Shown: positions 1-64,000, numbered from the stretch's first letter. The stretch: DNA of 64,000 nt from Clostridium sediminicola (GCF_050402865.1 NZ_BAABMF010000007.1:8141-72140), one strand, 5' to 3'. Notes: generated by a model not told the origin, from the letters alone. Program-made: numbers and translations.

Positions 1-316
1 ACCTACAGGACAAACAATACTGCATGCACCACACCCTTCACATTTATAAGAATTTATAACAAAATCTTGTATAGCATTGAATCTACATACTTCTACACAT
101 TTTCCACATTCAATACATATATCCGAATTTATTTTAGCTGAGTTGCCTGTTACAAAATCTGCTTTACTAATATCTTCACCTTTGTACATGAGATATAAAT
201 TTGGTGCATCCACATCACAGTCAGCTTTTATAACATTATGAGCTAATTCTGATAAAGCTACAGCTATAGTAGTTTTTCCAGTTCCTCCTTTTCCACTGAT
301 GACAACTAACTCCATG
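1..316 (-). CDS. MinD/ParA-family P-loop ATPase with 4Fe-4S ferredoxin domains (partial; C-terminal end lies outside the window)
   Basis: The minus-strand reading from the ATG at 316 gives MELVVISGKGGTGKTTIAVALSEL...CIECGKC...CEGCGACSIVCPVG. This carries a deviant Walker A (GKGGTGKTT) and two Cx2Cx2Cx3C ferredoxin motifs. It is a paralog of the upstream gene and overlaps it by 11 nt. Confidence 0.6.
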
Positions 317-1136
317 GAATCACCACCTTTATTTCATTTGCTATGTTCTTAAAATACTTTCTATATTTAAAATTATCAGCTAACATTTCACCTTTTGAAT
401 AACATCTAGCAATATCTTTTGAATATGGAATAGCACCTAAAACTTTTATATCTTCTTTTTTACAATAATTTCTTATTATATTATTTTCATCAACTTCTTT
501 ATTAATAACTACTCCAAATGGAATATTCATTTTTCTACATAAAGAAACTGCTAAATTTAAATCATGTAAAGCAAATTCAGTAGTTTCTGTAACAAGTACA
601 GCCATTTGAGATCTATATAAAATGTTAACTGCATTACATGAAGTTCCAGGTGAACTATCTAATATGTTAATACCTTTATTCACAGTCTCTAAAAGTTTTT
701 CAATTACTGGAACAGCCATTGGCTCACCAATATCTAAAAGACCTCTTTTACATAAAGTTTCTCCTGAGAATCCACTTTCAATAATTCCAGTTTTTCTTTT
801 TTCAAAATTAATAGCATCACTTGGGCAAACAACTTCACAAACACCACAACCATGACATAATTTATCAAATAAAATAACGTCTTTTTTAGTCATAGCCAAA
901 GCATTAAATTTACATGCTTTAGCACATTCACCACATTTAATGCATTTTTCTTTATCAATATCAGGGTATATCACTTCTACATCTTCTCTATGGTTTACTT
1001 CAGGCTTTAAAAATATAAAACCATTTGGTTCCTCCACATCACAATCTACATATGTAGCTTCTAAAAGTTTTGCAAGATTTGTAGAAACTGTAGTTTTCCC
1101 TGTCCCCCCTTTTCCACTTAAAACAGCTATATTCAA
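306..1136 (-). CDS. MinD/ParA-family ATPase with two 4Fe-4S ferredoxin motifs (Mrp/NBP35-like Fe-S carrier type)
   Basis: N-terminal SGKGGTGKTT Walker A. CIKCGECAKAC and CHGCGVCEVVCP are ferredoxin-type cysteine motifs. Length is 276 aa. Confidence 0.8.
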   Translation of the reverse strand: MNIAVLSGKGGTGKTTVSTNLAKLLEATYVDCDVEEPNGFIFLKPEVNHREDVEVIYPDIDKEKCIKCGECAKACKFNALAMTKKDVILFDKLCHGCGVCEVVCPSDAINFEKRKTGIIESGFSGETLCKRGLLDIGEPMAVPVIEKLLETVNKGINILDSSPGTSCNAVNILYRSQMAVLVTETTEFALHDLNLAVSLCRKMNIPFGVVINKEVDENNIIRNYCKKEDIKVLGAIPYSKDIARCYSKGEMLADNFKYRKYFKNIANEIKVVIPWS

Positions 1137-1153
1137 TTCGACACGCTCCCTTT

Positions 1154-1519
1154 CTATTTAGCCATACCTCTATGAGCAGGTCCTGGAGTACTTATCTCTT
1201 TTAAATCCCCATTTAAGTAAGCTTCGATAGCTTTTTCTACTGGTTGTTCATCGCATGAAAAGATTTTAACATCTGAACCATCTAATATTTTGTAAGCATT
1301 AGGACCAGCAAAACCAGTAATTACTATTTCAACTCCATGATCAACAGCTTGTTGTGCTGCACTAATTCCAGCTCCTTGAGTGGCAGTCACACCTGAATTT
1401 TCTTCTACTAAATATTCTCCTGTTTCAGAATTATAGATTTGAAAATATGAACATCTCCCAAATCTTGAGTCTACGTTTGAATTTTTTTCTTTTCCGAATG
1501 ATGATACTAATATTTTCAT
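1154..1519 (-). CDS. NifB/NifX-family (dinitrogenase FeMo-cofactor-binding domain) small protein
   Basis: 121 aa with the typical NifX/NafY-domain pattern (MKILVSS...SRFGRC.YF.IY....GV.ATQGAGI.AAQ...GV..VITG..GPNA...L). It is co-oriented and tightly spaced with the two MinD-ferredoxin ATPase genes. Confidence 0.75.
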   Translation of the reverse strand: MKILVSSFGKEKNSNVDSRFGRCSYFQIYNSETGEYLVEENSGVTATQGAGISAAQQAVDHGVEIVITGFAGPNAYKILDGSDVKIFSCDEQPVEKAIEAYLNGDLKEISTPGPAHRGMAK

Positions 1520-1836
1520 AATTTAACACTCCTTATTATTGTTGTTGGCATATGCTATATTTATTATATACCATGTTTTTGTTTTTGGCAAATGCTAATT
1601 ATCTTTTTTGTTAATTATTTTTTCTTGTTGTATATGAATTTATATATTTTTTCAGGAATTCCATACTTATCAAATGCAGTTATTTCAAGACATTACAGTA
1701 TTATGTAAAATTTTTGAACTAATTTATAAATTCCATCCTTTAGTGAGTAGAAGAAGCATATATTTAAGAAAATGAATTAGAATTTCTTAGTGAAGTGGAG
1801 TGTCTTTGTAGCTATATATGCATTTGTACATTGAAA

Positions 1837-1858
1837 TTTATCAATCATGATTGATAAA
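1837..1858. promoter_or_regulatory. Perfect 22-bp palindrome TTTATCAATCA|TGATTGATAAA in the divergent intergenic region (candidate operator)
   Basis: Read directly from the sequence. It lies about 70 nt upstream of the MBL hydrolase gene at 1927 and about 320 nt upstream of the nifX-like gene on the other strand. Confidence 0.4.
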
Positions 1859-1926
1859 ACTCATATGTTGTGTTAATATATGACATAAATTAGTACACTG
1901 TAAACTGAAACAAAGGGGATTATTCT

Positions 1927-2823
1927 ATGGAAATGAAATTCGAAAAAATTAATGGATCCACTCATTTAATAAAAGGAAATACAAATATTGGGGTTTATAT
2001 TTTCAAAAACAAATTTGCCTTATTAGTTGATTCTGGTATAGGTGTTACTCACGGAAAAAAAATAGATGGAGTTCTAAAGGAAAAAAATCTTCATCCTAAG
2101 TATATTATCAATACTCATAGTCATGAAGATCATTGCGGTGGTAATCCTTATTTTAGAAAGAACTACCCTGGTACTTTAGTTTATACTTCTGAAAAAGAGA
2201 AACTCTACATGGAAAATAAAGAGATAAGATCTTTTATAATATGTAATTCAGCACCACTAAAAAGATTTAATAAAGATAGAAAACCTCACAATGTTGATTT
2301 TGTATTAGATTATGGTATAAATAAAATCAATGACGAAAAATTTGAAATAATATCTTTAAAAGGGCACTCACATGAACAAATCGGTATAATTACACCAGAT
2401 AAGGTTTGCTTTTTAGGTGATTGTATCTTTAGTGAAAAGATACTAGAGAAATACTCTTTTCCATATCTGTTTAATATTGAAGATAGCATAAATACCCTAA
2501 AATCTTTAGAAGAAATCGATGCAGATTTCTTTGTTATCGCCCATTCTGATATGGTTATTAATAAAGAAGAACTTAAATCTCTAGTAGAGAAAAATTTAGA
2601 AAACATTTATAATTATATTGATCAAATCTACGACTTATTAGACCAACCATTAACAAAAGAAGATGTACTTGAAAATATAATCGTTTTAAATGAACTGAAG
2701 CTTTCAAAGTTTGATTACTTTTTAAATCTCACATCAGCTTCAGCATTCTTATCATACTTATACAATAACGATAAAATTGACATTTCTTTGGAAGATGGTA
2801 AAATGTACTACTTTAAAAAATAG
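1927..2823 (+). CDS. MBL-fold metallo-hydrolase (metallo-beta-lactamase superfamily), paralog 1
   Basis: HSHEDHCGG matches the HxHxDH metal-binding motif, with downstream His/Asp ligands. An RBS-like AAAGGGG precedes the ATG. Confidence 0.75.
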   Translation: MEMKFEKINGSTHLIKGNTNIGVYIFKNKFALLVDSGIGVTHGKKIDGVLKEKNLHPKYIINTHSHEDHCGGNPYFRKNYPGTLVYTSEKEKLYMENKEIRSFIICNSAPLKRFNKDRKPHNVDFVLDYGINKINDEKFEIISLKGHSHEQIGIITPDKVCFLGDCIFSEKILEKYSFPYLFNIEDSINTLKSLEEIDADFFVIAHSDMVINKEELKSLVEKNLENIYNYIDQIYDLLDQPLTKEDVLENIIVLNELKLSKFDYFLNLTSASAFLSYLYNNDKIDISLEDGKMYYFKK

Positions 2824-2905
2824 GTTACAGTTAACAGTTTACAGTGAAGGATATCATCCTCAACTGTGCACTATACATAATAAATAAAGGAGAATAACAA
2901 AAGAA

Positions 2906-3817
2906 ATGAAATTAGAAAAAATAAACAAAGCCTCGCATATTATTAAATCAAAGACAAATACTGGTGTTTACGTATTTAAAGATAAATCTGCTCTATTAAT
3001 TGACACCGGGTATGATGAAGCAAATGAAGAGCAAATTAATAATATTCTAAAAGAAAATAATTTGGCACTTAAGCATATAATATCTACACATGCTCATGCT
3101 GACCACGAAGCAGGAAACGAGTATTTTAGAAAGCGATATCCAGAGTTATTAATATATACTTCAAAGATAGAAAAAGCTTTTATAGAAAATAAAGATCTTC
3201 TTAGTTATGCATTATTTAATTCTGCACCACCTAGAGAGATTTTTAAAGATTATGAATCAGATGTTGTTGATAGTGTTTTAGACATAGGAATAAATGTAAT
3301 AAACAACGAAGAGTTTAATATTATTTCACTAAAAGGTCATTCCCCTGGTCAAATAGGGGTAGTAACTCCAGATAGAGTTTGTTACCTTGCAGATGGTTTG
3401 TATAGCAAAAAAGTATTGGATACATATTTCTTTCCATATACTATTGATATAGCACAGAGTATTGAAACTCTTCACTCTATAAATAATATTGATGCTGATT
3501 ATTTTGTTCTTTCACATTCAAAAAATATTATACCCAAAGATGAGATCCCATCAGTGGTTGAAAAGAATTTAGAACATATAGACAGATTTTTAGATATAAT
3601 TTACAACTTTTTGGACCAGCCACTTACTAAAGAGCAAGTTACACAAAAAATAATAATTCCTAACCATCGTCCATTTGGTAGTAAGGATAATCCATTTAGT
3701 AATAGGCATTATTTTGTAATTTTCCTCACTGTTTCAGCCTACTTATCTTATTTGTATAACACTGATAAGATTGATATTTATTTAGAGAATGGAATGATGT
3801 ACTACAAACAAAGATAA
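2906..3817 (+). CDS. MBL-fold metallo-hydrolase, paralog 2 (tandem duplicate of 1927..2823)
   Basis: HAHADHEAGN motif. Collinear similarity with the preceding ORF along the whole length (LKGHS.GQIG..TPD.VC.L.D, ...SYLYN.DKIDI.LE.G.MYY). RBS AAGGAG. Confidence 0.75.
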   Translation: MKLEKINKASHIIKSKTNTGVYVFKDKSALLIDTGYDEANEEQINNILKENNLALKHIISTHAHADHEAGNEYFRKRYPELLIYTSKIEKAFIENKDLLSYALFNSAPPREIFKDYESDVVDSVLDIGINVINNEEFNIISLKGHSPGQIGVVTPDRVCYLADGLYSKKVLDTYFFPYTIDIAQSIETLHSINNIDADYFVLSHSKNIIPKDEIPSVVEKNLEHIDRFLDIIYNFLDQPLTKEQVTQKIIIPNHRPFGSKDNPFSNRHYFVIFLTVSAYLSYLYNTDKIDIYLENGMMYYKQR

Positions 3818-3906
3818 TTCACAGTGCACAATTCACAATTATGCTGGATTGTGCATTATATATATCATCCAAGAAGTTCATCTATATATACGAAAGGAGA
3901 TATAAT

Positions 3907-4578
3907 ATGAAACGAATAATCAGGCTATTTCTAGTACTTTTATTAACTTTTTCTTTTTCAGCCTGTAGTTCTTCTACGGTAATAGATAACCAGCAAAATT
4001 TAAAAGCAACAAGTAATTCAGTATCAGAAACACCAGAAGAAGAATCTTTTAAGTATAATCCATATTGTTTGCCAGAAAACGGAAAAGAATATCTTGGAGA
4101 TCATTTAAAAGATTTTAATTCTGTTATTACCGCTCTTTTAAATGGTGATACTCAAGTTATACTTGAAACTATTGATTCAAAGAAAGAATTTGAAACTCTT
4201 CGTCGTGCTGTTACCATTTTTTATATTCCTAAAAATTCGTTATATGATTATAGGTATTATGACGGAAATGGACCTTTTTCCTTTGATGAAAAGACTAAAA
4301 CTTTGACAATAGGCTATAGTTATTCAAAAGAAAATCACATAAAAGCAAATGAAGAATTTGCGCAGATTATAGAACAAATTTTCAATGATAATGTAACGGA
4401 TATAAATAATAAATTCCAAACAGCAAAAGAACTTTATTTATATGTTGTAAATAACACTGAATATGTACTAGACCCAGCAAACTTAGATACCTATGAGGCA
4501 TTTACATTACACAAAGCTTACTGCCAGACTTATTCTAAATGGAATAAATTATTTAAGACCATTCAATTCACTGATTAA
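3907..4578 (+). CDS. hypothetical lipoprotein
   Basis: MKRIIRLFLVLLLTFSFSACSS is a signal peptide with a lipobox (FSAC), and GGAGAT precedes the ATG at 3907. The ORF-track start at 3841 is judged an artefactual extension. Confidence 0.55.
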   Translation: MKRIIRLFLVLLLTFSFSACSSSTVIDNQQNLKATSNSVSETPEEESFKYNPYCLPENGKEYLGDHLKDFNSVITALLNGDTQVILETIDSKKEFETLRRAVTIFYIPKNSLYDYRYYDGNGPFSFDEKTKTLTIGYSYSKENHIKANEEFAQIIEQIFNDNVTDINNKFQTAKELYLYVVNNTEYVLDPANLDTYEAFTLHKAYCQTYSKWNKLFKTIQFTD

Positions 4579-4680
4579 ACATAATAAAAGTTTCCTATGC
4601 ACTAGCGATAAATATAATGACTATTGGAAACAATCAACAAAGTAAGACAACCCTTACAATTAAAGCTCGCCGAAAAATCA

Positions 4681-4706
4681 AAAGCTTTCGCATTAGCGAA
4701 AGCTTT
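4681..4706. terminator. Hairpin AAAGCTTTCGC-atta-GCGAAAGCTTT followed by a U-run on the minus strand; probable hydF terminator
   Basis: Perfect 11-bp inverted repeat. On the minus strand it is followed by TGATTTTTCGG. Confidence 0.55.
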
Positions 4707-4750
4707 CCTTTACTGTAAACTGAGCACTGTCAACTGTAAACTGTCATAAT

Positions 4751-5986
4751 CTATTCTTCTTCCCAGACCATCCGAGCTAGTGGAAATGGTTTAAGTGCTC
4801 TATCAAGTATCCCATGTACATAAGCAATTAAAACACCATAATTAACAATAGGTACCCCAATTTCTTCTGCTTGGCCTATTCTATGCATCATTCCAGTTCT
4901 ATTAAGCATGCATCCTGCACAGTGAACAATTAATGCATATTCATCTATATTTTCAGGGAAAGACATACCACTTGTGTATTCAAATTCTATTTGCTTACCT
5001 GTTATTTGTCTTATCCATCTAGGAATCTTAACACTACCAATATCATCTGACTGTCTATGGTGAGTACAACCTTCAGATACAAGAATTTTATCTCCATCCT
5101 TTAATTTTGCAATAGCTTTCGCACCTCTAACTAGTTCAGGTAAATCACCTTTGTTTCTCGCAAGCAAAATTGAGAATGAAGTCATCAAGATATCCTTTGG
5201 AGTATCAGCCGATACCTTTAAAAAGGCTTGTGAATCAGTAATTACCATTTTAGGTTTTTTACCTAGATTCTCTAAAGTTTCTCTAAGCTCAAATTCCTTA
5301 GTTACAACAGCCATTGCATCACTTTCTAATATATCTCTTATAGTCTGTTGTTGTGGAAGAATTAGTCTTCCCTTTGGAGCTGCTTTATCAATTGGAGTAA
5401 CAAGCACTACAAAGTCTCCAGGAGAAATCAAATCTCCTACTATTTTAAATTTATCTTCTTCTTCTGGAACTGATTTAGCCAAAGCTTCTTTTAATTCATT
5501 TATCCCTTTTTTAGAATTTGCACTAGTTGCAATAACTTTGCATTTAAGTTTTTTCTGCAATTCTTTAATTTCATTCTTTGTGATTTCAGTTAGATCTATT
5601 TTGTTTAAAACCACAATAACTGGAACTTTCTTAGCTTTTATCTGCTCTAATATATCCACATCATAATCAGTTACCCCAATAGTTCCATCCATTATTAGTA
5701 AAGCTATATCGGTTTTATTAAGTACTTCTATTGTTTTCTTCTTTCTTAATTCTCCTAGCTCACTAATATCATCAAGTCCCGCTGTATCTATTAATACGAC
5801 TGGCCCTAAAGGCAATAATTCCATTGATTTATATACAGGGTCTGTAGTAGTCCCTTTAACATCTGATACTAAGGCTAATTCTTGACCCGTTACAGCATTT
5901 ATAATACTTGATTTACCTGCATTAGTTTTTCCGAATAAAGCAATATGCACTCTATTTGCACGAGGTGTTCCATTCAATCCACTCAT
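4751..5986 (-). CDS. hydF: [FeFe]-hydrogenase H-cluster maturation GTPase HydF
   Basis: N-terminal GTPase G1-G4 motifs (GKTNAGKSS, DTAG, NKID). The C-terminal cluster-binding motifs CTHH...HCAGC match the conserved CxHx(n)HCxxC of HydF. Length is 411 aa. Confidence 0.8.
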   Translation of the reverse strand: MSGLNGTPRANRVHIALFGKTNAGKSSIINAVTGQELALVSDVKGTTTDPVYKSMELLPLGPVVLIDTAGLDDISELGELRKKKTIEVLNKTDIALLIMDGTIGVTDYDVDILEQIKAKKVPVIVVLNKIDLTEITKNEIKELQKKLKCKVIATSANSKKGINELKEALAKSVPEEEDKFKIVGDLISPGDFVVLVTPIDKAAPKGRLILPQQQTIRDILESDAMAVVTKEFELRETLENLGKKPKMVITDSQAFLKVSADTPKDILMTSFSILLARNKGDLPELVRGAKAIAKLKDGDKILVSEGCTHHRQSDDIGSVKIPRWIRQITGKQIEFEYTSGMSFPENIDEYALIVHCAGCMLNRTGMMHRIGQAEEIGVPIVNYGVLIAYVHGILDRALKPFPLARMVWEEE

Positions 5987-7411
5987 TTAATTTCCTCCCT
6001 TTTTCCCTGGTGTTCCAGCACTAGTAACTCCATACGGATTTAAGATATTTTCTAGTTCTTCTTTTGAAAACAATTCCTCATCTTCTAAAGCTTTCTTAAT
6101 AGTTTTTCCTTCTTTCATAGCTTTTTTAGCTATTTCCGCTGCTTTGTCATATCCAATATAATTAACAACTGCTGTGATTAATGAAGTAGAGTTTTGTAAA
6201 TTTTCATTACACTTCTCCACATCTACAGAAATATTATTAATACATTTATCTTTAAATTTATTTACCACACTATCCATAAGTTCTAGTGATTCCAATAAAC
6301 AGTGAGATATTAATGGTCCAAAAGCATTCAATTGTAGTTGCCCACTATAAGCAGCTGTTGTAATAGCACTATCATTAGCGATAATCTTCATGGAAACTTG
6401 AGCAACCATTTCAGGAATAACTGGATTAACTTTACCTGGCATTATAGATGAACCTGCTTGAACTGAAGGTAAAATTATTTCACCAATACCACCTTTAGGC
6501 CCTGAGTTCAATAATCTTAAATCATTTGAAATCTTCATAAAATTTACTGCCGCAGATTTCAATAATCCTGACACTTCCACAAATACGTCCATATTTTGAG
6601 TAGTATCTATAGGATAATCACTTCTAGCCATTCCAAGCCCTGTCAGCGACTGAATATAATCTGTTACAATATAAATATATTTTTGAGAAGCATTGATACC
6701 AGTACCAACTGCAGTCCCTCCAATATTCATCTCTCTAAGTCTTTCTTCAACTTTATATATTCTCCACCTATCTCTAGCTATTGCCTTTGCATATGCTCCA
6801 AATTCCTGTCCAACCATTATAGGAACTGCATCCATTAACTGAGTTCTACCTAGCTTAATAATATCCGCAAATTCATTTTCCTTTTCCTGAAGAGTTTCTT
6901 GCAACGCTGCAAAACTTTTACTCAACTTTCTTATTAATTTAATAGCTGCTATTCTAAGTGAAGTAGGATAAACATCGTTTGTAGACTGACTTAAATTAAC
7001 ATGCCCAATGGGATGAATAATATCATATCTACCCTTTTCTTCTCCTATTATTTCAAGAGCAATGTTAGCTACAACTTCATTAACATTCATATTAGTAGAA
7101 GTTCCTGCTCCCCCTTGATATGGATTAACCCTAAACTCATCATCAAAATGTCCATCCAAGATTTTATCACATGCCTCTACAATAGCGTCTGCAATCTTAC
7201 TATCCATTTCCTTTAATCTTTTATGAGCCATAGCTGCTGCTTTTTTCACCGTAACCATTGCATATATTAAATTTAAATTTACTGTACTCTTATCTATACT
7301 AAAATTTTCTAGTGCCCTTGCAGTATGAATACCATAATATACACTAGAATGAATTCTAAGCTTCCCAAGGGAATCTTTTTCAATTCTATAATTTCCCGAT
7401 AATTCTCCCAT
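5987..7411 (-). CDS. aspA: aspartate ammonia-lyase (aspartase), fumarase/aspartase family
   Basis: GSSIMPGKVNPV family signature. The N-terminal region is collinear with E. coli AspA (VKKAAAMA.K.L; YQGGAGTS.NMN.NEV.ANI.LE). The stop codon abuts the hydF ATG. Confidence 0.85.
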   Translation of the reverse strand: MGELSGNYRIEKDSLGKLRIHSSVYYGIHTARALENFSIDKSTVNLNLIYAMVTVKKAAAMAHKRLKEMDSKIADAIVEACDKILDGHFDDEFRVNPYQGGAGTSTNMNVNEVVANIALEIIGEEKGRYDIIHPIGHVNLSQSTNDVYPTSLRIAAIKLIRKLSKSFAALQETLQEKENEFADIIKLGRTQLMDAVPIMVGQEFGAYAKAIARDRWRIYKVEERLREMNIGGTAVGTGINASQKYIYIVTDYIQSLTGLGMARSDYPIDTTQNMDVFVEVSGLLKSAAVNFMKISNDLRLLNSGPKGGIGEIILPSVQAGSSIMPGKVNPVIPEMVAQVSMKIIANDSAITTAAYSGQLQLNAFGPLISHCLLESLELMDSVVNKFKDKCINNISVDVEKCNENLQNSTSLITAVVNYIGYDKAAEIAKKAMKEGKTIKKALEDEELFSKEELENILNPYGVTSAGTPGKKGGN

Positions 7412-7510
7412 ACTTCTTCCTCCGTGAAATCAGCTAAATTTTATACTTCTTTTGCTAATTATAATTTTAACAAATAAGTAGCCCTTCTTCAATCAGATAA
7501 TTTAAGCATA

Positions 7511-7540
7511 AAAAAAAGAGCTGTAATTCGCTCTATTTTA
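7511..7540. terminator. Short hairpin flanked by A and T runs (AAAAGAGC-tgtaattc-GCTCTaTTTT), bidirectional terminator-like
   Basis: Read directly from the sequence. It lies between the araD-like gene end and the aspA start. Confidence 0.4.
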
Positions 7541-7541
7541 A

Positions 7542-8234
7542 TTAGTATTTCTGACCATAATAAGCATCAACGCCATGTTTTCTTAAAAAATGTTTATCTA
7601 ACATATAGTTTTCTATTTCTGTTTGTTCTTTATTTAAAGTTAAAGTCCTATATGCCATTTTTGCAACTTCTTCCATAACTACAGCATTATGGACAGCTAC
7701 CATCGGATTTTTCCCCCATGCAAATGGTCCATGGTTATAAACTATAACCCCCGGAACTGCAACAGCATCCATTCCACTAAATCTTTCAACTATTACATTT
7801 CCAGTCTCTAATTCATATTCATTTTCAACTTCTTCTTTTGTCATTTTTCGAGTACAAGGTATTGTTCCATAAAAATAGTCGGCATGTGTGGTACCAAAAC
7901 AAGGTATTTCCTTTCCTGCTTGTGCCCAACTTGTAACCCAAGGAGAGTGAGTATGTACAACTCCACCCAGTTCTGGGAAAGCTTTGTATAAAACAAGATG
8001 AGTTGGCGTGTCCGATGAGGGGTTCAGTTCACCTTCCACAACATTTCCTTCTAAATCTATAACTACCATATCGCTAGCTATCATATTATCATAAGAAACT
8101 CCACTTGGTTTAATTACAACCAATCCCTCTTCTCTATCAATCCCACTCACATTACCCCAAGTGTAAGTAATTAAACCTCTCTTTGGTAGTTCAAGATTTG
8201 CCTTTAGTACCTTTTCTTTTAATCCCTCTAACAT
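7542..8234 (-). CDS. L-ribulose-5-phosphate 4-epimerase (AraD/SgbE/UlaF class II aldolase family)
   Basis: Collinear with AraD: ...[28 protein letters not shown]...HTHS. Length is 230 aa. Confidence 0.85.
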
Positions 8235-8405
8235 GAGTTCCCTCCCTTTTAGTCTTAATTTACTTTTAAATTACACTATAAGATGAAACCGTCTCACACG
8301 TAAAGTAGCACATCCTACAGACCTTTAGGCCCCAACATAAATTTATCCCCTCCATTATAAAAAATTTGTGAGTGCAAATTGAATTTATAATGTTATGGAA
8401 AATAT

Positions 8406-9248
8406 TTAGTCAAATTTTGATCTTAAAAAATTACATGCAAATTCTAATTCTTTTTTCCAATCAGAGTTTTCTTTATACCAAAACTCTCCTGTAAACATAT
8501 TAACACCTGATTTTCTTAACTCTTTTATAACCCTTTCAAATTCAACATGACCAGTGCCAAATGGAACTTCTCTAAATATACCTGGGATAGTTTCTTTCAA
8601 ATGTACAGCTACAACTTTTCCTATTCCTTTAGATATATCATCTATAACATTAGTGTTATACATCTTTGATGCGTTTGTGATATTACCTATATCTGGATAA
8701 ACATTCAAATACGGTGAATTAATCTTTTCCACATATCTCATAGCTTTTTCAACAGTATTCATGAATTCCGTTTCCATTGTTTCAAAACCTAGAAGAACTC
8801 CTTTTTTTGCTGCATATTCTACACTTTCTTTTAAATTCATACCGAAACGTTCTATTGTTTCAGGTGAAGATTCTTCATAATAGACATCATACCCTGCTAT
8901 TTGAATTATTCTAATCCCTATATCACTTGCAAAATCAATAGCTTTTCTCATTATTTCCATACCCTTATTGACTGTTGATTCAAAATTACTCCCTAATGGA
9001 TATTTTCTATGTCCACTTAAGCACATTGTTTTTATAGGCATTTCCATTTTATACATTGCATCTACTAATTCTTTTTTATCATCATAACTCCAATAAAGTC
9101 TTTCTAGTTTCTCATCAGTTTCATCAATACTAATTTCCATAAAATCAAAACCCGCAGATTTTCCTGCTTTTAATTTTTCTTCTAACGAAAGATAATTTGG
9201 CATTGATTTCTCATATACACCCAATAGATATGTCATAAAAACCTCCAT
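8406..9248 (-). CDS. L-ribulose-5-phosphate 3-epimerase-like sugar-phosphate isomerase/epimerase (UlaE/SgbU type, xylose-isomerase-like TIM barrel)
   Basis: LGVYEKS...EEKL..AK..GFDF.E.SIDE motif arrangement as in UlaE. The true start is possibly the internal Met at 9236. Confidence 0.7.
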   Translation of the reverse strand: MEVFMTYLLGVYEKSMPNYLSLEEKLKAGKSAGFDFMEISIDETDEKLERLYWSYDDKKELVDAMYKMEMPIKTMCLSGHRKYPLGSNFESTVNKGMEIMRKAIDFASDIGIRIIQIAGYDVYYEESSPETIERFGMNLKESVEYAAKKGVLLGFETMETEFMNTVEKAMRYVEKINSPYLNVYPDIGNITNASKMYNTNVIDDISKGIGKVVAVHLKETIPGIFREVPFGTGHVEFERVIKELRKSGVNMFTGEFWYKENSDWKKELEFACNFLRSKFD

Positions 9249-9263
9249 TAAATTAACAAGTCT

Positions 9264-10775
9264 TTAGAATTTTTTCCATAAACTATCCAAAACTTGAGAA
9301 GTTTCTTTATATAATTCAAATTTAGATTGATAGATTTTAACATTTTCCCTAATAGGTTCTACTCGCTGTTTAATTTTAACTAATTTATTAGCTGCATCTT
9401 TTAAGTTTTCAAATACTCCTGCTGCTACTCCTGCGGCCATGGCAGCTCCTAATGCCCCTAATTCCTTTGTTTCAATAATTTCAATAGGTAAATTGAGTAC
9501 ATCTGCAAATATTTGAACCCAAACTTTAGAATTTGCAGCTCCTCCAGCCAGTCTTACTGATTTAGGTTTTGAACGATTCATAAAGAGTTTTTCAATATGG
9601 ATCTTATGACAAAAAACTACTCCCTCAAAAACTGAACGAGCTATTTGTTCTTTTGTATGGGAACTATCCATTCCAATAAAAGATGCTTTAGCCTGAGGAT
9701 TGTAATTTGAACCAAAAATATAAGGTAAAAATATAATGTTCTGTTCATCAGGTTTAACAGATTCCACCATTCCATTAATTATTTCGTAAACACTTATTCC
9801 TCTTTTTTCAGCTAATGCTTTTTCTTCTTGCATAAATTTATTTAAGAACCATTCATTATTAGCAGCAGACGTAGGACTACATTCTTCTACCAGGTAGTAA
9901 CCAGGAATACAATATAGTGAATTCATCATCACGGTTTTATTAAGAACTGGCTCCGTTGCAATATATTCATTGATACTCCATGTGCCTGCAATTACGCAAA
10001 GATTTTCTTCATCAGTTATATCCATAGCAATAGCACATGCATCAATATCAAACATTCCAGCGGCAACTGGTGTACCTATAGCAAGACCAGTTTTTTTACT
10101 AGTTTGAGGTGTAATATAACCTGATACCTCTGTTGAATATTTTAATGGAGGCAATTTGTCATATATATCTTCTAATCCAAAATCACACAATAGCTCTTTG
10201 TCATATTTTGCTTCTCTAATATTTACAAAGTTAGATCCTGAAATGTCAGTAATTTCAGCATTAGCCTCTCCTGTAAGTTTGAATCTGATATAATCCTTAA
10301 CACCAAATATCCATTGCGTATTTTGAATAACTTCAGGTTCATTATCCTTTAACCAACTGACTAGAGATACTGGTTGGCACGCTAAAACTTTTTGACAAGT
10401 TTTTTCAAAAATTTTCTCAGCAGTACCATCCTTTTGCCATTTTTCCGGATACATATATGCCCTTGTATCAGTTGAAACAATACCTTTATATGCAGGTTTC
10501 TTATCTTTTCCCCATAAATAAAGGCCTTTTCCATGCCCTGAAAGTGATAATCCTAAAATCTCCCTTGGTTCTATTTTTGCATTTTCTATTGCTCTTTTTA
10601 TGACTGAACAATTAACCTCCCATAAAACATCCATGTCTCGCTCTGTACGCCCTTCTCCAGGGGTAATTAACTCAACTTGTTCATATGCTGTAGCTACTGT
10701 ATTTCCATCAATATCAAAAATAACTGCCTTTGTATTTGTCCCACCATTATCTAGACCTAATAAATATTTTCCCAT
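9264..10775 (-). CDS. FGGY-family carbohydrate kinase (L-xylulokinase-like)
   Basis: LGLDNGGTNTKAVIFD N-terminal actin-fold motif. Length is 503 aa. Its context with the two epimerases resembles sgbK/lyxK. Confidence 0.75.
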   Translation of the reverse strand: MGKYLLGLDNGGTNTKAVIFDIDGNTVATAYEQVELITPGEGRTERDMDVLWEVNCSVIKRAIENAKIEPREILGLSLSGHGKGLYLWGKDKKPAYKGIVSTDTRAYMYPEKWQKDGTAEKIFEKTCQKVLACQPVSLVSWLKDNEPEVIQNTQWIFGVKDYIRFKLTGEANAEITDISGSNFVNIREAKYDKELLCDFGLEDIYDKLPPLKYSTEVSGYITPQTSKKTGLAIGTPVAAGMFDIDACAIAMDITDEENLCVIAGTWSINEYIATEPVLNKTVMMNSLYCIPGYYLVEECSPTSAANNEWFLNKFMQEEKALAEKRGISVYEIINGMVESVKPDEQNIIFLPYIFGSNYNPQAKASFIGMDSSHTKEQIARSVFEGVVFCHKIHIEKLFMNRSKPKSVRLAGGAANSKVWVQIFADVLNLPIEIIETKELGALGAAMAAGVAAGVFENLKDAANKLVKIKQRVEPIRENVKIYQSKFELYKETSQVLDSLWKKF

Positions 10776-10809
10776 TATAACCTCCCAATAAAGCTAGCTA
10801 AAGAAGTAT

Positions 10810-11598
10810 CTATAATTTTTTATCCACCGCTTCAATTTCACAAAGTAATAATTTGCATATTACCTCATTGCCAGCAATAATAGATACATTTCTATCATCT
10901 CTAAAGTGAATTATATCTCCACCGGCTTCATGAACTAAAAGTATTCCTGCTGCAACATCCCAAGTCTTTACATCTACTTCCCAATATCCATCAAAATATC
11001 CTGCTGCAACATATGAAAGGTCAATAGCCGCTGCACCACATCTCCTGAAGCCTCTTATTTTAGGAATAATTTTCGATGCATAAGAAACATTATTCACTTC
11101 ATTAATTGACCTATCGTAAGGAAACCCACTGGCTACAATTGATTCATTTAATTTATTTTTACATCCTACTTCTAATTTTCTTTCATTTAAAAATGCGCCT
11201 TCACCTTTTATTGCGGAGAATATTTCATCCATAACAGGTACATAAACAACTCCTAATACTGTTTCATTTTTATATTGGAGTGCTATAGAGATTCCAAACC
11301 AAGGTATCCCATTAGCATAGTTATTCGTACCATCAAGAGGATCAATAATCCAAAGGTAATCTGATTCATTTTCAAAAATCCCACTTTCTTCTGAAAGTAT
11401 AGCATGTTCAGGATAAGTATTCTTAATATGATTTAGTATTATATCTTCTGAAAGCTTATCTACTTCTGTTACTAAGTCTATACAAGTGGACTTTGAATCA
11501 ATTAAAAGAAATTTCTTTCTAAAGTTAGTAAGTTGAACACTGCCTACTTCTTTAGCAAGGGCTTTTATGTCAGACATCACTTTATATAAATTTTCCAT
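10810..11598 (-). CDS. inositol monophosphatase-family phosphatase
   Basis: WIIDPLDGTNNY and the downstream WDVAAG motif of the IMPase/FBPase fold. Confidence 0.8.
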   Translation of the reverse strand: MENLYKVMSDIKALAKEVGSVQLTNFRKKFLLIDSKSTCIDLVTEVDKLSEDIILNHIKNTYPEHAILSEESGIFENESDYLWIIDPLDGTNNYANGIPWFGISIALQYKNETVLGVVYVPVMDEIFSAIKGEGAFLNERKLEVGCKNKLNESIVASGFPYDRSINEVNNVSYASKIIPKIRGFRRCGAAAIDLSYVAAGYFDGYWEVDVKTWDVAAGILLVHEAGGDIIHFRDDRNVSIIAGNEVICKLLLCEIEAVDKKL

Positions 11599-11630
11599 GA
11601 TTCGCCTCCTAACTTACAACTAATGATTTT

Positions 11631-13166
11631 TTAATTTCTTATACTATTTAACGCTGACATATTATCTTTTAAATTAACGTAAACTTTCTTATATTCTTCG
11701 AAAATTTCATCATATAGTTTTATATTTTCTGGATTAGGTTCTATTGTACTATCAAATTCTAACCATTCAGATATTATACTTGAATCTTCAAAAACTCCAG
11801 TGCCTAAGCCTGCTAATAAAGCATCTGCTAATGGTGCTTCAACGTCATTTTTTATGATTTTCACTGGTTTTCCTGTAACATCAGCAAAAATTTGTGGCCA
11901 TTGCTTTGATTTGGATACTCCACCTACAAGAATAATTTCTTTGTCTAACTTCACACCCGTTCCATCTACCATTTCCATGTTATGACGTAATGAATAAGCT
12001 ACGCCTTCCATAAATGCTTTATATAAGTGGCCCTTGTGATGAACTAAACTTAGGCCTAATATTGTTCCTCTTGCTTTACTATCCCATATTGGACTTCTTT
12101 CACCCATGAAGTAAGGAAGTAAAAGTAAACCTTCTGAACCTGCTGGTACATCTTTTGATTTTTCTTCTAACAATGCATAGGCATTAACTCCAGTTTCTTT
12201 CTCTTGAGCTAATTCTTCTCCTCCTAAAGCATCTCTAAACCATCTAACTACAGCTCCAGCAGTTGCTGCTCCACCAAATGTATAGATTTTATTTTTTGAA
12301 TCTATTGTATGAGGCATACTTACTAGATTTTCAGAAAGATTGGGCTCTTCAGTTACAAAACCCCAACACATTGAAGTTCCTGTCATTGCAACATGATTTC
12401 CTTCATTAAAAGCTCCTGCACCTACTGTAGCTACTGGTGCATCAACACCTCCACAGATAATTGGAGTACCAACTTTTAATCCTGTTCTTTTAGCTGTTTC
12501 TTCAGTAATTCCTGCCACAATTTCAGTACACTCAACTAATCTTTCAGGGAAAAATTCAACTGGTACTCCTAATTTATCAAGCATATTAGCAGACCATTTT
12601 CTTTCCTTTAAATCATATACTCCACCAATATTTCCTGCTGAAGAATGATCTACTGCAACTTCTCCAGTTAGTTTATAAACTATGTATGATGCTGGCGGCA
12701 ATAAGTATTTTATTTTGTCCCAAATATCAAGATTGTTTTTCATCCAAAGAATTTTTGTAAATCCAAAATATGAATTAACTGAATTACCTGTAACTTGGAA
12801 TAATTCATCTAAATCAATATTTTCTTTAACCCATTTAACTTCTTCTTCTGCTCTACGATCCATCCATATTAAACATGGTGCTAAAGGATTCATTTCTTTA
12901 TCAACTGGTATCCCAGAACCACCATACAAACTACTAATAGCTACACCTTTTATATCTTCTATGTTAACTTTTGATTGGTCAACTACTCCCTTTATTGTTG
13001 CAAAGGTTGCATCCACCCAAGGTTCAGGCCATTGTTGAGCCCATGAAGGTTTAGGTGTTTCAACATCATAACCTTTATAATTGTGTGCTAACACATCACC
13101 AGTATCATTTATTAGTACTGCTTTTGTTCCTTGTGTTCCAATATCTACACCAATTACATATTTCAT
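11631..13166 (-). CDS. FGGY-family carbohydrate kinase (xylulokinase-like)
   Basis: IGVDIGTQGTKAVL N-terminus and GGGS/GG.SKS C-terminal motifs. Length is 511 aa. Confidence 0.8.
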   Translation of the reverse strand: MKYVIGVDIGTQGTKAVLINDTGDVLAHNYKGYDVETPKPSWAQQWPEPWVDATFATIKGVVDQSKVNIEDIKGVAISSLYGGSGIPVDKEMNPLAPCLIWMDRRAEEEVKWVKENIDLDELFQVTGNSVNSYFGFTKILWMKNNLDIWDKIKYLLPPASYIVYKLTGEVAVDHSSAGNIGGVYDLKERKWSANMLDKLGVPVEFFPERLVECTEIVAGITEETAKRTGLKVGTPIICGGVDAPVATVGAGAFNEGNHVAMTGTSMCWGFVTEEPNLSENLVSMPHTIDSKNKIYTFGGAATAGAVVRWFRDALGGEELAQEKETGVNAYALLEEKSKDVPAGSEGLLLLPYFMGERSPIWDSKARGTILGLSLVHHKGHLYKAFMEGVAYSLRHNMEMVDGTGVKLDKEIILVGGVSKSKQWPQIFADVTGKPVKIIKNDVEAPLADALLAGLGTGVFEDSSIISEWLEFDSTIEPNPENIKLYDEIFEEYKKVYVNLKDNMSALNSIRN

Positions 13167-13231
13167 ATTCCCAGCTCCTTTTTTTAATACTATTTCTAAT
13201 CTTTTTTGTACTTGTTATTATACCTACTAAC

Positions 13232-13274
13232 TTATATTGACAGGTCATTTAAACTTTATGACCTGTCAATATAA
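13232..13274. repeat. 17-bp perfect inverted repeat TTATATTGACAGGTCAT-N9-ATGACCTGTCAATATAA, intercistronic
   Basis: Read directly from the sequence, 4 nt past the stop of the polyol dehydrogenase gene. There is no U-tract on either strand. Confidence 0.5.
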
Positions 13275-13277
13275 TCC

Positions 13278-14354
13278 TTATGGCTTTAATAATATCTTTT
13301 TATTTTTAGGATTTTCAGCTTTTTCAAATGCTTCTTTAAAATCTTTAAGATCGTACACAGCTGACACAATTCCTTCTGCACTAACTAATCCTCTTTCAAA
13401 TAGGTCAATAGCAACAGGATATGTATATGGTGATAAATGAGAACCTCTTACATCTAATTCTTTTCTGTCCCCAATAACACTCCAGTCAGTAGTAGTTTCT
13501 TGTCCAAATACACTAAACTCTATAAATCTACCTAGTTTTCTAATCATTTGTAATCCTTGTTTAACTCCAACAGGTGATCCAGTAGCTTCAATATATACAT
13601 CACAACCGTAACCTCCTGTAAGTTCTTTGACAATTTTCATTACATCTTCTTCTTTTGGATTTAATACTAAATCTGCTCCAAACTTTTTAGCAGTTGCTAA
13701 TCTTTCATTATCTAAATCCAATACAATTAATTTCTTAGGAGTTTTTAATTTAATCAACTGAACCATACAAAGACCTAAAGTCCCTGCACCTGCCAATACT
13801 ACTACATCTTCAAATTCTATATTTGCTCTTTGTATTGTATGAATCGCACATGCCATAGGCTCTAATATACTAGCTTCTTCAAAAGTTAATCTATCTGGAA
13901 TTTTATAAATTTCAGAATTAGATCCAAATTTCATATATTCTGCCATTGATCCTTCAGCAACATCCTTTTGAAAACCATAAATGTTATGAACTTCACACAT
14001 CCAATACTTACCACTTTTACAGAATCTACATTCTCCACATGGGTTAATTTGATCTGTTGTTACTCTATCTCCTATTTTTATATTATGTTTTTCAGCTGCA
14101 CCTTCTCCTAATTCCACAACAATACCATAAAACTCATGACCAGGTATAACCGGTGCTTTTAGCCAAGGATTGTCTCCACCCCAGAACATATCAGATCCAT
14201 GTGATGCTTTTAAATCACTTCCACAGATTCCTGCGTGACCAATTTTTACAACAACATCCCCAGCACCTGCTTTTGGTCTTTGAACCTCTTCTAATCTATA
14301 ATCTCCAGGCGCATGAACTACTACCGCCTTCATCATTTCAGGTAATTTTTTCAT
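13278..14354 (-). CDS. Zn-dependent medium-chain polyol/alcohol dehydrogenase (sorbitol/L-arabinitol dehydrogenase-like)
   Basis: GHEF.G catalytic zinc site, CGECRFCKSGKYWMC structural-zinc motif and a GAGTLG Rossmann motif. Confidence 0.8.
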   Translation of the reverse strand: MKKLPEMMKAVVVHAPGDYRLEEVQRPKAGAGDVVVKIGHAGICGSDLKASHGSDMFWGGDNPWLKAPVIPGHEFYGIVVELGEGAAEKHNIKIGDRVTTDQINPCGECRFCKSGKYWMCEVHNIYGFQKDVAEGSMAEYMKFGSNSEIYKIPDRLTFEEASILEPMACAIHTIQRANIEFEDVVVLAGAGTLGLCMVQLIKLKTPKKLIVLDLDNERLATAKKFGADLVLNPKEEDVMKIVKELTGGYGCDVYIEATGSPVGVKQGLQMIRKLGRFIEFSVFGQETTTDWSVIGDRKELDVRGSHLSPYTYPVAIDLFERGLVSAEGIVSAVYDLKDFKEAFEKAENPKNKKILLKP

Positions 14355-14433
14355 AGTAAACCCTCCTCATATATTTTCAATTATTGTTTTTATATATTTT
14401 TAATAAACATTTATATCATTATTTATTTGAAAC

Positions 14434-15420
14434 TTATTTTTTCTTTTTAGAACTAAAGTAGATTGCCAAAAGGATTATTAGCCCTTTAATAACTCTTTGG
14501 AAGTAAGGTGATACTCCCATAAGATTCAACCCATTACTTAAAACTCCTATTATTAGTGCACCTATTAAAGTTCCAACAATATGGCCACGTCCTCCTGCTA
14601 TATCTGTTCCACCTAATACAACTGCTGCTATTGCATCTAATTCAAATCCTACACCAGCCATTGGTTGACCAGACATTAATCTTGAAGTCAATACCATTCC
14701 ACTAATAGCTGCTGTAACAGAACTTATAACGTATGCCATGATTTTGTATTTTTTAACTTTAACACCTGATAAACGAACAGCTTCTTCATTGCCTCCAATA
14801 GCATATATATATCTTCCTATTGGTAGATGATTTAAAATCACATAAGCAATTGCGTAAATAATTAACATAATAATAACTGGCATTGGTATTACATTAAACA
14901 GATATCCGCGACCAATGAAAGAAAAAGATTTTGGTAAACCTGCTAAAGGATATCCTCCTGTGTATAAAAGAGCTAATCCTCTAGGAATTTCCATCATAGC
15001 AAGAGTAACAATTATTGGAGGCATCTTTGCATATGCTATCAATGTTCCATTTATCAAACCAATGATAGCACCTATTAAGATACCAACTAGTACTGCTACC
15101 GCAGGATGTAACCCTAGATTAACCATTGCACCTGCCATAATAGTTCCAGTAAATGCCATAACAGCTCCAACTGAAAGGTCTATACCTGATGTTAAAATTA
15201 CAAAAGTCATACCTACTGCTAAAACTCCATTAATTGATACTTGTCTAACAATATTCATTAAATTATCAGGAGATAAAAATCTTCTAGATGATATTGCCAT
15301 TAGTATACATAAAACAATAAAGCCAATAAAGGTAATTAATTCCTTTCTTAAACCAATTGTTGATTCTCTTTTTATAATACTCTTTTTCAATTGTTTATTA
15401 TTTTTAGTTGATTCACTCAT
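14434..15420 (-). CDS. sugar ABC transporter permease (RbsC/monosaccharide type)
   Basis: About 9 predicted TM helices in an RbsC-like pattern. The start is reassigned to the ATG at 15420 (MSESTK), which overlaps the upstream ATPase stop as ATGA. The ORF-track start at 15492 would overlap the ATPase gene by 80 nt. Confidence 0.8.
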   Translation of the reverse strand: MSESTKNNKQLKKSIIKRESTIGLRKELITFIGFIVLCILMAISSRRFLSPDNLMNIVRQVSINGVLAVGMTFVILTSGIDLSVGAVMAFTGTIMAGAMVNLGLHPAVAVLVGILIGAIIGLINGTLIAYAKMPPIIVTLAMMEIPRGLALLYTGGYPLAGLPKSFSFIGRGYLFNVIPMPVIIMLIIYAIAYVILNHLPIGRYIYAIGGNEEAVRLSGVKVKKYKIMAYVISSVTAAISGMVLTSRLMSGQPMAGVGFELDAIAAVVLGGTDIAGGRGHIVGTLIGALIIGVLSNGLNLMGVSPYFQRVIKGLIILLAIYFSSKKKK

Positions 15421-16915
15421 TAATTCCACCCCCGGTTGCATAATACATAATTCTTTCTTGACTTGCTTCCTCTCTAGAAAGTTCTCCTGCAATATTACCC
15501 TTATGCATAACTAATATCCTGTCACTCATGCCTAAAATTTCTGGAAGCTCAGATGATATCATAATTATAGAAATACCATTGTCAACCAGTTCTTTCATCA
15601 ACTTGTATATTTCTGCTTTTGCTCCTACGTCAATCCCTCTAGTGGGTTCATCAAAAATTAGAATACCACTTTCAGTATTTAAACATTTTGCTATAACTAC
15701 TTTTTGTTGATTACCACCACTTAAGTTTTTAACCCATTGCAAAGAACTTGGTGTCTTTATCTTTAAGCTTGATATATATTCATCAACTATATTTTTCTCT
15801 TTTATTTTATTTAGTAAACTATATTTATTTACAATCTTATTTATAGAACCTAAACTAATATTATTCCTAACAGATGCTTCTAAAACCAGTCCCTGGTTTT
15901 TTCTATCCTCTGGTATCAAAGCAATGCCATGATTTAGCGCTTCATAAGGAGATTTTATTCTAATATTTTTACCTTTAATTTCAATTACTTTTTCCTCTGC
16001 TTTATCTGCTCCAATTAATGCTCTAACGGTTTCAGTTCTTCCTGAACCTACCAAACCTGAAAGACCAAGAATTTCCCCTTTATGCAACTTAAACGATACT
16101 CCATTAACTTTTTTGTTTTTAAGGTTTTTGACTTCTAGAACAACTTCTTTATCAAATTTAGAACCCAAGCTTTTAGGGAATGTATCCTTCAATTCTCTAC
16201 CTACCAGCATTCGAATAATATCTTGTTCAGTAACGTTTTCCATAGAATCTGTTCCAATCCATTTACCATCTCGTAAAACAGTCATTCTGTCAACAATCTG
16301 GAAAAGTTCGTCCATATGATGAGAAATAAATACCATAGTTACACCATTTTTTTGAAGATTCTTCATTAAATTAAAAAGATGCTTAACTTCTCCTTCTGTT
16401 AACGTAGCAGTTGGTTCATCTAATATCAATAGTTCCGCATTAACAGATATAGCTTTTGCTATTTCAATGAATTGTTGCTCCGCTACACTTAATTCTGATA
16501 CTGTTTTATCCAAGTCAACTTCAACGTCAATTTTATTTAATAATTCTTTAGCCTTTTCTCTCATTAAATTCCTATTTAATAAACCATTCTTTTTTCTTAG
16601 CTCTCTTCCTAAAAATATATTATCTACGGAATTTAAGTATGGAATCAAACTAAACTCCTGATGTATTATTGCAATTCCTAATTCCTGAGCTTGTTTTGTG
16701 TTATCTAAATGGATTTCTTTGCCTTTAAAAAATATTTTCCCACTGGTAGGTTTATAAATTCCAGATAAAATCTTCATTAATGTGGATTTTCCAGCTCCGT
16801 TTTCACCTACAAGAGCATGAATTTCTCCACTAGTTAAATCTAAATTCACTTCATCTAATGCTTTTACTCCCGGAAACTCCTTAACTATATCCTGTAACTG
16901 TAGAATTTTATCCAT
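15413..16915 (-). CDS. sugar ABC transporter ATP-binding protein with duplicated NBDs (RbsA/MglA type)
   Basis: Two NBDs. The first has Walker A GENGAGKST and signature-like LSVAEQQ; the second has LSGGNQQK and ILIFDEPTRGID. Confidence 0.9.
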   Translation of the reverse strand: MDKILQLQDIVKEFPGVKALDEVNLDLTSGEIHALVGENGAGKSTLMKILSGIYKPTSGKIFFKGKEIHLDNTKQAQELGIAIIHQEFSLIPYLNSVDNIFLGRELRKKNGLLNRNLMREKAKELLNKIDVEVDLDKTVSELSVAEQQFIEIAKAISVNAELLILDEPTATLTEGEVKHLFNLMKNLQKNGVTMVFISHHMDELFQIVDRMTVLRDGKWIGTDSMENVTEQDIIRMLVGRELKDTFPKSLGSKFDKEVVLEVKNLKNKKVNGVSFKLHKGEILGLSGLVGSGRTETVRALIGADKAEEKVIEIKGKNIRIKSPYEALNHGIALIPEDRKNQGLVLEASVRNNISLGSINKIVNKYSLLNKIKEKNIVDEYISSLKIKTPSSLQWVKNLSGGNQQKVVIAKCLNTESGILIFDEPTRGIDVGAKAEIYKLMKELVDNGISIIMISSELPEILGMSDRILVMHKGNIAGELSREEASQERIMYYATGGGINE

Positions 16916-16996
16916 CTTAACCTCCCTCTTCTTTTATATTATTTATTTAAGAGTGGCACTCTGTATATCCAGAGTGCCATTTTTTAATTATTATTC

Positions 16997-17944
16997 TTAC
17001 CAACTAAATCCTTTAGCATTTTCACTTGTTAATAATTCAACATCTACTGGTACTTCAGCTGGAACATGAGCACCTAGGTATTTAGCTAATGCTATACCAA
17101 AACCAATTCTAACTTGATCACGAGGATATTGAGCTACTGTAGCTTTGAATATTTTCCCATCCAACACTGCTTCAACTGCTTCTGGATGACCATCTACACT
17201 ATAAAGAGCAACGTCTTTTCCCGCACCCTCAATAGCTGCTAAAGATCCTAAAGCACCAGTATCATTAACACTAAATATAGCATCTAAATCTTGATTAGCT
17301 TGTAACATGTTTTCTGTTACAGCCATAGCTGCACTACGTTCTTGTTTACCATTTTGGTTGTCAACGATTTCAATATCAGCATATTCTTTCATAGCAGCTT
17401 CAAAACCTCTTACTCTTTCAAGTATAGGAACTACTGGAATACCATTTAGAATCGCAACTTTACCCTTTCCACTTAAATCTTTTGCCATTTGTTGTCCTGC
17501 TAAGTAACCTGCATCATAGTTTTTAGAACCTACAAAAGAATCAATAGGACCATTTGCTTGTGCATCAATAGCAACAACAATAACTCCTGATTTTTGAGCT
17601 TCAACAACAGCCGCTTCAACACCAACACTATCAGTTGGGTTTAATAATAAAATCTTAACACCCTTTTGAATCATATCTTCTATATCGCTAATTTGTTTAC
17701 TTACATCATGACGAGCATCTGTTATAATAAGTTCAGCTCCTATTAAATCTGTTGCTTCTTCTATTGCTTCTTTCATTGTAATGAAATAAGGATTATCCAT
17801 TTCCTGGAAAGACATGCCAACGATTATTCCTTCAGTTTTTTCAGCATTAGCGTCAGTTACATTTCCTGCATTTGAATTATTTTTAGTTGCGCACCCTGTA
17901 AATGCTAAAGTTAACACCATTAATAAAGCTAATATTTTTTTCAT
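16997..17944 (-). CDS. sugar ABC transporter substrate-binding lipoprotein (RbsB-like periplasmic-binding-protein fold)
   Basis: Signal peptide plus lipobox (LAFTGCATKNN). Periplasmic-binding-protein type I pattern. Confidence 0.85.
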   Translation of the reverse strand: MKKILALLMVLTLAFTGCATKNNSNAGNVTDANAEKTEGIIVGMSFQEMDNPYFITMKEAIEEATDLIGAELIITDARHDVSKQISDIEDMIQKGVKILLLNPTDSVGVEAAVVEAQKSGVIVVAIDAQANGPIDSFVGSKNYDAGYLAGQQMAKDLSGKGKVAILNGIPVVPILERVRGFEAAMKEYADIEIVDNQNGKQERSAAMAVTENMLQANQDLDAIFSVNDTGALGSLAAIEGAGKDVALYSVDGHPEAVEAVLDGKIFKATVAQYPRDQVRIGFGIALAKYLGAHVPAEVPVDVELLTSENAKGFSW

Positions 17945-18074
17945 AAAAACCCTCCTAAAATTAAATTATTTACAAAACTAATATTTATAGACTTTTGAAT
18001 TGATTAATCCTTAATTCATTACACCTCCTCATATTAAGCCATCATTTAAGCACATTTTATTTTAGAAATAATTA

Positions 18075-18146
18075 TCACAAAAAATAAGTGCCTCGTAAAT
18101 ACACGCAAAGGCATAAAAACCTTAAACATGTTCTTACGAGGCACCA
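18075..18146 (-). terminator. Leader intrinsic terminator/attenuator upstream of the sugar ABC operon (candidate ANTAR antitermination target)
   Basis: The minus-strand RNA reads GGUGCCUCGUAA-(35 nt)-UUACGAGGCAC, followed by UUAUUUUUUG. This is an 11-13 bp stem plus U-tract, located in the 528-bp leader between the ANTAR regulator and the first operon gene. Confidence 0.55.
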
Positions 18147-18471
18147 TAACCTCAAGAACCCTGAATCTATCATAAACTCAGAATTCTAAATATTAAATTA
18201 TCACAATCTCATCCACAACCAATATAGTCACTTTGTACCAATCATAAGCACAACACTAACTATTTAATAATCAGTTTAAATCACTGTTAAGAAATTTTGC
18301 GACCAACTTTTAGGTTATTCTCTATTCTAAATATGTAATACAACAAAAATAGAAATAGATTTTTATAATATTATTTTCAAATTTAACCGTATACATCCGA
18401 CAAATTACAAAACATCTTGTACACATTTAAAGTATATTACTATCATAATTAAATGTCAAGTACAAATTAAT

Positions 18472-19059
18472 TTAATTACTTAAAATTTCACTAGCCTTTA
18501 TTATTTCCTTAGCTATGTCAATCATTTTTTTATTCTTATCTCTACTCATTTTTTGCAATCGCTTCATTGCATCATCTTCTCTTAAACTAAATCTATCCAT
18601 TAAAATTCCTTTAGCTTTCTCTATATATTTACGCCGTTTAAGTGCATTTTGAGTATCGTTAAGCTCACTCTTTATTTTTTCAAATTCCTCATATTTTGAC
18701 ATAGTAATTTCAATAGCAACTTTTAAATCTTGGATATCTATAGGCTTGATTAAATAATTAAACACTCCTTGTTTTGATGCTTTTTCAATTAGTTCTCTAT
18801 CATGATATCCACTTACAATTATACTTGGAATAATCAATTGTTCATTAAGCTTTTTAATTGCTTCAATTCCATCTAAAAGTGGCATATTAATATCAGTTAT
18901 TATTAAATCTGGTTTGTTTTTTCTTGCAATTTCTACAAGTTCATTACCATCGATAGCCTCACCGATAACTTCATGACCAAGTTGTTTTAAATTAGCAGAT
19001 AAACCCATTAGACATAAATATTCATCTTCAGCTATCAAAATTCTTAATGGTTTTTCCAC
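18472..19059 (-). CDS. ANTAR-domain response regulator (receiver + ANTAR RNA-binding antiterminator; EutV/AmiR/NasT type)
   Basis: The receiver domain carries the phospho-acceptor Asp (LIITDINMP). The C-terminal ANTAR motif reads IEKAKGILMDRFSL.EDDAMKRLQKMSRDKNKKMIDIAKEII. Confidence 0.85.
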   Translation of the reverse strand: MEKPLRILIAEDEYLCLMGLSANLKQLGHEVIGEAIDGNELVEIARKNKPDLIITDINMPLLDGIEAIKKLNEQLIIPSIIVSGYHDRELIEKASKQGVFNYLIKPIDIQDLKVAIEITMSKYEEFEKIKSELNDTQNALKRRKYIEKAKGILMDRFSLREDDAMKRLQKMSRDKNKKMIDIAKEIIKASEILSN

Positions 19060-19078
19060 AAACGTCCCCCCCTAAATA

Positions 19079-20962
19079 TTAATTATATTTCTTATATGTC
19101 ACAAAAACCTTATCATTCATCAACTTTATTTCTACTTTCGTACCTTTTTCTAATGGAATAAACTCTATACTCCCTTTAAATTCGTATTTTGCAATTGATG
19201 AGACAATAGATACACCTAAACTATCCATATTATTTTTTTCAAAATCTTTTGGTAATCCAACCCCATTATCTTCCACTGATAATAAAACAACATCTTTTAG
19301 ACGTTTACATCTCACAGCAATAATTCCCTTGCTCTCACCAATAAAAGCATGTTTCAAACAATTACTAATTAATTCGTTTATTATTAAAGCAATTGAAGTA
19401 GCTTTATTATAAGGTATAAATATATCATCTAACTCTAAACATATATCTAACTCTACATTCATAGATTTAAAAAAACTTGAAATTCTTACTACTATATCCT
19501 TTATATTTATAATACTTCTCCCTAATTTATCTGTAGCCAAAAGATCATGAACCGCAGCAATACTCTTTATGCGTGAAATAATATTATCAAGAATATTATC
19601 TAACTCATAACTTTTTTCTTTCTCTCCTACTTTCTTCTGCAAAGCTATAAGATTAACAATCGATTGAAGATTGTTTTTAATTCTATGATGACTCTCTTGA
19701 AGCAAAGCTGACCTACCCATCAACCTTGTATCTTCAATTGCAATTGCAGCATGCCGTACAAAAGCAGATAAGTATTTCGCTTCATCTCTGGAATGAGCAT
19801 ATAGTCTTTCGTAGTATATTTGAATAATTCCAGTTACACGAGATCTTATCAAAACAGGAACACAAATGATTGTCTTGACTTTATTGTTTAATTCAAAAAT
19901 TGAGAGATAATCTTTTTCACGTTTATTTGAATAATATAAATCATTTTTATGAACTACATTCAGAATAAATTCTTCTTTTAACTTGGCTTGTAATTCCTCT
20001 TTAATTTTAAATTCCAAAGTATCTATAATAGTATTAGTACTCTCATCTATTAAATGAATAGTACAGCCATCCGCATTCATAAATTTAATAACTTGTTTAG
20101 ATAATAATAGCAATACATCTTTTAACTCATATTCGGAAGTCAAAAATTCAGCAGCTCTAAATACTGCATCTAAAACTTCTTCACTCTCATAATCTATTTT
20201 TGTTTCACTTTTTTTATAATTAAATTTTCCTAAAAGATTTAATACTTCCTGAGGATTCTTTTTTGCTTCATCTGCTATAAAAGTTTTTTTCACTACACCT
20301 TCTGATAAAATAGAAATTCTGTCCCCAACTTTTAAAGCTTCTTCCCATTGTTTTGTGACATATAAAATACTTTTGCCTTCATTTTTACATTTATCAATAA
20401 GTTGGTATAACTTTTGAACATACTCTGAACTCAGATCTTCAGTAGGGTTGTACATAATTATAAGTTCTGGATTATTGTAAAATATTTTTGCTATGTAAAC
20501 TATTTTTTTTTGCTCACTTGATAATTTTGAGACTTTTTGCTTATAATTGACACTAAAATTTAAGTCTTCTAATATTCTCATTGCATTTTCTTTAGATCTT
20601 TTCCAATTAATAAAAGGAAAAGGTCTTTTTTTAGGAAAATAATTCAACACTATATTTTCGTAAACTGATAGTGTATCTACTAATGTAGACTCCTGAAATA
20701 AAAATGAGATATCTTTATTGGTATTAATTTGATTCATATCTAAATTTTCTTCTTTAAATATTACTTTACCTAATACATCCTTTTCTTCTCCCGAGATAGA
20801 TTTAATAAATGTTCTTGTAATAGAATCATTGCTCCCTACCAACGCGTGTACTTCACTAGATTTTATGTTTAGATTTAAACCTTTTAGATTATCTCCTACC
20901 AAATTAACACTTTTTAGATTTTCAATTTTGAAAATAAAGTCTCCCAAAGCAAACACCTTCAC
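19079..20962 (-). CDS. cytoplasmic sensor histidine kinase with an N-terminal degenerate ABC nucleotide-binding-like domain, a GAF domain, and HisKA_2 and HATPase_c domains
   Basis: Residues 1 to about 230 are collinear with the second NBD of RbsA-type ATPases, but Walker A is GSNDSITRT, Walker B is IIMYNPTEDL (no Asp-Glu) and the signature motif is LSSEQKK. A central GAF-like region follows. The H-box ESHHRIKNNLQSIVNLIALQ is HisKA_2/HWE type. HATPase_c motifs are ELISNCLKHAF and DNGVGLP. No TM segments are present. Confidence 0.8.
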   Translation of the reverse strand: MKVFALGDFIFKIENLKSVNLVGDNLKGLNLNIKSSEVHALVGSNDSITRTFIKSISGEEKDVLGKVIFKEENLDMNQINTNKDISFLFQESTLVDTLSVYENIVLNYFPKKRPFPFINWKRSKENAMRILEDLNFSVNYKQKVSKLSSEQKKIVYIAKIFYNNPELIIMYNPTEDLSSEYVQKLYQLIDKCKNEGKSILYVTKQWEEALKVGDRISILSEGVVKKTFIADEAKKNPQEVLNLLGKFNYKKSETKIDYESEEVLDAVFRAAEFLTSEYELKDVLLLLSKQVIKFMNADGCTIHLIDESTNTIIDTLEFKIKEELQAKLKEEFILNVVHKNDLYYSNKREKDYLSIFELNNKVKTIICVPVLIRSRVTGIIQIYYERLYAHSRDEAKYLSAFVRHAAIAIEDTRLMGRSALLQESHHRIKNNLQSIVNLIALQKKVGEKEKSYELDNILDNIISRIKSIAAVHDLLATDKLGRSIINIKDIVVRISSFFKSMNVELDICLELDDIFIPYNKATSIALIINELISNCLKHAFIGESKGIIAVRCKRLKDVVLLSVEDNGVGLPKDFEKNNMDSLGVSIVSSIAKYEFKGSIEFIPLEKGTKVEIKLMNDKVFVTYKKYN

Positions 20963-21292
20963 TCTTATAATTTACAATTTTTAATAACAATACTAAACAT
21001 ATACACCATATTTATATGTCCTTTACTTTATTTGAAGTATAATATACTTTTAATTCCAAGTCAATATCTCCCTTACTACGATATTCCATAAAACTACATT
21101 ATAATAAAAATAATTATCCAATTATACTTTACACTTATAATAATAAATTTATAAATTCTTTTAACATAAAAAATCTAAAATAGATAATACCAAATATCTT
21201 TAATACTAAAGCTTTTAATACTTTATTAATATTAGCATTATCTATTTTATTCAGAGAAAATTAACTTTTTATTCCATATCTTTATTTTAAAT

Positions 21293-22735
21293 CTATAATA
21301 TTGGCGATAACAACCGAGCAATAGACTCTTTAAACTGTATTCTTTTACTCCTTTTATCATATAAATTTTTTGTGATTTCTTCTGATTCCTTTATATCTTC
21401 ATTGAATATTTTTTCAATTTCTCCTGCAACATTATGATCATAAATAAAAGCATTAACTTCAAAGTTCAATTTGTAGCTTCTTATGTCCATATTTGCTGTT
21501 CCTACAGATGCAATTTCCCCATCAACCACTATAGTTTTAGCATGTAGAAATCCTTTATTATATTTATAACTTCGAACCCCTGATTTTATTAAATCACCTA
21601 CATAAGAATATGTTGCCCAATATACAAAAGGATGATCAGGCATATTAGGAATCATTATTTTTACATCAACGCCTGACAAAGCTGCTATTCTTAAAGATTC
21701 TAAAATACTATCATCAGGAACAAAGTATGGTGATTGAATATATATTCTCTTTTTAGCCGACTGAATCATTTTCAAATAACCATTTTTAATTTCTTGTTCT
21801 TCAGCATCAGGTCCACTAGTTACTATCTGAATACCTGTAGTTCCACAATCTGCTTTGATAGGAAAATACTTTTTGTGAAAATGAATCTCTTCTTCTGATG
21901 CATATCTCCAATCAAGTAAGAATCTCTTTTGTAGACTATCAACTGCGTCACCACAAATTCTTAAATGAGTATCTCTCCAATATCCAAATATTTTACTACG
22001 TCCTAAATACTCATCACCAATATTAAGACCACCTACATAGCCGATTTTACCATCAATCACAGCAATCTTCCTATGATTTCTATAGTTTACACGAATGTTA
22101 AAGTGCGGTATTTTGGAAGGGAAAAAAATTGCAACCTTCCCTCCAGCTTTTTTTAATTCATCAAAAAAATGCTTTGGAATTGTTCTACCACCCATAGCAT
22201 CATAAAGAAGTCGTACCTTAATCCCCTTCTTAGCCTTTATAATCAGCTCCTCTAAAATTTCATTTCCAATCTTATCAGGCTTATATATATAGTAACCTAT
22301 ATGAATATGATGCTTAGCTCCTCTAATATCTTCAATAAGTTGGGTAAATTTATCATTTCCATTAGTATATATTTTAACACCGTTATTTTGTGTATACAAA
22401 GAATTACTATATCTATAATTCATTCTAACCATATCAATATATCTATCAACTTTTGAGTCATTTATCGTAAGCTTTGCTTGAATCAACTCTTCATTCTGCA
22501 ATAGAAGTTTTTTGTGCAAAGCATCTTCTTCACTTTTTAAATCAAACATTTTTTTCCTATGAAAGTTTTGCCCTAATAATAAGTACAAAAAGAAACCAAT
22601 TCCTGGCAAAATAAACAATACTACTAACCAAGCCCATGTTGATGTTGGATTTCTTCTTTCAATAAAAATTAACAATATTGCAAGTAACATATTTACAATA
22701 AATAGAGTCACAAGAGCAAAATTAAATAAATTCAT
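21293..22735 (-). CDS. cls: cardiolipin synthase
   Basis: Two N-terminal TM helices and two PLD HKD motifs (HRKIAVIDG and HAKTIVVDG). Length is 480 aa. Confidence 0.9.
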   Translation of the reverse strand: MNLFNFALVTLFIVNMLLAILLIFIERRNPTSTWAWLVVLFILPGIGFFLYLLLGQNFHRKKMFDLKSEEDALHKKLLLQNEELIQAKLTINDSKVDRYIDMVRMNYRYSNSLYTQNNGVKIYTNGNDKFTQLIEDIRGAKHHIHIGYYIYKPDKIGNEILEELIIKAKKGIKVRLLYDAMGGRTIPKHFFDELKKAGGKVAIFFPSKIPHFNIRVNYRNHRKIAVIDGKIGYVGGLNIGDEYLGRSKIFGYWRDTHLRICGDAVDSLQKRFLLDWRYASEEEIHFHKKYFPIKADCGTTGIQIVTSGPDAEEQEIKNGYLKMIQSAKKRIYIQSPYFVPDDSILESLRIAALSGVDVKIMIPNMPDHPFVYWATYSYVGDLIKSGVRSYKYNKGFLHAKTIVVDGEIASVGTANMDIRSYKLNFEVNAFIYDHNVAGEIEKIFNEDIKESEEITKNLYDKRSKRIQFKESIARLLSPIL

Positions 22736-22771
22736 ATAATAACTCCTCTCTATATTGATAAACTATTTAAA

Positions 22772-23464
22772 TTATTCCCCATTAACAAAACTTTTTATAA
22801 CTGCTTCATGAACATTCAACTTTTTCAATTCTTCTATTAACGGCGTATTATCATGTTTCAACTCAACAATTTCTGCTGAAACTTTATCATCTATATTTAT
22901 TAACGCATATGTAATATTATGACTTCCAATTTTAGGTTTACCTACGCTTCCATCATTAATCAAAAGTTTTGTACCAAACTCTTTTATAAAAGGTAAATGC
23001 GTATGTGCACAAACTAAAACATCACCATCAAAACTCTCCATTATTTCTTTTGTATCCTCTCCATCCTCGAACAAGTATTGATTCACTTTAGTTGGACTCC
23101 CATGCACAATCTTAATTACTTTGTTATTTACAGTTAAAGTTAAACTCTCCGGAAGTCTTTTTAATAATTTTTTATTCTTCTCAGTAACTTTTTCAACACT
23201 CCAAGGTAATGCGAAATTTCTATTGAAATCAGAATCTTTTATATACTTTACATCATTTGAAGCAACTGCTCTATCATAATTACCACCTATTAACAAAACA
23301 TTTTTTGAACTTATATATTCAATCACTTCATTTTGGTAAGGACCATAGCCTACTAAATCACCAGCACATATAATATTCTCAACATCTCTTTTCTCAATAT
23401 CTTCTAAAACCTTTTTTAATGCTTCTAAATTCCCGTGAATATCTGAAATTACTGCTATTTTCAT
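22772..23464 (-). CDS. metallophosphoesterase (calcineurin-like, YfcE-type)
   Basis: MKIAVISDIHGN.EAL, GDLVGYGP, GNYD and the HTH motif sequence of the calcineurin-like phosphoesterase family. Confidence 0.75.
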   Translation of the reverse strand: MKIAVISDIHGNLEALKKVLEDIEKRDVENIICAGDLVGYGPYQNEVIEYISSKNVLLIGGNYDRAVASNDVKYIKDSDFNRNFALPWSVEKVTEKNKKLLKRLPESLTLTVNNKVIKIVHGSPTKVNQYLFEDGEDTKEIMESFDGDVLVCAHTHLPFIKEFGTKLLINDGSVGKPKIGSHNITYALINIDDKVSAEIVELKHDNTPLIEELKKLNVHEAVIKSFVNGE

Positions 23465-23606
23465 TTAATTACTCCTCCTAATCGAACATAAACACTTAAA
23501 TAATAAAATCTCTTTTATAATAATACCATTTACATAAAAATGTATCAATTAATAAATTCCTATACATAAATAAAGACACCAGCTCTAAACTAGTGTCTGT
23601 AAAAAT

Positions 23607-24524
23607 CTATTCACTTATAACTTTAGGAATATCTCCTGCATTTCTTTCCTCAATATATATCTTCATTTCAGAACCGAAGTTATTCTTAATTTCTTCAATT
23701 TTTTCATTTGCTTCTTCAATCCTTTCAAATGTTCCTGCTTCAACAAGGAATGTTCCATCTTTATCTTTTATTATTCTTGATGATTCTACTCCAAACATTT
23801 CTTCCATAATACCAATCTGCTCTCCATTTGGATATGATGCACTTCTTACTGAGTATATAATTTTTTCAGTAATTTGGTCAGCTTCAGTTAAATTCACAAT
23901 GATTTGCGCTGGGTCCTTATACTCTTGAACCTCAACTTTTACAGGTCCATTAAGTGTAACATTAAATCGTACCATAGAATCATCCATAGTTATTATTTTA
24001 TAAACATCAGATACAAATTTATTTTCTTTTAAAGAATCAAAATACTTTTCTGCAGATAAACCTCTAGCTCCACTAATTGTAAATGTCAATGAATATGGAT
24101 ACTCATTATATTCTACATCAAAGTGAGGCGCAATATCTGCAATAATATTATCATTTGAAATTCCAATAACAATTGATTCTCCTTTACCATTTTCCTTTAT
24201 ATCTATAGAATCTACATCTGCTCCATCTGTAATTTTTCCCCCTGTAACACTTTCCTTATCAATCTGTACAATTTTAACCAACTCACCAATAACAGGAATA
24301 TCAATTATTGAATTTGCGAAAGCCGGTATTGTATTTACACTTAAAGTAAAAGCAACGAATACTGCTGCAGTTGACGCTGCCCCTTTAAACCATTTACTCT
24401 TAGAATTTTTCTTTTTCATTTCATTTCTTCCCTTCATAATACCTTTATTTATAAAATCATCTAATTCATTTGGAATTTCTATATTATCATAATCATTTTT
24501 TAAATCTTTCATATTTTTACTCAA
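23607..24524 (-). CDS. putative anti-sigma factor (single-pass membrane protein with extracytoplasmic domain)
   Basis: It overlaps the ECF sigma gene stop by 8 nt. It has a cytoplasmic N-terminus, one TM helix (AASTAAVFVAFTLSV) and a large external domain. Confidence 0.5.
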   Translation of the reverse strand: MSKNMKDLKNDYDNIEIPNELDDFINKGIMKGRNEMKKKNSKSKWFKGAASTAAVFVAFTLSVNTIPAFANSIIDIPVIGELVKIVQIDKESVTGGKITDGADVDSIDIKENGKGESIVIGISNDNIIADIAPHFDVEYNEYPYSLTFTISGARGLSAEKYFDSLKENKFVSDVYKIITMDDSMVRFNVTLNGPVKVEVQEYKDPAQIIVNLTEADQITEKIIYSVRSASYPNGEQIGIMEEMFGVESSRIIKDKDGTFLVEAGTFERIEEANEKIEEIKNNFGSEMKIYIEERNAGDIPKVISE

Positions 24525-24948
24525 AATTTTCAGCCTCCTTAAGATTTAATTTCAACTTATTCAGTGCCCGATATAAACGACTTTTAACAGTACTCAGCGG
24601 CAGATTCAATATCTGAGAAATATCCTCTAAGGTTCTATCTTCAAAGAATTTCAATAATACAATAGTTTTATACTTATCATCCAAACTATTAATAGCTGTA
24701 TGTAAATCCATCGAATCTTCAATTTCTTTTAAATCATCACTTCCAGCATCATTAGTATATTCATCAATATATACAATTTTTTTAGATTTTTTTATACTGT
24801 TTAATGCAGAATTTATTACAATTCTAGTTAACCACGTGGTAAAAAATTCAGGATTCTTTAATTTTTTTATAGAAATATAGGCTTTGTATACTGCATCTTG
24901 AACTACATCTAATGCCTCATCTTTGTCATTTACATAACTATATGCCAT
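24517..24948 (-). CDS. ECF-type RNA polymerase sigma-70 factor (ATG-initiated ORF; the true start is probably upstream near 25035)
   Basis: Sigma-70 region 2 (DVVQDAVYKAYISIKKL...FTTWLTRIVIN) and region 4 (TLEDISQILNLPLSTVKSRLYRALNKL). Confidence 0.8.
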   Translation of the reverse strand: MAYSYVNDKDEALDVVQDAVYKAYISIKKLKNPEFFTTWLTRIVINSALNSIKKSKKIVYIDEYTNDAGSDDLKEIEDSMDLHTAINSLDDKYKTIVLLKFFEDRTLEDISQILNLPLSTVKSRLYRALNKLKLNLKEAENFE

Positions 24949-25263
24949 TCTATAAATTTTTTCTTTATTATCTTCTATGAGCTCACAAAAACTTTTTTCA
25001 TCACCATTAATGGCTTTAATTACTTTTTTATTCAGAATTACCCCTCCTTACAAGTGGACTAAGCCTTACTCCACCCTGATATCAATTTAATGGATCCATC
25101 ATTATTTGTTTTTATCATTTACACTTATTAGACAAATTATATACTATAAATAGTTTCAATGTTTTTTATTTATTTTAATAATTTTGAAATAATAAAATAT
25201 CAACTAAAATTTCTAGATAAAACACACTTTTAAATGGTATTATATAATAGATAAACATTACGA

Positions 25264-25435
25264 AAACTTAATTTATACATGTCCAAAATCTCAGGCATTA
25301 ATGAATTTTGGACTTGTATAAATTTATAGTTGAAGTTGTTTATCTCTATAGATATAGAGAATCCTATGTTAAACTTAATTTATACTTGTATCAAAATCTC
25401 GACGTATCAACGAGTTTTGGACACGTATAAATTAA
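25264..25435. repeat. Two tandem copies of the 60-95 bp palindromic dispersed element (family B), separated by the palindrome TATCTCTATAGATATAGAGA
   Basis: Copy 1 at 25264-25345 has arms TTTATACATGTCCAAAAT / ATTTTGGACTTGTATAAA. Copy 2 at 25371-25435 is a degenerate version. Both share the 5' leader AAACTTAATTTATAC. Confidence 0.8.
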
Positions 25436-25477
25436 TAGTTTAACTGGAATCTCTACAATAAATAGACATTATGCAAC

Positions 25478-27406
25478 ATGAAAGGAATGTATATGAATTT
25501 ATTAACTATTGAAAATATAAGCAAAAGCTATAGCGAAAAAGTTTTATTGAATAACATCTCCCTAGGAATTGAAGATGGTGACAAAATTGGTTTAATTGGA
25601 ATTAACGGCACAGGTAAATCTACTTTTCTAAAAATAGTAGCTGGTTTAGAATATGAAGATAGCGGCAAAATCACTAAGGGTAACAATATTAGAATTGAAT
25701 ATCTTTCACAAAATCCATTTATGGATAATAACGCAACTGTCTTAGAACAGGTTTTCAAAGGTGATTCTTCTTTGATGGTTTTACTAAGAGAATATGAAAC
25801 TGTATTAGAAAAATTAAATTTAGATCCTCTGAATGCCAAATTTCAAAATCAATTAACAAATTTAAACCTAAAAATGGATGCTGCAAATGCATGGAAAGTA
25901 GAAAATGAAGCAAAAACTATCCTTACAAAATTAGGCGTTTCAAATTTTGAAGCTAAAATTGGCACTCTATCAGGTGGTCAGAAAAAGCGTATTGCGCTAG
26001 CTTCTACATTAATATCACCTGCAGATCTTTTAATACTTGACGAGCCTACAAACCATTTAGATAATGATACTATTGAATGGCTTGAAAAATTGTTGAATAA
26101 TCGTAAAGGCGCGCTATTAATGATAACACATGATAGATATTTTCTAGATAGAATAACAAACAAGATTATTGAATTAGATAAAGGTAATCTATACAGTTAC
26201 AAAGGTAATTATTCAGTATTTCTTCAAAAAAAAGCTGAAAGATTAGAGCTTGAAGCTGCAAATGAAAGTAAAAGACAAAATCTATATAGAAGAGAATTAG
26301 CTTGGATAAAAAGAGGTGCAAAAGCAAGAACAACTAAACAAAAGGCTAGAATAGATAGATTCGAAAAAATAAAAGACTCCAAAGTTGATATTAACGAAGA
26401 AAAAGTACAAATTTCTTCAGCTAGCAGCAGATTGGGTAAAAAAATTATTGAAATCGAGAATTTAAGTAAAAGTTATGATGATCTCAAACTGATTGATGAT
26501 TTTAGTTATATTTTACTTAGAGATGACAGAATAGGTATCGTCGGTGCTAATGGTATAGGTAAGTCTACATTGATGAATTTAATTTATGGAAAAACCTCTC
26601 CTGATACTGGCATGATAGACATAGGTGAAACTGTAAAAATCGGTTATTATTCTCAAGAAACTTCACATATGGATGAAACCTTACGTGTAATTGAATATAT
26701 TAAAGAAATTGCAGAATTCATAACAACTGCTGATGGAAGCAAAATAAGTGCTTCTCAAATGCTTGAAAGATTTTTATTTCCACCTTCAGCTCAATGGACA
26801 TATATCGGTAAACTTTCTGGTGGTGAAAAACGAAGACTTTATTTATTAAAAGTTCTAATGGATGCTCCTAATGTTTTATTTTTAGATGAACCTACAAATG
26901 ACTTGGATATCGAAACTCTAACTATCTTAGAAGATTACCTTGATAATTTTCACGGACCTATAATAGCAGTTTCACATGATAGATATTTTCTTGATAGAAT
27001 CGCTAACAAAATATTTTCTTTTGAGGGAAATGGGAAAATCACGAAGTATATAGGTGATTACTCAAATTATTGTGAAATTTCTAAAGAAAATAATGAAGCT
27101 AAACTCAAAACTGAGTCTTCTGAAAAAACTAGTATAAGAAAAAATAATGAAAATAAAAAAGAAAAGCCTTTAAAATTTTCTTATAATGAAAGAAGAGAAT
27201 TTGAAGAAATAGATTCTATAATCGAAACCATCGAAAACTCTTTGGTTGAAGTAGAAGAGAAGATAAATGGTGCTGGAAGTAACTACGGACTTTTACAAGA
27301 ACTCTTGTCTGAAAAAGAAAAACACGAGAAAGAATTAGAAGAAAAAATGGATAGATGGGCTTATTTAAATGAATTGAATGAGAAAATAAATGAAGCAAAA
27401 AATTAG
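25478..27406 (+). CDS. ABC-F family ATPase (Uup/EttA-like, tandem NBDs with C-terminal coiled coil)
   Basis: Two complete NBDs ([28 protein letters not shown] and GANGIGKST/LSGGEKRR/LFLDEPTNDLD). There is an inter-domain linker and no TM domain. The C-terminal region is charged and coiled-coil-like. Confidence 0.9.
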   Translation: MKGMYMNLLTIENISKSYSEKVLLNNISLGIEDGDKIGLIGINGTGKSTFLKIVAGLEYEDSGKITKGNNIRIEYLSQNPFMDNNATVLEQVFKGDSSLMVLLREYETVLEKLNLDPLNAKFQNQLTNLNLKMDAANAWKVENEAKTILTKLGVSNFEAKIGTLSGGQKKRIALASTLISPADLLILDEPTNHLDNDTIEWLEKLLNNRKGALLMITHDRYFLDRITNKIIELDKGNLYSYKGNYSVFLQKKAERLELEAANESKRQNLYRRELAWIKRGAKARTTKQKARIDRFEKIKDSKVDINEEKVQISSASSRLGKKIIEIENLSKSYDDLKLIDDFSYILLRDDRIGIVGANGIGKSTLMNLIYGKTSPDTGMIDIGETVKIGYYSQETSHMDETLRVIEYIKEIAEFITTADGSKISASQMLERFLFPPSAQWTYIGKLSGGEKRRLYLLKVLMDAPNVLFLDEPTNDLDIETLTILEDYLDNFHGPIIAVSHDRYFLDRIANKIFSFEGNGKITKYIGDYSNYCEISKENNEAKLKTESSEKTSIRKNNENKKEKPLKFSYNERREFEEIDSIIETIENSLVEVEEKINGAGSNYGLLQELLSEKEKHEKELEEKMDRWAYLNELNEKINEAKN

Positions 27407-27407
27407 T

Positions 27408-27505
27408 TAACAGCTCACAGTTGACAGTAAAGGATACCTTTCACTTTGTGGAAGCTTTAAATCATCCTTTACTGTCAACTGTCACCTGAGCACTGTCAAC
27501 TAACT
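27408..27505. terminator. Bidirectional terminator: a 19-bp-stem hairpin (ACAGTTGACAGTAAAGGAT ... ATCCTTTACTGTCAACTGT) built from family-A heptamer repeats
   Basis: Read directly from the sequence. It lies between two convergent ABC-F genes. Confidence 0.7.
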
Positions 27506-27507
27506 AA

Positions 27508-29145
<1,638 letters not shown>

Positions 29146-29370
29146 TTATTAATTCATAATGCACAATTGATGACACCTTTCTATTATATAGAAAGCTTTT
29201 AATTTAAGTAAAAGCTAAAATAATTATTTTTGCGTCAACAAAAGTACTTTATTATTGCAATCTGCAAAGCAGATAATAGCTTAGTTTAAAGATTCTCTGC
29301 AAGAAAATCACCATTAACTGTGCATTGTGCACTGTGCAATTATAACATACTTTATAACACTGAACAAACC

Positions 29371-30330
29371 TTATTTACTAATCAAACTAGCTAAATTAAG
29401 AAGTTCTTCATCAAAAGATTGCTTTTGCGATAATGCCACATCAATATCTTCATCAAATATCTTTCCAGCACTTATTCCTACAACTCTTGATGATTTACCT
29501 TGGATTAATACTCTAACTGCTTTAGCTCCAAGTTTTGATGCTAGTATAACATCATTAACAGTAGGACTACCCCCTCTTTGAATATGTCCTAAGATTGTAA
29601 TTCTTGTTCCTATACCAGTAACTTCTTGGACTGTTCTAGACAATTTTTCAGCTCCGCCAACCCCTTCGGCTAAAATCACCAAGTTATGTCTCTTTCCTAA
29701 CATTTTCCCTTCTAACAACGTTTTGCATAGTTGATCTACATCAAACTCTTTTTCAGGGACTATTATACTTAATGCTCCTCCTGCAACTCCTGCATAAAGA
29801 GCTAAATCTCCACAATTTCTTCCCATAACTTCAACAATACTAACTTGTCCATGAGAAGAAGATGTATCTCTCAGTTTCTTAATAGCATCTAAAGCAGTGT
29901 TTGCTGCTGTATCAAAACCTATAGTAGCATCTGTATAAGCTAAATCATTATCTATAGTTCCTGGAACTCCTACTGTTTTTATACCTAATTTTGATAATTC
30001 TCTAGCCCCTTGAAATGATCCATCTCCACCTATAACAACGAGCCCATCAATTCCATATACTTTTAGTATATTAAATGCTTTTTTTCTACCTTCCTCTGTC
30101 ATGAATTCTTTACACCTTGCAGTTCTTAAAATTGTTCCACCTCTTTGGATAATATCGCAAACACTATTTGAATTTAGTTCTGTTATTTCACCATTTATTA
30201 AACCTCTATATCCTCTTTGAATACCCATAACTTTCAGTCCATTACCTACACCATACCTAACCACTGCCCTTATAGCTGCATTCATGCCAGGCGCATCTCC
30301 ACCAGAAGTTAATACCGCAATTGTCTTCAT
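29371..30330 (-). CDS. pfkA: ATP-dependent 6-phosphofructokinase
   Basis: [30 protein letters not shown], and MGR plus PGTIDND motifs. Confidence 0.9.
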
Positions 30331-30455
30331 CTTATCTCCTCCAAAGCCTATACGTAAATTTTTCCTATTAATTATAACTATTTTACAATAATGATCAAAT
30401 ATTTACAACATCTGTAGTTATAAAGCTATAAAAAAAGAATGCATTACGCATCCTT

Positions 30456-31076
30456 TTAACTCTTTGATAAATCAAATTCTTCTATATATTCTATTTGCTC
30501 ATTTTTAAAATTTTTAAGCGTTTCAATGTCTTCTTTTTCTCTAGGACTTTTGGTTTCTATGCCTAATACTTTCCATTCAGCATTCTCTTTACTAAAAGTA
30601 TATTTTGTAAAAACTGTAATTTCTTTATTCACCTTTTCTAAAGTTTTATTTGTCTTTAAAAAAATATATTTAAAGCTCACGTCAGGCTCTTCATAAACTC
30701 CTGATATTGCAATAGGTTCATAAGTTATCTTCCCAACAGTTTTATTAACAGACTCATTCAAATTGTCAATTAATTTTTCTACTTCTTCATCAGTTATGTT
30801 CTCTAGATCGCTTTCTGTATACTCTCTACCCTCAAATCCAAAAATAGCTCTTTGGTTTTCAGAAAATTTACTAGAAAAAATACTTTGAACATTATTCCTA
30901 TAATCAGTAAGAGAAATCTCATTATTTAAAAGGTCATATTTGTTCTGTTCACTGTATATAACCATATCCAAAAGAAGTCTCTCCTCTTCACTTAGTTTTT
31001 TGTATTCATCGGTACTACACCCCACTATTGTATATATAATTACCAAACTTAGTAAAATCATTATTAATCGTTTCAC
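30456..31076 (-). CDS. hypothetical lipoprotein
   Basis: Signal peptide with a lipobox (IVGCSTDE). The mature part is acidic and repeat-free. Confidence 0.5.
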   Translation of the reverse strand: MKRLIMILLSLVIIYTIVGCSTDEYKKLSEEERLLLDMVIYSEQNKYDLLNNEISLTDYRNNVQSIFSSKFSENQRAIFGFEGREYTESDLENITDEEVEKLIDNLNESVNKTVGKITYEPIAISGVYEEPDVSFKYIFLKTNKTLEKVNKEITVFTKYTFSKENAEWKVLGIETKSPREKEDIETLKNFKNEQIEYIEEFDLSKS

Positions 31077-31223
31077 TAAAATCCCTCCATTTTAATATAT
31101 CACTATTAAAAGTAACTTTACCTCATTGATTACTCATAGTATAATTACTATTATTTTACATTAAATATAACACAATCCTTTTATATAGTCAAACTTACTA
31201 TATAATGATTTTATTTTTACCAC

Positions 31224-31259
31224 AAAGAAAGAGAGCTATTATATCAGCTCTCTTTCTTT
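31224..31259. terminator. 14-bp-stem hairpin AAAGAAAGAGAGCT-attatat-CAGCTCTCTTTCTTT downstream of the flotillin gene
   Basis: Read directly from the sequence. Confidence 0.55.
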
Positions 31260-31286
31260 AGATTAATTTATTCTTCTATAAATTTT

Positions 31287-32714
31287 CTATACTTCTTCAG
31301 CGTCTACTGCCTCTTCAACAGTTTCTTCAAGTTTTACTTCTGGTTTTTTACCTTGTAAAATTTCTGGAAGTTCAAGGCCAGCATTTTTAAATACATCTTC
31401 AAATGGTGGAATTGCTTTTAACATTCCTGAAAGGAAATTTGCAGTAGCTGGTGTACCGTCTCCATTTCCGCCTCCCATTGTATCCCAAACAGTAACTTTA
31501 TCAATTTTAATATTCTTTATTGCCTCTACTTGTAATTTAACTAGTTCAGGCAATTTATCAGTAATCATAAGCATAGCAGCACTTTCAGGATTATTTCCTG
31601 CAGCTTCAACAATTTCTTTGAAACCTTCAGCTTGTTTTCTAAGAATTTCCATTGTACCTTCTGCTTCTGCCTTCATTTTGAATAATATCGCATCTGCTTC
31701 ACCTTTTGCTTGTCGTCTAATTCTTTCTGCTTCTGCTTCCGCATCTAATTGAACTTTTTCTTTATCAATTTCAGCTTTTACGATAATGTCTGCAATATTT
31801 GTTGCTCTATCTCTCTCTGCACGAGCTTTTTCAGAATCTTGTTCAGCTGCATATGCCTCTTGTAAGGCTTTTGCTGTTTGAACTTTTTCTGCAGCAATTG
31901 CAATTTTCTCAGCTTCTGCTTCTTTTTCTCTTCTATCAGCATCAGACATTGCAACTGTAATTTTAGCTTCGTTCTCCCCTTTAATAGCTTGAGAATTAGC
32001 CTCAGAAACTCTAATTCTTTCTTCTCTCTTAGCTTGTGCCTCACCAATAGCACCATCTCTGTTTTTCTCAGCAACACTTTTCTTAGCATCATTTATAGCT
32101 TTTGCTGCTGCTTCTTTACCTAATGCTGAAATATATCCTGACTCATCTTTGATATCAGTAACATTTACGTTGATAAGTTTTAAACCAATTTTCTTTAATT
32201 CCTGCTCAACGTTTGCAGATACATTAGCTAGGAACTTATCTCTATCAGAGTTGATTTCCTCAATATCCATTGTAGCTATTACTAATCTAAGTTGACCAAA
32301 AATAATATCTTTAGCTAAATCTTGAATATTTTGTCTTGTTAAACCTAGTAATCTTTCTGCAGCATTTGTCATAACTTCAGTGTCAGTAGATATACCAACT
32401 GTAAATGTTGATGGAACATCAACTCTGATATTCTGCTTACTTAAGGCTTTAGTTAAATTAACATCAATTGAAATAGGTGTTAATTGCATGTATTCATAAC
32501 TTTGAATAACTGGCCATACAAAAGCTGCTCCACCATGAATACATCTTGCTGAACGGTCAGACCCCTCAGTATTTTTCCCTGTTTTACCATAGATAACTAA
32601 AATCTTGTCTGAAGGACATCTCTTGTATCTTGAAAATAATGCTATTATTACAACAAATAATGCTACAACAATAACGGCTGTTAAAATAATTGCTGGTAAG
32701 TTTAAATCTGGCAT
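31287..32714 (-). CDS. flotillin-family protein (SPFH/band-7 domain with Ala/Glu-rich coiled-coil; FloT/YuaG-like)
   Basis: N-terminal TM, SPFH-domain pattern and a long EA-repeat coiled coil (EAEAE..IAAE...). Length is 475 aa. Confidence 0.85.
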   Translation of the reverse strand: MPDLNLPAIILTAVIVVALFVVIIALFSRYKRCPSDKILVIYGKTGKNTEGSDRSARCIHGGAAFVWPVIQSYEYMQLTPISIDVNLTKALSKQNIRVDVPSTFTVGISTDTEVMTNAAERLLGLTRQNIQDLAKDIIFGQLRLVIATMDIEEINSDRDKFLANVSANVEQELKKIGLKLINVNVTDIKDESGYISALGKEAAAKAINDAKKSVAEKNRDGAIGEAQAKREERIRVSEANSQAIKGENEAKITVAMSDADRREKEAEAEKIAIAAEKVQTAKALQEAYAAEQDSEKARAERDRATNIADIIVKAEIDKEKVQLDAEAEAERIRRQAKGEADAILFKMKAEAEGTMEILRKQAEGFKEIVEAAGNNPESAAMLMITDKLPELVKLQVEAIKNIKIDKVTVWDTMGGGNGDGTPATANFLSGMLKAIPPFEDVFKNAGLELPEILQGKKPEVKLEETVEEAVDAEEV

Positions 32715-32775
32715 ATAAATTTCCCCTTTTCCATTATGATTTTTTATTTTAAAATTAGGCTTTCTAGTTCAACTA

Positions 32776-32840
32776 TTAATTTATACGTGTCCAAAAAGTA
32801 TTAAAGCTTCACTATTTTGAGACAAGTGTAAATTTAGTTT
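32776..32840. repeat. Family B palindromic element, copy 3
   Basis: TTAATTTATACGTGTCCAAAAAGT ... ACTATTTTGAGACAAGTGTAAATTTAG. Shares the TTAATTTATAC leader with the other copies. Confidence 0.7.
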
Positions 32841-32879
32841 CACTAAAGAAATCCTATACAATCCCCTGATTAAACATCT

Positions 32880-33509
32880 TTATTTAGCTTCTACAACAAA
32901 ATCGCCATTTTTTATTCCAACTACTTTTACTAATGAACCCGTTTTTAAAGACTGTCCTCTTGTAACTGAATCTACCACTTGATACTTGCCCTGAAAAGTT
33001 ATTTCAATTTTTCCAACTCCACTTTCCTTCTCTGGTATAGTCAGATAAACTTTTCCCTCTTTTCCAATGGCGTTTTTAGGGTTGATATTGCCACTTTCTT
33101 GAAGCTTTAATAAAGCTCTAAAAACAGCAGTCAAAATTCCAACCACAGCAGAAGCAACAATAATTGAAACGACTACAGTAGTAAATTTACCTAAATTATT
33201 ATCTATTGCAGTTATACCAGTCCATGAAAATACTGTAAGAAATATTACAACATTTCTAAAGGTTATTAATTTTAAAGGTATATTTGAACTGTTCACATCA
33301 GTCTCTGGATCGAATTCTATATCATCCATATCCCCATCAAAATCTATTCCTCCAATACTATCTGTATCAAGAGAATCAGGAACATCCCCACCTGAATCAA
33401 TTCCCATAATCAATAAAATCATTTGAACAACGAACAAACAAGTTGAAGGAATAGCTATCGTCCAAAAGATTTTTTCAAAATTCATTAAAGTATCCCACCA
33501 AATAGTCAT
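32880..33509 (-). CDS. NfeD-like membrane protein (C-terminal OB-fold; YuaF-like flotillin partner)
   Basis: A membrane N-terminal half plus the C-terminal motif G..VKVVGI.G..LVVE. The gene sits immediately upstream of the flotillin gene, as in yuaF-yuaG. Confidence 0.6.
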   Translation of the reverse strand: MTIWWDTLMNFEKIFWTIAIPSTCLFVVQMILLIMGIDSGGDVPDSLDTDSIGGIDFDGDMDDIEFDPETDVNSSNIPLKLITFRNVVIFLTVFSWTGITAIDNNLGKFTTVVVSIIVASAVVGILTAVFRALLKLQESGNINPKNAIGKEGKVYLTIPEKESGVGKIEITFQGKYQVVDSVTRGQSLKTGSLVKVVGIKNGDFVVEAK

Positions 33510-33666
33510 TTAATCCCCCTTTCAACTAGTAATGATTTGTAATTAATCTTTATTATACCATAAACATTGAATTAAACTATATTTATGAATAAATCTTTAC
33601 ACTTATTCATTCACATATTAAGAGAGCTAACTTGTATAAAATGTTACAGAATTTTATAAAAAAGAT

Positions 33667-33723
33667 AAAAAAAATCTAGAAACACTATATCAATTATCCG
33701 CTATAGTGTTTCTAGATTTTTTA
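33667..33723. terminator. 16-bp-stem hairpin ATCTAGAAACACTATA-N12-TATAGTGTTTCTAGAT flanked by A and T runs (bidirectional terminator)
   Basis: Read directly from the sequence. It overlaps the stop of the 33721..34155 gene. Confidence 0.7.
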
Positions 33724-34155
33724 AGTTCTCTTTTTAAATTCATATTTACACATCTTACATGTAACAACTAAGTTCCCTTTTCCTCTTGGTAATCTCAATT
33801 TTTGCTTACATTCTGGACATTTTACAACAACAAAGTTTTTTCTCTGTTCAACTTTTCTAATAGCTTTATAATATTGATTTTTTACTTTCAATAATATTCC
33901 TTTATTAAAATATTTAGATAGTTTATAATTTAAGCCACCTAATCTATATTTTATAGTACCCACAAAAGTTCTATATGCCATCTCTTCCTTTTGTCTCTTT
34001 GGAAAGTCTTTAGAAAAAATTCTAAAAATACTATACCCAATAAAAACTGGTGCAACAAAATATGATTTTGTAAGAATTAAAAGCACACCAACTATTAATA
34101 AAAACTTAGAAAAACTATCTAAGCCGTATTTACCGTTAATATAATTATTCTTCAT
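33721..34155 (-). CDS. small membrane protein with a C-terminal zinc-ribbon (CPEC...C..C)
   Basis: One or two TM helices, then CPECKQKLRLPRGKGNLVVTCKMCKYEF. It is the first gene of the flotillin operon. Confidence 0.5.
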   Translation of the reverse strand: MKNNYINGKYGLDSFSKFLLIVGVLLILTKSYFVAPVFIGYSIFRIFSKDFPKRQKEEMAYRTFVGTIKYRLGGLNYKLSKYFNKGILLKVKNQYYKAIRKVEQRKNFVVVKCPECKQKLRLPRGKGNLVVTCKMCKYEFKKRT

Positions 34156-34395
34156 GTCTTCACCCCTGTTTTGCTATATTATATTTTGAAATGATATCTC
34201 TATCCAATCTGTAGATCACAATTGAAATAGATTGCGAAGCGCTTTTCTTCGCAATTTATAATCATTCCTTCTTCTTAAATTAATTCTAATACCCAAGAAT
34301 ACTAATTACAATAGCTTTTCACCTTTATTAATACTTTTTTTATAATTGAAAGAAAAAACCACACCATTTATGCTGCATACTATATATATTCAACT

Positions 34396-34470
34396 GTGAA
34401 ATTTAATTTATACATGTACCAAAATCTCCGGTACTAACGAGTTATGGTACATGTATAAATCTATTATTGA
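34396..34470. repeat. Family B palindromic element, copy 4
   Basis: Arms TTTATACATGTACCA / TGGTACATGTATAAA form a perfect 15-bp pair. Leader AAATTTAATTTATAC. Confidence 0.75.
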
Positions 34471-34509
34471 GCTTAGATATCTATTTCTAAAATAAATTTT
34501 ATTTTTCCC

Positions 34510-34539
34510 TTGACAATTAGCAAAATTATTAATACTATT
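34510..34539 (+). promoter_or_regulatory. Sigma-A-type promoter of the ytrA-like operon (TTGACA-N18-TACTAT)
   Basis: -35 TTGACA at 34510-34515 and -10 TACTAT at 34534-34539. Confidence 0.5.
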
Positions 34540-34542
34540 ATT

Positions 34543-34567
34543 AGTGTACTAATAAACACAGTACACT
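34543..34567. promoter_or_regulatory. YtrA-type operator AGTGTA-N13-TACACT, plus an extra TACACT half-site 3 nt downstream
   Basis: AGTGTA at 34543-34548, a 13-nt spacer, TACACT at 34562-34567. A second TACACT lies at 34571-34576. Confidence 0.6.
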
Positions 34568-34685
34568 TAATACACTTAATACAGTTTCATGATTATTCAA
34601 AAATATAATTAAAGCTTTTGCTTGCAAAAGGTATCCATTACTGACAACTGTCAACTGAAATAATGTATTGAAAGGAGGTCTTTAT

Positions 34686-35090
34686 TTGATAAAAATAAAT
34701 AGTAGAAGTAGTCGTCCTATCTATGAACAGATTATAAATGGAATTAAAGAAAACATACTTAAAGGAATTCTTGAACCTGGAGAAAAACTCCCTTCAGTAA
34801 GGGAAATGTCTTCATTAATTACCGCTAATCCGAATACGGTAAGTAAAGCCTATAAGGAACTTGAAAGGCAGAAGGTAATAGAAACTATACGAGGAAGAGG
34901 AACTTATGTATCTTCAGATTATAAACCAAGACTAGAGGAGGATAGAATGAAGGTATTGAAGGAAGAAATAAAAAAAATCATAATTGAAGCTCATTATATG
35001 GGAATAAAAAAAGAAGACCTTATAAACCTTATGAATAATTTTTATGAAGAAGTAGACAAAAATTCAGTAACAGAAGGAAGTGAAAAATAG
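34686..35090 (+). CDS. ytrA: GntR-family transcriptional repressor, YtrA subfamily
   Basis: Winged-HTH pattern (LPSVREMSSLITANPNTVSKAYKELERQKVIETIRGRGTYV). The short C-terminal domain is typical of the YtrA subfamily. TTG start at 34686 is 8 nt after AGGAGG. The ORF-track start at 34668 would place the RBS inside the gene. Confidence 0.75.
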   Translation: MIKINSRSSRPIYEQIINGIKENILKGILEPGEKLPSVREMSSLITANPNTVSKAYKELERQKVIETIRGRGTYVSSDYKPRLEEDRMKVLKEEIKKIIIEAHYMGIKKEDLINLMNNFYEEVDKNSVTEGSEK

Positions 35091-35974
35091 TGATTAAAAT
35101 ATCCAATATAAATAAAAGTATTGAAAACAAAAAAATACTTAATAATATAAATCTAACTGTATCAAAAGGAAGTATATTTGGATTGATTGGTCCTAATGGT
35201 GCTGGCAAAACTACTTTAATAAAATGTCTCACAGGTATTTACGATGTTGAAGATGGCCAAATAGAAATAATGGAACAACCGGTTTTTAATAATTGCTCTA
35301 TAAAAGAAAAATTTGCTTATGTTCCAGATACAAATTCTTTTTTTGAATTTCATAAGATAAAAGATGTGATTAAATTCTATACACTTACTTACAAAGATTT
35401 TGACATAGAAAAATTTCATAGTATCAATAGAGTTTTTAATATACCTTTGAATTCTTCATTAAAAAAATTATCTAAAGGAATTAACATGAGACTTTCACTA
35501 CTATTAGCACTTTGTATAAAACCAGAAGTACTAATTTTAGATGAGCCATTGTCCGGAATAGATCCTATAGTAAAAAGCCAAATTTTAAAACTTTTAATAG
35601 AAGAAACTGCTGAAAGAGAAACAACAATATTTATATCTTCACATAATCTAAGCGACCTTGAGAAAATATGTGATACTATTGCAGTTATGAATAATGGTGA
35701 AATAAAACACTTCAGTTCCTTAGATAATATGAAAGAGAATTTCAAAAAAATCCAAATAGTTTTTAAAGATTCACCTCCTAATATTCAGGACTTACCTGGA
35801 GTTATTTCCTCAAATACTATTGGAAGAGTTTATACTATTGTTACTTCTCAATATGAATCATTCAAAAAAGAACTTGAAGAATGCGACCTAATTCTTTTTG
35901 AAGAAATAGATTTAAGTTTAGAAGATATTTTTATTCATTCTCTAGGAGGTGATGGCCTTGAAGAAATTTTATAA
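35090..35974 (+). CDS. ABC transporter ATP-binding protein (YtrB-like)
   Basis: Walker A GPNGAGKTT, signature LSKGINMRL (degenerate), Walker B LILDEPLSGID, H-loop SSH. Confidence 0.85.
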   Translation: MIKISNINKSIENKKILNNINLTVSKGSIFGLIGPNGAGKTTLIKCLTGIYDVEDGQIEIMEQPVFNNCSIKEKFAYVPDTNSFFEFHKIKDVIKFYTLTYKDFDIEKFHSINRVFNIPLNSSLKKLSKGINMRLSLLLALCIKPEVLILDEPLSGIDPIVKSQILKLLIEETAERETTIFISSHNLSDLEKICDTIAVMNNGEIKHFSSLDNMKENFKKIQIVFKDSPPNIQDLPGVISSNTIGRVYTIVTSQYESFKKELEECDLILFEEIDLSLEDIFIHSLGGDGLEEIL

Positions 35975-37016
35975 TAAAGCTTTATTTTATAAAGAATTCA
36001 AATCATCTTTAAGTTTTATTGGTATATTATGGCTTTCATTATTTATGGAATTCACCAATCACTTTATACGTGAAACACAAAATTTAAAAACTTTGTCAAA
36101 AGATTTAATTTCCATGGGAACATATAATTCTATAGAGTTTACAGAAAATATCTCTAACACTTTATCTAGTCTTTCAAATAATAGTGGAATGTTTTATTCA
36201 ATTTGTTCATTAATAATAATTAGTTTTTGGATTGTAGGAAAGGAAAGACAAAACAATAGAAATGAAATGCTCAGTACTATGCCCTTTTCAAGAGAAGAAA
36301 TCATAGGCACGAAATGGATATTAGTTTTTATTTCAATAATCATTGCTATGTTTCTAAATTTAGCAATCATTTTATGGAATTGTTCTGTAAATTCCAATAT
36401 TTATTCTATTATTCCAAATATATATAATTTATTACTCTATTGGATAATTTCAAAAACTTTGCTTTACATTTTTATTTTCACTTTTATAATGTTTGTTTCC
36501 TCAATTTGCGGAAGATTTTTTACCGGAGGATTATTAGGCTCTATATTCTTGATTGTACCTTTTTATCTAACTGTTACTATCCCTCCTTTTATTGGATATT
36601 TTGCAGTTATTAATGGAACCAGATTAATATCAGAAGCAACGATTGCTAATTTAGAAAATTTTGTTCTTCGAATATATGCTTTATTTAATTTTTATACTTA
36701 TGATAATAATTTGGTCAAATACTTCAATACTTTATCTTTACTTTCAATCATAGGTATTATCATCTTCTTAAGCTTATTATTTATATCATTCAAAAATAAT
36801 AGCTTTGAAAAAATCAATGAACTTTGTATGTTCAAATCTTTTGAATATATATTGAAAATTGGTGTATCTGTCTGTTTCACATTGTTGATAACCACTATAG
36901 CCGTTGACACAAATGCTCATACAATTGAAGATGCATACATTGCTGCACCTACTGCTTTTATAACTTTGATAGTAACATATATCTTAACAAATAAAATCAT
37001 TAAATACTTTAAATAA
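35949..37016 (+). CDS. ABC-2-type membrane permease (YtrC/D-like)
   Basis: Polytopic hydrophobic protein of 355 aa. It overlaps the upstream ATPase gene, indicating translational coupling. Confidence 0.6.
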   Translation: MMALKKFYNKALFYKEFKSSLSFIGILWLSLFMEFTNHFIRETQNLKTLSKDLISMGTYNSIEFTENISNTLSSLSNNSGMFYSICSLIIISFWIVGKERQNNRNEMLSTMPFSREEIIGTKWILVFISIIIAMFLNLAIILWNCSVNSNIYSIIPNIYNLLLYWIISKTLLYIFIFTFIMFVSSICGRFFTGGLLGSIFLIVPFYLTVTIPPFIGYFAVINGTRLISEATIANLENFVLRIYALFNFYTYDNNLVKYFNTLSLLSIIGIIIFLSLLFISFKNNSFEKINELCMFKSFEYILKIGVSVCFTLLITTIAVDTNAHTIEDAYIAAPTAFITLIVTYILTNKIIKYFK

Positions 37017-37111
37017 ATTGAGAAGTAAGCTTAGCAATTTATTTCCATTTTGCAACAACTTATAAATTTGAAAATTTTTTAAATAATCATCAAAATATTG
37101 GAGGAAATATA

Positions 37112-38020
37112 ATGAATGTTTTAGAAGTTAAAAACCTAAAAAAACGTTTAGGTAAACGAGAAATCATTAAAGATGTAAGCTTTTCAGTAAAAAAAGGGGA
37201 GATTTTTGGATTTTTAGGGCCAAATGGTGCTGGTAAAACTACAACAATAAGAATGCTTGTAGGTCTAATCGCTCCAAATTCAGGTTCTATATCCATTATG
37301 GGTCATGATATAAAAAGCGAAAGAGAGCTAGCTCTTGACAAAGTGGGCGCTGTTGTTGAGAACCCTGAATTATATACTTATTTATCTGGAAGAGAAAACT
37401 TAATGCAGGTTGCTAGAATCAGAAAAATTTCTAAGAAAAGAGTAGATGAAGTTGTTGAATTAGTTCAATTAACAGACCGTATAAATGATAAAGTCAGAAA
37501 ATATTCTTTAGGAATGAAGCAAAGATTAGGATTAGCCTTAGCCTTATTATCAAAACCTGCGTTATTAATATTAGATGAGCCAACAAACGGTTTAGACCCT
37601 TCTGGAATACTTGATTTTAGAGAAATAGTACAAAAGGCTGCAAAAGAAACTGGCACAGCTGTTTTTGTTTCCTCTCATATACTAGCAGAAATCCAACAAT
37701 TATGTGATACAGTTGCTTTTATTAATAACGGCGTTATTCAATCAGTAGAAAGCTTAAATAAAAAAGAAAAGGAAAAATTAGTTTCAGTTACTCTAATTAC
37801 TAAAGAAATTGAAAAAGCTACAGCTATTCTAAGTTCCCTTTCATTTATAAAAGATTTTTCATCAAAAGAAAATACTTTTTCAATAAAAGTCTCTGAAGAA
37901 TTGATACCCGAAATTGTATTTGCTCTTGCAGAACATCGAATCCCTATTGATGAAATTTTCAAGAGCCATAGAGAGCTTGAAGAAAGATATATGCAGCTTG
38001 TTGAAGGAGGAATCAGATAA
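37112..38020 (+). CDS. ABC transporter ATP-binding protein (YtrE/BcrA-like)
   Basis: [40 protein letters not shown]. Confidence 0.85.
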   Translation: MNVLEVKNLKKRLGKREIIKDVSFSVKKGEIFGFLGPNGAGKTTTIRMLVGLIAPNSGSISIMGHDIKSERELALDKVGAVVENPELYTYLSGRENLMQVARIRKISKKRVDEVVELVQLTDRINDKVRKYSLGMKQRLGLALALLSKPALLILDEPTNGLDPSGILDFREIVQKAAKETGTAVFVSSHILAEIQQLCDTVAFINNGVIQSVESLNKKEKEKLVSVTLITKEIEKATAILSSLSFIKDFSSKENTFSIKVSEELIPEIVFALAEHRIPIDEIFKSHRELEERYMQLVEGGIR

Positions 38021-39213
38021 TGTTTACTTTAATTAAAAATGAAACAATTAAACTTTTAAAAAGGACCAAAACTTTAGTTACTTTTATTGCTTTTCTTTTG
38101 CTTACTGTGTTAATCACATTCTCTACTTATAAAATGATAGAGAATAATAAAAAATGGCAAGATCCTGATTACAAGATTCAAATGGCCCAAGAAAATATTA
38201 ACCGTTACAAAGCTGATAAAACAAGTTCAGATGTGGACAAAGATTATCAAAACCAAATAGATGAGTTAATAAAAAATGAAGAAGCAAATATTGAACAATA
38301 TAAATTAGAAAAAGAACAAGGTAAAGTAGATTGGAAAGTAACTGTTAACAAAACAATCGAAGATTCAAAAAATCTACTAAAGGATGAAACTCTTACAAAA
38401 GAATCTAAAGAGAGTATTCAGCAACAGTTAGACTTAAATGAATATTATATTGCTAATAACATAGAACCTAACGATAATGTGTTTAATGCTTATAATGCTT
38501 TAGGGACTATAATAATGATTTTGGGTTCTATATTCCTAGCAATAGGATTAGCAATCTTTGCATCAGATATGGTATCTGGAGAATATACTCCTCCAACAAT
38601 GAAGGTGCTATTAATTCAACCTGTTTCTAGGGGCAAAGTTCTATTTTCCAAATTTATATCTATAGCTTTGACCTGTGTAACTCTAATAGTATCTGTTGAA
38701 ATATTAACATTCTTGTTTGTAGGTGTTTTCTTTGGCTTTGGCAGCAGTAATTATCCTGTAGTAGTGGGTAAGAAATTTTATTTTGACAAAATAGTATCAA
38801 GTAATGCAGCTCCACAAATAAAAGAAATACTTGGAAGTTCTCATATTGCTCCTATTTGGAAAGTTACACTACAAGGAGTTTTGCTTCAAATACTCTTTAT
38901 AATAGCAGTTGTTGCCTTTGTTTTCCTTATCTCTACTGTTATGAAAAGTAGTATGTTATCAATGAGTTTAAGTAACGTAACTATAGTTGCCTTATTTATA
39001 ATTCCTAATTTATCACACAGTATAAAGAAAGTAATGCCTTATTGTTTCATAACATATGGTAATAGCTATGCTTTACTTGATGGTTCTTTAAATATGGGTT
39101 ATAATACACCTTTCATAACTCCATTATCTGCTTCACTGGTAATGAGTATTTGGATAGTTGTTTGCTACTTAATATCACACTTTGTATTTGTAAAGAAAGA
39201 CGTTTTAATATAG
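38020..39213 (+). CDS. ABC transporter permease with a large extracytoplasmic coiled-coil loop (YtrF-like)
   Basis: One N-terminal TM, about 140 aa of a charged extracellular region, then several TM helices. The start overlaps the ATPase stop. Confidence 0.6.
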   Translation: MFTLIKNETIKLLKRTKTLVTFIAFLLLTVLITFSTYKMIENNKKWQDPDYKIQMAQENINRYKADKTSSDVDKDYQNQIDELIKNEEANIEQYKLEKEQGKVDWKVTVNKTIEDSKNLLKDETLTKESKESIQQQLDLNEYYIANNIEPNDNVFNAYNALGTIIMILGSIFLAIGLAIFASDMVSGEYTPPTMKVLLIQPVSRGKVLFSKFISIALTCVTLIVSVEILTFLFVGVFFGFGSSNYPVVVGKKFYFDKIVSSNAAPQIKEILGSSHIAPIWKVTLQGVLLQILFIIAVVAFVFLISTVMKSSMLSMSLSNVTIVALFIIPNLSHSIKKVMPYCFITYGNSYALLDGSLNMGYNTPFITPLSASLVMSIWIVVCYLISHFVFVKKDVLI

Positions 39214-39222
39214 CTTCATAAT

Positions 39223-39256
39223 AAAATCCTCAGAAGTAATGATTTCTGAGGATTTT
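39223..39256. terminator. Bidirectional terminator hairpin AAAATCCTCAGAA-N8-TTCTGAGGATTTT
   Basis: Read directly from the sequence. It lies between the convergent ytr-like operon and the response-regulator gene. Confidence 0.7.
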
Positions 39257-39257
39257 G

Positions 39258-39932
39258 TTATCTGGATTTCAAAAATTTATATGCTCCTGTTTCTATCATA
39301 AGCTTTTTTACTTCACTAGTTTTTTTGCATCCAAATTTATGAATAATATTCCCAACATGATACTTAATTGTTACTAATTCAACTCCTCTTATGGCCGCAA
39401 TCTCTTTTTGCTTTTTACCATCCATAAGAAGATTCATAATACCAATTTCTGTATTTGTTAAACTAGATATCATATTAACCACATTTAATAGATTATTTCT
39501 CAAATTTTCAAACTCAACTAGTTTCTTTCTTATAGTAGTGGCAGCATATGACCTTATTGGAGACGAATCGTTATATGCTTGTCTTATAGCTTCTAAAATT
39601 TCAGAAGAAGATGCTGTTTTTAAAACATAATCAACTGCTCCTGCCTCATAAGCTTCAATAATTGCTTCTTCATCTTCATGGCAAGTAAGCATGATAATTT
39701 TTATGTTAGGATTCATATTCAAAATTTCTTTGGTGGCCTTTATACCTGTATCTTTTGAATCCATTTCAATATCCATTAAAATAATATCCGCTTCATGTTT
39801 TTGTGCTAATTTTACTACCTCACTCCCATTATATGCTCTACCAATAACCTCCAAGTCTTTCTCATAATTAATTAAATTATAATATATATTATTTAGTGTT
39901 TCAAAATCTTCAGCAATAATACATTTGATCAT
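39258..39932 (-). CDS. LuxR/NarL-family response regulator
   Basis: Receiver domain with Asp (ILMDIEM), Thr and Lys at the conserved positions. C-terminal LuxR-type HTH (KQKEIAAIRGVELVTIKYHVGNIIHKFG). Confidence 0.8.
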   Translation of the reverse strand: MIKCIIAEDFETLNNIYYNLINYEKDLEVIGRAYNGSEVVKLAQKHEADIILMDIEMDSKDTGIKATKEILNMNPNIKIIMLTCHEDEEAIIEAYEAGAVDYVLKTASSSEILEAIRQAYNDSSPIRSYAATTIRKKLVEFENLRNNLLNVVNMISSLTNTEIGIMNLLMDGKKQKEIAAIRGVELVTIKYHVGNIIHKFGCKKTSEVKKLMIETGAYKFLKSR

Positions 39933-41425
39933 AACTGCCCCCTATTATTTGGTATATACAATTTAAAACTAGTACCTTTATCAAGAATACTTTCTACATC
40001 AATAACTCCTCCAAAAGCTTCAATAACCTTTTGACAATAGGCTAGTCCTATTCCCCAATTTGAAACAGTAGCTTTTGTTGAGTAAAATGGTTGGAATATT
40101 TTATCTATATCTTTTTTATCCATACCGCAACCGTTATCATGAATTTCAATCACTCCATATTCTACCTTCTCATCTATCACAACAGTAATTTCAGGGCTAT
40201 CCATAAAACTACAAGCTTCTATAGAATTTCTTATAATATTTTCCATAACCTTTTTGAACTCTTTCTTATCAATATTTAAATAAATAGTTCTTTTCTCTAT
40301 AACATCAAAGGTTATACTAGGATTCATCTTTTTAAAAGTTTCTATCATTTTAAGAACAATCTTATTTACATCAACAAAACTGTACTTTAGCTTTATCTTA
40401 CTCATGTTTTTCGATAATTGACTAATTTGTTCTATAGTCTCATTACATATTCTAATTATTTCATTTTGTAATAACTCGTCATCTTTCTTTTTAGATTCCT
40501 CAGCTAAGTATCTTATTGCAATTAGTTGATTTTTAACTGAATGAGAAAATATCCTTCCTCCAATATTTGCTGTATGTAATTGTTTTTCAAAATCTATATT
40601 ATTTTTTCGTACATTTATTTCAAATATATTGTATTTCAATATTGCATAGATTAATAAAATTACAGATACTACTGATATTATTGTTATTCCATTATAAAGA
40701 ATCTCATTATAAGGAATGCTTATATTTGATAACTGTCCAAATCTGCTAAAAATTATCTTTTGATTAGGATACCAATAAAATAAAACAAGAAATAGAAAAT
40801 GTATAGGAATAATTCCAATAAACATATACTTGAATTTTTTTCTAAGTTTCGGTATGATTCTACTTTCAATATATAACAGAACAATAATGCTGGTTACGAG
40901 GTAAATTTTCATTAGTGAATTGGAAACTAAAGCTAATGACTTTATTATAGAATTCACCTTGATATAATAATCTGAATTTACATATCCATTAAAAATCACT
41001 CTATTATTTATCTTATATATAACCTTTAGTACATCTGGATCAAACAATATTATTAATACTAAAGGAAAAACTGCTAATACCAAATAAGCTACTTTCTTAG
41101 AGTGTTTGCTCACAATAAATGAAACTGAAAAACAAATAGCTCCGTATATATATATGGCAGTACCTATGTTCATTATTCTATATTGGTCATTTATATCAAG
41201 CTTCAAAAAATAATTTATTTTCCATATATAATTTGAAATGTTAGAATAAAGTCCGTTTACAGTGTAGTGAGAACTACTTAAATACTCTGTATAAAAAGCT
41301 AATCCAAACATAGCTAATGAAAATCCAATAAGCATAGTGCTAAGCCAAACTATATTTTTTGTTCTATAATTTTTTACTATTAGAAAAATATTAAAAATAA
41401 TATATGTGAAAAATAACCATATCAT
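39929..41425 (-). CDS. polytopic membrane sensor histidine kinase (6-7 TM N-terminal domain; AgrC/HPK10-like H-box; HATPase_c)
   Basis: About 260 aa of TM helices. H-box FSHSVKNQLIAI, N-box IIRNSIEA, G-boxes HDNGCGM and NWGIGL. The start codon overlaps the response-regulator gene by 4 nt. Confidence 0.75.
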   Translation of the reverse strand: MIWLFFTYIIFNIFLIVKNYRTKNIVWLSTMLIGFSLAMFGLAFYTEYLSSSHYTVNGLYSNISNYIWKINYFLKLDINDQYRIMNIGTAIYIYGAICFSVSFIVSKHSKKVAYLVLAVFPLVLIILFDPDVLKVIYKINNRVIFNGYVNSDYYIKVNSIIKSLALVSNSLMKIYLVTSIIVLLYIESRIIPKLRKKFKYMFIGIIPIHFLFLVLFYWYPNQKIIFSRFGQLSNISIPYNEILYNGITIISVVSVILLIYAILKYNIFEINVRKNNIDFEKQLHTANIGGRIFSHSVKNQLIAIRYLAEESKKKDDELLQNEIIRICNETIEQISQLSKNMSKIKLKYSFVDVNKIVLKMIETFKKMNPSITFDVIEKRTIYLNIDKKEFKKVMENIIRNSIEACSFMDSPEITVVIDEKVEYGVIEIHDNGCGMDKKDIDKIFQPFYSTKATVSNWGIGLAYCQKVIEAFGGVIDVESILDKGTSFKLYIPNNRGQL

Positions 41426-41470
41426 AATTAACTCCTCGTAAATCTTTTATTCTGTAGATAAAACATAAGT

Positions 41471-41560
41471 AAACTTAATCTATACATGTACAAAATCTCA
41501 GGTAACAATAAGTTTTAGACTTGTATAGATTTATTGTTCAAGTGCTTTATCTCTATTATA
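41471..41560. repeat. Family B palindromic element, copy 5, with a TTTATCTCTAT tail
   Basis: AAACTTAATCTATACATGTACAAAATCTCAGG ... AGTTTTAGACTTGTATAGATTTATTGTTCAAGTGCTTTATCTCTAT. Confidence 0.75.
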
Positions 41561-41616
41561 GCATGGTTACCCAAAAAAAGTAAAAGAGCAGATTCCTCTG
41601 CTCCTTTGCATTCAGT

Positions 41617-42981
41617 CTATTTATTTTTCCAATATTCTATTGATTTTTCTTTCATTTGTTTAACGAATTGTTCAGGAGTGATTGTGCCAAATACTAAGTC
41701 ATTATCTACTGGGTAGAATACATTTGCAAACCATTCTGAATAAGCAGCCATAGCTCCATCATATGATAAATGGAAAGTTGTTGCACTTTCTACTACAGGC
41801 TTAACATCTCCTAATATCTCTGGGTAAGCAGCATCTGCTCTAGCTGACATATTCATTGTTTTCTCAACATACATTTGTGCATTTTCTTTGCTAACCATAA
41901 ATTTCAAGAAAGCTTTAGCTGCACTTGCATTTGGAGCATCTTTAGGTATTGCGCATCCGATTAAGTATGCTTCAACATCAGTTGTATCCCCTGTTCCACC
42001 TTCTACTTGTGGGAAAGGATAAAAACCAAATTCAAATTCTTCACCAGCTATATCTTTTGTCTCAACAGGAATCCATGTTCCACAAAGAATACTTCCTGCT
42101 TTACCTAAAGCCCAATCTCCTTGTGCTGCTGGGTAGTTACTTCCTGCATATCCATCTTCAAATAAGTTCTTTCCACCTTTACTTAACTCGTAAACAAGTT
42201 CAGCAGCTTTTAAATATCCTTCATCATCCCAAGCTTCACCAGTTTTATCTGATGCTGCTTTTGATAAAGCACCTTTTCCTAAAACTCTTTCTAATGCCCA
42301 ATAGTAATAATAAGCATTGTAGAATGAAATATTACCATCTAATGCTAATGGTGCAATTCCCATTTCTTTAATTTTTGTATTTACAGTTATAAATTCATCC
42401 CAAGTCTTAGGAGCTTCCAATCCTTTTTCTGCAAAGAATTTTTTATTATAGAAAAACCCTGAAGTAATATAAGAATATGGAAGATAGTATAAATTTCCAC
42501 CTTTCTCATAAAGTTTAACAATATCTTCGTTGAAAACTTTCATTAAAGTTTCTTGATCTTCTGGTCCTTTACTTTCAAATAAATCATTGATAGGCATAAC
42601 CATTTCTTCACCATCTTTTAAAAGCGCTCCGTTTAATTCACTTAAATCTTGATCTACTAAATCTGGTGCATCATTCATAAGAAGTCTACTTCTGATTTTT
42701 GTCAATACATCTCTTCCTGCAAATTCAAATTCTACTTTCACACCTGTTTCTTTTTCAAAAGCAACTGCCATTTCTTTTAAAGCTTCAGCTTGAGGTTCTC
42801 CCTCATTCCACATAGAAGAATAATTGATAGTTCCACTAATTTCTGCATCTTCTGTAGTAGCCTTCTCATCATTTGATGCTGGCTTTTCATTTTCAGTTTT
42901 ACCACATCCAGCTAATAACGAGATACTTAAAGTAGTTACTAATGCAAATGCCAATAATTTTGAAACCTTTCTCAAATTCAT
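41617..42981 (-). CDS. sugar ABC transporter extracellular solute-binding lipoprotein (family 1)
   Basis: Lipobox LLAGCGKTEN after a signal peptide that starts at the Met at 42981. Family-1 SBP-like length and composition. Confidence 0.8.
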   Translation of the reverse strand: MNLRKVSKLLAFALVTTLSISLLAGCGKTENEKPASNDEKATTEDAEISGTINYSSMWNEGEPQAEALKEMAVAFEKETGVKVEFEFAGRDVLTKIRSRLLMNDAPDLVDQDLSELNGALLKDGEEMVMPINDLFESKGPEDQETLMKVFNEDIVKLYEKGGNLYYLPYSYITSGFFYNKKFFAEKGLEAPKTWDEFITVNTKIKEMGIAPLALDGNISFYNAYYYYWALERVLGKGALSKAASDKTGEAWDDEGYLKAAELVYELSKGGKNLFEDGYAGSNYPAAQGDWALGKAGSILCGTWIPVETKDIAGEEFEFGFYPFPQVEGGTGDTTDVEAYLIGCAIPKDAPNASAAKAFLKFMVSKENAQMYVEKTMNMSARADAAYPEILGDVKPVVESATTFHLSYDGAMAAYSEWFANVFYPVDNDLVFGTITPEQFVKQMKEKSIEYWKNK

Positions 42982-43060
42982 AATTTTACCCCCCAAAAAA
43001 ATTTTTATATTTAAGTATTGAGTCTCCATTTGAAAAATGGATTCTCTATATTATGTTGAC

Positions 43061-43909
43061 TTATTCTTTTAATGCTCCCATTGTTAATCCTTCCATTATT
43101 GTCTTTGAAAGAACAACGTACACCAAGAAAGTTGGTATAACAACCATGGTAAAGGCTGCGAATAGACTTACCCAGTCTCCTGTATATTGAAGTGACCCTT
43201 CTATAGCATATAACCCTATTGATAAGGTAAATTTACTTGACTTTGATATAAATGTAAGTGCTAGTAAAAATTCATTCCATAATCCGATAAAATTAAATAT
43301 TCCTGCTGTAACTAAAGCCGGTCTTCCAAGTGGAAGCATAATTTTGAAAAAAGTATAAATAGGTCCACATCCATCTATATATGCTGCTTCTTCTAGTTGA
43401 TGTGGAAGTGTCTTGAAAAACCCCATCATTAGAAAAACTGTAAAAGGTATAGATAATGCAACATAAACCAAAACTAATCCAACTAATGAATTTATCAACT
43501 TCAAACTAAAAAGTATGAAGAACAAAGGCACTAGTAGTAATTGATAGGGTATCCCCATACCAAAAGTAAATAATTTAGTTAATGATTTTCTAAAAGGGAA
43601 CTCTATTCTAGATAAAACATATGCAACTGGAGCCGAAATAATTAATAAGATTAAAACTGAAGAAATAACAACAATTAAACTATTAAAGAAATATACTCCA
43701 AGTTTATTATTAGTCCAAACTTTTATATAATTCGAAAACTGTATTGAATTAGGAAATCCCCATATATTTGAAAAGAATTCCTTATTATTTTTAAATGAAC
43801 TCATAACTATCCATAGGAAAGCAAATAGTGAAAATCCACTCCATAGATATAAAAATGCTTTTGCTAATATACTCCCAATAATATTGGAAAGATTTCTTTT
43901 ACTTTTCAC
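43061..43909 (-). CDS. carbohydrate ABC transporter permease (MalG/UgpE type)
   Basis: Six TM helices. EAA-like motif EAAYIDGCGPIYTFFKIMLPLGRPAL. Confidence 0.85.
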   Translation of the reverse strand: MKSKRNLSNIIGSILAKAFLYLWSGFSLFAFLWIVMSSFKNNKEFFSNIWGFPNSIQFSNYIKVWTNNKLGVYFFNSLIVVISSVLILLIISAPVAYVLSRIEFPFRKSLTKLFTFGMGIPYQLLLVPLFFILFSLKLINSLVGLVLVYVALSIPFTVFLMMGFFKTLPHQLEEAAYIDGCGPIYTFFKIMLPLGRPALVTAGIFNFIGLWNEFLLALTFISKSSKFTLSIGLYAIEGSLQYTGDWVSLFAAFTMVVIPTFLVYVVLSKTIMEGLTMGALKE

Positions 43910-43922
43910 CTATTATCACCTC

Positions 43923-44840
43923 CTAATATTCTATGGTTTCTTTTTTAGTTATTCTAGTTATCAAAGTAACAATAACAGCTATTAATACAAACATAATAAC
44001 ACCCATAGCTGTACTATAACCCATTCTATATATTGTCACTCTTCTACCAAATGCTGTTATATACATATAAGTAGCCAAGTTTTGAGTTCCTGCTGGTGGA
44101 ATATCAACGCCTCCACCCCATGCATATAGCAATGAGAACTCTTTAACAGCATTTATTCCCCAAAGAACCATTGAAGTAACAAGAACATCCCAAATCATAG
44201 GTATCTTTATTTTAAAGAATATTTTTGTCTCAGATGCACCCTCAAGTTTAGCAGCTTCTATAAGGCCTACTGGAACTCTATCCAATGCTGCTAAAAGTAT
44301 AACACAATAAAAGCCTGTATACATCCATACAATTGCAGCTAAAACAGCCCATATTAATGTTTCTGGAGCCATCCAAGTTTGTTGGAAATTCGAAAGTCCT
44401 ATAGCACCCAAAATATTGTTTAGCATTCCCCATTGTTTGTTATAAATAAAAGACCATAAAATTGCTATTGCTACAGGATTTATTATTGAAGGGAAAAACA
44501 ACAATGCTCTATAGAATTTTTTACCTTTAATATCTGTAGTTAAAATTCCACTTAACAAAAATGCAATACCAAAAACAAATATACCACCAACTATTATTAT
44601 AATTCCTGTATTCTTCATAACAACTCCCCAAAAATGGGAATCTCTAAATAATTCTTTGAAATTACCTAGGCCAACAAACTTCATACTAGTAGTAAAACCA
44701 TTCCAATTAAATAAACTTACATAAAAAGCTCTTATTGCAGGATAAATAAAAAGTAAAAGATATAGTATCAAGGCCGGCAATAAAAATAATATTACCATTA
44801 ATTTATTTTCTTTTTTAAAAATTTTAACCAGTCCCTTCAA
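43923..44840 (-). CDS. carbohydrate ABC transporter permease (MalF/UgpA type)
   Basis: Six TM helices. EAA motif IEAAKLEGASETKIFFKIKIPMI. Confidence 0.85.
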   Translation of the reverse strand: MKGLVKIFKKENKLMVILFLLPALILYLLLFIYPAIRAFYVSLFNWNGFTTSMKFVGLGNFKELFRDSHFWGVVMKNTGIIIIVGGIFVFGIAFLLSGILTTDIKGKKFYRALLFFPSIINPVAIAILWSFIYNKQWGMLNNILGAIGLSNFQQTWMAPETLIWAVLAAIVWMYTGFYCVILLAALDRVPVGLIEAAKLEGASETKIFFKIKIPMIWDVLVTSMVLWGINAVKEFSLLYAWGGGVDIPPAGTQNLATYMYITAFGRRVTIYRMGYSTAMGVIMFVLIAVIVTLITRITKKETIEY

Positions 44841-44859
44841 AAGATTTATTTAAACATCT

Positions 44860-45918
44860 TTAATTCTCTTTAACTGCTTTCACAAAAGCTTCTATATTTT
44901 CATAAGGAACATCCGGTTCTAATAAGTGAGTAGGTGCAATAATGAGTCCACCATTATATCCTACATTTTCAATCATGTCTTTAACTGCTAGTTCAACATC
45001 TTCAGTTGAGCCAAAAGGCATTGTTGTTTGTGTGCCAATTGTCCCCCAAAAAGAAATTCTGTCTCCATAAAGTTTTTTTATTTCTTTAGGATCTAAACAT
45101 TCAGGTTGAATAGGATTTAATATGTCAACTCCGATTTCAATTAAATCTTCAATAATATCTGCAATATTTCCATCAGAATGATAATAACATAAGACCTCTG
45201 GATTAATGCTTTTTGCAGCCTCTATTGATTTCTTTAATCTAGGTTTTAACCATTTCCTCCAAGTTTCAACACTCATCATCATTGCTTCTTGAGTTCCCAC
45301 ATCATCGCCATATATAATAACATCTACACCTGTTTCAGCAAATTTTTCTGCAACCTTACATTTAATATCCGTCATTCTATCTAAGCAAGCAGTTGCAATA
45401 TCCTCATTTATATAGAAATCCATCAGCAAATTTTCCATACCTCTTAAATACCATGTAGGTTCAAATATATCTATATATATACCACTACTTAAAGCAATAA
45501 GATCATTTTCCTTTATTTTTTTTACTTTTTCTTTTAAACCATCCCATCTATATTCTGATAGAACATCCGGTAATGGAAAACTTAATACCTCTTCAGGTGT
45601 TGTGAAATTTTGCATTGGAGATACCATTTTTGTAAAATGAAAACTTTCTTCTGTTTTCCCTTTTACATGACCTACTCCCCACTCATTGATATAGTCAATA
45701 TGACCTAAATTTTCGAAATATTCACGGTAATCGTTTTCAAATTTTGTGCTATTCGGCATTACCGGTCTTATAGGCATATCAAAATATGTAAAATAGTCTT
45801 CTTGTCCAGTTTTTTTCTTAAATTCTTCAATTTTACTTTCACACATTGTAAAGTAATACAGAGTTTTTTCTGGTTTTATATGATTTATAGTTTTAAAAAA
45901 ATCGTCTCTTCTTCCCAT
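44860..45918 (-). CDS. uroporphyrinogen-decarboxylase (URO-D) family protein (MtaA/CmuA-like methyltransferase fold)
   Basis: 352 aa with URO-D family length and composition. The C-terminal HSDGNIADII...G.D.LNP pattern resembles URO-D/MtaA. Confidence 0.6.
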   Translation of the reverse strand: MGRRDDFFKTINHIKPEKTLYYFTMCESKIEEFKKKTGQEDYFTYFDMPIRPVMPNSTKFENDYREYFENLGHIDYINEWGVGHVKGKTEESFHFTKMVSPMQNFTTPEEVLSFPLPDVLSEYRWDGLKEKVKKIKENDLIALSSGIYIDIFEPTWYLRGMENLLMDFYINEDIATACLDRMTDIKCKVAEKFAETGVDVIIYGDDVGTQEAMMMSVETWRKWLKPRLKKSIEAAKSINPEVLCYYHSDGNIADIIEDLIEIGVDILNPIQPECLDPKEIKKLYGDRISFWGTIGTQTTMPFGSTEDVELAVKDMIENVGYNGGLIIAPTHLLEPDVPYENIEAFVKAVKEN

Positions 45919-45964
45919 TTCTACCTCCACAATAATGTAGTTTTTAACTATGATTATTTATTTC

Positions 45965-45998
45965 ATCCTACAAATTAATTATATAAAATTTGTAGGAT
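45965..45998. promoter_or_regulatory. 12-bp perfect inverted repeat ATCCTACAAATT-N10-AATTTGTAGGAT in the 5' leader of the URO-D/ABC operon
   Basis: Read directly from the sequence. It lies 35-70 nt upstream of the URO-D-family start codon. Confidence 0.45.
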
Positions 45999-46226
45999 TT
46001 AACAAGACAAGTTTTTTTTCATCCTTTTTTTTATAATATTTATAATTATACTTAAATAGTATAGTAAAACCTTATACTTTTTTTAGGCTATATTTTAAGC
46101 TACTGTTGATTTAAATGATTGGAGGCACTATTTATAAAGTTGCATTATTTATAGTTTACAGTTCACAATGTACAGTCCACAGTAATGGGCAATTATCTGC
46201 GAAAACCTTTGAATCGAGTAAAAGAT

Positions 46227-46280
46227 AAAAGTAATCACTCTTTATTACCTTAGATAACAAAGAGTGATTACTTTTTATTT
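46227..46280. terminator. 17-bp-stem hairpin AAAAGTAATCACTCTTT-N15-AAAGAGTGATTACTTTT with T-run
   Basis: Read directly from the sequence. It lies downstream of the ger operon end. Confidence 0.6.
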
Positions 46281-46335
46281 AAATCAAAAACTAAATTTTG
46301 TTGCATTTAGCTACATGTTCTATATGATAAATTTA

Positions 46336-47481
46336 TTAATATTCCCCTCTTCCCATATCGTCCACCTTAACTTTTACATTGACTATTATATCTGAATTAG
46401 AAACTACTTTATCCCAATCAACTCCAGTTTCACGTCCATATTTAGCTGCAGCTACTCTACCTAATTCAAGACAATCAACTCTATATACATTTTGCATTTT
46501 CTTTATAAAATCATAACTCATTTTTTCTACTTTTTCTATCATTTGACTCTCAAATTTTCTCATAGTTTCAGCACTTTCATGAATATCAGGAAATAACTCA
46601 TTTTCAACTATCTGTCCATTTAAAGATAAGTCTATAAAAAAAGTATACTTATTTTCTTTTTTTTCACAGCGAACCTTTCGTGTTGTTTGTGCATAATAAT
46701 TTATATTTTCTCTAATGTTTTCTTGTAATGTAAGCATACCTTTGACCTTATTTTCTCTTAGTAAATTCATAACTTTTGTTTCGTCTATATCTATTTTTCT
46801 AACCATTTTATCTTTTTTAAATAATGCCATTCCAGTAATTTTTAGTTTTTTATCTATAACTTCAATATAGGGTAATACAACATTCCTTCCCTCCACATGC
46901 ATTCTCACAAAAACATCCATCATTTTGTAATTATCCGAAAAAAAATTAAACGCAGTAGAATGCTCCAACATTCCTTCTAAATAGTCAGAAGCACTGGGAT
47001 ATGTAGGCACCTTATATCTTAAAATATCTTCAACTTTCCCCTTACATACAGACAATAAAGCTGTATCATTTATATTGTGATTTTTGAATTCTATATCTAT
47101 CAAATTTTTAATACCAAATTTTGAATATTCTTCACTAAAAATATATACTCTTTCAAGCCCTAATATCATTTTTTTATTTGTCAGCAGTTGTCTTGACCTT
47201 CTAGTTCCAGATAAAGAACTCCCTACTCCTGTACTTATTATGCTAGAAATTTCTCCATTTCCACCATAATTATAAAAAGAAATAGGTACACTATATTCTT
47301 TATTATCTGATATGAAATCCACACCGACTCCCGAAGGAATATTAACATTTTCAACTGGTAAATGAGTTACCCCACTACGAAAATATATGTAAATTAATAT
47401 AGAAAGAATGAGAATAATTATATGGTTTTCTTTAATCAGCAAATTAATCAACCTACTATTTTTAATATGTTTTTTATACAT
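46336..47481 (-). CDS. germinant receptor C subunit (Ger(x)C family), copy 2
   Basis: GMALFKKDKMV...ETKVMNLLRENKVKGML pattern of GerAC-family proteins. N-terminal TM anchor. About 80% identical to 48577..49725. Confidence 0.7.
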   Translation of the reverse strand: MYKKHIKNSRLINLLIKENHIIILILSILIYIYFRSGVTHLPVENVNIPSGVGVDFISDNKEYSVPISFYNYGGNGEISSIISTGVGSSLSGTRRSRQLLTNKKMILGLERVYIFSEEYSKFGIKNLIDIEFKNHNINDTALLSVCKGKVEDILRYKVPTYPSASDYLEGMLEHSTAFNFFSDNYKMMDVFVRMHVEGRNVVLPYIEVIDKKLKITGMALFKKDKMVRKIDIDETKVMNLLRENKVKGMLTLQENIRENINYYAQTTRKVRCEKKENKYTFFIDLSLNGQIVENELFPDIHESAETMRKFESQMIEKVEKMSYDFIKKMQNVYRVDCLELGRVAAAKYGRETGVDWDKVVSNSDIIVNVKVKVDDMGRGEY

Positions 47482-47507
47482 ATAAATCCTCCAAGCTTAT
47501 CTATAGA

Positions 47508-48584
47508 TCATTTATCCTTAATCCGTATTAATAAAGCTGTTAATGTAAAAAATATTAAATTAAAGATAATAGAAGTAGGAGTTACAAAATCTATTATTTC
47601 TGCTCTTAATATTCTATCCGAAAGTTTTAAAGATAGATAAAGAATAAGAGGATAAATAAATAAGCATAATTTTTGTATATCTATTTTTGTGAAATAATTC
47701 AAATTGAAAGCTACAGCAAAATAATAATTAGCTGAAATTCTTAATGATAATAAAATCCATATAAACATGAATATATATCTAAAGTTATTAATTACAGGTA
47801 CATGAATACTTTCAAAAACCAATATCAAAGACCAGTAGCTTTCAGGTATTATTTCTATGCCTACATAAAATATAGTCACAAAAACAACCCACACATATAT
47901 TATTCCACATATTGCTACAGCTTTTAGGGCTGATTTTTTTATAGCCTTTGTATTTTCTACATACGGATAAAACAAAAGTAGTGCTTCCCAACCATAGTAA
48001 GAATAAGCAGTTGTTTTGCTGGTTTTTAAAATATTCAATAAACCTGACCCTAAAACAGGCTGTAGATTCAATATACTACCTTCTTTTAAAGCTGACATTG
48101 AGAATAACATTACTACTATAAAAATATAAAAAATTAATTCACTTGTTTTTCCTAACACCTTTAATCCTTTATAAGCTCCATAAGCTGCTAAAGAGACTCC
48201 AATAATACCAACTTTTAATGGTGTTAAGAAATCCACTATAAAAGTTCTCATTAAGATAATAAAGTCTGATATAATTGAAACAGTAAAAAGCAAAAATTGG
48301 ACTATAAAAATAAAATTCAATATACTCCCTAAGAAACATCCAAAGTATTTTTTACTTAAAGAAAGTATATTCTCCTTTGGATGTTTATTTATAATATAGA
48401 TGGCTATTAGAATAACATATATTGGATATACAAGTGCGATGATAACAGAAATCCATGCATCCTGTCTTGCTGTTTCCACAAGAACATTAGGTAATTTTAA
48501 AATTCCAGACCCACCAATTACAAAACTTAGTAAAAAGCAAGTCAGTTCATCGGAAGTCAAAAGATTATTTTTTTGTTTATTCAT
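47508..48584 (-). CDS. germinant receptor B subunit (spore germination permease, APC family), copy 2
   Basis: Ten TM helices. Highly similar to 49745..50818. Confidence 0.75.
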   Translation of the reverse strand: MNKQKNNLLTSDELTCFLLSFVIGGSGILKLPNVLVETARQDAWISVIIALVYPIYVILIAIYIINKHPKENILSLSKKYFGCFLGSILNFIFIVQFLLFTVSIISDFIILMRTFIVDFLTPLKVGIIGVSLAAYGAYKGLKVLGKTSELIFYIFIVVMLFSMSALKEGSILNLQPVLGSGLLNILKTSKTTAYSYYGWEALLLFYPYVENTKAIKKSALKAVAICGIIYVWVVFVTIFYVGIEIIPESYWSLILVFESIHVPVINNFRYIFMFIWILLSLRISANYYFAVAFNLNYFTKIDIQKLCLFIYPLILYLSLKLSDRILRAEIIDFVTPTSIIFNLIFFTLTALLIRIKDK

Positions 48585-49725
48585 AATCTCCTCTCCCCAT
48601 ATTATCCACTTTAACTTCTACATTAACAATTATATCTGAATTAGAAACTACTTCGTCCCAATCAACTCCTGTATGTCTTCCATATTTCGCTGCAGCTACT
48701 TTTCCTAATGCAAGACAATCAACTTTACAGTCTTTTTGCATTTTCTTTATAAAATCATAACTCATTTTTTCTACTTTTTCTATCATTTGACTCTCAAATT
48801 TTCTCATAGTTGCAGCACTTTCATGAATATCAGGAAATAACTCATTTTCAACTATCTCTCCATTTAAAGATAAGTCTATAAAAAAAGTATACTTATCTTC
48901 TTTTTTTTCACAGCGAACCTTCCTTTTAGTTTGTGTATAATAGCTTATATATTCTTTTAGATTATCTTGCAATACAAGCATACCTTTAACCTTATTTTCT
49001 CTTAATAAATTCATAACTCTTGCTTCATCTATATCTATTTTTTTAACCATTTTATCTTTTTTAAATAATGCCATCCCAGTAATTTTTAGTTCTTTATCTT
49101 TAACTTGAATATACGGTAATACAACACTTCTTCCTTCTGCATCCATTCTTACATAAATATCCATCATTTTATAATTATTTGAGAAAAAATTAAACGCAGT
49201 AGAATGCTCCAATATTCCTTCTAAATAATCAGCAGTACTGGGATATGTAGGTATCTTATAACTAAAAATATCTTCAACTTTTCCCTTACATACAGCTAAT
49301 AAGGCCGTATCATTTATAGTACGATTTTTAAATTCTATATCTATCAGATTTTTTATACCAAAACTTGCATATTCTTCACCAAATACATATACTCTTTGAA
49401 GCCCTAACAGCATCTTTTTATTTGTCAGCAGTTGCCTTTCCTCTCTAGTTTTAGCTAAAGAACTACCTGTTCCAGTTCCTATTATGCTATAAATTTCGCC
49501 ATTTCCACCATAATTGTAAAAAGAAATAAGTTTGCTAAATTGTTTATTAGCTGATATAAAATCCACTCCCACTCCAGAAGGAATATCAAGATCCTCAACT
49601 GGTGAGTGAATTACTCCACTGCGAAAATATATGTAAATTATTATAGAAAGAATGAGAATAATTATATTTTTTTCTTTATTCACCAAACTAATTAATCTAT
49701 TATTGTTAATATGTTTTTTATACAT
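48577..49725 (-). CDS. germinant receptor C subunit (Ger(x)C family), copy 1
   Basis: As for copy 2. It overlaps the downstream B-subunit start by 8 nt. Confidence 0.7.
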   Translation of the reverse strand: MYKKHINNNRLISLVNKEKNIIILILSIIIYIYFRSGVIHSPVEDLDIPSGVGVDFISANKQFSKLISFYNYGGNGEIYSIIGTGTGSSLAKTREERQLLTNKKMLLGLQRVYVFGEEYASFGIKNLIDIEFKNRTINDTALLAVCKGKVEDIFSYKIPTYPSTADYLEGILEHSTAFNFFSNNYKMMDIYVRMDAEGRSVVLPYIQVKDKELKITGMALFKKDKMVKKIDIDEARVMNLLRENKVKGMLVLQDNLKEYISYYTQTKRKVRCEKKEDKYTFFIDLSLNGEIVENELFPDIHESAATMRKFESQMIEKVEKMSYDFIKKMQKDCKVDCLALGKVAAAKYGRHTGVDWDEVVSNSDIIVNVEVKVDNMGRGDYE

Positions 49726-49744
49726 ATATTCCCTCCAACTTTAG

Positions 49745-50818
49745 TTAATTCTTATTCTTAATTCGTATTAGTAAAGCTGTTAATGTAAAAAATATTAAAT
49801 CGAAAATAATAAAAACAGGAATTGATAACTCTACTATTTTTGCTCTTAATATTCTATCTAAAAGTTTTAAAGACAAATAAAAAACAAAAGGATAAATGAA
49901 TAAGCATAATTTTTTTATATCTATTTTTGTTAAGTGGTTTAAATTAAAAGCAACAGCAAAATAATTGACAGCTGAAGTTCTCAATGATATTAAAATCCAT
50001 ACAAACATGAATATATATCTAAAATTATTAATTATTGGTACATGAATACTTTCATAAACCAATATGAAAGACCAGTAGCTTTTAGGTATTATATCTATAC
50101 CTAAATAGAATATAGTTACAAAAATAACCCACACATATATTATTCCGGTTAATCCTACAGCTTTTAGGGCTGATTTTTTTATGGCCTTAGTATCCTCTAC
50201 ATATGGATAAAACAAAAGTAGTGCTTCCCAACCATGGTAAGAATAGCCCGTTGTTATAGTTGCTTTTAAAATATTCGATAAACCAGAACTTAAAAAAGGC
50301 TGTAGGTTCAATATTCTACCATATTTTAAAGCTGATATTGAGAATAAAATCACTACTATAAAAATATAAGAAATTAATTCACTTGTTTTTCCTAACACCT
50401 TTAATCCTTTATAGGCTCCATAAGCTGTTATGAAAATTGCTACAATAGCAATTTTTAATGGTGTTAAAAAATTGACGATATAAGTTTTTATTAGGATGAT
50501 AAAGTCTGATACAATTAAAACAGTAGTAATCAAAAATTCCATCATAAAAATAAAATTCAATATACTTCCTAATAAACTGCCAAAGTATTTTTTACTTAAG
50601 GAAAGTATATTTTCCTTTGGATGTTTATTTATAATATAACTGGCTATTAGAATAAGATATATTGGATATATTAATGCGATGATAGCAGAAATCCATGCAT
50701 CCTGACCTGCTGTTTCCACAACAGCATTAGGTAATTTTAAAATACCTGTTCCAACTACAAAACTAAATAATAAAAAAGTTAGTTGATTTTGAGTTAAAAG
50801 ATTTTCTTGTTTATTCAT
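49745..50818 (-). CDS. germinant receptor B subunit (spore germination permease), copy 1
   Basis: APC-family polytopic membrane protein. Start reassigned to MNKQEN at 50818, which overlaps the gerAA stop by 8 nt. Confidence 0.75.
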   Translation of the reverse strand: MNKQENLLTQNQLTFLLFSFVVGTGILKLPNAVVETAGQDAWISAIIALIYPIYLILIASYIINKHPKENILSLSKKYFGSLLGSILNFIFMMEFLITTVLIVSDFIILIKTYIVNFLTPLKIAIVAIFITAYGAYKGLKVLGKTSELISYIFIVVILFSISALKYGRILNLQPFLSSGLSNILKATITTGYSYHGWEALLLFYPYVEDTKAIKKSALKAVGLTGIIYVWVIFVTIFYLGIDIIPKSYWSFILVYESIHVPIINNFRYIFMFVWILISLRTSAVNYFAVAFNLNHLTKIDIKKLCLFIYPFVFYLSLKLLDRILRAKIVELSIPVFIIFDLIFFTLTALLIRIKNKN

Positions 50819-52295
50819 TATTATTCCTCCTGAACTGCTTCCTAAAATCACTCTGTCTTACTTGATTATTATTAGGAATAGATTCAGGTCTCTTATTCAT
50901 CTTCCATAATGGAGCTCTAATAAATATATCTTTTAAATCACTATTTTTAATTGAAACATAAGGTACACCAAAGCTTTCTAAAGAGAAAAGATGGATTATC
51001 AAAAAAAACATCCCCCCTGTTATGCCCAAGAACCCCATAGCATTTGTAAGTATTAGCATAGGAAATCTTAAAACTCTTATACTAAGGGACATTTCATAAT
51101 TAGGTATTAAAAAGGTAGCTATTACAGATATCCCAATTACAAGCAAAGTGGTAGGACTCACTATTTTAGATTCAACAGCAGTATTTCCTATGATAATACC
51201 ACCTACTATACTTAGGGTTGAAGCTATTCTAGGGGGAAGCCTAAGCCCACCTTCTCTTAGAAATTCTACTACAATTTCCATTGCTAATATTTCAAGAAAA
51301 GGTGTTAAAGCTATACCTTCTCTTGACTGTACAATAGGATTAATAAATTTTACTGGTATAAGTTCAGTATTGTATTCTATGAGAGCTAAATATATAGACG
51401 GTAGTGTTATTACTATAAAAACTGCTATAATTCGCAGAATTCTTGCAAAGGATGAAACTATAGTTCTCTGACTATAATCTTCAATGGCTTGAAAAAATTC
51501 TATAAAGATAGCAGGCACTGAGAGCACATAAGGAGCCCCATCAAATATAATCGCCACTCGTCCTTCCATTATATTTGATTCTATTATATCAGGCCTTTCA
51601 GAACCGTAAACTTGTGGAAATACAGTATAAGTACTATCTTCTAAATATTGTTCAAGAATACCAGTACACTCAACCATATCAACATCAATCTTGGTTATAC
51701 GATTACGAACTTCATTCAAAACATCATCATCTACTATACCTTCAATATACATTATAGCCAAATCTCTTTGTGAGAATCTTCCCACTTTAAATTTTTCAAT
51801 TGCTAAATTTTTATCTTTAATATGTCTTCTTATTAAAGTTATATTAGTATTTAAATTTTCTACAAAGCTTTCTCTTGATCCTCTTATTGCCGATTCATTT
51901 GGTGGATCAGAAATAGAGCGATAATTACCTCCTAATGTATTAAGAACTATACTGCTAGATATACCATCTATTAGAATAGCAGTTTTTCCTGATTTAATGG
52001 AATCAATAACTTTATTTATATCTGATTCAATAGATGTATTTGATACTGGTATAAATCTTTTGCATATATACTCTAAAGAACTATCTTTTAAGATTGATTT
52101 TTCATCTACATTATTCATAAGTGGGGTTAATATATCCCTATCTATCATTTCCTTATTAACCAAACCCTCTACATATATAAGCACTGCATCTAATACTTCC
52201 TCATTTCCAATGAAAAAATGTTTTACAGTAATTGGACTTTTACTACCAATTTCATTAATAATCAAATCAATATTTGTATCAATATTTGTATTCAT
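50811..52295 (-). CDS. germinant receptor A subunit (GerA/GerKA family)
   Basis: 494 aa. Soluble N-terminal domain plus 4-5 C-terminal TM helices. Family pattern (VKHFFIGNEEVLDAVLIYVEGLV, IRRHI.D.NL..E.F.VG..S). Confidence 0.85.
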   Translation of the reverse strand: MNTNIDTNIDLIINEIGSKSPITVKHFFIGNEEVLDAVLIYVEGLVNKEMIDRDILTPLMNNVDEKSILKDSSLEYICKRFIPVSNTSIESDINKVIDSIKSGKTAILIDGISSSIVLNTLGGNYRSISDPPNESAIRGSRESFVENLNTNITLIRRHIKDKNLAIEKFKVGRFSQRDLAIMYIEGIVDDDVLNEVRNRITKIDVDMVECTGILEQYLEDSTYTVFPQVYGSERPDIIESNIMEGRVAIIFDGAPYVLSVPAIFIEFFQAIEDYSQRTIVSSFARILRIIAVFIVITLPSIYLALIEYNTELIPVKFINPIVQSREGIALTPFLEILAMEIVVEFLREGGLRLPPRIASTLSIVGGIIIGNTAVESKIVSPTTLLVIGISVIATFLIPNYEMSLSIRVLRFPMLILTNAMGFLGITGGMFFLIIHLFSLESFGVPYVSIKNSDLKDIFIRAPLWKMNKRPESIPNNNQVRQSDFRKQFRRNNNE

Positions 52296-52496
52296 TATTT
52301 TTATCTCCTACATTAAAAGCATATTTACAAATTGATCATTTACTTCTTAAATTATAATTTTTGCATTTCTTTGTACCTTTATGCATATTTTTGTCGAATT
52401 CACGTCACAGTTTTACTATATGGTTAAACCACAGGATTATTCTTAAAAAAAATAGCCATACTAAGTATGAAAAGTAATTCATTTTAGGAGGATATA

Positions 52497-52655
52497 ATGA
52501 AAACTAAAAAGAAAAAAGAGTGGACTAAAGAGAATTTTTTAAAAAATGGTACTAAATCACAAAATCAACACTCAAAAAATGAGCTAAGTACTACAATAGA
52601 AGAACCAGGAATTAATGAAAGTGGTATAGAAGCTAAAAAAAACGGGTGGAAATAA
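52497..52655 (+). CDS. candidate small hydrophilic lysine-rich protein (52 aa), possibly spore-associated
   Basis: ATG preceded by GGAGGATATA. Translation is MKTKKKKEWTKENFLKNGTKSQNQHSKNELSTTIEEPGINESGIEAKKNGWK. It ends 4 nt before a strong terminator hairpin. It is below the ORF-track length cutoff. Confidence 0.3.
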   Translation: MKTKKKKEWTKENFLKNGTKSQNQHSKNELSTTIEEPGINESGIEAKKNGWK

Positions 52656-52659
52656 AAAT

Positions 52660-52690
52660 AAAGTGCGAAAAATCGCACTTTATTTAAAAT
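52660..52690. terminator. Bidirectional terminator AAAGTGCGA-aaaa-TCGCACTTT with flanking A and T runs
   Basis: Read directly from the sequence. It lies between the convergent small ORF and purL. Confidence 0.7.
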
Positions 52691-55600
52691 ACTCTACTCC
52701 AGATAGGAATATTTGTTGATCTTTTGAACCTATTATATTTTTATAAACATTGCTGTCTATTCTTTCTGAGTGTCCCATCTTACCAAAGATTCTACCATCT
52801 GGACTTGTAATCCCTTCAATTGCGTACATTGATCCATTTGGGTTGAAGTCTATATCATAAGTAGGTTTACCTTCAAAGTCTACATATTGAGTAGCAACCT
52901 GGCCGTTTTTGAATAACTCTTTAGCTATTTCATCAGTACATACAAATCTACCTTCACCATGAGATATTGCTATTGAGTGGATATCATCTTGTTGTACTTT
53001 GTTAAACCATGGTGATAATGTTGATGTGATTTTTGTATTGACTATCTTTGACATATGTTTTCCGATTTTATTATAAGTCAATGTTGGACAGTTTTCATCC
53101 ATCTCTCTAATCTCTCCAAAAGGTACAAGTCCTAGTTTAATTAATACTTGAAAGCCATTACAGATTCCTAACATTAAGCCATCTCTATTTTTCAATAAGT
53201 TCATAACCGCTTCCGTAACTTTTGGATTTCTAAATACAGCAGCAATAAATTTACCAGATCCATCTGGCTCATCTCCTGCACTAAATCCACCTGGTAACAT
53301 GATTATTTGAGAATTATTTATTGCTTTAACCATATTATTAATAGATTCTTCTATAAGCTGTGGTGTTAAATTTTTGAATACTCCTATTTCAGTTTTGGCG
53401 CCTACTTTTCTAAAAGCTCTATCCAAATCATATTCACTGTTTGTTCCTGGGAAAACTGGAATATAAACATTCGGTTGTGCAACCTTTATCACTGGTGATT
53501 TACTTTTGAATATTTCTTCTGAGGAGTATTTAATTTCGTCATCTATTTTATTGGAATCTATTTTAAATACCTTAGATAATGGTTTTTGCCATGCATCTAT
53601 TAAAGAATTAAGATTCATAACAGTATTTTTCACTTTTATTTCCGCTTTTGCTTGTGTAAATCCTAATAATTTATATGAAATTCCTTCAAGATCTTCTTTT
53701 AACTCAACTGATTCACAAAGCTCAAGTATTATAGACCCATAGTCAGGAGTAAATAAATTTTCAACTTTTACGTTGTTTGAAAAATTCATTCCGATTTTGT
53801 TACCAAAACACATTTTTGATACAGCTGCAGCTATTCCACCATATGTTACTGCATTTGCGGCAACTACTTTTTCTCTATGAATAAGTTCTCTAACTTTTTC
53901 AAAATTAGCTTTTAATATTTCAAAGTCAGGCAAACCATCTTCTCCAATAGGAGTCTGAACTAATACAACTTTGCTTCCTTTATTCTTGAATTCAGATGAT
54001 ACAACTTTATCAGTATCCACAACATTCACTGCGAAGGATACTAGTGTTGGTGGAACATTTAGATCTTTGAATGTTCCAGACATTGAATCCTTTCCACCTA
54101 TTGCTGGTATTTCTAATTTATTTTGAGCATAAAACGCTCCAAGTAATGCACTAAATGGTTTTCCCCATTTTTCCGGTGTTTTTCCTAATCTTTCAAAGTA
54201 TTCTTGGAATGTAAGTCTTATATTTTTATAATCTCCACCTGCTGCAACTATTTTAGTTACAGAATCTAATACCGCATAAAGAGCACCATGGAATGGACTC
54301 CATTTTGCAAGAGTTGGATTATAGCCATAAGACATAAGTGTTCCTGTTTTTGTTTCTCCATTTATAAGAGGAATTTTTGCACACATTACTTCAGATGGAG
54401 TAAGTTGATATTTTCCTCCAAATGGCATTAATACTGTCCCTGCGCCTATCGAACTGTCAAATTTTTCAATTAACCCTCTTTGAGATGCAACATTTAAGTC
54501 TTGAAGATTACTCATCCACTGCTCATTTACATCACTAATTTTCTTTTCTTCAAAATAAGTATTTTCAGAAGGTTTTGATACTTTAACATCAACCTTTTGT
54601 CTAACTCCATTAGTATCTAAGAAATCTCTCTTCAATGAAACAATAGGTTTTCCTCTCCATAACATTTTTAAAGTTCTATCATCTGTTACAGTAGATACTA
54701 CAATTGCTTCTAAATTCTCTTCTTCTGCATATTTTATAAATTCTTCAGCCATTTCTTTTTCAACTACTACTGCCATTCTTTCTTGAGATTCTGAAATAGA
54801 AAGCTCTGTTCCATCAAGCCCTTCGTATTTTTTAGAAACTAAATCAAGATTTATTGTGAGGCCATCACTAAGCTCACCAATAGCTACTGCTACTCCACCT
54901 GCTCCGAAGTCATTACATTTCTTTATCATATTACTTACTTTTTCATTTCTAAATAGCCTTTGAAGCTTTCTCTCTGTAGGAGCATTTCCCTTTTGTACTT
55001 CTGCACCACAAGTTAGAATAGATTCTTCGTCATGCTCTTTTGATGAACCAGTTGCACCACCACAACCATCTCTACCAGTTCTTCCACCAACAAGTATTAT
55101 TAAATCACCTTTTTCAGGAGTCTCTCTTCTAACATTTTTCTTTGGAGCAGCTGCAATAACGGCACCAATCTCCATTCTTTTTGCAACAAATCCCGGGTCA
55201 TAAATTTCACTAACAAGTCCAGTAGCAAGGCCTATTTGATTACCGTAAGAACTATATCCATCAGCAGCCCCTAAAGTAATTTGTCTTTGAGGAAGTTTTC
55301 CTGCTAATGTCTCTTCAATAAAAGCTCTTGGGTCTGCACTTCCTGTAACCCTCATGGCCTGGTAAACATATGATCTACCTGATAATGGATCTCTAATAGC
55401 TCCACCAAGACATGTTGCAGCTCCACCAAAAGGTTCAATTTCAGTTGGATGGTTATGCGTTTCATTCTTAAACATTACTAGATATTTTTCTGTTTTGCCA
55501 TCTACATCAACATCGCATTCAATACTGCAAGCATTGATTTCTTCTGATACTTCAAGGTCATCTAGTTTCCCTTCTTTACGAAGCTTTTTCATTCCCATTA

Positions 55601-56438
55601 CAGCTATATCCATAAGAGTCATTTCTTTTTTTCTATCTCCGTATACGTATATTCTCGAATTCTTATACATATCGAAAGACTCTTTAATTGCTTTGGTGTA
55701 TTTTGAATCTTCAATTTCAATATTTTCTAGTTTTGTTTCAAAAGTAGTGTGTCTGCAGTGATCTGACCAATAAGTATCTATTACTTTTATTTCAGTAATA
55801 GTAGGATTTCTCTTTTCTGTATCTCTAAAATACTCCTGGCAAAATTTTAAATCTTCAAAACTCATTGCAAAACCATGTTCATTAATAAATATGTTAAGTT
55901 TTTCATCATTCATCTCAATAAATCCATCAATAATTGCTACTTCTGCTGGTATATGAGTTTCTATATCTAAATTCTCAGGCTTCTCGAGAAGTGCTTCTCT
56001 TGAATCTACATTATTTATATAATAATCTTTTATATTTACAAAATCATCATCAGATACGCATCCATCAATAACTATAATTTTTGCGCAAGCAATTTTAGGT
56101 CTTTCTCCATGAGTTATAAGCTGAATACATTGACTTGCTGAATCAGCTCTTTGATCATATTGTCCTGGCAAGTATTCAACCGCAAATACTTTTGAATCTG
56201 AATTGAATTCGATTTTTTCGTCACAAACATTATCTACAGTTGGCTCTGAAAAAATAGTGTTTCTTGCTTTTTCATATATTTCATCAGAAACACCTTCAAT
56301 GTCATATCTATTCACTAACCTTAATTTCTTAATACCCTCTATCCCAAGGTTTTCAGTTAATTCGCCATACAAAGCCATAGCTTCTACATCAAATCCCGAT
56401 TTCTTTTCCACATAAATTCTTCTGACATTGTTATTCAT
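52680..56438 (-). CDS. purL: phosphoribosylformylglycinamidine synthase, large single-chain form (PurS-PurL-PurQ fusion type)
   Basis: 1252 aa. FGAM synthetase domains and a C-terminal class-I glutamine amidotransferase (GICNGFQ, H...E). Confidence 0.95.
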   Translation of the reverse strand: MNNNVRRIYVEKKSGFDVEAMALYGELTENLGIEGIKKLRLVNRYDIEGVSDEIYEKARNTIFSEPTVDNVCDEKIEFNSDSKVFAVEYLPGQYDQRADSASQCIQLITHGERPKIACAKIIVIDGCVSDDDFVNIKDYYINNVDSREALLEKPENLDIETHIPAEVAIIDGFIEMNDEKLNIFINEHGFAMSFEDLKFCQEYFRDTEKRNPTITEIKVIDTYWSDHCRHTTFETKLENIEIEDSKYTKAIKESFDMYKNSRIYVYGDRKKEMTLMDIAVMGMKKLRKEGKLDDLEVSEEINACSIECDVDVDGKTEKYLVMFKNETHNHPTEIEPFGGAATCLGGAIRDPLSGRSYVYQAMRVTGSADPRAFIEETLAGKLPQRQITLGAADGYSSYGNQIGLATGLVSEIYDPGFVAKRMEIGAVIAAAPKKNVRRETPEKGDLIILVGGRTGRDGCGGATGSSKEHDEESILTCGAEVQKGNAPTERKLQRLFRNEKVSNMIKKCNDFGAGGVAVAIGELSDGLTINLDLVSKKYEGLDGTELSISESQERMAVVVEKEMAEEFIKYAEEENLEAIVVSTVTDDRTLKMLWRGKPIVSLKRDFLDTNGVRQKVDVKVSKPSENTYFEEKKISDVNEQWMSNLQDLNVASQRGLIEKFDSSIGAGTVLMPFGGKYQLTPSEVMCAKIPLINGETKTGTLMSYGYNPTLAKWSPFHGALYAVLDSVTKIVAAGGDYKNIRLTFQEYFERLGKTPEKWGKPFSALLGAFYAQNKLEIPAIGGKDSMSGTFKDLNVPPTLVSFAVNVVDTDKVVSSEFKNKGSKVVLVQTPIGEDGLPDFEILKANFEKVRELIHREKVVAANAVTYGGIAAAVSKMCFGNKIGMNFSNNVKVENLFTPDYGSIILELCESVELKEDLEGISYKLLGFTQAKAEIKVKNTVMNLNSLIDAWQKPLSKVFKIDSNKIDDEIKYSSEEIFKSKSPVIKVAQPNVYIPVFPGTNSEYDLDRAFRKVGAKTEIGVFKNLTPQLIEESINNMVKAINNSQIIMLPGGFSAGDEPDGSGKFIAAVFRNPKVTEAVMNLLKNRDGLMLGICNGFQVLIKLGLVPFGEIREMDENCPTLTYNKIGKHMSKIVNTKITSTLSPWFNKVQQDDIHSIAISHGEGRFVCTDEIAKELFKNGQVATQYVDFEGKPTYDIDFNPNGSMYAIEGITSPDGRIFGKMGHSERIDSNVYKNIIGSKDQQIFLSGVEYFK

Positions 56439-56451
56439 GGTTTTACTCCTT

Positions 56452-57720
56452 CTAATTAAAATTCTTTTTTAAGCCAATATCTTTTCTATAATGCATCCCA
56501 TCAAAATGGATATTCTGAAGATCTTTGTATGCTTTTTCTCTTGCTTCTTCCAAACTCTCCCCAAGAGCTACTACAGACAAAACTCTTCCTCCTGATGTTT
56601 TCAATTTTCCATCATTATATTTAGCTCCACAAATAAATACTTTACTATCGACTTTATCTATTCCTAAAATTTCATATCCTTTTTCATAAGTACCAGGATA
56701 TCCTTTAGAAACTCCGTTAACACAACAAGCATGTTTTTCCTTCCATTTAACTTCACAAGTTTCTAATTTCCCATCCACTGCTTTCATCATTAAATTTAAA
56801 TAATCACTTTCCATTAATGAAAGCACTGCCTGCGTTTCAGGGTCCCCCATTCTCACATTGTATTCAAGAAGATAAACTCCCTTTTTAGTAATCATTAATC
56901 CAAAGAAAATTGTTCCCACAAAATCCATCTTTTCTTCTTTTATACCCACTAATGTATTTTTCATAACGTCTTCTTCAAAGGCTTTTAGCACTTCATCATC
57001 ACAATAGAAGTTTGGAGCTATAACACCCATACCACCTGTATTTGGACCCTTGTCTCCATCAAAAATTTGTTTATGATCTTTGCTTGAAATAAAAGGAATA
57101 ATTGTTTTACCATCTGTAATTGAAAGTATAGAAGCTTCTACTCCTTCTAAGAATTCTTCCACAACAATTTCTAGTCCAGCACCATGGAAAATATCTAAAA
57201 CCATTAATTTGTCTATAGCCTCTACTGCTTCTGTTACACTTTCACAGATAATTACCCCTTTACCAGCTGCAAGTCCATCTGCTTTAACAACTACTGGGTA
57301 TTCACATCTTTGCACGTACTCTATTGCTTTTTTTCTATCATTAAACACTTTGTATTCTGCACTTCTAATTCCATATTTTTCGGCGAATTTCTTAGCAAAA
57401 CTCTTACTTCCTTCTAATTGTGCCGCAGCTTTTGATGGCCCAAAAATCTTTAAATTTCTTTTTTTGAAAAGATCTACTATGCCATCAACTAATGGTACCT
57501 CGGGTCCAACAATAGTAAGTGCTATTTCATTTTCTATAGCAAAATCAGCCAATTTTTCTATTTCAGTTATATCTAAATTTTCGCATTTATTTTCTAATTG
57601 TGTTCCACCATTTCCTGGTGCCACATATATTTTTTCAACATCTTTATTTTGAGAAATATTCCAAGCAATTGCATGTTCTCTCCCACCTGAACCTACGATT
57701 AATATTTTCAATGTATGCAT
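56452..57720 (-). CDS. purD: phosphoribosylamine--glycine ligase
   Basis: MHTLKILIVGSGGREHAIAW and an ATP-grasp pattern. Length is 422 aa. Confidence 0.9.
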   Translation of the reverse strand: MHTLKILIVGSGGREHAIAWNISQNKDVEKIYVAPGNGGTQLENKCENLDITEIEKLADFAIENEIALTIVGPEVPLVDGIVDLFKKRNLKIFGPSKAAAQLEGSKSFAKKFAEKYGIRSAEYKVFNDRKKAIEYVQRCEYPVVVKADGLAAGKGVIICESVTEAVEAIDKLMVLDIFHGAGLEIVVEEFLEGVEASILSITDGKTIIPFISSKDHKQIFDGDKGPNTGGMGVIAPNFYCDDEVLKAFEEDVMKNTLVGIKEEKMDFVGTIFFGLMITKKGVYLLEYNVRMGDPETQAVLSLMESDYLNLMMKAVDGKLETCEVKWKEKHACCVNGVSKGYPGTYEKGYEILGIDKVDSKVFICGAKYNDGKLKTSGGRVLSVVALGESLEEAREKAYKDLQNIHFDGMHYRKDIGLKKNFN

Positions 57721-57880
57721 CTCCTTTTCAAGATCGGCTTAATAATTACTTCTACTTTTGTTTTGAAAATATGCATGTTTCTAACATTTTTCAAAACAAT
57801 CTAGTAGATGTTTTTTTCAACGTTCCCTAACTGTGTACTTATTTTGAGTATAACCTATAGGTTAATCTATTTTAAAGATT

Positions 57881-57928
57881 AAAAACAAAAGGTAAATTGG
57901 TTATTCCAATTACTCACCTTTTGTTTTT
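57881..57928. terminator. Hairpin AAAAACAAAAGGT...ACCTTTTGTTTTT (12-13 bp stem) between purH and purD
   Basis: Read directly from the sequence. On the minus strand it is followed by a U-rich stretch. Confidence 0.45.
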
Positions 57929-57935
57929 AGTTTTA

Positions 57936-59438
57936 CTAATGTTTAAAGTGTCTTAAGCCTGTCATTACCATAGACATCCCATTTTCATCACAAGCCTCTA
58001 TTGAATCCTTGTCTCTAATAGAACCACCTGGTTGAATGATTGCTTTTATTCCATATTTAGCTGCTTCTTTTACAACATCATTAAATGGGAAGAAAGCATC
58101 TGAAGCCAAAACTGTTGCTTCTCCTTTAGCTCTTTCTAAAGCTTCCTGTGCTGCCCAAATTCTGTTAACTTGGCCTGCACCTACTCCAGTAGCCATACCA
58201 TCTTTTGCCACTACAATAGCATTAGATTTCACATACTTACAAACTTTCATAGCAAATATCATATCTTTCATTTCTCTATCAGTAGGTTGTTTTTTAGTAA
58301 CTACTTCATATTTATCTGCAAATTTCTTATCTTCTTCCATTACTAAAATACCACCATCAACTCTTGCAAGATTATACTCATCCTCTGGTTTAACTTCACA
58401 CTTAATAACTCTAAGATTTTTCTTAGTTTTTAGTACTTCTAATGCGTCCTCGTCAAAAGCTGGTGCAATAACAATCTCAAGGAAAATTTTGACCATTTCT
58501 TCCGCTGCAGCTTTATTTACTGAAGTATTGCATGCAACTATTCCACCAAATATTGAAACAGGGTCACAACTATAAGCTTTTACATAAGCTTCTTCAACAG
58601 TTTCAGCAATTGCAACTCCGCAAGGAGTATTATGTTTTAATCCACAAACTGCAATTTCTTCAAACTCCCAAACAGTTTTCCAAGCAATATCCATATCTTT
58701 TATGTTATTGTAAGATAACTGCTTACCATTTAGTTGCTCAAAGTTATTCATAGCTCCTATACCACTTGTTGCTTTATAATAAGCTGCTGTTTGATGAGAG
58801 TTTTCTCCATATCTTAAATCAGCATCTTTTTCGTAAGACAAAGATAAATATTTAGGATACTCTTCTTCTAACATAAAGTTACTAATAGCAGCATCATAAG
58901 CAGATGTCAGATTGAATACTTTACCTGCCAATTTTTTCTTAGTATCGTAATTTACTTCTCCAGACTCATTCATTTGAACTTTTACATCTTCATAATCAGA
59001 TGGATCAGTTATAACTACTACATCTCTAAAGTTTTTAGCAGCGGATCTTAGCATAGTAGGCCCACCAATATCAATAAATTCTATTTTTTCGTCAAATTCT
59101 AAGTCTTCTTTAACTTTTTCAAAGAAAGGATATAAATTTACAATAACCATATCAATTGGTTCAATATTCAATTCTTCTATCTTATTCATGTGATCAGCAT
59201 TGTCTCTAATCGCTAATAATCCTCCGTGAATACATGGATGAAGTGTCTTAACTCTGCCATCAAGAATTTCTGGAAATCCTGTAATTTCATTTACTTCAGT
59301 AACAGGTATATCATTTTCTTTCAAATGTCTGTATGTTCCACCAGTTGAAATAATTTCAACACCTTTTTCCACTAAGAATTTAGCAAAATCAGCAATTCCT
59401 TCTTTTTTAAACACACTTATTAACGCTCTTTTTATCAC
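57936..59438 (-). CDS. purH: bifunctional AICAR transformylase / IMP cyclohydrolase
   Basis: [14 protein letters not shown] matches the PurH N-terminus (MGS-like domain) and the C-terminal AICARFT domain follows. Probable GTG start at 59438, preceded by AAAGGGG. The ORF-track start at 59480 would read into an intergenic repeat. Confidence 0.9.
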
Positions 59439-59533
59439 AGTTAGCACCCCTTTATTCAGTGCACAATTCACAATGCACAATTCACAATTATTGTTGATTT
59501 TCTGAGAAAATCTTTAAATTTATTAATCTTACC

Positions 59534-60145
59534 TTAATTAATTATAGTCGCTCTTCTTCCTTCTATCCTAATTCTTTTTTCTGAAATCAGTTTGATTGCT
59601 TCTGGAAGAGCTATATGTTCTTGAACTAAAACTCTTTTTTGTAATTCTTTTGGTGTATCTTTACTTTTAACTTCAACAGCCTTTTGCAAAATAATAACCC
59701 CAGTATCAGTTCCTTCATCCACAAAATGAACAGTACAGCCAGCAATTTTCACTCCGTATTCAATTGCTTTTTCGTGAACTTTGATACCATACATTCCTGC
59801 CCCACAGAAAGCTGGTATCAAAGAAGGATGAATATTTACTATCTTATTTTTAAATTTATTTAGTATATCCCCTTTTAAAATCGACAAAAACCCTGCTAAA
59901 ACAATCAAATCAACTTTCCCATCAATTACTTTTAGTATTTCATCAGATAAATTAGCCCCGTATTCTTTTTTATCTAAAGTAATACCTTTTATATTATGTT
60001 TTTCCGCTCGTTTTATAGCATAAGCCCCTTTTTTATCACAAATTACATATTCAATACTACAGTTCAAGTAACCATCCTCAATTCTATCTATAATTGATTG
60101 AAGATTACTTCCTCCCCCTGAGGCCAAAACTGCTATTTTAAACAT
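59534..60145 (-). CDS. purN: phosphoribosylglycinamide formyltransferase
   Basis: MFKIAVLASGGGSNLQSIID and the formyltransferase fold (HPSLIP.F.G). Confidence 0.9.
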   Translation of the reverse strand: MFKIAVLASGGGSNLQSIIDRIEDGYLNCSIEYVICDKKGAYAIKRAEKHNIKGITLDKKEYGANLSDEILKVIDGKVDLIVLAGFLSILKGDILNKFKNKIVNIHPSLIPAFCGAGMYGIKVHEKAIEYGVKIAGCTVHFVDEGTDTGVIILQKAVEVKSKDTPKELQKRVLVQEHIALPEAIKLISEKRIRIEGRRATIIN

Positions 60146-61128
60146 ACTTCCTTGCCTCCTGTTTGGACAAAACCAATCTCATAAGCTTTATCTCCAAGCT
60201 TTTTAAGTTCTTTTATAACTTCTTCTGAATCCTCTTTATTTATACATAACACAAATCCTATCCCCATATTAAAAGTATTATACATATGTTCTTCTTCAAC
60301 ACCTAAATCCATTAAGTAATTAAAAATTGGAGGTTTTTCAAATGAATCTTTAAAAATAACTGCAGTGAAATCATTTTTAAACATTCTAGGAATATTTTCA
60401 TAAAATCCTCCTCCAGTAATGTGAGCCATTCCTTTAATACTAAATTTCTTCATTATTTCTAATACACTTTTAACATAAATCTTAGTAGGTTCTAATAAAA
60501 CTTCACCAATTTTTTTTCCATTAAATTCTTCATCAAAATTAGTAATTAGTTTTCTTACTAAAGAAAAGCCATTGCTATGAACACCAGACGACTCTATTCC
60601 TATAAGTACATCGCCAGCTTCTATAGTGCTCCCATCTATTATGCTATCTTTTTCTACTGCACCTACACAAAAACCTGCTATATCATACTCACCTTTTTTA
60701 TAAAATCCAGGCATTTCAGCAGTTTCCCCACCAATCAAGGCAGAATTTGCCATAATACATCCTTCACTCACACCTTTAACAATGTCAGTTGCCGCATCTG
60801 CATCTAATTGTCCACAGGCCATATAATCTAAAAAGAATAAGGGTTCTGCACCATGGCACAAAATATCATTTACACACATTGCAACACAATCTATTCCTAC
60901 AGTATCATAAATACCCATTTCAAAAGCGATTTTTAACTTTGTTCCTACACCATCAGTACCTGACACTAATACTGGGTTCTTATAGTCCTTCAATTGATAC
61001 ATCCCAGCAAATGAACCTAAGTTATTTAATACCCCATCATTATATGTTTTTTCAACATGATTTTTCATCTGTGATACTGCTTTATAACCTTCTTCTATAT
61101 TGACACCAGCGTCCTTATAAGTGGCCAT
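60133..61128 (-). CDS. purM: phosphoribosylformylglycinamidine cyclo-ligase (AIR synthetase)
   Basis: PurM family pattern (DAGVNIEEG, GTDGVGTK, HITGGG). Confidence 0.9.
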   Translation of the reverse strand: MATYKDAGVNIEEGYKAVSQMKNHVEKTYNDGVLNNLGSFAGMYQLKDYKNPVLVSGTDGVGTKLKIAFEMGIYDTVGIDCVAMCVNDILCHGAEPLFFLDYMACGQLDADAATDIVKGVSEGCIMANSALIGGETAEMPGFYKKGEYDIAGFCVGAVEKDSIIDGSTIEAGDVLIGIESSGVHSNGFSLVRKLITNFDEEFNGKKIGEVLLEPTKIYVKSVLEIMKKFSIKGMAHITGGGFYENIPRMFKNDFTAVIFKDSFEKPPIFNYLMDLGVEEEHMYNTFNMGIGFVLCINKEDSEEVIKELKKLGDKAYEIGFVQTGGKEVCLK

Positions 61129-61135
61129 GAATTTC

Positions 61136-62548
61136 CTACCTTTCTAAACATTCTTTTGAATTTTCTATTGGTGCAGATTCTGGATAAACTCCATTAAAAC
61201 ATCCCATACATAAACCTTTATTACATGGTATTGTTTCCTTCAAACCTTCTCTACTTAAGTATCCAAGACTATCTGCCCCAAGATAATCCCTAATCTCTTC
61301 AACATTCTTATGTGCACCAATAAGTTCTTTTCTATATGAAATATCTATACCAAAGTAACATGGATATTTTACTATAGGTGATGATACTCTAAAATGTATC
61401 TCCTTTGCCCCAGCTCTTCTCAATATCTCAACCAATCTTCTACTTGTTGTTCCCCTAACAATGGAATCATCAATTATTACAACTCTTTTTCCTTCAATAT
61501 TAGGTTTAAGCGCATTTAACTTAACTGATACTGCTTTTTCTCTTAACTCCTGAGTTGGTGCAATAAAAGTTCTTGCAACATATTTATTTTTTATAAGTCC
61601 TATTCCATATGGAATTCCTGATGCCTTAGAATATCCTATAGCTGCTGATAATCCTGAGTCTGGAACGCCTACTACAATATCAGCTTCCACAGGTGCTTCC
61701 TTATATAATAATTCCCCTGCCCTTACTCTAGATTCATAAACACTATCTCCATCCATAACACTATCAGGCCTAGCAAAATAAATATATTCAAAAGAACAAG
61801 TTGCATGTTTTATTTTTTCAGCATATTTAATAGATTTAATTCCATTCTCATCAATTATTACCATTTCACCTGGATTAACATCTCTTACAAGGTCCGCTCC
61901 AATAGCATCTAATGCACAACTCTCAGAGCTTAGAATGTAATCATCATCAATCTTACCAATACAAAGTGGCCTAATTCCATGAGGATCTCTCACTCCTATT
62001 AATTTATTTTCAGTTAAAATAACTATAGCATAAGAACCTTTTACTGCACGTATCGCACTAACAACTGCTTCTTCTATTCCATACTTTACTTTTCTTGCAA
62101 TTAGATTAAGTATTACTTCTGAATCATTTGAGGTATGAAATAAAACTCCGCCATCCTCTAACAAATCTCGTATAACATCAGCATTAATCAAATTTCCGTT
62201 ATGTGCTATGGATATAGCCCCAAGTTTATATTTACTAAGTAAAGGCTGAGCATTTTTAACATTACTTGAACCTGTTGTTGAATATCTAACATGACCTATT
62301 GCCATATTTCCTCTAAGACTTGTTACCGTTTCTTTATCTAAAGCTTCATGAACTAATCCCATATCCTTAACACACTTTAATTTTTCTCCATCGGAAACTG
62401 TAATACCTGCACTTTCCTGTCCTCTATGCTGTAGTGCATAAAGACCATAATAAACAGAAGGCGCTACATCAATATCTTTTTTTGAATAGATCCCGAAAAC
62501 TCCACACTCTTCTTTAAATTTATCATTTTCCAAAAAGATTCCACTCAT
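61136..62548 (-). CDS. purF: amidophosphoribosyltransferase
   Basis: N-terminal CGVFGIY (Ntn nucleophile Cys), the PRTase motif VVIIDDSIVRGTT, and C-terminal Cys residues for a 4Fe-4S cluster. Confidence 0.9.
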   Translation of the reverse strand: MSGIFLENDKFKEECGVFGIYSKKDIDVAPSVYYGLYALQHRGQESAGITVSDGEKLKCVKDMGLVHEALDKETVTSLRGNMAIGHVRYSTTGSSNVKNAQPLLSKYKLGAISIAHNGNLINADVIRDLLEDGGVLFHTSNDSEVILNLIARKVKYGIEEAVVSAIRAVKGSYAIVILTENKLIGVRDPHGIRPLCIGKIDDDYILSSESCALDAIGADLVRDVNPGEMVIIDENGIKSIKYAEKIKHATCSFEYIYFARPDSVMDGDSVYESRVRAGELLYKEAPVEADIVVGVPDSGLSAAIGYSKASGIPYGIGLIKNKYVARTFIAPTQELREKAVSVKLNALKPNIEGKRVVIIDDSIVRGTTSRRLVEILRRAGAKEIHFRVSSPIVKYPCYFGIDISYRKELIGAHKNVEEIRDYLGADSLGYLSREGLKETIPCNKGLCMGCFNGVYPESAPIENSKECLER

Positions 62549-62550
62549 TA

Positions 62551-63261
62551 TTAGTTTTCCTTCCCAACCAATCTTTTTAAGATTTCTTCGTACGCCTCTT
62601 TTACGTCTCCCATATCTCTTCTAAATCTATCTTTATCTAACTTTTCATTAGTAGTAGCATCCCAAAATCTGCATGTATCAGGTGATATCTCATCAGCTAA
62701 TAAAATTTCTCCATTGTATCTTCCAAACTCAATTTTAAAGTCAATAAGTTTAATATTTTGCTTTAAGAAAAATTCTTTTAAAATATCATTAATTTTAGCA
62801 GTCATTTCGTACATGACATTTAACTCTTCAAAAGTAGCAGCACCCAATGCAACTGCATGATAATCATTGATTAATGGATCTCCTAAATCATCATCTTTGT
62901 AGCAAATTTCAAAAATTGTAGTGCTTAACTCAGTTCCTTCTTGAATATTTAGTCGTTTTGCCATACTACCTGCAGCAACATTTCTTACTATAACTTCTAA
63001 AGGCACTATTTCAACTCTTTTACAAAGTTGTTCTCTATCACTTAACTTCTTCTCGAAGTGAGTTTTTATTCCATTTTCTTTCAATAAATCAAAAATCATT
63101 GTTGTAATGCTATTATTTAAAATTCCCTTACTTTCGATTTGTGATTTTTTTTCCCCGTTAAATGCTGTTGCATCATCTTTGTAATAAATAATTACATGAT
63201 CTTTGTCATCTGCCTCAAAAATTTGCTTTGCTTTGCCCTCATATAACATTTTTCTATCCAT
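62551..63261 (-). CDS. purC: phosphoribosylaminoimidazole-succinocarboxamide synthase
   Basis: [11 protein letters not shown]-terminal motif of SAICAR synthetase. The start is the ATG at 63261 (MDRK), which avoids overlap with purE. Confidence 0.9.
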
Positions 63262-63262
63262 T

Positions 63263-63742
63263 TTATAACTCCACCCCTTCACTATTGTCACTAATAAATT
63301 TAGCTTTCATATCTATACGATATTGAATTAATTTTTCTTTAAGTTCTGGATATTTGATAGATAACATTTCCACCGCTAACATTCCTGCATTTGAAGAATT
63401 GTTAACGCCAACTACTGCTACTGGAATAGGTTTTGGCATTTGAACCATAGATAGAAGAGAATCAAACCCTTGCATTGCCGCATTAATAGGTACACCGATT
63501 ACTGGTAGTATTGTCTTAGAAGCAATAACTCCTGGAAGATGTGCTGCGAGTCCTGCTCCTGCTATAATACATTCAAATCCATCATCTTCAATTTTCTTAA
63601 GCACTTCAGATAGTTTTTCTGGAATTCTGTGAGCTGATAAAATATATGCTTTATATTCTATTGAGAATTCCTTAAGAATTTGTGCTGCCCCTTTCATTTT
63701 TTCAATGTCTGATCTACTTCCAAAAATAATAGCTACTTTCAT
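63263..63742 (-). CDS. purE: 5-(carboxyamino)imidazole ribonucleotide mutase
   Basis: [12 protein letters not shown]...GAG.AAHLPGV.AS.T..PVIGVP PurE family pattern. RBS GGGAGG. Confidence 0.9.
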
Positions 63743-64000
63743 AATAAACCTCCCGTTTTTTATATTTATTTTTTAAATTTTTCAATTGTATAATCATTTT
63801 AAAGTCCACCATTTGGAAAATTAATGGTGGATTTTTAATGTAAAATATATTTTTAGGGGAAATATATTTTAGTTAACTAAAGTTAATCATCGTTTGTATT
63901 AATACTAACATTGGCATATACAAAAGTCAATATATTAATTAATATTTCAAACTTATAATTCGTACGTAGTGAATTATTACATCTGTTTTTTGTGTGTTTT

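What the first reader, a model, noticed from the sequence alone, without database searches (positions are those of the whole stretch)
34510..39213. YtrA-type repressor operon that conserves the AGTGTA-N13-TACACT operator seen in Bacillus subtilis
The GntR gene is followed by two ABC ATPase/permease pairs, which is the ytrABCDEF-like layout. Its promoter (TTGACA-N18-TACTAT) is immediately followed by AGTGTA-13 nt-TACACT plus an extra TACACT half-site. To my recollection this is the same long-spacer inverted repeat reported for B. subtilis YtrA, whose operon responds to cell-wall antibiotics. Conservation of the operator in a Clostridia-like genome suggests an orthologous envelope-stress or antimicrobial-peptide response module. 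The third half-site hints at cooperative or extended binding.
Basis: partly seen in the sequence, partly recalled or inferred. Interest (0 to 1): 0.55.

Follow-up and report, generated by a model that had tools for sequence, protein, structure and literature searches.

The report
Self-repressed YtrA transporter operon in Clostridium
This is an ordinary Clostridium copy of the known YtrA repressor and ABC-transporter operon, with the same promoter and operator layout as in Bacillus subtilis; the one added detail is a row of extra repressor half-sites spaced exactly 9 bp apart.

Summary
A TTGACA-N17-TACTAT promoter (spacer 17, not 18) is followed 4 nt later by AGTGTA-N13-TACACT at 34543-34567. 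This is the only exact match in the 64 kb window, and none is expected by chance.

The gene behind it is a 134-aa YtrA-subfamily GntR regulator from Clostridium sediminicola. It is 61% identical to B. subtilis YtrA, and the recognition helix is identical.

I read the B. subtilis ytrG/ytrA promoter directly. It has the same -35/-10/operator register and the same 9-bp arms (AGTGTACTA-N7-TARTACACT).

The palindrome is conserved upstream of 28 non-redundant related operons. It occurs once per locus across 0.9 Mb of fetched DNA.

The "third half-site" is also conserved. It belongs to a tandem array in strict 9-bp phase, with 1-6 units per locus and 3 in the window.

The layout is only partly ytr-like. 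Regulator, ATPase and permease correspond to YtrA, YtrB and YtrC/D. The second ABC pair is ABC-2 type and unrelated to YtrEF, and there is no ytrG.

The most likely mechanism is autorepression by a dimer sitting over the transcription start. The inducer is unknown.

YtrA regulons, long palindromes and flanking half-sites were already catalogued (Suvorova 2015). This is a new member of a known kind, of low to moderate interest.

The parts
34510..34515 (+). -35 box, TTGACA
   Evidence: A TTGAC(A/T) box at the same distance from the palindrome is present in most orthologous loci and in Bacillus.
34533..34538 (+). -10 box, TACTAT, 17 nt after the -35 box
   Evidence: It lies 4 nt upstream of the palindrome, the same register as TATTGT-ATTA-AGTGTA in B. 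subtilis. The transcription start is inferred at about 34544-34546.
34543..34567 (.). Palindromic YtrA operator: AGTGTACTA-ATAAACA-CAGTACACT (the same site as AGTGTA-N13-TACACT)
   Evidence: Unique in the window, 0 expected. Scores 27.1 bits with a weight matrix built from other species. Conserved in 28 non-redundant loci, including columns 7-9 and 17-19 that were not used to pick the sites.
34568..34576 (+). Extra half-site unit 2, TAATACACT, 9 bp after the right arm
   Evidence: A match of at most 1 mismatch to TA[A/G]TACA at offset +9 occurs in 21 of 28 loci. At nearly all out-of-phase offsets it occurs in at most 2 of 28 loci, with one exception of 4 of 28 at -23. Columns 26-32 are conserved in 21-26 of 28 loci.
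34577..34585 (+). Extra half-site unit 3, TAATACAGT, 18 bp after the right arm
Evidence: Offset +18 is matched in 9 of 27 loci.
34586..34685 (+). Non-conserved 5' leader, with ribosome-binding site AGGAGG at 34673-34678
   Evidence: Not alignable with the closest relatives L001 and L002. No Rfam match. Folding z-score -1.8. No ytrG-like ORF.
34686..35090 (+). YtrA-subfamily GntR repressor, 134 aa, TTG start
   Evidence: Pfam GntR E=2e-16. 100% identical to a 134-aa Clostridium sediminicola protein. 61% identical to B. subtilis YtrA. The AlphaFold2 model shows a winged helix-turn-helix plus two C-terminal helices, and its best fold matches are YtrA-type structures.
35090..35974 (+). ABC ATPase A, the YtrB counterpart; its start overlaps the regulator's stop codon
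   Evidence: ABC_tran E=4.5e-27. 31% identical to YtrB over residues 1-287, E=1e-56. Found next to the regulator in most of the related loci.
35949..37016 (+). Multi-pass membrane protein B, a YtrC/YtrD-family permease; overlaps the end of A
   Evidence: A profile of 11 orthologues matches YtrC (hhalign probability 98.8%, E=1e-16) and YtrD (98.8%, E=4e-17). Hydropathy predicts about 7-9 transmembrane segments.
37112..38020 (+). Second ABC ATPase C, DrrA / lantibiotic-protection type
   Evidence: ABC_tran E=3e-33. Best NCBIfam matches are galliderm_ABC (238 bits) and drrA (219 bits), both below their cut-offs. Not specifically YtrE-like. Present only in the window, L002-L007 and, in a variant form, L014.
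38020..39213 (+). ABC-2 permease D, with a large loop between TM1 and TM2
   Evidence: ABC2_membrane_2 E=8.6e-29. No similarity to YtrF. No relative among solved structures.
39218..39261 (.). Bidirectional terminator hairpin that closes the operon
   Evidence: Folding energy -24.7 kcal/mol, z-score -6.2, followed by UUUUG. No terminator-like hairpin lies between the promoter and this point except chance-level hits inside genes.

Best explanation
This is the Clostridium sediminicola ortholog of the B. subtilis ytr regulatory module. It is a five-gene operon: repressor R, a YtrB-like ATPase A, a YtrC/D-like permease B, and an appended ABC-2 pair C-D. It is transcribed from a sigma-A-type promoter at 34510-34538.

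A dimer of the short YtrA-type GntR repressor binds the 25-bp palindrome AGTGTACTA-N7-CAGTACACT. The palindrome starts 4 nt after the -10 box and so covers the transcription start. Binding there blocks RNA polymerase and makes the operon autorepressed.

Two further copies of the right half-site follow in 9-bp phase. They extend the bound region to about +40 and probably recruit additional repressor.

Shown here: the sequence features, their conservation, and the homologies. Inferred: binding, repression and the position of the transcription start.

De-repression most likely follows one of the mechanisms described for relatives. The repressor may be captured by its partner ATPase when the transporter is engaged (the MbrR/MbrA model). 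Or the trigger may be envelope or lipid-II-cycle perturbation, as in B. subtilis. The inducer is unknown.
For: - The site is unique and far above chance.
- The promoter spacer is 17 nt.
- The regulator is 61% identical to YtrA, and the wHTH motif NPNTVSKAYKELE is identical.
- Clostridium-group proteins are the best hits for B. subtilis YtrA outside the Bacilli, at 57-61% identity.
- The B. subtilis, B. cereus and B. licheniformis loci show a TTGAC(A/T) -35 box, 17 nt, TATTGT-ATTA and then the palindrome in the same register. The Aeribacillus locus has the ATTA-palindrome junction but no clear -35 box.
- The palindrome is conserved while its 7-nt centre varies, in 28 loci whose regulators are down to about 42% identical.
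- All 45 hits of at least 15 bits in 913 kb of fetched loci are one per locus, and those checked lie at the head of the operon.
- Half-site units recur in strict 9-bp phase: 21/28, 9/27, 4/24 and 3/13 loci.
- A matches YtrB, and the B profile matches YtrC/D.
- R/A, A/B and C/D overlap or abut. There is no terminator in the B-C gap, and in L003, L005 and L006 B and C are about 20 nt apart.
- A strong terminator follows D.
- Literature: YtrA represses ytr and ywo through this repeat. PmtR protects 36 bp over the transcription start. MbrR is sequestered by MbrA.
Against: - No binding, transcription-start or expression data exist for this organism.
- Promoter-like hexamers are not enriched in this AT-rich DNA: 29 found against 33.5 expected. 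The promoter call therefore rests on positional conservation.
- The C-D pair may have its own weak promoter, TTGAAA-N17-CAAAAT at 37068-37096.
- In B. subtilis the third unit is degenerate (ATAGACACT), and in B. cereus it is out of phase. The array is therefore not universal.
- The physiological role of the ytr system is unresolved even in B. subtilis.
Confidence: 0.82

Rival explanations
1. The operon is functionally a Pmt-type system. In that case it would be a two-transporter exporter or immunity device for the cell's own amphipathic peptides, and those peptides would release the repressor from DNA directly, as with PmtR and the phenol-soluble modulins in Staphylococcus.
For: The five-gene order R-A-B-C-D equals pmtR-pmtABCD. 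The best NCBIfam hits for R, A and, in part, C are PmtR (90.9 bits), PmtA (170 bits) and PmtC (166 bits). PmtR is itself a YtrA-subfamily protein that binds over the transcription start.
Against: All scores are far below the equivalog cut-offs of 200, 350 and 375 bits. B and D show no PmtB or PmtD match. R is much closer to YtrA (61% identity) than the 39% reported between PmtR and YtrA. B belongs to the YtrC/D family. C-D is absent from most orthologous operons. No peptide-toxin gene was seen next to the operon.
Confidence: 0.12
2. The extra half-sites are non-functional by-products of replication slippage of a 9-bp unit. Only the palindrome would then be an operator.
For: Copy number changes quickly between close relatives: 3 units in the window against 6 in L001, whose regulator is 91% identical. 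Copy number ranges from 1 to 6 overall. Five to seven loci have none. The unit is degenerate in B. subtilis and out of phase in B. cereus.
Against: At least one extra unit is kept in exact phase in 21 of 28 loci, with regulators down to about 41% identical, and in Aeribacillus and B. licheniformis. The TAATACA core is conserved while its flanks vary. Flanking half-sites contribute to binding in Sulfolobus YtrA and are common in GntR regulons.
Confidence: 0.2
3. The second transporter C-D is a separate unit. It would be expressed from its own promoter in the 95-nt gap, or controlled by the neighbouring LuxR-type two-component system, and would not belong to the YtrA regulon.
For: There is a 95-nt gap with a weak promoter-like site at 37068-37096. 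C-D is a clade-specific addition. A response regulator and histidine kinase lie immediately downstream.
Against: The gap has no terminator. In L003, L005 and L006 the gap shrinks to about 20 nt. The two-component genes are convergent and are not conserved next to the operon in C. grantii.
Confidence: 0.15
4. The repeat acts at the RNA level, as a 5' hairpin or attenuator, and is not a protein operator.
For: The transcribed part can form a 6-bp hairpin at the 5' end.
Against: Folding of the leader is not significant (z-score -1.8), it has no Rfam match, and it is not conserved. The arms are conserved as sequence, not by compensatory change. In distant homologues the palindrome lies between -35 and -10 and so is not transcribed. 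YtrA binding to this repeat is established in B. subtilis.
Confidence: 0.03

Closest known systems
Bacillus subtilis YtrA and the ytrGABCDEF operon (Salzberg et al. 2011, as cited in PMC8060467)
   Same: - The regulator is 61% identical, with an identical recognition helix.
- The operator is the same, AGTGTACTA-N7-TARTACACT, placed 4 nt after the -10 box of a promoter with a 17-nt spacer.
- A YtrB-like ATPase follows the regulator directly, and a YtrC/D-family permease follows that.
- Autoregulation is implied, because the operator precedes the regulator gene.
   Different: - There is no ytrG.
- There is one YtrC/D-like permease instead of two.
- The MacB/FtsX-type YtrEF pair is replaced by an unrelated ABC-2 pair.
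- There are two well-formed extra half-sites, against one degenerate unit in B. subtilis.
- No second target like ywoBCD is visible in the 64 kb window.
Staphylococcus aureus PmtR and pmtABCD (PMC5080381)
   Same: Both have a YtrA-subfamily repressor as the first gene of a five-gene operon with two ATPase/permease pairs. In both, the operator covers the transcription start. The 36-bp PmtR footprint is about the size of the palindrome plus one extra unit (34 bp).
   Different: All NCBIfam Pmt equivalog cut-offs are missed by a wide margin. The permeases are not recognisably PmtB or PmtD. No phenol-soluble-modulin-like peptides are known here. I could not obtain the S. aureus operator sequence for comparison.
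Streptococcus salivarius MbrR/MbrAB (bioRxiv 10.64898/2026.02.18.706565)
   Same: Both have a YtrA-like repressor encoded immediately upstream of its ABC ATPase and permease, and a palindromic operator in the promoter. EMSA with MbrR shows two complexes, which is compatible with more than one dimer per site. The authors propose that sequestration by the ATPase is general for YtrA/YtrB pairs.
   Different: The interaction between R and A was not tested here. The MbrR regulon has several targets, whereas only one site is seen in this window.
YtrA-subfamily regulons predicted by comparative genomics (Suvorova, Korostelev and Gelfand 2015, PMC4494728)
   Same: That study describes long palindromes with distant GT/AC, single-operon regulons of ABC transporters, and weaker adjacent half-sites. 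It covered 53 Clostridial regulators.
   Different: The strict 9-bp phasing and the 1-6 copy variation of the extra units are not spelled out in the text I could read. The YtrA data sheet was truncated in the held copy.

Membership tests
YtrA subfamily of GntR regulators | N-terminal GntR winged helix-turn-helix domain | tested here: met
   PF00392 E=2e-16, residues 13-75. The model shows H12-25, H38-45, H49-61 and a beta hairpin at 65-75.
YtrA subfamily of GntR regulators | Very short C-terminal domain of about 50 aa made of two helices, with a total length of about 120-135 aa | tested here: met
   The protein is 134 aa, with C-terminal helices 85-104 and 109-129. It matches the YtrA-type structures 4HAM (E=9e-30), 4R1H, 3BY6, 6SBS and 2DU9 over most or all of its length.
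YtrA subfamily of GntR regulators | Gene in an operon with ABC-transporter genes, preceded by a long palindrome with distant GT/AC | tested here: met
   The criterion is taken from PMC4494728.
B. subtilis-type ytr operon (orthology) | The regulator is orthologous to YtrA | tested here: met
   61% identity over 112 aa. Close relatives of the window protein (P0002, P0011, P0050) are among the best hits for B. subtilis YtrA outside the Bacilli. I did not run a full reciprocal search against a B. subtilis proteome.
B. subtilis-type ytr operon (orthology) | Operator AGTGTA-N13-TACACT overlapping the promoter | tested here: met
   The register relative to the -10 box is identical.
B. subtilis-type ytr operon (orthology) | YtrB-type ATPase and YtrC/YtrD-type permeases follow the regulator | tested here: met
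   A is 31% identical to YtrB over its full length. The B profile matches YtrC and YtrD at 98.8% probability. Only one permease gene is present here, against two in Bacillus.
B. subtilis-type ytr operon (orthology) | YtrE/YtrF MacB-FtsX-type second transporter | tested here: not met
   D has ABC2_membrane_2, not FtsX or MacB_PCD, and gives no BLASTP hit to YtrF. C is no closer to YtrE than to YtrB. B. cereus also lacks YtrEF.
B. subtilis-type ytr operon (orthology) | Small membrane protein YtrG encoded between the operator and ytrA | tested here: not met
   There is no ORF of at least 20 aa with a ribosome-binding site in 34586-34685.
B. subtilis-type ytr operon (orthology) | Induction by lipid-II-cycle inhibitors such as vancomycin, ramoplanin and bacitracin | not testable with these tools
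   Known only for B. subtilis.
Pmt (phenol-soluble modulin exporter) system | Proteins reach the NCBIfam equivalog cut-offs for PmtR, PmtA and PmtC, and match PmtB and PmtD | tested here: not met
   Scores against cut-offs are 90.9 vs 200, 170.3 vs 350 and 166.4 vs 375 bits. B and D give no PmtB or PmtD hits.
Transporter-sequestered YtrA repressors (MbrRAB model) | Direct, ATP-dependent binding of the repressor to its partner ATPase | not testable with these tools
   Only adjacency and a 1-nt overlap between the regulator's stop codon and the ATPase's start codon are shown. No complex prediction or assay was available.

The most novel reading that the evidence does not exclude
The tandem array of right half-sites behind the palindrome is strictly 9-bp phased and varies from 1 to 6 copies (3 here, 6 in the closest relative). 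It could be a tunable landing strip on which YtrA dimers stack head-to-tail downstream of the transcription start. Copy number would then set how much repressor must be titrated, for example by the partner ATPase, before the operon fires. Expansion or contraction of the repeat would be a fast evolutionary dial for the induction threshold.
Probability: 0.2. Interest if true: 0.45.

Novelty: new member of a known kind. Interest (0 to 1): 0.25.

Why it matters
The result gives a firm annotation for a Clostridium sediminicola operon that databases currently label only as "GntR family" plus "ABC transporter".

It also shows that the whole YtrA promoter-operator cassette is kept almost base-for-base in register between Bacilli and Clostridia: -35 box, 17 nt, -10 box, 4 nt, then 9-bp arms separated by 7 nt. 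This means predictions and reporter designs from B. subtilis should transfer.

The conserved core is regulator, ATPase and YtrC/D-type permease. The second transporter is swapped between lineages: MacB type in B. subtilis, ABC-2 type here, and none in many clostridia or in B. cereus. That fits the recent proposal that the first ATPase is the repressor's signalling partner.

None of this overturns current understanding.

Tried and rejected
- **Leader RNA element (34586-34685).** There is no Rfam hit, folding is not significant (z-score -1.8), and the leader is not conserved even in the 91%-identical relative. Rejected.
- **ytrG-like small ORF in the leader.** None found.
- **A second regulon member in the window, like ywoB.** The next-best weight-matrix score is 8.7 bits, within the shuffle range. 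None was found, but only 64 kb could be searched.
- **A terminator or operator in the B-C gap.** None found.
- **The original Salzberg 2011 paper.** It is not held in the library. I used secondary citations and read the B. subtilis locus directly instead.
- **The YtrA site table of Suvorova 2015.** It is truncated in the held supplement, so I could not check whether this orthologous group is listed.
- **B. subtilis YtrA query.** The search returned the real protein at 96-98% identity (P0121, P0124), and only that returned protein was used afterwards.


Full report
**1. What is in the sequence**

The region 34500-34590 reads ccc-TTGACA-attagcaaaattattaa-TACTAT-tatt-AGTGTACTA-ATAAACA-CAGTACACT-TAATACACT-TAATACAGT.
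- The -35 and -10 hexamers are 17 nt apart.
- The inverted repeat AGTGTA-N13-TACACT is at 34543-34567. Its arms really extend to 9 nt, matching in 8 of 9 positions.
- The extra TACACT is at 34571-34576.

The exact pattern occurs once in 64 kb and never in 100 shuffles. Looser matches elsewhere are at chance level.

Promoter-like hexamers as such are not enriched in this AT-rich DNA. The promoter call therefore rests on the comparative evidence below.

**2. The genes**
- **R, 34686-35090.** TTG start with AGGAGG 7 nt upstream. It encodes a 134-aa GntR protein. It is 100% identical to an annotated Clostridium sediminicola protein of the same length.
- **A, 35090-35974.** An ABC ATPase whose start codon overlaps the regulator's stop codon.
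- **B, 35949-37016.** A multi-pass membrane protein with only a weak ABC-2 Pfam signal.
- **C and D, 37112-38020 and 38020-39213.** After a 95-nt gap with no terminator come a second ATPase and an ABC-2 permease.
- **Terminator, 39218-39261.** A strong bidirectional hairpin closes the unit (z-score -6.2).
- **Downstream.** Convergent response-regulator and histidine-kinase genes follow.

**3. Is R a YtrA?**

The sequence matches YtrA-type crystal structures over most or all of its length (4HAM at E=9e-30, also 4R1H, 3BY6, 6SBS and 2DU9).

An AlphaFold2 model (mean pLDDT 83.5) shows a winged helix-turn-helix followed by just two long helices. Its best fold matches are the same YtrA-type entries.

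The search returned the real protein (P0121 and P0124, named YtrA by NCBI).
- The window regulator is 61% identical to it over 112 residues.
- In a 16-sequence alignment spanning Clostridium and the Bacillaceae, the stretch PSVRE...NPNTVS.AY..LE...T.RG.GT is invariant.
- Close relatives of the window protein are among the best hits for B. subtilis YtrA outside the Bacilli.

**4. The B. subtilis operator, read directly**

The literature confirms the recalled consensus AGTGTA-13bp-TACACT and the two B. subtilis targets, ytrGABCDEF and ywoBCD (PMC8060467, citing Salzberg 2011).

I fetched the B. subtilis locus (L081). Upstream of ytrG it reads TTGACT-N17-TATTGT-ATTA-AGTGTACTA-ATTGAAG-TAATACACT-ATAGACACT.

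This has the same 9-bp arms, the same 7-nt centre length and the same 4-nt distance from the -10 box as the window. It also has a degenerate third unit in the same 9-bp phase.

B. cereus, B. licheniformis and Aeribacillus loci show the same palindrome directly after an ATTA tetranucleotide. The first two also have the TTGACA -35 box and the TATTGT -10 box in register. The Aeribacillus locus has no clear -35 box. Aeribacillus has a perfect TAATACA third unit and B. licheniformis a near-perfect one.

**5. Conservation across relatives**

A scan of one genome per species returned 80 loci that encode relatives of R.
- In 29 of the closest 32 upstream regions (the window plus L001-L031), a site matching at least 10 of 12 positions with N13 spacing lies just upstream of the regulator gene. 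That is 28 non-redundant loci once L007, a duplicate of L006, is dropped.
- Columns that played no part in choosing the sites are strongly conserved. Columns 7-9 (CTA) are conserved in 24-27 of 28 loci and columns 17-18 (TA) in 26 of 28, while the 7-nt centre varies freely.
- A matrix built without the window scores the window site 27.1 bits as a 25-mer and 38.0 bits as a 34-mer. The shuffle maxima were 16.2 and 9.8 bits. No second site exists in the window.
- Across all 913 kb of fetched loci there are 45 hits of at least 15 bits, one per locus, and those checked lie at the head of the operon. This holds where another gene precedes the regulator (L017) and where the ATPase comes first (L038, L055, L056, L060).

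**6. The third half-site**

I counted matches to TA[A/G]TACA with at most one mismatch at every offset from the right arm.
- Matches occur at +9 in 21 of 28 loci, +18 in 9 of 27, +27 in 4 of 24 and +36 in 3 of 13.
- Nearly every other offset has at most 2 of 28, with one exception of 4 of 28 at -23.

The units therefore form a tandem array in strict 9-bp phase that continues the right arm. Unit number ranges from 1 to 6: 3 in the window and 6 in the closest relative, L001.

There is no mirror-image array on the left side, where the -10 box sits.

Functional flanking half-sites are an established theme. They are reported as common around GntR palindromes, including six YtrA groups (PMC4494728). 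They contribute to binding in Sulfolobus YtrA (PMC6746942).

The 36-bp PmtR footprint and the two MbrR-DNA complexes are compatible with this picture.

**7. How ytr-like is the operon?**
- A is 31% identical to YtrB over its whole length.
- A profile of B orthologues matches YtrC and YtrD at 98.8% probability.
- C is no closer to YtrE than to YtrB. D (ABC-2) is unrelated to YtrF (MacB_PCD plus FtsX).
- Synteny shows that R-A-B is the conserved core. Many clostridia have only these three genes, for example L010, where a convergent gene follows.
- C-D is added in the window, L002-L007 and, in a variant form, L014. L001 is cut off before that point.
- B. cereus has regulator, ATPase and two permeases, with no YtrEF.
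- There is no ytrG equivalent.
- NCBIfam ranks PmtR, PmtA and PmtC as top or high hits, and the gene order equals pmtRABCD. All scores are far below the curated cut-offs. This is therefore not a Pmt system by that test.

**8. Mechanism**

The following is inferred, not shown.
- The transcription start should fall at about 34544-34546, inside the left arm. A bound dimer, plus whatever occupies the two extra units up to 34585, would occlude RNA polymerase or block promoter escape.
- Because the operator precedes the repressor gene, the circuit is autoregulatory.
- Three precedents exist for induction: lipid-II-cycle perturbation in B. subtilis, peptide-mediated release of PmtR, and ATP-dependent capture of MbrR by its partner ATPase, proposed to be general for YtrA/YtrB pairs.
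- The invariant R-A adjacency and their start/stop overlap fit the third model, but I could not test the interaction.

**9. Verdict**

- the promoter spacer;
- the identity of the second transporter;
- the untested physiological role.

The object is a well-behaved new member of an already catalogued regulon type. The only modest addition is the strict phasing and the copy-number variation of the extra half-sites.

Noticed in passing
window 34406-34460: An inverted repeat with 19-nt arms, ATTTATACATGTACCAAAA / TTATGGTACATGTATAAAT, 95% complementary with a 17-nt loop. It lies about 50 nt upstream of the -35 box in the divergent intergenic region. There is no T-run, so it is not a typical terminator. 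Near-copies of the 12-mer arm core (1 mismatch) occur at 41481, 47797 and 50037.
   Followed up: partly
window 34227-34259: A short GC-containing hairpin, GATTGCGAAG-cgctttt-CTTCGCAATT. It lies between the divergent gene 33721-34155 (minus strand) and the ytr-like promoter. Its function is unknown.
   Followed up: no
window 1-64000: GC skew is negative throughout (C 18.7%, G 11.6% on the + strand) and most long ORFs are on the minus strand. The + strand is therefore probably the lagging strand, and the ytr-like operon is one of the few head-on gene blocks.
   Followed up: partly
L001 (JAQYVX010000039.1, 2271 bp): The closest relative in the genome collection (regulator 91% identical, ATPase 73%) is a 2.3-kb contig binned as a Halarcobacter MAG (Campylobacterota). 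It is almost certainly a mis-binned Clostridium contig. Its operator carries 6 tandem half-site units.
   Followed up: partly
L027-L031; L038, L055, L056, L060: In more distant homologues the palindrome sits between the -35 and -10 boxes, and its 7-nt centre and right arm carry the -10 box (for example TTGACA-ATT-AGTGTACTATACGTTATAATACACT). In other loci the operator precedes the ATPase gene and the regulator is encoded about 3 kb downstream.
   Followed up: partly
window 39258-41425 (minus strand): A LuxR-type response regulator (224 aa) and a histidine kinase (498 aa) lie convergent to the operon and share its terminator. They are not conserved next to the operon in C. grantii.
   Followed up: partly
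L009, L010, L018, L073: A second, divergent YtrA-like paralogue (40-47% identical over part of its length) lies 1.4-3.5 kb from the main regulator gene in several related genomes. No high-scoring operator of the same type was found in front of it.
   Followed up: no
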